Part shown: positions 1 to 32,000 of the stretch, piece after piece | Position numbering within the stretch: position 1 is the stretch's first letter | Layout: each line of letters begins with the position of its first letter | Source: Erysipelotrichaceae bacterium OH741_COT-311 | Lineage (GTDB): Bacteria; Bacillota_I; Bacilli_A; Erysipelotrichales; Erysipelotrichaceae | Length of the DNA stretch: 32,000 bases | Direction of reading: 5' to 3' | NCBI GenBank assembly: GCA_003858585.1 | Contig: RQZE01000006.1 | Span: 60,001-92,000, forward strand | Notes under the pieces: model-generated | Told to the model about the DNA's origin: nothing | Databases searched by the model: none | The model's input: only the letters and a program-made list of their open reading frames with translations | Translations under genes and position numbers: made by a program

Positions 1-55
1 TCTATGTGTTGTTTAGAATCATCTAATTTGTAGATGCTTGTAAACAGCACATAGA
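1..55. repeat. Long imperfect inverted repeat / hairpin touching the window edge
   Basis: tctatgtgttgttta (1-15) is the reverse complement of taaacagcacataga (41-55), apart from one G-T position. A nested pair catcta (20-25) / tagatg (31-36) has a 5-nt loop. No T-run follows on the + strand. It lies directly upstream of the KilA-N RBS. Confidence 0.6.
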
Positions 56-77
56 ACCTAGAAAGGAGGAATGAGTT

Positions 78-938
78 TTGTCAAAGATACAAAAAGATAA
101 AATTAAAGCTCAAGGATTCAGCATAGAAATTTACACAGAAGACTTCAAAAATGATTATATATCTTTAACAGATATTGCAAGATATAAAAATGAAGATGAT
201 CCAAGATTTGTTATTCAGAATTGGATGAGGAATAGAAACACATTAGAATTTATTGGATTATGGGAAATATTAAATAACAAAGATTTTAACCGTGTGCAAT
301 TCGACACGTTTAAAATGGAAGCCGGCTTAAATAGATTTACAATGACACCTCAAAAATGGATTGAAAATACAAATGCAAAAGGTATTGTATCGAAATCTGG
401 GAGATATGGAGGAACATATGCTCATAGTGATATTGCATTAGAATTTGCTTCTTGGTTATCTCCAGAGTTTAAGTTGTATATCATTCAAGATTATAAAAGA
501 TTGAAATCTGATGAAACTTCTAGGTTATCACTCACTTGGAATTTACACAGAGAAATATCTAAAATAAATTACAAGATACACACAGATGCCATTCAAACAT
601 ATCTTCTAAATGATTTAACAGATAGTCAATTAGGATTTCAATATGCAAGCGAAGCAGATATGTTGAATGTTGCCTTATTTAATAAGACTGCTAAACAATG
701 GCGAGATGAAAATAAAGATTTAAAAGGTAATATGAGAGACTATGCAAGTTTAAATGAGTTACTTGTATTAGCTAATATGGAAAGCTACAATGCAATTCTC
801 ATTGAAAAAGGAATTCGCCAAAAGGAAAGAATGATAGAACTAAGAAAACTTGCAAGAACACAATTGATATCACTTGAAAAAATTGGTGATAGCAGTATTA
901 AAAAAATAGGAGAAAAAAATAACTATTATAAGAGATAA
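78..938 (+). CDS. KilA-N domain-containing protein
   Basis: TTG start 8 nt after AGGAGG (64-69). The N-terminal half (ISLTDIARYK...GTYAHSDIALEFASWLSPEFKLYII) matches the KilA-N DNA-binding domain pattern. The C-terminal half is helical and charged. Confidence 0.75.
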   Translation: MSKIQKDKIKAQGFSIEIYTEDFKNDYISLTDIARYKNEDDPRFVIQNWMRNRNTLEFIGLWEILNNKDFNRVQFDTFKMEAGLNRFTMTPQKWIENTNAKGIVSKSGRYGGTYAHSDIALEFASWLSPEFKLYIIQDYKRLKSDETSRLSLTWNLHREISKINYKIHTDAIQTYLLNDLTDSQLGFQYASEADMLNVALFNKTAKQWRDENKDLKGNMRDYASLNELLVLANMESYNAILIEKGIRQKERMIELRKLARTQLISLEKIGDSSIKKIGEKNNYYKR

Positions 939-1053
939 ATAGTTAAATTAGAATTGACCGAGCTATTTAGAGTGAGAGATGCTTCTTTACCTTTAGGTCA
1001 AGAAGATGGATGTAGTAAAAAAATAAATTAGAATTTGTGGGGGGTAACATTAT

Positions 1054-1755
1054 ATGGAGAAACAGACACTGACAATCGAGCAAAAACGTTTGGATATAGA
1101 TATTTGGATTATTGTTTTAGTGACTCTGGGATCTTTTGTAATTTATACAATCACGGGTAATCAGCTGATGAACTTTGTGAAAAACAGTGATGTATCAGTA
1201 ATTCCAAGGTTACTGCTAAATGCTACTGTCCAGTTTGGGGTTGCAGGTATGGGTATCTCACTGGTTTGTATTTTACGAAAAGAAAGGTTTTCGAAATTTG
1301 GTCTGAAAACAAAGAACAGCGGTAAAGCCATAATTGGAACAGTTTTATGTTTTGTGCCTATTATCGGTTATATCTTTGCCTCGGGACAGTTTAGTGGCTA
1401 TCAGCCATTTAGCACTATATTGGTAATAAAGGATATGCTGTCAGCAGGTGCGCCTGTTTCAATCATTGGTATGGTAATCATCATTGTAGTCTGGGGTTTT
1501 GAAGGTTTCAATTATGTTGTTATCTGCTATAAGATCAACAAACGATACCCTTCGACGAATCAGTGGTTGGATTACGGTGCAATTACCTGCGCCATTGTAT
1601 GCATTCTGTTTCATCCAATAAGCTTTTCTTTTTGGGGCATTGTTCAGATCATAACTACATTTGCTGCAATATATGGAATGTTGATTGTTAAGAAGATAAC
1701 TGGAAATGCATGGGGATGTATATTTGCCTTCTTGTTTATCTGGAATGCAATATAA
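1054..1755 (+). CDS. Polytopic membrane protein, CPBP/Abi-like with substituted catalytic motifs (function uncertain)
   Basis: ATG follows a G-rich SD. It has about 6-7 hydrophobic segments. The motif positions resemble the CPBP family but are degenerate: WGFEGFNY instead of EExxxR, LFHP retained, and FLFIWN instead of HxxxN. It lies directly upstream of a bona fide CPBP gene. Confidence 0.5.
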   Translation: MEKQTLTIEQKRLDIDIWIIVLVTLGSFVIYTITGNQLMNFVKNSDVSVIPRLLLNATVQFGVAGMGISLVCILRKERFSKFGLKTKNSGKAIIGTVLCFVPIIGYIFASGQFSGYQPFSTILVIKDMLSAGAPVSIIGMVIIIVVWGFEGFNYVVICYKINKRYPSTNQWLDYGAITCAIVCILFHPISFSFWGIVQIITTFAAIYGMLIVKKITGNAWGCIFAFLFIWNAI

Positions 1756-1917
1756 ATTATAGATTACTTGAAGATTATGATAAGAGGAATTTGTTTGATA
1801 TTGAGAAGTACTTGGAGAGAAAAGGTAAAGTAAAAATAAGTAATAAAATAGCTGTGTCAAGGATGTAATAAAAGTTAGATAAATTTGAATTTATCGAGAT
1901 GAAAGGAGTTATAGAAT

Positions 1918-2592
1918 ATGGATAAAGAAAATAACCAAAATCAAAGGAAAGGTAAGATTTTAACAATTATTGGACTAATTGCAATGATGTTATTAACTAT
2001 AACAAAAGTAGTTCCAACAACATCAATAGCAGGATATTCAGTATTAGTAGGTATTGCATTTTTCTTTATAGTAGAAGCAATTCAAAAAATTCCGAATGAA
2101 GAGTCTGGATTACGATTCAAAACATTTATAAGAGATATTAAGAAACCCAAGGTTATTCTTTTGGTATTGATTCCAATTTTAATAGCAATTATGACATTAG
2201 TTATCGGAGATATAGTTTTTAATGGTACTTTCAGTTCTCATGTTATAGGAAGAAGTAGTTCTATGTTGTCGTTTGAACAATTGCCACTTCTTATGATACA
2301 AGTAGTAATTGCAGCACTAGGTGAGGAAATTGCTTGGCGAGGTTTCTTTTTAGACAAGACAATGAAAATATTTCCGTTTTGGGTATCTGCTATAGTTTCA
2401 TCTATATTATTTGCTATTGGACATATTGCAATTGGAAATTTTGGATTAGTATTTTATGATGTTTTTACCATTTTTATTGATAGTACTATTTATGCACTTA
2501 TTTATAAAAAAACAAATAATTGTCTTGTTAGTACACTTTCACATATTATTTGCAATATGACTGGTATTTTTTTAACTTTTATTCTTATGTAA
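1918..2592 (+). CDS. CPBP family intramembrane glutamic endopeptidase (Abi/CAAX-protease-like, PF02517 type)
   Basis: AAAGGAG RBS. All three family motifs are present: GEEIAWRGF (EExxxR), LFAIGH (FxxxH) and SHIICN (HxxxN). The protein is multi-TM. Confidence 0.8.
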   Translation: MDKENNQNQRKGKILTIIGLIAMMLLTITKVVPTTSIAGYSVLVGIAFFFIVEAIQKIPNEESGLRFKTFIRDIKKPKVILLVLIPILIAIMTLVIGDIVFNGTFSSHVIGRSSSMLSFEQLPLLMIQVVIAALGEEIAWRGFFLDKTMKIFPFWVSAIVSSILFAIGHIAIGNFGLVFYDVFTIFIDSTIYALIYKKTNNCLVSTLSHIICNMTGIFLTFILM

Positions 2593-2661
2593 GAAAGACA
2601 AATCCCAGTTTGTAGGCTAAGTAGCCCTCCTGAATAGATGAAAATTTAGTATCTGCAACCC

Positions 2662-3519
2662 TTGATTTTACTATATGATTTAACATGGGGGAGCGCAGGT
2701 TTTCTTATTAGCAGTATGGAGATTATGATAGAAAGTGCTGAAAATAAATATGGCAAAGACACAACAAGAGCAAAAGAAAAAATAGAAGAAATTAAGAAGA
2801 AGAGACTATTAGGAGTTGAATTAAATGCTGAAATGTATACTTTAGCTGCGACAAATATGATACTTAGAGGAGATGGTTCAAGTAATATTCAAAAAGGCAA
2901 TACATTCAAAACACCTGAAGAACTTTATATAAATTTTAAAGCAGATAGAATATTATTAAATCCACCATTTTCTTTTGAAGAAAATGGAATGCCATTTATA
3001 GCATTTGGTCTTGATAAGATGGAAAAAGGTGGATTAGGTGCTATTATTATCCAAGATAGTGCTGGGAGTGGTCAAGCCACAAAAAGTACAAAAGAGATAT
3101 TGAAAAAACATACACTCATTGCAAGTATAAAAATGCCAACAGATTTATTTATTCCTATGGCAGGAGTTCAAACAAGTATTTATATTTTTGAAGCAGGAAA
3201 ACCACATGACTATGAAAAAACTGTTAAATTTATTGATTTTAGAAATGATGGTTACAAGAGAACAAAACGAGGATTAAATGAAATAGACAATCCGACAGAA
3301 AAATATCAAGACATAATTAAGATTTTTGAGGCAGGAAAATCTGCTAAGGTAAATAAGGAATTGTGGAACTTGGACGAAATCTACATTGAAGACTTTATAA
3401 ACGAAAGTGGAGCGGATTGGAATTTTGAACAACATAGAATAATTGATACAAAACCTCAGTTAGAAGATTTCAAAAAAATAGTATCAATTATTTGGCTTGG
3501 GAAGTATCTAATATACTAA
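2662..3519 (+). pseudogene. hsdM: Type I RM N6-adenine DNA methyltransferase (HsdM-like), N-terminally truncated
   Basis: The AdoMet motif I (DLTWGSAGFL, cf. DPxCGSGGFL) is only ~6 residues from the start of the open frame. A stop at 2647-2649 closes the frame upstream. NPPF motif IV is present (LLNPPFSF). The HsdM N-terminal domain (~150-200 aa) is absent. The only available start is TTG, with no SD. Confidence 0.75.
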
Positions 3520-3532
3520 AGAAAGAGGGTAC

Positions 3533-4708
<1,176 letters not shown>

Positions 4709-4718
4709 AGAAAATTTT

Positions 4719-4750
4719 AGACGATTAGATAAAATCTAGTCGTCTTTTCT
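4719..4750 (+). terminator. Rho-independent terminator after hsdS
   Basis: agacgattagat (4719-4730) pairs with atctagtcgtct (4734-4745) with one mismatch and a 3-nt loop. It is followed by tttct. Confidence 0.6.
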
Positions 4751-4775
4751 TACTTCAAAAAAAGGATATTTTTAG

Positions 4776-5350
4776 ATGGAAAATTGTTTTCGTTTTTCAA
4801 TAGACATTATTTCAAGGGAAAAAGGAAAGAGTACAGTTGTAAGCGCTACATATATTAGTAGAGAGAAAATAAAAAACTAATTGAAGATTTTATTCAAATC
4901 AATTTAGTAAAAAAGGGAATGATAGTAGACTATGCAATGCACGATGAAAGAAGTAAAGGAAATGAGAACATCCACGCACATTTACTAGCAATAATGCGAT
5001 CCATAAATGAAAAAGGAGAGTGGCAAGCAAAAAGCAAAAAAGAATATATCTTAGATGAAAAAGGAAAAAAGGTATTAGGCAAAAACGGAAAACATAAAAC
5101 ACAAAAAGTAGAACTCACTACTTGGAATGATAAAGGCAATGTGGAAAAATGGCGAGAAAGCTTTTCAAATTTATGTAATTCATATTTAGAAAAAATAATA
5201 TAAAAATGAATATACCATTGTTCTTTTCAAAGACAAGAAAGTGATTATCTAACAACTATACACTTAGGATATAAAGCAAGTTTCTTAGAGAAAGAAGGAA
5301 TATAAACCGAAAAAGGAAACTACAATCGAGAAATTAAAAAACAATTCCTT
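4776..5350 (+). pseudogene. MobA/MobL-family (MOBQ-like) relaxase, heavily decayed
   Basis: Remnants of all three relaxase regions are visible.
- N-terminal: MENCFRFSIDIISREKGKSTVVSATYISREK, ending at a stop at 4878-4880.
- Frame change and internal deletion, then LIEDFIQINLVKKGMIVDYAMHDE...NIHAHLL (the HxDE...NxHxH metal motif).
- In-frame stops at 5201 (TAA), 5207 (TGA) and after EKEGI.
- The conserved block SFQRQESDYLTTIHLGYKASFLEKEGI*TEKGNYNREIKK.
Downstream, 5350-5800 is Lys/Glu-rich debris. Confidence 0.75.
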
Positions 5351-6025
5351 AATAGATATGTTTAAAAATCAATTTAGCAATATCTCAAGATATATTAAAA
5401 ACCTAACTCAATCATTTACTGAAAATATAAAACTAAGTGAAGAAGAGCTAGAAAAAGATTATTATTATTTAATTTAGAAGAGTACCTATGATTTTGAAAA
5501 TATGTAAGTGGTTATTACTATCTAAAAAAACAAACTTAATACCATAGAAGAAATTTGAAGGGCAAGGAAAAATTAATAAACGAATAAAGACAATTAGAAG
5601 TAAAAGTCTAGTTATCTTTTTATTTGAAAGAAAGAATGGAAGACATAAAAAAGCAAAAACTCAAAATAAAGATAAAAATAATCAAATTAGAGTGCAAAAA
5701 GTCGTACGTAAATGGAATAGAATATAATGCAGGGTTACATTTTAGTCAAAAAAGTAAAAAACAATGTTTGATAAGATTAAAAAGATTATTGTAAAAAGAA
5801 AAAATATCTAGTTTTTGATTAGAAAGTCTTTGACAAGTAGCAACAGAGCAGATAAAAAAGTAATGTATTTATTTTGATAATAGTAATTTTTGATTGGTTT
5901 ACCTTTATTTGTCTTCATAACAAATTTCTATGCATTTTTACCTATCTTTCACAATTTCGTAGTATAATGTATGCCTATTGTGGCACACCAACAAGCGTGG
6001 TACAATTTACTAAAGGTGGAATGTT

Positions 6026-6889
6026 ATGTTAAAAAAAGTAGTTTTAGTTAGTGGAATGTCTGGTGCTGGGAAAACCTTAGCTTCTTCTATCTTAGAAGAT
6101 ATGGGATACCACATTATTGATCAATATCCGGTACAGTTATTATCGTTATTAGTCGATTTAATTGAAAATAGCAGTGATCCTAGATACAACAATGTTGCCC
6201 TAGCGACATCACTGACCGATTTTAATGATTTTTATCGTGCCTTTAATGGTAGTGAATTAGATGTACGTGTCTTATTCTTAGATGCAAGCAATGAAGTCTT
6301 ATTACATCGTTATAAATCAACACGTCGTACCCATCCGTTATTAATTAGTAATGTAAGTAATACTTTAGAAGAAGCCATTAGTATTGAACGTAGTGATTTT
6401 AATACCAAAAAGGATCAAAGTAGTGTGGTAATTGATACAACGTTATTAACCGCATCAATTTTAAAGTCTAAAATTGAAAAAATATTTGCATTATCAACAA
6501 CCCCTGTTTTTACGATTAGCTTTTTATCGTTTGGATATAAACACGGAGTTCCTTTGGATGCGGATTTAATGATTGATGTTCGTTTTCTAAAAAATCCATA
6601 TTGGGATTTAGACTTAAGAATGTATTCAGGTAACGATGAAAGTGTTTATAACTATGTTATGGATGATCCGGTTACACAGGAGTTTATTGTAAAATTACAA
6701 GACTTTTTGGATTATGCATTTCATCAATATGTTAAAGAAGGAAAAAATCATTTTACAGTAGCGATTGGATGTACCGGAGGACAACATCGTTCGGTAACAA
6801 TCACTAATTATCTTTATAAATTATATAGTAAGACGTATAACTGTTATAAAGATCATCGTGATGTAAAGGAATTTAAGCATGAAAAATAA
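6026..6889 (+). CDS. rapZ: RNase adapter protein RapZ (YvcJ family P-loop protein)
   Basis: Walker A GMSGAGKT near the N-terminus and the C-terminal signature GCTGGQHRSV. AAAGGTGG RBS. Conserved rapZ-yvcK-whiA order. Confidence 0.9.
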   Translation: MLKKVVLVSGMSGAGKTLASSILEDMGYHIIDQYPVQLLSLLVDLIENSSDPRYNNVALATSLTDFNDFYRAFNGSELDVRVLFLDASNEVLLHRYKSTRRTHPLLISNVSNTLEEAISIERSDFNTKKDQSSVVIDTTLLTASILKSKIEKIFALSTTPVFTISFLSFGYKHGVPLDADLMIDVRFLKNPYWDLDLRMYSGNDESVYNYVMDDPVTQEFIVKLQDFLDYAFHQYVKEGKNHFTVAIGCTGGQHRSVTITNYLYKLYSKTYNCYKDHRDVKEFKHEK

Positions 6890-7826
6890 GAAAGTGGTTG
6901 TTATTGGTGGAGGACATGGTTTAAGTACCATTTTGCGTGGGATTAAAACCATTGAACACATTGATATTAGTGCCATTGTGACAGTGGCGGATGATGGAGG
7001 CAGTACGGGACGTTTGCGTAATTACTTTAATATACCGGCAATGGGAGATATTCGTAGTGTTATGATTGCTCTTGCAGATAGTGAACCGTTGTTAAAGACA
7101 CTCATGGAGTATCGTTTTGAAGGTGATCAGGAACAAGATGTCATTGGTCATAATTTAGGGAATCTTATTTTAACGGCGTTAACACAAACCAGTGGTTCCT
7201 TTATTGAAAGCATTCAAACCATCAGCAAGGTATTAAATGTAAAGGGAGATATTATCCCTTCCAGCAATGAAGTGATTACGTTATATGCTTTAATGGAAGA
7301 TAATACCATTGTAAAGGGAGAAGCGAATATTCCAACAATAAATAACCGTATTAAAAAGGTGTATTATGATTGTAAAGTCAATGCGACATCCAAGGCAATT
7401 TCAGCAATTCAACAGGCAGATTTAATTATCTATGGAATTGGAAGTGTCTATACCAGTATTATGCCGAATATCATTATCGAAGATATTAAGAAGGCTTTAT
7501 GTAACAGTAAGGCATATAAAGTGTATGTATGTAATGCCATGAGTCAGCCTGGAGAAACGGATGGGTATAGTGTTGAAGATCATGTTCAAGCGATTCTTGA
7601 TCATGGTGGGGTTTTGGATAGTGTTGTGATTCATAATGATGTGATACCGACCTATTTGTTGGAAAAATATCAAAAACAAGGAAGTCAGGAAGTAAAGGTG
7701 AAGAAGAATCAACATGATTATGAGTTGTTGTCATTTAATTTGTTGAGCTTTCAAAATGATTATGTAAGGCATGATTCTTTAAAATTAAAAAAATGCGTAG
7801 AAGCATTGCTTAGAAGGGTTGATTAG
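6879..7826 (+). CDS. yvcK: Gluconeogenesis factor YvcK family protein (UPF0052/CofD-like)
   Basis: VVVIGGGHGLSTILRG N-terminus, typical of the family. Overlaps rapZ by 11 nt. Confidence 0.9.
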   Translation: MKNKKVVVIGGGHGLSTILRGIKTIEHIDISAIVTVADDGGSTGRLRNYFNIPAMGDIRSVMIALADSEPLLKTLMEYRFEGDQEQDVIGHNLGNLILTALTQTSGSFIESIQTISKVLNVKGDIIPSSNEVITLYALMEDNTIVKGEANIPTINNRIKKVYYDCKVNATSKAISAIQQADLIIYGIGSVYTSIMPNIIIEDIKKALCNSKAYKVYVCNAMSQPGETDGYSVEDHVQAILDHGGVLDSVVIHNDVIPTYLLEKYQKQGSQEVKVKKNQHDYELLSFNLLSFQNDYVRHDSLKLKKCVEALLRRVD

Positions 7827-8756
7827 ATGTCATTTACAAGTGAAATAAAGAGTGAAATTGCTCGTAATGAACTTAAAGTTTGTTGTAAAAAAGCACAGCT
7901 TTGTGCATTAATTCAACTGTGTTCTACGCTGACGATTTCCAATAAGCAATTTCATTTAGTAATTAAGAGTGAGAATATCACTACGATTAAACGGATTTAT
8001 GTGTTATTAAAAGATCAATATCAAGTGGAACAAGAAATATCCGTTGTGAAAAAGATGAATCTTAGGAAAAACAACATTTATAGTCTAAAGGTATCCACAT
8101 CGGTCAAAGAAATCTTAGAGGATTTAACGTTATATTCAAGCAAAGGTTTGCTTGAAAAGCCGATGGCAAGTGTTGTGGTAAAAGAGTGTTGTGCACGTAG
8201 TTATTTAGCCGGTGCTTTTATGGCAATGGGTTCTTGTAATGCACCAACCAAGAGTAATTATCATTTAGAGATTGTGACACAATCAGAAAGTCATGCTAAC
8301 TTTATTGCCAAATTGATGTTACGTTTTGACTTGCCGGCAAAAGTGATTGTACGTCGGTTAAAGTATGTAACATATTTAAAGGCGTCTGATAAAATTGGAG
8401 ATTTCTTACGTTGTATTGGAGCTTTTGATTCGTTGTTAAAATTTGAGGATATTCGTATTCAACGTGATTTTCGTAATAGTTTAACACGTGTTAGTAATTG
8501 TGATTTAGCAAATGAAATGAAGTCAATTAAGGCTGCTAATAGTCAAATGGAAGATATTGATAAGATTAAGGAACATGGGCGTTATCCATATTTAGATCAA
8601 AAATTAAAAGATGTGATTGATTTACGGTTACAGCATCCGGATGCCAGTTTAAATGAGCTGTGTTTCGAGTATGAACAGCTAACCGGTATTCCGATTAGTA
8701 AGTCAGGAATGAAACATCGTTTTGTAAAAATTGCAGAAATTGCAGAAAAACTGTAG
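7827..8756 (+). CDS. whiA: DNA-binding protein WhiA
   Basis: MSFTSEIKSEI N-terminus, LAGLIDADG-like middle and C-terminal HTH region. The start abuts the yvcK stop. Confidence 0.9.
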   Translation: MSFTSEIKSEIARNELKVCCKKAQLCALIQLCSTLTISNKQFHLVIKSENITTIKRIYVLLKDQYQVEQEISVVKKMNLRKNNIYSLKVSTSVKEILEDLTLYSSKGLLEKPMASVVVKECCARSYLAGAFMAMGSCNAPTKSNYHLEIVTQSESHANFIAKLMLRFDLPAKVIVRRLKYVTYLKASDKIGDFLRCIGAFDSLLKFEDIRIQRDFRNSLTRVSNCDLANEMKSIKAANSQMEDIDKIKEHGRYPYLDQKLKDVIDLRLQHPDASLNELCFEYEQLTGIPISKSGMKHRFVKIAEIAEKL

Positions 8757-8764
8757 GAGGTTTT

Positions 8765-9028
8765 ATGAGAAGTAGAGGATATGATGTATTATCATTAATT
8801 GGATTTATTGTTGTATTGTATTTGTTGTGGCCAATTATTAAGTGGTTAATCTTTTTGGTTATCTTGGCTGTGGTTGGTTTGGTTATAGCGTTTAAGTTTG
8901 CCAAACATAAACAAAAGAAGGCGATGAATGAGTATTTAAATCAAGAGAATCTTCAAGATTTCAAACAAAGTCAAATGCACAAAGAAGATGTCATTGATGT
9001 GGAATATGTTGAAAGAGAACGTGACTAA
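8765..9028 (+). CDS. Small two-TM membrane protein, unknown function
   Basis: AGGAGG RBS 4 nt upstream. Two hydrophobic helices followed by a charged tail (KEDVIDVEYVERERD). Confidence 0.6.
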   Translation: MRSRGYDVLSLIGFIVVLYLLWPIIKWLIFLVILAVVGLVIAFKFAKHKQKKAMNEYLNQENLQDFKQSQMHKEDVIDVEYVERERD

Positions 9029-9030
9029 GC

Positions 9031-9960
9031 ATGGTGGAAGAGAAGGAATGTGACTTTGAGCCTGTATCCTTTGAGGATATTGCGACGATAGAAGTGTATT
9101 TAAAAGAAGCGAATTACTGTGAAAGCAATCATAATTTGATTAATTTATATCTGTGGATGGAATACTATCCACTCTTTAAGTATCAACATCCTAATTATTT
9201 ATTATTGCTGGGCATACATCTTGGACAGTTTTTTATGTATATGCCACTTTGTAAGCGGGAATATCTACAAGAGGCACTTATTAAAGGAAAAGCGATTTTT
9301 GATTGTTATAAACAAGAGTTTGTGTTGAGTTGCTATACCAAGGAAGTGATGGATGTAGCTCACTCATTATTTCCGGATTATCAAATCTGTGCAATTCGTG
9401 ATAGTTATGATTATATCTATGAAGTAGAGTCATTTAAAACCTTTTCGGGTAAAAAGTTGCAGAAAAAACGTAATCATTTAAATGCGTTTTATCAGTTGTA
9501 TCAAGATCGTTGGAGTTATGAAGCATTAAATGAACATAATGTGCAAGAGTGTATTGCGTATTTAAAGACATGGAAAGAAGAATTGAATGATCGTTTTGCT
9601 TTGGAGGAAAAAAAGGGCATTTTGAAGGTTTTAAGGCAATATGAGAAATTACATTACATTGGTGGAGTATTACGTATTGATGGTAAGGTAGAAGGATTTT
9701 TATTGGCTTCTGAATTGACAAAAGAGATGATTCAGGAAAATGTAGAAAAAGCTACTGCAAGTTTTCGTGGTATTTATCAAGCGTTGATTCAGCAATTTTT
9801 CTTACATGAGGGAAATGGGTATCGCTATGTGAATCGTGAAGATGATTTGGGCTTGGAGAATTTAAGGCAGGCGAAATTGGCTTATCATCCAATTTATCTG
9901 TTAGAGAAGTATCGTTTGTGTAGGGGGGATGTTTGTGAATGTGATAAGATCACAAAGTGA
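9031..9960 (+). CDS. DUF2156 / phosphatidylglycerol lysyltransferase C-terminal-like domain protein
   Basis: Family-typical blocks: NLINLYLWMEYY, FSGKKLQKKRNHLNAF, NREDDLGLENLRQAKLAYHP. Confidence 0.7.
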   Translation: MVEEKECDFEPVSFEDIATIEVYLKEANYCESNHNLINLYLWMEYYPLFKYQHPNYLLLLGIHLGQFFMYMPLCKREYLQEALIKGKAIFDCYKQEFVLSCYTKEVMDVAHSLFPDYQICAIRDSYDYIYEVESFKTFSGKKLQKKRNHLNAFYQLYQDRWSYEALNEHNVQECIAYLKTWKEELNDRFALEEKKGILKVLRQYEKLHYIGGVLRIDGKVEGFLLASELTKEMIQENVEKATASFRGIYQALIQQFFLHEGNGYRYVNREDDLGLENLRQAKLAYHPIYLLEKYRLCRGDVCECDKITK

Positions 9961-10846
9961 AGATGCAAAAGCAATCTATCAAATATGGAAAGAAATATTT
10001 GCTTTTGATGATTTTGGATTTACCGACTATTACTTTAAGCATCATTTTAATCCATTCAGGACTTATATAATCAAAGAAGATCAAAAAGTAGTTTCAATCG
10101 GTTCGTTTCATAAACATGTTTATAAGATAAATCATCGTTTTTTAGAAGGTTCGATGATTGTGGGTCTAGCTACAGTAGAAGAATATCGTCATAAAGGATA
10201 TATGCGTGCCATTTTAGAAACCATGTTAGATCATTTGGCAAGTCAGGAGCTGATTACGTTTATTCAGGCTTATAATCCGGAGTTGTATAAGCCTTTTGGT
10301 TTTGAAATGGTGTATTATCGCAAGCGTTATGTTTTGTGTCGGCAAGATATAAAATCCATAGATTTAAAGGGTGTTACAACGGCGATTCATTACGAAGATA
10401 TGTTAAAGATTTATGCAAAGTTTGCAAAACGTTTTCATGGTTTTATGATTCGTGATTATCAATATTTTAAGCAACTTGAATTACAGTGCAAAGCTACCAA
10501 CAGTCAAATTGTTTGTGTCTATGAAAAAGGATTGATAAAGGGGTATGGAATCTTGCAACAGTTTGAACAACATGTTTTAATTGAAGAGCTTATCTATTTG
10601 GATTTGAAAACCTTGTATAAGATTTTATCATTAGCTTTAAAAGTAAAACTTAAAGTAGAATTGATAGTCTCTAAACAAGAACAATTAGATCGTGTATTTA
10701 ATATGGAAGGTGAGATTTTTGGATATACAATGGCACGTATTCATGACTATGAAATGTTTAATCAATTGTTTAATTGTCAGGTTTCAAGTGTGAAAGAAGC
10801 CTTTGCTTTAGCGGATCGTCCGTTGTTTTTAAGAGAAAATATCTAA
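9929..10846 (+). CDS. GNAT family N-acetyltransferase (Eis-like, COG4552 type)
   Basis: GLATVEEYRHKGYMRAILETML acetyl-CoA-binding-like block with a long C-terminal extension. The true start is probably GTG at 9935 or 9941, because the SD AGGGGGG (9921-9927) is too close to ATG 9929. It overlaps the DUF2156 gene. Confidence 0.7.
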   Translation: MFVNVIRSQSEDAKAIYQIWKEIFAFDDFGFTDYYFKHHFNPFRTYIIKEDQKVVSIGSFHKHVYKINHRFLEGSMIVGLATVEEYRHKGYMRAILETMLDHLASQELITFIQAYNPELYKPFGFEMVYYRKRYVLCRQDIKSIDLKGVTTAIHYEDMLKIYAKFAKRFHGFMIRDYQYFKQLELQCKATNSQIVCVYEKGLIKGYGILQQFEQHVLIEELIYLDLKTLYKILSLALKVKLKVELIVSKQEQLDRVFNMEGEIFGYTMARIHDYEMFNQLFNCQVSSVKEAFALADRPLFLRENI

Positions 10847-10929
10847 AATATGTGATTGATATCTAGAAAAACATGTTAAATGTGTGTTATAATGTGATAG
10901 AGTTTAGTGCCTATCAGAAAGGGGATTAA

Positions 10930-12777
10930 ATGTTAAAACGTGTAAGTATATTGTGCGTATATTTGCTGGTTACCGTTTTAATAATTGGATGTAGTCCGAA
11001 TATAAATAAGGGGATTGTAAGTACAGTTGATACTGATGGAAACAGTAAGAATGGTGAAATTATAGTAAAACTGGAAATCATTAAGTCAGGGATTTATACG
11101 GATGATGCTAATTATAGTGAAGTAGATATTCAGGCTAATGATGTTACCTTACGTGATATTGTTGCGGATACTGTGATGGTTACAGATAAGGTGAATCAAG
11201 GGGATGTTTTCTTGGAGCATGTAACCGTTCATGATGCTTTACAAGTATATGGTAATGAAATCAGTGTCTTTGTAAGTGATGCAAAAATTGCAAGTATAGT
11301 CGCTACATCAAGTAAAAATTTAAGATTACTTTTTCAAAAAGGAGTCGAAATCACGGAGACTTTAGAAGTTAAGGAAACTGAAGTTATTTTTGATGGTGCT
11401 TTTGTTATCAAAAAACCGATGAAGTTAGAAAACAGTGTAGTGAAGCTTCAGGAGAATGCCATTACACCGGTTTTGCATTTGTCTAAAGGTAGTAAACAGG
11501 TAGAATTTATTGTTGATGGTTATGTTGAAAAGGTCATTGTTCATAATGATGAGGAATCAAAACTTGTATTTAAAGGGAAAGGTGCTATAGGGAAAATTGA
11601 AAATTTAGGACAACATGATGTTTCCGTTGTTGGGGAATTAACTGTCGAAGAAATGGTGACACCTAATAAAAAAATTAAAACGGAAGAGAAGACGGTTGTG
11701 AAGGAAACTCGAGTTGAAACTTCAAAACCGATTTTTGTAAAACCTGAAGAAGAGATAGTGGAAAGTATTCCACAGGAAATAAAGAAGCCGAAGCCTCCAG
11801 TGATAGTTCCTAAAGAATGGATATTGGAAGAAACTAAAGATGGATTTACCATTCAGAATATGCAAGGAGAAGAAGTACAGCGTATTGCTTATATCTTATT
11901 TAAGGATGTGTTGAATGGTGAAAGGGTTTCCTTTGATGTTAATTCTATAGAAAAACAAAAGACATCTATTTTGATTAAGCAAGAAGAGTATGAAAAGTTG
12001 ATAAATGGTAGCTATGTAGTCTATGTGTTTGCAGAAGATGAAATATTGCTGAAAGAGGCTCGCTTTGAGGTTACGAAAGCGACAGATCGCATAGAGGAAG
12101 TTCGCATAGTTGATTTCTATCAGGAAGAAAATGGTGATTTAAAACTTGTGCTCGATGATTCTTTACAGTTTGAAGAACTTAAGTCTTTGAGTTTTAAGAC
12201 ACATCATTATGATTGGACAATAGAGGAAGGCTTTAGTTTAGATAAGGAAATACTAAGTGTACCGTATGCTTTGTTTGAAAAAACTCGATTGTATTCAAAT
12301 TTATGGTATGATTTGCATGTGGAAACACACAATAAAAATAAAGTGATTTTGCCAATAAGAATGTATTTCAAGCAGGGAAGTTTACATACTCCTAAGTACC
12401 AATTCGGATCTTATCGTTTAGGAAAAGGGTCTGTTATTTTAGATGATATAAGAGTGAGTAATACAGATGAAAATGCAATAGGTTTATTTTTGGATGGAAA
12501 ACCAATTGAACAGTATCATAGTGGTTATGCTGATTATATTAGTTACGAAGTAGCGGCAACGGATGATGGTTACATTATTCGTAACTTCACAATGGATGTT
12601 GGCTTATTCCCTTTAGGATGTCAAAATGTCACAATTTCTTTGTTGCCTTCCGGTTATGGTGCCGGAGATGTTGTAGACGGATTTTATGCAAGTTTACTAT
12701 TTCGTGTATGTGATGAATATATAGAGATTCCAATGGATAAAAAGGATGCTCACGAAGTCGAGATTGAAAATCCATAA
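10930..12777 (+). CDS. Large lipoprotein, unknown function
   Basis: Signal peptide with lipobox LIIGC|S (Cys21). AAAGGGG RBS, with an extended -10 TGtTATAAT upstream. The protein has a repetitive beta-rich N-terminal third, a Pro/Lys/Glu linker (KPEEEIVESIPQEIKKPKPPVIVPKEW) and a C-terminal half I do not recognise. Confidence 0.75.
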   Translation: MLKRVSILCVYLLVTVLIIGCSPNINKGIVSTVDTDGNSKNGEIIVKLEIIKSGIYTDDANYSEVDIQANDVTLRDIVADTVMVTDKVNQGDVFLEHVTVHDALQVYGNEISVFVSDAKIASIVATSSKNLRLLFQKGVEITETLEVKETEVIFDGAFVIKKPMKLENSVVKLQENAITPVLHLSKGSKQVEFIVDGYVEKVIVHNDEESKLVFKGKGAIGKIENLGQHDVSVVGELTVEEMVTPNKKIKTEEKTVVKETRVETSKPIFVKPEEEIVESIPQEIKKPKPPVIVPKEWILEETKDGFTIQNMQGEEVQRIAYILFKDVLNGERVSFDVNSIEKQKTSILIKQEEYEKLINGSYVVYVFAEDEILLKEARFEVTKATDRIEEVRIVDFYQEENGDLKLVLDDSLQFEELKSLSFKTHHYDWTIEEGFSLDKEILSVPYALFEKTRLYSNLWYDLHVETHNKNKVILPIRMYFKQGSLHTPKYQFGSYRLGKGSVILDDIRVSNTDENAIGLFLDGKPIEQYHSGYADYISYEVAATDDGYIIRNFTMDVGLFPLGCQNVTISLLPSGYGAGDVVDGFYASLLFRVCDEYIEIPMDKKDAHEVEIENP

Positions 12778-12795
12778 AAATAATCAAAAATGTAA

Positions 12796-12821
12796 AAAAC
12801 GGCTTTCTGTAAGCGTTTTTA
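12796..12821 (+). terminator. Rho-independent terminator after the lipoprotein gene
   Basis: aaaacGgctt / aagcgtttt stem with one bulged G, a 5-nt loop and a T-run. Confidence 0.55.
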
Positions 12822-12844
12822 GATGATAAAGTAGAGTGGAATAA

Positions 12845-12873
12845 TTGACTTTAAAGTGTATTAAAATTATAAT
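12845..12873 (+). promoter_or_regulatory. Near-consensus sigma-A promoter for gap
   Basis: TTGACT (12845-12850), exactly 17-nt spacer, TATAAT (12868-12873), about 28 nt upstream of the gap ATG with AAGGAGG between. Confidence 0.7.
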
Positions 12874-12901
12874 ATAGACGTGTCATAAGGAGGACAAATG
12901 A

Positions 12902-13912
12902 ATGACAGTAAAAGTAGCAATTAATGGTTTTGGACGTATTGGTAGATTAGCATTCCGTCAAATGTTTGTAGCAGATGGTTATGAAGTTGTGGCAATCAAC
13001 GATTTATCAAGCCCTAAAATGTTAGCTCATCTATTAAAATACGATTCAGCACAAGGACCATACCACGGTCATACTGTGGAAGCAAAAGAATCTTCAATTG
13101 TTGTTGATGGTAAGGAAATTGAAATCTATGCAAAAGCAGATGCAAATGAATTACCTTGGAAAGAATTAGATGTTGATGTTGTATTAGAATGTACAGGTTT
13201 CTATACTTCAAAAGAAAAAGCTTCAGCTCATATCAATGCTGGTGCTAAGAAAGTAGTTATTTCAGCTCCTGCCGGTAATGATTTACCAACAGTAGTATTT
13301 GGTGTAAATGAAGACATCATTACAAGTGAAGATAAGATTATTTCTGCTGCTTCATGTACAACAAACTGCTTAGCTCCAATGGCTAAAACATTAAATGATT
13401 ATGCTCCAATTTTAAGTGGTATCATGACAACAGTTCATGCTTATACTGGTGACCAAATGACTTTAGATGGTCCACATCGTAAAAATGATTTACGTCGTGC
13501 TCGTGCTGCTGCAGTGAATATCGTTCCTAACTCAACAGGTGCTGCAAAGGCAATCGGTTTAGTAATTCCTGAATTAAATGGTAAATTAATCGGTTCTGCA
13601 CAACGCGTTCCGGTTCCTACAGGTTCTTCTACTATTTTAGTAGCTGTAGTAAAAGGAAAAGATATCACAAAAGAAGGTATCAATGCTGCTATGAAAGCTG
13701 CAAGTAGTGCATCATTTGGATATACAGAAGAAGAAATCGTTTCTAGCGATGTAATCGGTAATACAAATGGTTCATTGTTTGATGCTACTCAAACAATGGT
13801 TACAAAAGTGGATGAAGATACTTACCAAGTACAAGTTGTTTCTTGGTATGACAATGAAAATTCATACACTAGCCAAATGGTTAGAACAATTAAATACTTC
13901 GCAGGTAAATAA
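12902..13912 (+). CDS. gap: Type I glyceraldehyde-3-phosphate dehydrogenase
   Basis: [12 protein letters not shown]-binding motif and [10 protein letters not shown] active site. High-expression codon bias. AAGGAGG RBS. Confidence 0.95.
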
Positions 13913-13924
13913 GATATTAAAATT

Positions 13925-13952
13925 AAGAGGACATCATTGTCCTCTTTTTTTG
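13925..13952 (+). terminator. Rho-independent terminator after gap
   Basis: aagaggaca (13925-13933) / tgtcctctt (13938-13946), 4-nt loop, T7 run. Confidence 0.85.
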
Positions 13953-13992
13953 TTTGATGATATAATGGTTTTATTAAAAAAGGAGATACATT

Positions 13993-14610
13993 ATGATAAA
14001 GGATATGATTGATTATGATGAAACCATTTTATGGGAAGATAAACCTACAAAATGGTTATATGTCATGGGAAGCCCGATGTTTTATCTTTTTGCAATCATA
14101 TGGGCTAGTTTTGACGGGTTTTTAATGTTTATGTTTTTTAAAGCAGGCAGTTTTTCCGATAATGTAATAGAAACCGGTGGTTTCGGATTTCCATTGCTGT
14201 TGTTTTTTCTTATTCATATGACTCCGGTGTGGATTGCAATTCTTGCACCAATTTTGCGTTTGATTGCATGGAAGAATATTGAGTATGTATTAACCGATCG
14301 ACGTGTTTATTTAGTTTCGGGTGTTTTTGGAAAAGATATTACAAGTTTGGAGTTGCGTGATATACAGCATTTAACTGTAAATGTTAATCCATTTGAACAC
14401 ATGAGTCAAAGTGGCACGATACATTTAACACCGGATAGAGGAACTCGTAATACTTCTGTTCGTGGACATAAGATGTTTAGTATTAAAAATCCATATGAAG
14501 TATATAATCGTATTAAGCGAGTTGCCTTGGATGTAACTACCGATCAACAATATCCAAATCAATATCGTCCAAGTGAAAATCCGGGTTATCAAACAAAGTA
14601 CAAAAAATAA
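13993..14610 (+). CDS. PH domain-containing membrane protein (bacterial PH / YdbS-YdbT-like, DUF304 type)
   Basis: ILWEDKP start, two TM helices, then YVLTDRRVYLVSGVFGKDITSLELRDI, typical of bPH_2. AAGGAG RBS. Confidence 0.65.
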   Translation: MIKDMIDYDETILWEDKPTKWLYVMGSPMFYLFAIIWASFDGFLMFMFFKAGSFSDNVIETGGFGFPLLLFFLIHMTPVWIAILAPILRLIAWKNIEYVLTDRRVYLVSGVFGKDITSLELRDIQHLTVNVNPFEHMSQSGTIHLTPDRGTRNTSVRGHKMFSIKNPYEVYNRIKRVALDVTTDQQYPNQYRPSENPGYQTKYKK

Positions 14611-14682
14611 TTTTATTTTATACATGTGATATTATTTACTTATGCGCTTACAAATGTTAAAATGTTGCTGGTGATATAGTAT

Positions 14683-15441
14683 ATGAAAGTAGATCGTTTA
14701 TATGTTAAGGGAGATGGAATTCTTAATGAAGATGTTATAGGGTTCCATTTTAATGTTTATTGGGTTATTGATGGGGCAACCCAATTGTTTGATGATGAAT
14801 ATTGTCAAATGAACGGGGGTGTGTATTGGTTGGTTAACAAGGTAAATCGTTTGTTGCCATCGTATATCAATGATAAAGATAGTTTGAAAACTATCTTAAG
14901 CAATGTGTTACAAGATGTAAAAAAGAGTGTGGATGGCTATGAGGACATCGAAGCATTGTATAAGCTACCAAGTTTTGCAATTACGATGATTCGGGTGCAT
15001 GAACATTATTTAGAGTATTATGCTTTAGGAGACTGTGGTTTGGTTGTAGATGATTTGCATATTGTAGATGCACGTTTAATGCATTATAGCAATGCTAAAA
15101 AAATAGAGTATGCACACTTAGAGCCACTGGAATTATCTCAAAAGATTCGCGAAGGATTAAATGTGGATTATTGGATTGGTACCATTGATGGATTGGGAAT
15201 TTCAAAAGGATTAACAGGAATTATACCGATTCATAAAGAAAGTAAAATTCTATTATTTACAGATGGTTTGTTAAAGGTATTGGAATACCATCAATTAGGT
15301 TTACACCAAGTTGCTTATGATTTTGTAAGAATTAAAGAATTAGTAGCGTATACGTTTTTTAATCGTGATAATTTAGAAGCAAAAAATAGTTTAAAAACAT
15401 TAGATGATACGAGCGCTATTTCTATCGAATTAGCTTATTAG
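14683..15441 (+). CDS. PP2C-like (PP2C_2 type) domain protein, putative
   Basis: Ordered acidic motifs resembling the PP2C metal ligands: NED, VIDGAT, ALGDCG, LLFTDGL, LDDTSAISI. GGTGAT RBS, with TTTACT-17-TAAAAT and TGn upstream. Confidence 0.5.
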   Translation: MKVDRLYVKGDGILNEDVIGFHFNVYWVIDGATQLFDDEYCQMNGGVYWLVNKVNRLLPSYINDKDSLKTILSNVLQDVKKSVDGYEDIEALYKLPSFAITMIRVHEHYLEYYALGDCGLVVDDLHIVDARLMHYSNAKKIEYAHLEPLELSQKIREGLNVDYWIGTIDGLGISKGLTGIIPIHKESKILLFTDGLLKVLEYHQLGLHQVAYDFVRIKELVAYTFFNRDNLEAKNSLKTLDDTSAISIELAY

Positions 15442-15467
15442 GTTCCAATTTTATTGGGACTTTTTTA
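15442..15467 (+). terminator. Rho-independent terminator
   Basis: gttccaa / ttgggac stem (one G-U), 5-nt loop, T6 run, immediately after the stop at 15441. Confidence 0.65.
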
Positions 15468-15531
15468 AAAAGTTGAAACTTTAACTTAAAATAGTGTTTT
15501 TTTGTTGTAAAATAGATGTTGGAGGATTGTT

Positions 15532-16887
15532 ATGAGATCAGCAATTATTATGGCAGCTGGCAAGGGTACCAGAATGTACTCAGATTTACCAAAAGTACTT
15601 CATAAAGTGGCAAATAAGACTATGGTTGATAATATTTTGGATTCCTTGCATGAAATTCATGTAGATCAGGTGGTTACGGTTGTAGGTTATGGTAGTCAGA
15701 TGGTAATGGATACGGTGAAGGATCGTTGTCAGTATGCAATACAGAGTGAACAATTGGGTACGGCACATGCAGTTATGCAGGCAAGTCAATTAAAGCATCT
15801 GCAAGGTGAAACTTTGGTTATTAATGGAGATTGTCCATGTATTTCCAGTTCTACTTTAAATATGTTATTAGAGGAAGCATTGGAAAATGATATGGTTGTT
15901 TTAACAACGAAGTTGGATGATCCAAAGGCATATGGGCGTATTGTACGTAATCCCGAAGGCTATGTTGACCGTATTGTAGAGTTTAAAGATTGTAATGAAG
16001 AAGAGGCTCGTATTCAAGAAATTAATACAGGTATTTATTGTTTTAAAAATGAAGTGTTATTTAAGTATTTAGATTATGTAAAAAATGATAATGCTCAACA
16101 AGAATACTACATTACAGATTTGGTACGTATTTTAAAAGAACATGGTTTAAAAGTAAAAGCAGTACTTACAGATAATCAAGAAGAAGTACAAGGAATAAAT
16201 AATAAAGTAGAGTTGGCGATGGCAAATGCGTATAAGCGTAGATTGATAAATGAACAATTCATGTTAGAGGGTGTGACGATGCTTGATCCGATGCATACAT
16301 ATATTGATGCGGATGTTACCTTTGGGAAAGATTGTATTGTTTATCCAAATGTAGTTATTGAAGGAAAGTGTCATATTGGAGATGGAAGTGTACTATTGCC
16401 CAATTGTTTTATAAAAGATAGTCATATTGGAGCCAATAGTGTGATTGATTCTTCTCGCATTACCGACAGTGAAGTAGGAAGTAATGTTCATATAGGTCCA
16501 AATTCACATCTGAGAAATGGATGTAAGATTGCAGATGAAGTACGTATTGGTAATTATGTAGAGTTGAAAAATACAACGCTTGGATATAATACAAAATGTG
16601 CACATCTTACTTATATTGGAGATAGCGTGGTAGGAAGTAAAGTAAACTTTGGTTGTGGTGTGGTGACAGTTAACTATGATGGGAAACATAAACATCAGAC
16701 AATCATTAAAGATGGAGCGTTTATTGGAAGTAATGTCAATTTAATTGCACCGGTTTCCGTGGGTGAAAATGCGGTGTGTGCTGCTGGATCAACCATTACT
16801 GAAAATGTGGAAGATGGTGCAATGGCAATTTCAAGAGCGTATCAAATTAATAAGCCTGAGTATGGCAATCGATATAAAAATAAATAG
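15532..16887 (+). CDS. glmU: Bifunctional UDP-N-acetylglucosamine diphosphorylase / glucosamine-1-phosphate N-acetyltransferase
   Basis: AIIMAAGKGTRM nucleotidyltransferase motif and C-terminal left-handed beta-helix hexapeptide repeats. Followed by prs, as in Bacilli. Confidence 0.95.
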   Translation: MRSAIIMAAGKGTRMYSDLPKVLHKVANKTMVDNILDSLHEIHVDQVVTVVGYGSQMVMDTVKDRCQYAIQSEQLGTAHAVMQASQLKHLQGETLVINGDCPCISSSTLNMLLEEALENDMVVLTTKLDDPKAYGRIVRNPEGYVDRIVEFKDCNEEEARIQEINTGIYCFKNEVLFKYLDYVKNDNAQQEYYITDLVRILKEHGLKVKAVLTDNQEEVQGINNKVELAMANAYKRRLINEQFMLEGVTMLDPMHTYIDADVTFGKDCIVYPNVVIEGKCHIGDGSVLLPNCFIKDSHIGANSVIDSSRITDSEVGSNVHIGPNSHLRNGCKIADEVRIGNYVELKNTTLGYNTKCAHLTYIGDSVVGSKVNFGCGVVTVNYDGKHKHQTIIKDGAFIGSNVNLIAPVSVGENAVCAAGSTITENVEDGAMAISRAYQINKPEYGNRYKNK

Positions 16888-16899
16888 ATGGGGGAAGTT

Positions 16900-17859
16900 A
16901 TGAAAGAAACAGTAGTATTTGCACTTACATCATCACAAGAGCTTGTAGAAGAGATCTGTGACTATTTAAAATTGCCAACAGGGCAAATTAGTGTTAAGCA
17001 TTTTGCAGATGGTGAAATCATTGTTGAGCCGGAAGAAACTGTAAGAGGTCGTAGAGTGTATATTGTACAGTCTACATGTGTTCCGGTAACGCAAAGGCTT
17101 ATGGAAGTGTTAATCGCTATTGATGCTTGTAAGCGTGCAAGTGCCGGAGAAATCAATGTAGTTATGCCATATTATGGCTATGCTAGACAAGACCGTAAAG
17201 CTCGTCCACGTCAACCGATTACCGCAAAATTAGTTGCGGATTTAATTCAGGTTGCAGGAGCGAATCGAGTGGTTACGATTGATTTGCATACCACACAAAT
17301 TCAAGGTTTCTTTGATATTCCGATTGATGATTTATCCGCAATCCCAATGATTGGTCAATATTTTAGAACAAAAGGATTAGATTTAGATAAAGTGGTTGTA
17401 GTTTCTCCGGATCATGGTGGTACAACAAGAGCGCGTCGTTTGGCAGATGCCTTAGGGGCGCCAATTGCGATTATTGATAAGCGTCGTCCAAAGCCGAATG
17501 TGGTAGAGGCGATGAACGTCATTGGGGATGTACAAGGTAAAATTGCGATTGTTGTAGATGATATTTGTGATACAGCGGGTTCATTGGTTGCCGGATGTAA
17601 TATCTTACAAGATCATGGGGCTAGTGAAATCTATGCGGCAGTAACACATGGTATTTTCTCAAAAGAAGCGATTGAAACAATTAATAATTCTCCAATTAAA
17701 GAAATGGTGATTACAAATACAATTCCATTTACTCAAGAAAAAGCAAGTAAGACTAATAAGGTGAAAGTGATTTCGGTAGGTATTTTATTGGCGAAGATTA
17801 TTGAAGCGATTGATTCCCATTCACCGGTAAGTCAGGTTTACGATTTATTTCAAGACTAA
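16900..17859 (+). CDS. prs: Ribose-phosphate diphosphokinase
   Basis: The YGYARQDRK and VVDDICDTAGS PRPP-binding motifs are present. I prefer ATG 16900 (GGGGGAAG SD upstream) over the ORF-track ATG 16888, which has no SD. Confidence 0.92.
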   Translation: MKETVVFALTSSQELVEEICDYLKLPTGQISVKHFADGEIIVEPEETVRGRRVYIVQSTCVPVTQRLMEVLIAIDACKRASAGEINVVMPYYGYARQDRKARPRQPITAKLVADLIQVAGANRVVTIDLHTTQIQGFFDIPIDDLSAIPMIGQYFRTKGLDLDKVVVVSPDHGGTTRARRLADALGAPIAIIDKRRPKPNVVEAMNVIGDVQGKIAIVVDDICDTAGSLVAGCNILQDHGASEIYAAVTHGIFSKEAIETINNSPIKEMVITNTIPFTQEKASKTNKVKVISVGILLAKIIEAIDSHSPVSQVYDLFQD

Positions 17860-17880
17860 GTCCATAAATGGACTTTTTTA
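17858..17880 (+). terminator. Rho-independent terminator after prs
   Basis: aagtcca / tggactt stem, taaa loop, T-run. Confidence 0.8.
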
Positions 17881-17939
17881 AATTGGTATTTTACTGTGAA
17901 TGTGATAAAATAGGGGTACAAATTAAGGAGGATAGTGTT

Positions 17940-18695
17940 ATGAATGAAGATAACAAAATCGAACAAACAAACAATGAGGAAAAAAATGAAAAATCTGTAA
18001 AGGATGTAGCGGGAGATGCGTTAAACTCAGTAAAAAAATATGCTGAAAGCATTGATACAGATAAATTAAAGAGTCAAGCAAATGGTTATTTAGGATGGTT
18101 GAAAGAACATAGCTTAAATCCATTCCATGCGATTGAACCGTTAACAAAAGAAACAAAAATTAAAGTTGTAGTTACGATGATTGTAGCTGCGATATTTGGA
18201 TGCTTACCGATATTAATTAATTATAAATCATTCCTATTTGCAATTCCCGGTATGGAAGGTTTGCAAGGCTTCACGTACTTTTTATCAGAATCAGATATAT
18301 TCGAATTAGTATTTGGTTTATTTATACGTTTAGTGGTTGTGGCACTTATTTTTTATCCATCATTAGCACTTATATCTGTATGGGTTGATAAGCGTTACAT
18401 TAAAAGTAATGTGAGCTTTTTAGATTGTTTTATCAGTTATTTAAGAAGATATGTATTTACAATCTTTGTAGATGCGGCAATGGTGGTTGTGGCACTTGTT
18501 TCTTTTGTGGCTCCAAATTTAGGCTTTTATGTATTAGTGACTTTATTCGTTCTTCGCTCATTAATGTTCTTGTTTATATTCTATGAGTCATTTGCACGTA
18601 TTCCGTTTAAAAAGGTACATCCGATTTATCCAATTGCAATTACTGCAACGTTAGTAAATGCGATATTGTTTTTTGTTCTTAACGCAATTTTTTAA
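17940..18695 (+). CDS. Multi-TM membrane protein with a charged N-terminal tail, unknown function
   Basis: ATG 17940 is preceded by AAGGAGG. The ORF-track start at 17868 lies inside the prs terminator, so I moved it. About 5 hydrophobic segments. Confidence 0.65.
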   Translation: MNEDNKIEQTNNEEKNEKSVKDVAGDALNSVKKYAESIDTDKLKSQANGYLGWLKEHSLNPFHAIEPLTKETKIKVVVTMIVAAIFGCLPILINYKSFLFAIPGMEGLQGFTYFLSESDIFELVFGLFIRLVVVALIFYPSLALISVWVDKRYIKSNVSFLDCFISYLRRYVFTIFVDAAMVVVALVSFVAPNLGFYVLVTLFVLRSLMFLFIFYESFARIPFKKVHPIYPIAITATLVNAILFFVLNAIF

Positions 18696-18703
18696 CCATA
18701 TAA

Positions 18704-18734
18704 AAACCTCCTAGTTGTTATCAATAGGAGGTTT
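18704..18734. terminator. Bidirectional terminator between convergent genes
   Basis: aaacctccta (18704-18713) / taggaggttt (18725-18734), 11-nt loop. A T-run follows on the minus strand and a T-rich stretch on the plus strand. Confidence 0.75.
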
Positions 18735-20061
18735 ATTTAATTAAAGGAAAGGTTACTTTAAAGTGTGATCCTTCCTTTGGTTTGGAATGTAGCTCAATAT
18801 TAGCATTGTGTATATCGACAATAGATTTAACTAAAGCTAAACCTAAACCACTTCCCAGTTTACTATCTTTGTTTCTTGCATCATCAATTTGATAGAAACG
18901 ATTCCAGATTTTCTTTTGGTGTTCTTCACTAATGCCCATTCCATTATCTATAATGCTTAAGGAACACGTATGGTGTTCTTTTTTTACTTCAATGGAAATG
19001 GTATTGTTTGTAAATTTTAGAGCATTACTGAATAAATTATCGACTAAGCGATGCATAAGAGTCGCATCGGCTAAAATGATACAGTTTTTATCAATATCAG
19101 TTGTTAGAGTAATGTGTTTGCTTGAGCATAGTTTTTGATAGTCGTTGGTGTGCTCTACAAGGAAAGTTGAGAAATCAAAAGGGGCTAGTTTACTACTTTG
19201 ATGGTGTTTCTGTTTGGCTAATTCCATGATTTGATCAATCATTTCTTTCATTTGAAGGGCTTTTTTGTTAATGATCGCAAAGGATTCTTGGGCTTCTTGT
19301 AAGTTTTCTGCATAGTTTTTTCCATATTCGCTTTCAGAAAGAATAACAGCAACAGGTGTTCTTAATTCATGAGAAACATCATTATTGAATTGCTTTTCTC
19401 TTTGAAAGGTTTGTTCAATCGATTCCAACATTAAATTAAAGGTATTGGCTAGACGAAACAGTTCGTTATTGTTGGCTTTTACGGTAATACGTTTGGAATA
19501 GTCGTTGCTTTCTTTGATTTCTAAAGCGGTATTGGTGATATGATCTACAGGAGAAATAGCTTTTTTTAATATACGATATCCTCCTACAACAATAATGACC
19601 AATAAAAGAGGTCCGATAATGGTGATGGCAGTGATAAATAATGACATATCTACTTCATTGTTTTTGATAGTCATAACAGAACGTAGATAACGTTGTTCAT
19701 CAATCGGTAAATCGTAGTAAAGATATTTTACACTTCCACTGATGTATTGTTCGACGGTACTATTTGTAAAAGGTAGGGTATCATCAAATCCTAAAGGGAT
19801 GTTGTTGACTAATACTTCATGGGATTGACTTCCATAGATGGAAAAGTAAATGCCATCTTCTCCATTGTCTAAATCATGCAGTTCATGGATGGCTTCATAG
19901 CTGGCTTGTACCAGCTCATTTCGACTTTGATTTGAAAATAAAACATCCGAAAGTAATAAAGAAGCGACAATCATTAAGATAATAATAACCACAATAAAAA
20001 AACTATACCAAAAGGTTACCTTAAAGATGATACTTCCTTTTTTACTTCGTTCGTATGACAT
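18733..20061 (-). CDS. Sensor histidine kinase (two TM helices, ~110-aa extracytoplasmic loop, HAMP, HisKA, HATPase_c)
   Basis: H-box VSHELRTPV, N box and G boxes (IIDNGMGI, GSGLGLALV). Overlaps the upstream response regulator by 20 nt. Confidence 0.9.
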   Translation of the reverse strand: MSYERSKKGSIIFKVTFWYSFFIVVIIILMIVASLLLSDVLFSNQSRNELVQASYEAIHELHDLDNGEDGIYFSIYGSQSHEVLVNNIPLGFDDTLPFTNSTVEQYISGSVKYLYYDLPIDEQRYLRSVMTIKNNEVDMSLFITAITIIGPLLLVIIVVGGYRILKKAISPVDHITNTALEIKESNDYSKRITVKANNNELFRLANTFNLMLESIEQTFQREKQFNNDVSHELRTPVAVILSESEYGKNYAENLQEAQESFAIINKKALQMKEMIDQIMELAKQKHHQSSKLAPFDFSTFLVEHTNDYQKLCSSKHITLTTDIDKNCIILADATLMHRLVDNLFSNALKFTNNTISIEVKKEHHTCSLSIIDNGMGISEEHQKKIWNRFYQIDDARNKDSKLGSGLGLALVKSIVDIHNANIELHSKPKEGSHFKVTFPLIK

Positions 20062-20716
20062 AGCCTACCCCTCGTTTGGTTTGAATGATAGAAGGTTTAT
20101 CTTCTAAATCAAGCTTGCGTCTAATATTTTTTATAATAACTTCAATAATATTGGATTCTCCCTCATAATCAAAGTCCCAGACATGTTGACGAATTTGTTC
20201 TTTGTCTTTAATGTGATTTACATTACGGACAAGATACTCGAACACTTCATATTCTTTCGCTGTAAGATCAACAATTTCCTGTTTCTTGAACACACTTTTT
20301 GTTGAAAAATCAATTGTGATGTGTTGAATGGTTACTACATTGGTTGTGTGACTACGATTTAAGCGGCGTAGCAATGCACGAATACGAGCTAAAAGCTCTT
20401 GAAATTCAAAGGGTTTTACGAGGTAGTCATCCGCTCCTAAGTCTAGTCCTTTAATTTTGTCTTCAAGAGAATCTTTCGCTGTCAGCATTAATACCGGAAT
20501 GGTAAAGTTTCGTTTTCTCATGTGTTCAATGAAGGTATAGCCATTCATATTTGGCATCATAATATCTAAGATAATCACATCGTATTCACTGTAGTCTAAG
20601 TAATCAAGGGCTTCTTGTCCGTCAAAGGCAGAATCTACACTGAAGTTATTTTTCTTTAATAGTTTTGTGATGCTTCGGTTTAAATCTTTTTCATCTTCTA
20701 CTAATAGTATTTTCAA
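20042..20716 (-). CDS. OmpR/PhoB-family response regulator
   Basis: Receiver domain (LLVEDE...DIMMP...LTAK) plus a winged-helix C-terminus (RGVGY). I prefer TTG 20716 (MKILLVEDE, 5 nt after the AGGTGA SD). The ORF-track GTG 20725 lies inside that SD. Confidence 0.9.
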   Translation of the reverse strand: MKILLVEDEKDLNRSITKLLKKNNFSVDSAFDGQEALDYLDYSEYDVIILDIMMPNMNGYTFIEHMRKRNFTIPVLMLTAKDSLEDKIKGLDLGADDYLVKPFEFQELLARIRALLRRLNRSHTTNVVTIQHITIDFSTKSVFKKQEIVDLTAKEYEVFEYLVRNVNHIKDKEQIRQHVWDFDYEGESNIIEVIIKNIRRKLDLEDKPSIIQTKRGVGYVIRTK

Positions 20717-20750
20717 ATTTATCACCTATCTCTATTATACTGTATCATAG

Positions 20751-20783
20751 AAAAAATAACTCAGAATCTGAAGACTCTGAGTT
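20751..20783 (-). terminator. Rho-independent terminator after the PepSY gene
   Basis: aactcaga (20758-20765) / tctgagtt (20776-20783), followed on the minus strand by ATTTTTT. Confidence 0.7.
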
Positions 20784-20800
20784 AAAATATAGTAAATGAA

Positions 20801-21541
20801 TTAGTCATCGTAACGATCATCATCGTCCCATTGATCATCCCAGTCATCGTAACGATCATCGTAGTCTACTTCAAAGCGATCATCGTCGTAGTAATCACCG
20901 TATTGATCATCTACATCATAATGATCATCGTCAATGTGGTTTTGAATTATAGCACCAGTATGGGCATCAATTTTTACATCTTTTTTCACGTTATTTTCGA
21001 TTACATCAACATCATATACTAATACACCGTGTTCATAATCTAAATCCATACTTGTGATTCTTGCATTATTAAAGTTATTTGTAATGACTGCTTTTGCTTG
21101 TTCCCAAGTTAACTGTGTTGCAGCTGGTGCAGGTTGACTTGGTTGTGCTGGTTGAGGTTTTACTTGAGGCTTTGTTGGCTGTGTTGGCTTTACCGGTTGT
21201 TGCGGTTTTACAGTAGGTTGATTTGGTTTAACAAATTTTGTTTCTTGCTCATTCTTTAGGATTGCCCCTGTGTTAGCATCAATGTCAAATTCAAATTCTG
21301 TGTTTCCGTTAATTACTTTTACTTCGTATTTTGCTACATTGTGTTCATATTCAAATTCTACTCTTACAACTTTACCGCCATTTGCTTGTTTTAAGGCAAT
21401 GTTTGAAGCATCTTGTGCCGTTAGGGTAGTTGTAATTTGTGTTGGATACGTTGAGTTTGTTTTATGTGCATAGATTGTTGAACCTGCTAGTACTGCTACG
21501 GCTGCTGTGGCGATAACGCCAGATAGAATAAATTTTTTCAT
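20801..21541 (-). CDS. Secreted tandem-PepSY domain protein with a Pro/Gln/Lys linker and a poly-Asp/aromatic C-terminal tail
   Basis: ATG 21541 lies 7 nt after AAGGAG, whereas the ORF-track TTG 21565 would include the SD. It has a signal peptide (MKKFILSGVIATAAVAVLAGSTIYA). Two PepSY-like blocks are present (DASNIALKQANGGKVVRVEFEYEHNVAKYEVKV / TWEQAKAVITNNFNNARITSMDLDYEHGVLVYDVDV). Linker KPNQPTVKPQQPVKPTQPTKPQVKPQPAQPSQP. Tail DDDHYDVDDQYGDYYDDDRFEVDYDDRYDDWDDQWDDDDRYDD. Confidence 0.8.
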   Translation of the reverse strand: MKKFILSGVIATAAVAVLAGSTIYAHKTNSTYPTQITTTLTAQDASNIALKQANGGKVVRVEFEYEHNVAKYEVKVINGNTEFEFDIDANTGAILKNEQETKFVKPNQPTVKPQQPVKPTQPTKPQVKPQPAQPSQPAPAATQLTWEQAKAVITNNFNNARITSMDLDYEHGVLVYDVDVIENNVKKDVKIDAHTGAIIQNHIDDDHYDVDDQYGDYYDDDRFEVDYDDRYDDWDDQWDDDDRYDD

Positions 21542-21596
21542 ATTTGGATTCTCCTTTTCTTTCAAATATTTATTTGTGTCTTTAGATTAACATTGC

Positions 21597-21616
21597 TAAA
21601 TGAATGTTAAATGAAT
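21597..21616 (+). promoter_or_regulatory. Direct-repeat pair TAAATGAAT-N2-TAAATGAAT (11-bp phasing), candidate response-regulator box
   Basis: Exact copies at 21597-21605 and 21608-21616 in the pepSY/mgtE divergent intergenic region. Confidence 0.45.
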
Positions 21617-21679
21617 CGACATTGATTTATTGCAAGGAATTTTTTCTTCTCTTCCTTTGCAACTATATCTTAGAATAGT

Positions 21680-21699
21680 TAAATGAATAGAAAATGAAT
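21680..21699 (+). promoter_or_regulatory. Second direct-repeat pair TAAATGAAT-N2-AAAATGAAT (11-bp phasing)
   Basis: Copies at 21680-21688 and 21691-21699, in the same orientation as the first pair. They lie ~55 nt upstream of an extended -10 TGtTAAAAT (21755-21763), which has only a weak -35. Confidence 0.45.
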
Positions 21700-21787
21700 T
21701 GTAAAAATTTTTAACCATTCTTGATGTATTCTGTTTCTTTCACACTTATTTCTATGTTAAAATTTTTATGATATTTAGGAGGTAGCT

Positions 21788-23161
21788 ATGGATAACGATG
21801 TAAAAGAATTTGAAGAAAAAGAGATAGAACATGAAAAGGCTTTAGAAGTAGCTATCGAGAAGCAAGACAATGAGAAATTAAAAGATATTGTCGAACAGAT
21901 GCATCCGATTGATATTGCTATTGCACTAGAGGATAGTGATGATGAAGATTTAACCTATATTTATAGCAAATTAAATGATGAGCAGATTGCGGAAATCATT
22001 GAGCAAGCGGATGAAGAATTACAAATTAAGATGATTACATTACTGGAAGCATCAAGAGCAATGGGTGTCTTTGAGTATATGTCTAAAGATGACATTGTCG
22101 ATATTTTAGGAATTTTACCGCTGAACAAACGTAAAGAATTGATTAACTTAATGAGAAGTGGCGATAAGAAAATTATTCAAGAGCTTTTGGGTTATGATGA
22201 ACGTACTGCTGGTGGAATTATGACAACCGAGTATGTAGCTGTTTCAGATTCTTTGACGATTCAGCAGACAATTAGTAAGATTAAAGAATTGGCATTAAAA
22301 ACAGAAGTTATTGATACTATTTTTGTAGTAAATCATAAAAAGGAATTAATCGGCAGTGTTGATTTACGTGATATTTTGGTTGCTCCTTATCAAGAGTCAT
22401 TACAACATATCATGAATGAGAATATTATTTCCGTTACACCGGAAACAGATCAAGAGAAAGTGTCGCTTTTAGTATCGAAGTATGACCTACGTGTTATTCC
22501 GGTTGTAAACAAGCGTAATTCTTTGCTGGGAATTATTACGGTAGATGATATTATTGACGTTATCGTGGAAGAATATCAAGAAGATATGTCTCATTTAGCT
22601 GGGACAAGTGTAGAAGAAACGATTTATTCTCCGATAAAGGATTCGATTAAGATGCGTTTGCCTTGGTTAATGGTTAATCTAGTTACTGCGTTTTTGGCTT
22701 CTTTTACGGTTTCGATGTTTGAAGGTACCATTGATAAGGTAACAGCCTTAGCTGCAGCGATGCCCATTGTTGCAGGTATGGGTGGAAATGCCGGTTCTCA
22801 AGAGTTATCAATTATTGTAAGAAGCATTGCTTTAGGAGAAGCCAGTTTGCAAGAGAATTGGACGTTAATCTTTAAAAAAGCTCTGTTGGGGATTATTAAT
22901 GGAGCAATTATAGGATTATTTGCCGGAATTATTCTTTATTTTATGTATGGTAATATCTACTTGGGCTTTATTATTTTCGCATCTATGATTGCCAATTTGG
23001 TGATTGCCGGTGTGGTTGGGGTACTGGTTCCGTTAACGCTTAAGGCATTTAAAGTGGATCCGGCATTAGCAAGTGCCGTATTTGTAACAACGGCGACAGA
23101 TGTTTTGGGATTCTTTATTTTTCTTGGGTTAGCAACCTTGATTATTCATCGTTTGGTATAA
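21788..23161 (+). CDS. mgtE: Magnesium transporter MgtE
   Basis: MgtE N-domain (HPIDIAIALED), tandem CBS pair and a C-terminal 5-TM domain with the GNAGSQ motif. AGGAGG RBS. Confidence 0.93.
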   Translation: MDNDVKEFEEKEIEHEKALEVAIEKQDNEKLKDIVEQMHPIDIAIALEDSDDEDLTYIYSKLNDEQIAEIIEQADEELQIKMITLLEASRAMGVFEYMSKDDIVDILGILPLNKRKELINLMRSGDKKIIQELLGYDERTAGGIMTTEYVAVSDSLTIQQTISKIKELALKTEVIDTIFVVNHKKELIGSVDLRDILVAPYQESLQHIMNENIISVTPETDQEKVSLLVSKYDLRVIPVVNKRNSLLGIITVDDIIDVIVEEYQEDMSHLAGTSVEETIYSPIKDSIKMRLPWLMVNLVTAFLASFTVSMFEGTIDKVTALAAAMPIVAGMGGNAGSQELSIIVRSIALGEASLQENWTLIFKKALLGIINGAIIGLFAGIILYFMYGNIYLGFIIFASMIANLVIAGVVGVLVPLTLKAFKVDPALASAVFVTTATDVLGFFIFLGLATLIIHRLV

Positions 23162-23167
23162 AAATAA

Positions 23168-23197
23168 AAGTGCTAGAGGGGAGCTAGCACTTTTTTT
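23168..23197 (+). terminator. Rho-independent terminator after mgtE
   Basis: aagtgctag (23168-23176) / ctagcactt (23184-23192), 7-nt loop, T7 run. Confidence 0.85.
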
Positions 23198-23599
23198 GTC
23201 GACATTTAAGTAATGTTAGGATTTATTATTAGATATTTATTATTAGGGAAGGGATAGAGGGGGATATCTAATAAAGAATTCTAGGAGTTCGAAAATGCAT
23301 TTACCATTATAACCTAGCTTACATTTGACCATATAATTTCTTGTGTTTTTCACTTTATGGTCGACTTACCCTAACAATGTACATAAAGTAAAAACGTAAA
23401 ATTATCGGTAGCATTTTGATGTCTTATTTTAGCCAACATATCATTCTTCTGTTGGTAATTTTATTGTAACATTGAATTCTTAAAAAAATGGTGACTATTG
23501 TGTCATATAAGAAAAATTTTCTAAAAAATAGGTGTACTTATCTTTTTTTCTTGAAGTATATAATTCTTCATTTGTCAACTCTAATGCTTATAATAATGG

Positions 23600-23628
23600 T
23601 TGACACTGATATGTAGCTGTGCTATTGT
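23600..23628 (+). promoter_or_regulatory. Sigma-A-type promoter for the feo operon
   Basis: TTGACA (23600-23605), 17-nt spacer, TATTGT (23623-23628). Confidence 0.6.
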
Positions 23629-23635
23629 TATTTAA

Positions 23636-23653
23636 GTTAGATGATACTAACAG
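23636..23653 (+). promoter_or_regulatory. Motif GTTAGA-N4-ACTAACAG (contains the 5-bp inverted repeat GTTAG/CTAAC), copy 1, abutting the feoA SD
   Basis: gttagatgatactaacag begins ~8 nt after the -10 and runs into AGGAG. Confidence 0.5.
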
Positions 23654-23662
23654 GAGATGAAG

Positions 23663-23872
23663 ATGCCACTTACATTTGCAAATTTTAATTCCGAACTTTT
23701 GGTGAAAAAAGTAATTGGTAAAGAAAAACAACAAAGATTATTGGAGTCTTTAGGTTTTGTTGCAGGTGAAAAAGTAGTTGTACTTAGTGAAAGTGGAGGA
23801 AATCTCATTGTTTTAATCAAAGGATCACGAATTGCGATTGATAAAACACTGGCAAGTCGTATTATTGTTTAG
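23663..23872 (+). CDS. feoA: FeoA family protein (copy 1)
   Basis: Small SH3-like FeoA pattern (LESLGFVAGEKVVVL...IAIDKTLASRIIV). I prefer ATG 23663, which lies 6 nt after AGGAG. The ORF-track ATG 23657 abuts the SD. Confidence 0.85.
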   Translation: MPLTFANFNSELLVKKVIGKEKQQRLLESLGFVAGEKVVVLSESGGNLIVLIKGSRIAIDKTLASRIIV

Positions 23873-23881
23873 GAGAGATGT

Positions 23882-24100
23882 ATGACATTAAAAGAGATTG
23901 GTGTAAATCACACATGTATTGTTAGTAAAGTCGTTGGTGATAAGGCGATTAAAAAGCGTTTAATGGATATGGGGATCATTAAAGGTGTAAGTATTAAGGT
24001 AGTTAAAATTGCACCTCTTGGGGATCCGATACAAATTGAATTAAAGGGTTATGAATTGACAATCCGAAAAGAAGAAGCCGACAAAATTATTGTTGGTTAA
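23882..24100 (+). CDS. feoA: FeoA family protein (copy 2)
   Basis: RLMDMGIIKGVSIKVVKIAPLGDPIQIELKGYELTIRKEEADKIIV, a canonical FeoA. AGGAG RBS. Confidence 0.9.
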   Translation: MTLKEIGVNHTCIVSKVVGDKAIKKRLMDMGIIKGVSIKVVKIAPLGDPIQIELKGYELTIRKEEADKIIVG

Positions 24101-24115
24101 TATTTTAAGCTAAAT

Positions 24116-24133
24116 GTTAGAGTTTACTAACAG
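24116..24133 (+). promoter_or_regulatory. Motif GTTAGA-N4-ACTAACAG, copy 2, upstream of the feoB SD
   Basis: gttagagtttactaacag. It is identical to copy 1 at 14 of 18 positions, differing only in the 4-nt spacer. Confidence 0.5.
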
Positions 24134-24149
24134 ACAAAGGGGTAAAGAG

Positions 24150-26270
24150 ATGAAAACAATAGCTTTAGTAGGAAATCCAAATAGTGGGAAGACCACATTG
24201 TTTAATGAATTAACAGGGGCAACACATACGGTTGGGAATTGGCCTGGAGTAACGGTTGAAAAGAAACAGGGACATTTACGTGGAAATAAACATATAACAA
24301 TTGTAGATTTACCGGGAATTTATTCGCTTTCACCTTACACATTGGAAGAAGTGATTACACGTGAGTTTTTAACAGAAGGGAATCCGGATGTTATTTTAAA
24401 TATTGTAGATGCCTCAAACTTAGAACGTAATTTATATTTAACGACACAATTACTAGAAATTGGAAAACCGGTGATTGTGGCATTAAATATGATTGATGTT
24501 GTTAAGAAGAATCATGATGTGATTGATGTGTTCAAACTTAGTCAAATATTGAACTGTCCAATCATTGAATTAAGTGCAACAAAGGGTATTGGATTAAAGG
24601 AATTGATTGTAACGTTAAAAGAAGAGGTTTCTGTTCCTTCTTATATCACTTTTAATTCAACAATTGAAGAAGCCTTAAGTGCAATCGGCTATTCTCGTTA
24701 TAATGCGATTAAACTCTTAGAGCAAGATGAAAAAATCGTAAAACAAATGCATTTGACGCAAGAAGAAGAACAAAAGATTCAAGTCGTGGTTTCTAAATTA
24801 GAAGAACAATTGGATGATGATGCAGCGAGTATTATTACGGCAAATCGTTATCAAGTAATTTCTGAAATTTTGAAGGATTCTTATCGAAAAAATCGTAAAG
24901 GTTTGTCTTTGACTGATAAAATTGATAAGGTGGTTACCAATAAATGGCTTGGATTGCCTATCTTCTTTGCGATCTTTTGGTTAATGTATTATTTGTCAAT
25001 TTCGACGATTGGAGATATGTTTATCGGCCATGTGGAAGAAATTGGTGGTGTCATACAAGAGTTTGTAAATAATGGATTGGTATCTTTGGGTGCCGGTGAA
25101 GTTATGATTGATTTTGTGGTCAATGGTATTATTGGTAGTATTGTTCCTATCTTTACTTTTGTGCCTCAATTAATGATTATGTTTTTCTTTTTAGCATTAT
25201 TGGAAGATAGTGGGTATATGGCGCGTATTGCCTTTATCATGGACCGTGTTTTTTCTAAATTTGGATTAAGTGGGAAGTCATTTATTCCAATGTTGCTTGG
25301 GACAGGTTGTTCTGTTCCGGGTATTATGGCTACTCGTACGATTGAGCAAGAAAACGATCGTAAAATGACGATTTTGCTTACGCCATTTATACCTTGTGGT
25401 GCGAAACTTCCGGTTTTTGCAATGATTATTGTTATGATGTTTAATGGTGCAGCTTGGATTGGTCCGACGATTTATTTAATCGGCTTTGCCGGAGTTGTTA
25501 TTTCAGGTATTGTCTTAAAGAGAACAAAGCGCTTTAAGGGCGATCCTGCACCGTTTATTATGGAGTTACCGGATTATAAATTACCTCGCTTTAAGGGTGT
25601 TGTGATTCATATGTGGGATAAAGCAAAACACTTTATCATAAAAGCCGGTACCGTTATTTTCTTAGCTTGTGCAGTTCTTTGGGTATTACAAAATTTTGCA
25701 TTCCCATTTACCTATGTAGGTCCAGAAGCGATTGATCAAAGTATTTTGGCTACCATTGGAAATGGTTTGCGCTGGATTTTTGTTCCTCTTGGATTTGGAG
25801 ATTCTTGGGGTAGTTCGGTAGCAACGATTACAGGTTTAATTGCAAAAGAGGTTGTCGTTGCGACACTTGCTTCTATCGGCAATAACACAGATATTTATTT
25901 TTCTCAAGTTTCGGCGTTTTCATTTATGGTCTTCACTATTTTTGCAGCACCATGTGTGGCTGCTATTGGGGCAATGAAGCGTGAACTTGGAAGTATGAAA
26001 GAAACATTGTGGGCTTTAGGGTTTCAAACAGGTTTGGCTTATGTAATGGCATTGCTTGTCAATGTGGTTGGAAATTTAATCTTTAAAGGAACACAAGTGG
26101 TAGAAAAAGTGAAATTAGATCCAACCATGTTGGAATCTGCAAGTGAAGAAGCAATTATTCAAGGTGATATTGTTATGATTGTCTTTGGAATTTTATTAGG
26201 AATTGCATTGTTGTATATGATTGTTGAGTTTATCAAGAAGTTTGTTATGAAAAAGGCTGTGGTGAAGTAA
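24150..26270 (+). CDS. feoB: Ferrous iron transport protein B
   Basis: The N-terminal G-domain MKTIALVGNPNSGKTTLFN is followed by a polytopic permease domain. ATG 24150 follows AAAGGGG. The ORF-track start 24114 adds a 12-aa extension covering the motif and the RBS. Confidence 0.93.
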   Translation: MKTIALVGNPNSGKTTLFNELTGATHTVGNWPGVTVEKKQGHLRGNKHITIVDLPGIYSLSPYTLEEVITREFLTEGNPDVILNIVDASNLERNLYLTTQLLEIGKPVIVALNMIDVVKKNHDVIDVFKLSQILNCPIIELSATKGIGLKELIVTLKEEVSVPSYITFNSTIEEALSAIGYSRYNAIKLLEQDEKIVKQMHLTQEEEQKIQVVVSKLEEQLDDDAASIITANRYQVISEILKDSYRKNRKGLSLTDKIDKVVTNKWLGLPIFFAIFWLMYYLSISTIGDMFIGHVEEIGGVIQEFVNNGLVSLGAGEVMIDFVVNGIIGSIVPIFTFVPQLMIMFFFLALLEDSGYMARIAFIMDRVFSKFGLSGKSFIPMLLGTGCSVPGIMATRTIEQENDRKMTILLTPFIPCGAKLPVFAMIIVMMFNGAAWIGPTIYLIGFAGVVISGIVLKRTKRFKGDPAPFIMELPDYKLPRFKGVVIHMWDKAKHFIIKAGTVIFLACAVLWVLQNFAFPFTYVGPEAIDQSILATIGNGLRWIFVPLGFGDSWGSSVATITGLIAKEVVVATLASIGNNTDIYFSQVSAFSFMVFTIFAAPCVAAIGAMKRELGSMKETLWALGFQTGLAYVMALLVNVVGNLIFKGTQVVEKVKLDPTMLESASEEAIIQGDIVMIVFGILLGIALLYMIVEFIKKFVMKKAVVK

Positions 26271-26432
26271 ATGAAGCCAATTGATATCATTATTCTTGTT
26301 GTAATAGGAGTACTTATTGTACTAAGTATACGATTTCTTAAGAAATCAAAAGGGTGTGCTGGATGTGGATGCAGCTGCCAATGTAAAGAAGATAGTAAGT
26401 CTAATATTAAAAAAGCTTACTATCATGAGTGA
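26271..26432 (+). CDS. FeoB-associated Cys-rich membrane protein (53 aa), not in the supplied ORF track
   Basis: ATG abuts the feoB TAA. Translation: MKPIDIIILVVIGVLIVLSIRFLKKSKGCAGCGCSCQCKEDSKSNIKKAYYHE. One TM helix followed by a CxxCxCxCxC cluster. Stop TGA at 26430-26432. Confidence 0.8.
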   Translation: MKPIDIIILVVIGVLIVLSIRFLKKSKGCAGCGCSCQCKEDSKSNIKKAYYHE

Positions 26433-26490
26433 GTTATATACCTTAATTGTTCAATTAAGTTATATATATAATCTTCCCCTTATTGTCAAG

Positions 26491-26520
26491 AAAAACCAAG
26501 ATGCGCAGATCTTGGTTTTT
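26491..26520. terminator. Bidirectional terminator between feo and addA
   Basis: aaaaaccaagat (26491-26502) / atcttggttttt (26509-26520), 12-bp perfect stem, 6-nt loop, A-run and T-run on the flanks. Confidence 0.85.
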
Positions 26521-26523
26521 CCT

Positions 26524-29500
26524 TTATACAGCAATAAATTCTTCTAAGTAGAAGGAATAGATATAACTTTCTACCGGTTTCTTATAAATCATAGATAAGA
26601 CTTTTTTATAAGTTTGTATTTGACTTTGATAGCGTTGTAATAAGATATCTTTGGTAACATCACTATCTGTTTTATGATCGATTAAAGTAATGGTATCTCC
26701 AATAGCGATGTAGTCCATATAACCATGAATAAGATTACCTTCTAATTTACAATAAAATGGAAATTCTTTGATGATGGTTTTTGCGTGTGTGCTTGTCGTA
26801 ATTGGATGCATCGAAAAACGAATGAGTTTTTCAATTTGTGTAGGTGTAAAATTAAAGTTTAAAGACTCAATCATTTCTTTTGTGTAAACTTGATTTGGAA
26901 GTAATTCAATGGCTTTGTGTATCATGCTACCTACTTTAAAACCAACTTGTTCTTTTAAATTTAATGTTAAATCAAATTGATCAAGGGATGATGGGGCAAG
27001 GCGTTGTGTTTTTTGATTGGCTTGGATTGGATACTTATCAATTGTGTGATATTCCGTGTCTTCATATCCTGTTTCAGGAAAATCAATGTCATCAATCATT
27101 GTGATTTTACAGAGTTCATTTAAAGGTGTTTTATCAAGGATAGCTTTACTAATGGCATTTGTTTCTTCTGTAGTACTTAACAATCCTCGATAGATTAATG
27201 TTGTAAAGCCCTTTTTAGCTTGAATTAAATCCATGGTTAGTGGATAGTATGCAATATCATTATCAATAAGATCTAAAATGAGTAAGCGATGTTTTGCTCG
27301 TGTTAGGGCAACATAAAGAATTCTTAAATATTCTTGATATTCTTCAAGGTTACTACGGTGTATAATGGCTCTTCTTAACAGATGATCCATTTTATATGTG
27401 TAGCTTTCATCATAGTGACTTAATGCGACTCCCAGTTCTTCATCAACAAGGACTTTGGATAGGATATCATAGTTATTATTTTTGGTTGTACTATATAGAA
27501 ATACACAGCCAAATTGTAGCCCTTTTGAATGATGAATGGTCATGACATTCACAACATCATCTTCGTTGTTAATGTAGCTTGCGCTGGCTCCGCCTTCTTT
27601 GCTGGCTTCTTCAAAATAGGCTAAGAAGTTAAAGATAGAATCATGAATGTATTGACTTGCCATAGATAACAGGACATCAATATTACTCTTTTCTTGGATG
27701 GTTAATGCAGTATTATAGTAATCATTGATTGATAGTATGAATCCGATAACTTTCACTAAATCTTTTTCTTTTACTAGTTCTTTTAAGTATTGATAATCTT
27801 GATAGATTTTTTCATTTCTAAAGCGATCAATGGAAAAACTGCGGTATTTCATTTTTGCTAAGTCATCTTCTGAATAATTGTATAATGGAGATGTTAAAAG
27901 AGAAACAAGAGCAATTTCATCATTGGAATCTACTAGTAACCTTAAATAACTAATAATGGTTAACACACTGGCACATTGTAAATATCCATTGTTTTCATCG
28001 ATGTAACATGGAATGTTATAGTGTTTAAATAAGCGTTTAAACAAGGTTTTATCCGCATGTCCACGCAATAAAATACAGAAGTCTTTCCAACGATAATTTA
28101 ACGTGTTGATATGATCTTGTAGATATTGATATTCTTTTGTGTCTGGTTCAAATAAGGCTAAATCTTGTTTTAATGATAAGTAGGTTTGATAATCTTGTTT
28201 CTTAATTTCTTTTATTTTATTAATGATTAAGAAGATTTTAGCTTCTTTATTTTCAATACTTTCTTCTTCTTTTTCTTTTTTCTCTAATGAGCTATGATGT
28301 GTTTTGTCTTTTTGTAATAGTAGAAATTCCACCGGTTTTTGGTTAACTGCTTGTTGAGGAAGTTCTGCAATTTGGCAGTCTAATTGATTGTATTGGATGG
28401 ATAATCCTTCAATGTTGAGTAGTTGAGAAAATAAGAGATTATTAAAGTCTACAATGCGTTTATTGGAACGATAATTGTTTCGTATAAAGATAGGTTCAAT
28501 ATCCTTGTTTGTTAATAGGGTTTGCATGATGCTTGGTTTGGCACCACGGAATTTATAGATGGATTGCTTTACATCACCAACACGAAAAATATTATTGTTT
28601 CCAACAAGGTTGATAATAGCATCTTGTACGTGGTTGGTATCTTGAAATTCATCGACCATGACCTCTTTGAATTTGTTTTTATAGTAGTTACTTACTTGAT
28701 AGTCATTGGCAATTAAGACTTTATAACATAAATGTTCCATATCATCAAAGTCAATGCCTTTGGCTTGTCGTTTTAGCTGTTGGTAGTGATCATCTACAAG
28801 TCGTGCTAAAGAGGTAAGATAACGATTGTAAGGAATGCTGGTATTATAGATTTTAACAATCATATCTTCATCTTGGATACTAGCTACGATGTCTTTGATG
28901 ATACGCATCACGATATCTCTTTGTTTTTTATAGTCGGCTTTTCCTCTTAAGGCAGGAATTTTAAAAGATAGATGTGATTTTAATTGATCGATATCTTGTT
29001 GGTAAGTATCAAGATGGATAGTGCATGTTTGTAAGGCTTGTAAGTGTGTGTCTATATCTTTCACATCTACGTTGTGATTGTTTAAAATATCTAGTAAACA
29101 GATAAGCTCAATGACTAGTTTTTTTATAGCACTATTTAAGTCGTTAATGTAAGGATCAATGATACCGGAATCCATCTCATGAATGTTATAAATGGTCTTG
29201 TATTTATAGATGATTTCTTTATACCAGGCCATTGGATCTAGGGTGTTTCGACTAACTTTAAAAATCGTTTCAATGCCTTCTTTTAATGGTTCTAGATGAT
29301 GCGTGTTTAGCTGCATGTAGTTACAAAGATCCATAAACGTATTAGTGTTGTAGGTCAATTCATCTTTGACGACCTTTAAAAAGGCTTCTTCTTTCAGTTT
29401 ATTTAAAACATGGGACTCCAGCGGTTTTAAACTGGAAGGATCAATATGAATGGAAGCATAGTGTTTCTTGATGATGTTTAAACAAAAGGCATGAATGGTT

Positions 29501-29799
29501 GAAATGTTGGCATTTTCCAACAACATTAATTGTTGATGACAGAATTGAAGTTCTTCTTCGGTTTTAGCTTCTTTTTTACGGGCATTTAATTTATAGGATA
29601 AGCGTTTTTTCATTTCGTTTGCAGCAGCTTCTGTAAAGGTTACGGCTACAATTTCATCCAGTGATAGATGATCAGTAAAAAGACGTTTTTCTAAACGTCC
29701 GATTAAGACGGTTGTTTTACCGGCTCCGGCGGAAGCAGAGACAACGATATTTTTATTGGTAAGTTCAATGGCTTTTTGTTGTTCTTGATTAAACTTCAT
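26524..29799 (-). CDS. addA: ATP-dependent helicase/nuclease subunit A (AddA/RexA)
   Basis: UvrD-type motifs (SASAGAGKT, DEFQDTN) and a C-terminal RecB-family nuclease motif (GYMDYIAI...LIDHKTD). Overlaps the addB stop by 11 nt. Confidence 0.92.
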   Translation of the reverse strand: MKFNQEQQKAIELTNKNIVVSASAGAGKTTVLIGRLEKRLFTDHLSLDEIVAVTFTEAAANEMKKRLSYKLNARKKEAKTEEELQFCHQQLMLLENANISTIHAFCLNIIKKHYASIHIDPSSLKPLESHVLNKLKEEAFLKVVKDELTYNTNTFMDLCNYMQLNTHHLEPLKEGIETIFKVSRNTLDPMAWYKEIIYKYKTIYNIHEMDSGIIDPYINDLNSAIKKLVIELICLLDILNNHNVDVKDIDTHLQALQTCTIHLDTYQQDIDQLKSHLSFKIPALRGKADYKKQRDIVMRIIKDIVASIQDEDMIVKIYNTSIPYNRYLTSLARLVDDHYQQLKRQAKGIDFDDMEHLCYKVLIANDYQVSNYYKNKFKEVMVDEFQDTNHVQDAIINLVGNNNIFRVGDVKQSIYKFRGAKPSIMQTLLTNKDIEPIFIRNNYRSNKRIVDFNNLLFSQLLNIEGLSIQYNQLDCQIAELPQQAVNQKPVEFLLLQKDKTHHSSLEKKEKEEESIENKEAKIFLIINKIKEIKKQDYQTYLSLKQDLALFEPDTKEYQYLQDHINTLNYRWKDFCILLRGHADKTLFKRLFKHYNIPCYIDENNGYLQCASVLTIISYLRLLVDSNDEIALVSLLTSPLYNYSEDDLAKMKYRSFSIDRFRNEKIYQDYQYLKELVKEKDLVKVIGFILSINDYYNTALTIQEKSNIDVLLSMASQYIHDSIFNFLAYFEEASKEGGASASYINNEDDVVNVMTIHHSKGLQFGCVFLYSTTKNNNYDILSKVLVDEELGVALSHYDESYTYKMDHLLRRAIIHRSNLEEYQEYLRILYVALTRAKHRLLILDLIDNDIAYYPLTMDLIQAKKGFTTLIYRGLLSTTEETNAISKAILDKTPLNELCKITMIDDIDFPETGYEDTEYHTIDKYPIQANQKTQRLAPSSLDQFDLTLNLKEQVGFKVGSMIHKAIELLPNQVYTKEMIESLNFNFTPTQIEKLIRFSMHPITTSTHAKTIIKEFPFYCKLEGNLIHGYMDYIAIGDTITLIDHKTDSDVTKDILLQRYQSQIQTYKKVLSMIYKKPVESYIYSFYLEEFIAV

Positions 29800-32000
29800 A
29801 AATATCTTCCTCTTCCTCCTCGCTACTTATTATAAAGGCTTGTTTGAATATTGGATTTGGTTTTTCAGGTGGCTGAAAGTGACGACAAATACTCTTATAT
29901 GGGCAATGTGTACAAGCATTATCTACCGGTTTAACATCAATTTCACCCTGTAATAAAGAATCCATTAGATATTGATAGATGGTTGGTATTGCAAATTTAA
30001 TTACTTCAAAGTCCATGGATGTATATTTGCTTGTTGCAATGAGTGAACATTCTTGTTCATATTGTTTTTTATCAACATAAGTAAAACCGCTGACCTTATT
30101 TTTTTGAAAGCTAGGTGGATACTCCATCGTGTTTTTTTGAACCTTATCCTTACTATAAGTATAGGGTATATATTCAAATGTTTTTTTATTAAGGGCTAAA
30201 TAATAATTGCCGAATGCTTGTCTATAGTCTTTTAATGAGAGAATATAGCTGTAAGTTAATAATTGTAGTTGCAAACCGGCGTATACAAGCGAAGGAGATA
30301 GCTTTAAATTTGATGATTTGTAGTCAATGACACGATAAAAAGAGCTGTTATAGTCAATGCGGTCAATCTTACCTCTTAAGCGCAGATTAGCGTTTTCCAG
30401 TTTTAAAACCACGTTTTCAAAGGTATATTCTGCTTTCTTTGGTACCAGTTTTGAGGTTTGTTCAAAGGCATCTAAAAACAGAAAGACATTCTTAAGTAAA
30501 TGGTTTATTTGTTGTTGTACATATGGAATGAAATAATCATCTTTAGGAAGAATCTGTTTTAAGTCACTACAACATTGTTCAACAAGGACAAAGGCATGTT
30601 CCAAGTGTTTTGTATATTTTTGTTTGTAAGTGTTTGTTAAGTGTTCTAACACATAGTGCAAGATGGTGCCGATGATGCTGGAATCAATACGGAGATATTG
30701 TTTTTCTTTTAGTTTAAGTCCTTGACTTAAGTAGTATTTATAAGGACAGTGGAAGTATTGTTCAAAGGAAGAAATACTTCCATCCAAATAGAGTTTATCT
30801 TCTTCTTGTTTGAAGAAGAGCTCTTTGGCAGTCTCTTTGTTAAGGTAACGAAAGGAAACAGGGGAATTGTTATTTTGAATAATTGGATATTCTTGATTCT
30901 TTTTTATGCGTGTTTCAATGTGATAAGAAAGCTCGATGGCTTTTCCGGTGTAAGAGCTGATTGGGTAAAAGTAATAAATGGTTTTTCCACTATGAAAAAT
31001 CCACTCTAGGTTTTTCATGTGGAGTTGATAGCGTTGTTGATTATCAATAAATGGTGTTTTAGCTAAGTATTCTTCATTGAAGTAACCACTGTATTCTTTA
31101 TAAGCCGGATAGTGGTTTTGATCTAGACCAATGACATAACTCATCTTTCTGGCATCCACAGGATGATTTAAGTCGGTTACACAGATACAATTTGAATGGT
31201 CTTCATAAAGATGATAGTGATGATTATGCAAACGATAAATCAGTTGATCAGGTTGATTTAGTAATTCTAAATGCTGTTCAATGAATTGTTTGGTACGTTT
31301 TAATGGATGATATTTTTTTAGATATTCAAAACTTGCGGTTAGTGCATCTTCAAAAGATGAACTATTTAATATGTTTAATACATCTCTACGGAAACAAACA
31401 AAAGAAAATTCTGCTTCTTTTTCTAATTCGATGAGATCTTCATAAGGAAATAATGTTGTTTCAAGTTTTAAGGCTTGATAATGCATGAATGGTTTAAAAC
31501 AATCTTCAAAGTCTTTTACATAGTTTTTTAGATAGGTAATTAGAAAAGAGCTGGCTTTTAGGGTTTGATCCATACAGATTTTAAGGAGAGTAGTAAGATC
31601 TCTTGTTTGATATAGTTCTAATAGGTTAGCTAAGTGATAACTTCCCATATCTTTTTGTCTTAAAATGGTAAAACTATAGTCTAATTGATAACGATGAAAC
31701 ACTTCTTTGATAATGTTTTGATATTGGGTATCCGTAATAATCACATTTACATCATGAAGAGGATAGTCGTGTTTGATAATATCTTGAGCGATGCATTCTA
31801 CTTCATAGCGAGTGTTTACGGTGTGATACAATTTTTCTTTTGGTGTTTTATATTGTTTTAATTCAAGTAGGGTTGCCTGTTTTTCAACCAGAAAATCAAT
31901 GATCTTTTTTTGTAGAAAGGTAGGACTTGGATATAGAATTTCCACCTCTTGAAAATTATGATTTAAGCTTTTTTGGTAGTCTTTGTAGTTATCTTGAAGA
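29789..32000 (-). CDS. addB: ATP-dependent helicase/nuclease subunit B (AddB/RexB), 5' end beyond the window
   Basis: C-terminal nuclease and Fe-S cysteines are present (HCPYKYYL ... RGKIDRIDY...VIDYKSS ... CTHCPYKSIC). The reading frame stays open from 31945 up to base 32000 (..LQDNYKDYQKSLNHNFQEVEILYPS), so the ORF-track GTG start is an artefact of the window edge. Confidence 0.88.
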   Translation of the reverse strand, partial: LQDNYKDYQKSLNHNFQEVEILYPSPTFLQKKIIDFLVEKQATLLELKQYKTPKEKLYHTVNTRYEVECIAQDIIKHDYPLHDVNVIITDTQYQNIIKEVFHRYQLDYSFTILRQKDMGSYHLANLLELYQTRDLTTLLKICMDQTLKASSFLITYLKNYVKDFEDCFKPFMHYQALKLETTLFPYEDLIELEKEAEFSFVCFRRDVLNILNSSSFEDALTASFEYLKKYHPLKRTKQFIEQHLELLNQPDQLIYRLHNHHYHLYEDHSNCICVTDLNHPVDARKMSYVIGLDQNHYPAYKEYSGYFNEEYLAKTPFIDNQQRYQLHMKNLEWIFHSGKTIYYFYPISSYTGKAIELSYHIETRIKKNQEYPIIQNNNSPVSFRYLNKETAKELFFKQEEDKLYLDGSISSFEQYFHCPYKYYLSQGLKLKEKQYLRIDSSIIGTILHYVLEHLTNTYKQKYTKHLEHAFVLVEQCCSDLKQILPKDDYFIPYVQQQINHLLKNVFLFLDAFEQTSKLVPKKAEYTFENVVLKLENANLRLRGKIDRIDYNSSFYRVIDYKSSNLKLSPSLVYAGLQLQLLTYSYILSLKDYRQAFGNYYLALNKKTFEYIPYTYSKDKVQKNTMEYPPSFQKNKVSGFTYVDKKQYEQECSLIATSKYTSMDFEVIKFAIPTIYQYLMDSLLQGEIDVKPVDNACTHCPYKSICRHFQPPEKPNPIFKQAFIISSEEEEEDIYEV

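Follow-up and report, generated by a model that had tools for sequence, protein, structure and literature searches.

The window, by which we mean the whole 32,000-nucleotide stretch of DNA that was analyzed, carries the genes of a two-component system next to a gene for a PepSY protein, with the transporter gene mgtE reading away from them on the other strand. The genes and the elements on which the following analysis is based are these:

18733 to 20061, minus strand: histidine kinase (HK), with the Pfam domains HAMP, HisKA, and HATPase and with hydrophobic segments flanking its N-terminal region
20042 to 20716, minus strand: OmpR-type response regulator (RR), Pfam Response_reg (E = 2.7e-33) and Trans_reg_C (E = 6.9e-22)
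20734 to 20739, minus strand: TATAAT, candidate basal promoter of the RR-HK operon, proposed from the sequence only
20757 to 20784, minus strand: intrinsic terminator after pepSY, a 12-bp stem and then TTTTTTCTAT
20793 to 20801, plus strand: isolated copy of TAAATGAAT, overlapping pepSY by the final base of its stop codon
20801 to 21541, minus strand: pepSY, Pfam PF03413 in two stretches (E = 1.3e-22)
21584 to 21589, minus strand: TAATCT, candidate -10 hexamer of P1, 10 nt downstream of the second TTCAT
21597 to 21616, minus strand: P1 tandem box, reading ATTCATTTAAC ATTCATTTA, predicted site for a dimer of the phosphorylated regulator at the -35 position
21667 to 21672, minus strand: TAAGAT, candidate -10 hexamer of P2, 10 nt downstream of the second TTCAT
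21680 to 21699, minus strand: P2 tandem box, reading ATTCATTTTCT ATTCATTTA, predicted second regulator site
21788 to 23161, plus strand: mgtE, assigned by Pfam

The PepSY protein has a signal or anchor at its N-terminus, a pair of PepSY domains, a linker rich in Pro and Gln, and a C-terminal tail that is very acidic; its hydrophobic N-terminus, MKKFILSGVIATAAVAVLAGS, and the membrane topology of the kinase were judged by eye from the translations. A PepSY protein with a secretion signal is thereby encoded close to an HK and an RR, which is the arrangement that defines PepSY-HK-RR modules. The recognition helix of the RR reads SNIIEVIIKNIRRKL. In NCBIfam, the RR lies nearest to RppA and to the CopR/CzcR heavy-metal regulators and the HK nearest to a heavy-metal sensor kinase family, with every one of these matches below the curated cut-offs. 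The genes feoA, feoA, and feoB follow farther downstream (Pfam).

The repeats in the spacer between pepSY and mgtE had been described in a sequence-only reading of this DNA, and both direct reading and a pattern search reproduced their positions, their common orientation, and their spacing. Exact copies of TAAATGAAT stand on the plus strand at 20793-20801, 21597-21605, 21608-21616, and 21680-21688, and AAAATGAAT stands on the same strand at 21691-21699. The copies from 21597 onward form two tandem pairs, with a period of 11 bp inside each pair and 83 bp from pair to pair. The minus-strand sequence of each pair is ATTCATTTnnnATTCATTTA, with the core TTCAT-N6-TTCAT. A further copy of the 8-mer, at 13144, had been overlooked in that reading, which is a trivial matter.

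The same reading had cautioned that only the clustering and phasing of the repeats are of interest, and the counts bear this out. Taken singly, the 9-mer TAAATGAAT is not enriched in the 32-kb window, with 4 exact copies against 2.0 expected (at least 4 in 17 of 100 shuffles) and 41 copies with one mismatch against 43 expected. The tandem 20-mer TAAATGAATNNTAAATGAAT, in contrast, is found twice with at most one mismatch and in none of 100 dinucleotide-preserving shuffles; with up to three mismatches, it is still found twice, against 0.51 expected. Because the single 9-mer fits chance and the tandem 20-mer never appears in the shuffles, it is the phased clustering alone that is significant. It could be argued from the ordinary frequency of the 9-mer that the repeats are accidents of AT-rich DNA, or what is left of a local duplication, and that no protein binds them. 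Against this stand the shuffles, and also the flanks, as the P1 and P2 modules have no sequence in common beyond the boxes and the -10 pattern and are therefore not the product of a recent duplication. When it is added that motif, orientation, and geometry are kept across four phyla beside regulators of the same subfamily, as described below, this explanation becomes very improbable.

The specificity of the motif within the window was assessed with a position weight matrix (PWM) built from 18 sites of other organisms, the window sites being left out; the cores of this matrix are fixed by site selection, as sites were chosen only on two TTCAT cores. Scored on the boxes only, P2 reaches 22.7 bits, the best value in the window, and P1 reaches 20.6 bits, both on the minus strand, while the next-best window match outside the pairs scores 9.0 bits and the shuffle maximum is 17.0. 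With the -10 included, the window sites score 27.3 and 24.8 bits (24.8 being the value given for P2) against 6.0 for the next best. P1 and P2 are the only PWM sites in the 32 kb, and no plus-strand site in the window rises above the PWM background.

Each box is followed on the minus strand by a hexamer placed as a -10 element would be. Among the 18 nonwindow sites, TAnnAT stands at a fixed 10 nt past the second core (11 nt in one site), with A at +27 and T at +31 each present in 17 of 18. This hexamer is an independent signal, because the sites had been picked on their TTCAT cores only. The two window hexamers, TAATCT and TAAGAT, both depart from TATAAT, and TAnnAT at one fixed place in AT-rich DNA has a chance of about 1%; TAATCT is found at the same distance in two Peptoniphilus loci (L009 and L010). 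A consensus scan of the pepSY-mgtE spacer found no -35/-10 pair of the sigma-70 type. The boxes thus end 10 nt before a -10-like hexamer in a region devoid of a -35 consensus, and their half-sites are direct repeats at exactly 11 bp in both pairs and in every site in the relatives, as in a tandem operator.

This is the geometry of the pho box of PhoB, in which two 11-bp direct repeats lie about 10 bp upstream of the -10 and no -35 can be recognized. It is reproduced at P1, at P2, and at all sites in the relatives, although the half-site sequence and the regulator subfamily are different from those of the pho box. The conserved N10 and -10 arrangement agrees with the placing of the 21597-21616 pair, by the sequence-only reading, at the -35 position of a pepSY promoter. 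From P1, transcription is predicted to start near 21577, so that the leader ahead of the pepSY ATG (21541) would measure about 36 nt. From P2, a predicted second promoter, the start would lie near 21660, with a leader of about 118 nt that would run across P1.

Comparison with relatives connects the boxes to the adjacent regulator. A regulator-protein scan of species-representative genomes yielded 80 loci, with a best identity of only 58-60%, and a protein search added closer regulators, at 61-71% identity, from entries labeled S. ratti, S. gordonii, and S. agalactiae, from Leptotrichia, and from metagenome contigs. In the closest scanned loci, which belong to Fusobacterium, a spirochaete bin, a Lachnospiraceae bin, Peptoniphilus, and Gemelliphila, TTCAT-N6-TTCAT stands just upstream of the regulator gene, faces it, and is followed by a -10-like hexamer. 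The full module, TTCAT-N6-TTCAT, N10, and TAnnAT, upstream of the regulator gene or of an adjacent PepSY gene, is present also in Campylobacter, Streptococcus, and Leptotrichia, and three further loci have the same arrangement.

A count over 89 nonwindow loci (923 kb) gave 39 exact copies of TTCAT-N6-TTCAT on the strand of the regulator and a single one on the other, with about 5.0 expected in all; these loci are partly redundant (about 20 are Campylobacter bins), so that the 39 stand for roughly 12-15 independent lineages. The sites in the loci compared comprise 28 different sequences, of which 4 come from the window's own species and 27 point in the direction of the regulator. Viewed from the target, the module always faces the gene it precedes, with a geometry like that of P1 and P2, in about 30 distinct sites in relatives. 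That gene is the regulator gene or a PepSY gene in nearly all cases, and once it is a family-4 glycosyltransferase gene. The first gene after the boxes is the regulator gene in Fusobacterium, Peptoniphilus, and Gemelliphila and a PepSY gene in Campylobacter, Streptococcus, Leptotrichia, and the loci L084, L098, and L100. The association of PepSY with the two-component system itself recurs in most relatives. Where the module precedes a PepSY gene, that gene lies upstream of RR-HK in Campylobacter, S. ratti, L084, L091, L098, and Leptotrichia; in S. gordonii and two Oscillospiraceae bins, its position is downstream of RR-HK.

The presence of boxes varies with the type of recognition helix. Regulators with the helix SN(I/V)I(D/E)V(L/I)IKN(I/L)R(K/R/Q)K, that is, of the ...VLIKNIRKK... 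type, carry boxes with three exceptions, two of which have no upstream sequence; the Fusobacterium locus L004 has a helix of the IKN type and yet no exact site. Beside helices of the DVYIRYLRKK type, boxes were found in none of about 50 loci (42-50% identity). Taken together, these comparisons amount to strong evidence for the proposal of the sequence-only reading that the boxes belong to the adjacent OmpR-family RR, and the four repeats are very probably its binding sites.

Variation within the species points the same way. The spacers of L081 to L083 equal that of the window except for one substitution (L082) and a one-base difference in a T run (L083), and the spacer of L097 has two differing positions. 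The more diverged L093, in which MgtE is 97% identical, differs in the 244-bp spacer by 15 substitutions and 2 indels, all of which lie outside the box cores and the two minus-strand -10 hexamers; a back-of-the-envelope estimate of the chance of sparing both is about 0.04. Two of the L093 substitutions lie in the 2-nt spacers inside the pairs, and the P2 boxes differ only there. Conservation of the repeats, which had been named as a check on their function, is accordingly found both in the same-species contigs, where the box cores are intact, and in relatives, where the module is present. Beyond the species, regulator identities fall from 99% to 71% and those of MgtE from 97% to 68%, with no intermediates in the protein collection. 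As a 5-nt insertion in L093 changes the distance between the modules from 83 to 88 bp, P1 and P2 appear to behave as independent units and not as one phased array.

It might be asked whether P2 is a promoter at all. It could be that P1 alone is a promoter, with the 21680-21699 pair an auxiliary site that raises the occupancy or cooperativity of the RR at P1 and with TAAGAT fortuitous. Multiple phased sites are usual for the OmpR/PhoB family, as with the several OmpR sites at ompF or extra pho boxes, and TAAGAT is a weak -10 hexamer, of a pattern that the roughly 1% chance given above allows to arise at a fixed position. However, in L084/L085, the closest relative by regulator (70%), the PepSY gene is preceded by two modules 111 bp apart, both followed at N10 by a -10-like hexamer; the distal module (TACCAT) repeats the arrangement seen at P2. 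The distance between the modules also varies, from 83 bp in the window to 88 bp in L093 and 111 bp in L084, and these spacings argue against a fixed cooperative array because they are not whole helical turns. Nor would the long leader of P2 be exceptional, as single modules in other loci have leaders of 116-177 nt. An auxiliary role for P2 is therefore rather unlikely, and we regard it as likely that both pairs are RR sites acting as tandem, signal-dependent pepSY promoters in which the bound regulator takes the place of a -35 and from which RR-HK would be reached by read-through.

The second gene bordering the spacer, mgtE, has its own candidate promoter. The extended -10 that the sequence-only reading located at 21755-21763 is indeed there (TGTTAAAAT), and the poor -35 beside it had been taken as a sign of activation, with the 21680-21699 pair as the activating site. 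This argument does not hold, because an extended -10 works without a -35: promoters of this kind need neither a good -35 nor an activator. The predicted mgtE leader is only about 18 nt, and no M-box or other Rfam family was found in the window at gathering score.

There are nevertheless several reasons why the P2 pair might be considered an upstream activating site for mgtE under shared divergent control, possibly besides driving pepSY. It lies 36 bp upstream of the would-be mgtE -35, at about -71 to -90 from the predicted start, and a mgtE gene that lacks an M-box riboswitch could conceivably be controlled in another way. The families nearest to the RR and HK are metal responsive, albeit at scores below the cut-offs, and the tail of the PepSY protein is strongly acidic. 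Some regulators of the OmpR family, such as Salmonella PhoP, work from either orientation of their box, and the PepSY-linked BqsR controls the metal transporter operon feo (PMC13522522). On the other side, the boxes face away from mgtE and P2 already has its minus-strand -10 at N10. None of the 80 loci of regulator relatives has mgtE within 6 kb, and mgtE adjoins the PepSY two-component system only in the window's species, where L081 to L083, L093, and L097 keep the arrangement. The closest MgtE relative outside the species (68% identity, from a Tissierellia MAG) has neither a PepSY nor a two-component neighbor and is preceded by a canonical TTGACA-N17-TATAAA promoter. The two modules of L084/L085 occur without any divergent gene, and in L100, where the PepSY and regulator genes are divergent, a single module faces PepSY only and serves only the gene it faces. 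Finally, a 1-nt insertion in L093 between the P2 pair and the mgtE -10 means that their spacing is not fixed. Activation of mgtE from P2 is accordingly improbable, and mgtE is best described as a neighbor with its own predicted extended -10 promoter, whose link to the RR is not supported. The earlier suggestion that the two-component system is coupled to both genes can be kept for pepSY, which both pairs face, and is not supported for mgtE, for which no link was found.

A variant of this idea would make P2 bifunctional, with the RR driving pepSY and at the same time modulating mgtE, either by activation in reverse orientation or by interference between divergent promoters. In many other Bacillota, an M-box riboswitch controls the Mg2+ transporter, and in B. 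subtilis ykoGHIJ presumably adjoins ykoK (mgtE). We consider this dual role improbable; were it to apply, a cation-sensing PepSY system with an Asp-rich tail would here replace M-box control of a Mg2+ transporter.

Other candidates for regulatory sites were considered and set aside. The isolated copy of TAAATGAAT at 20793-20801, correctly reported by the sequence-only reading, has no tandem partner, as what would be its second half-site is degenerate, and it is not followed by a -10 at N10. In relatives whose genes are laid out as in the window, TTCAT is absent from the stretch between the PepSY stop codon and the regulator gene. The copy has TAATTCATTTAC in common with a site in the Fusobacterium locus L002 that lies directly after the PepSY stop codon, and it is probably nonfunctional, a product of chance or a relic. 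On the plus strand and facing mgtE, ATTCT-N6-ATTCT at 21717-21732 is phased at 11 bp, but the invariant A is missing, the distance to the -10 is 24 nt, and the score is at background. Operators of the Fur, Zur, and MntR types are inverted repeats, whereas the window repeats are direct.

What the boxes would mean for the RR-HK operon depends on the region downstream of pepSY. The boxes precede pepSY, and a terminator and a separate candidate promoter sit between pepSY and the regulator gene. The order of PepSY stop codon, hairpin, TATAAT, and regulator gene is common to L084, L087, and L091. TTCAGA-N17-TATGAT at 20772-20744 is an alternative candidate for the RR-HK promoter, and the PWM scan found no tandem TTCAT site at the candidate basal promoter. 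Because the terminator and a separate promoter intervene, any feedback onto RR-HK would be indirect.

A precedent for such wiring is given by SaeRS and pbsP of group B Streptococcus, where activity of the target promoter requires the regulator, the promoter of the operon is constitutive, and feedback occurs only by read-through (PMC11502775). As in the window, the target gene lies directly upstream of the RR-HK operon. The two-component system is a different one, and the target there is an adhesin and not a PepSY protein. In the window the terminator is clear, whereas a canonical terminator is missing from the pbsP-saeRS spacer (PMC11502775). The window system is also not to be identified with SaeRS through the homologue labeled S. 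agalactiae (P0068, 61% identity), which is itself a PepSY-RR-HK locus.

The proposed course of events can be summarized as follows. A dimer of the phosphorylated RR would bind two TTCAT half-sites, 11 bp apart and head to tail. It would then substitute for the -35 and bring in RNA polymerase in the manner of PhoB at its pho boxes, a contact between the bound RR and sigma region 4 being assumed by analogy. P1 and P2 would transcribe pepSY, the primary target, from starts near the positions predicted above, and the RR-HK operon, behind the terminator and with its own basal promoter, would receive feedback only by read-through. The secreted PepSY protein probably modulates the sensor domain of the kinase, by analogy with DbfQ of Vibrio cholerae, and would thereby close the loop.

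Direct repeats are recognized elsewhere in the OmpR family as well. For HssR and HitR, few base differences within the repeat set the specificity (PMC3968170). The targets in those systems (hrtAB, hitPQRS) are ABC exporters and not PepSY genes. The HssR repeat of Staphylococcus aureus, presumably GTTCATATT-N2-GTTCATATT, would contain TTCAT-N6-TTCAT.

Closer in gene content are the PepSY-HK-RR modules, which are known from several phyla including Fusobacteria and Terrabacteria (PMC12714742). The P. aeruginosa regulator BqsR, which is PepSY linked, binds TTAAG-N6-TTAAG (PMC13522522). Its box, the BqsR/CarR box of bqsPQRST, resembles that of the window in belonging to an OmpR-family RR beside PepSY genes and in its 5-6-5 tandem form with an 11-bp period; the bqsPQRST operon is autoregulated (PMC13522522, PMC12714742). 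The window differs in its core, TTCAT and not TTAAG, in its host, which belongs to the Bacillota, and in its RR, for which RppA and CopR/CzcR are nearest, below cut-off. Moreover, BqsR controls feo, and no box was found upstream of the nearby feoAAB genes of the window. In V. cholerae, the regulator of the dbfQRS module activates the promoter of its own operon, and DbfQ acts on the sensor DbfS (PMC12714742). The likeness lies in a small secreted PepSY protein encoded with a two-component system. The window pepSY, however, is set apart from RR-HK by the terminator and the separate candidate basal promoter, and the PepSY protein of the window has two domains and an acidic tail. With these differences, the system is one more PepSY-HK-RR module of the BqsPQRS or DbfQRS sort, and its switch is of an ordinary, known type.

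In conclusion, the combination of sequence comparison, phasing, and gene neighborhood gives a recognition motif, TTCAT-N6-TTCAT followed by N10 and a -10 hexamer, for an uncharacterized, PepSY-associated subfamily of two-component systems that extends across phyla; the literature searched contained no paper on this motif. For the window, this leads to a correction, as the two-component system is predicted to act on its PepSY partner but, as far as the evidence goes, not on mgtE. A reporter of the corresponding kind, PdbfQRS-lux, has been used in signal screening (PMC12714742), and the pepSY promoter could be used in the same manner to screen for the signal of the PepSY system. The motif would also make regulon prediction possible in complete genomes of the subfamily, whose members include oral and gut Fusobacterium, Campylobacter, Streptococcus, Peptoniphilus, and Leptotrichia.

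The recognition helix of the window's response regulator (IKN type) and its predicted boxes, TTCAT-N6-TTCAT, recur together in regulators at 53-71% identity from related loci L001-L031, L084-L092 and L098-L100. The hosts of these regulators span Fusobacteriota, Campylobacterota, a spirochaete bin, and several Bacillota orders, and at L091, where a PepSY gene likewise precedes the regulator and kinase genes, the module adjoins integrase and plasmid-replication genes. Taken together, this distribution across phyla and the mobile-element neighbors at L091 suggest that the PepSY-regulator-kinase module is transferred horizontally. One exception is L004 (Fusobacterium sp. oral taxon 370), in which the recognition helix is identical to that of the Fusobacterium relatives and no exact TTCAT-N6-TTCAT was found at the locus. 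Another gene lies almost directly 5' of this regulator gene, and the site may be degenerate or located further upstream. In the spirochaete bin (L006), a second full module is present at 3048-3125 (TTCAT-N6-TTCAT, N10, AATAAT), and the gene downstream encodes a family-4 glycosyltransferase, which would be a regulon member beyond PepSY and the regulator.

On the mgtE side of the window's intergenic region, one further repeat was considered:

21717-21732, plus strand: weak direct repeat ATTCT-N6-ATTCT, 11-bp-phased, towards mgtE

Neither half of it has the A that is invariant in TTCAT, its distance from the mgtE -10 is 24 nt, and the matrix built from 18 box sites outside the window gives it no more than a background score; the repeat is probably due to chance. 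In the stretch from the mgtE -10 to the gene (21755-21787), the predicted leader is very short, and no M-box was found for this gene. The leader of the closest MgtE relative (68%) is likewise short, behind a canonical promoter, TTGACA-N17-TATAAA (region L094 5930-6000). The means by which Mg2+ would control the two genes, if it does so at all, are not evident from their sequences. Downstream of mgtE, the window (about 23200-26330) and L081 carry a feoA-feoA-feoB cluster, which is absent from two further contigs of the same species (L082 and L097), where a gene for a 1091-residue UvrD-type helicase directly follows mgtE. It follows that strains differ in this block of iron-transporter genes, which is about 3 kb long.

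The transcript predicted from P2, one of two putative pepSY promoters, would begin with a stem-loop:

21631-21660, minus strand: hairpin at the 5' start of the predicted P2 transcript, UUGCAAAGGAA…UUCCUUGCAA

The complete 121-nt leader folds better than its shuffles (z = -2.72), and in L093, a more diverged strain of the species, the hairpin has a 5-nt insertion in the loop and one altered stem base. The hairpin could be a stabilizing 5' stem-loop, or nothing.

The PepSY protein itself has a Pro/Gln-rich linker between its two PepSY domains and closes with an acidic extension:

20804-20935, minus strand: acidic C-terminal tail of the PepSY protein (translated sequence)

This tail of about 43 residues is rich in Asp, Tyr, and Trp and extremely acidic (DDDHYDVDDQYGDYYDDDRFEVDYDDRYDDWDDQWDDDDRYDD). 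Metal-binding-like stretches occur in two relatives, as a His-rich N-terminal region at L091 and as the C-terminus DDDRHDEDHDED in S. ratti (L087). Together with the acidic tail, these stretches hint that the PepSY protein may bind cations.
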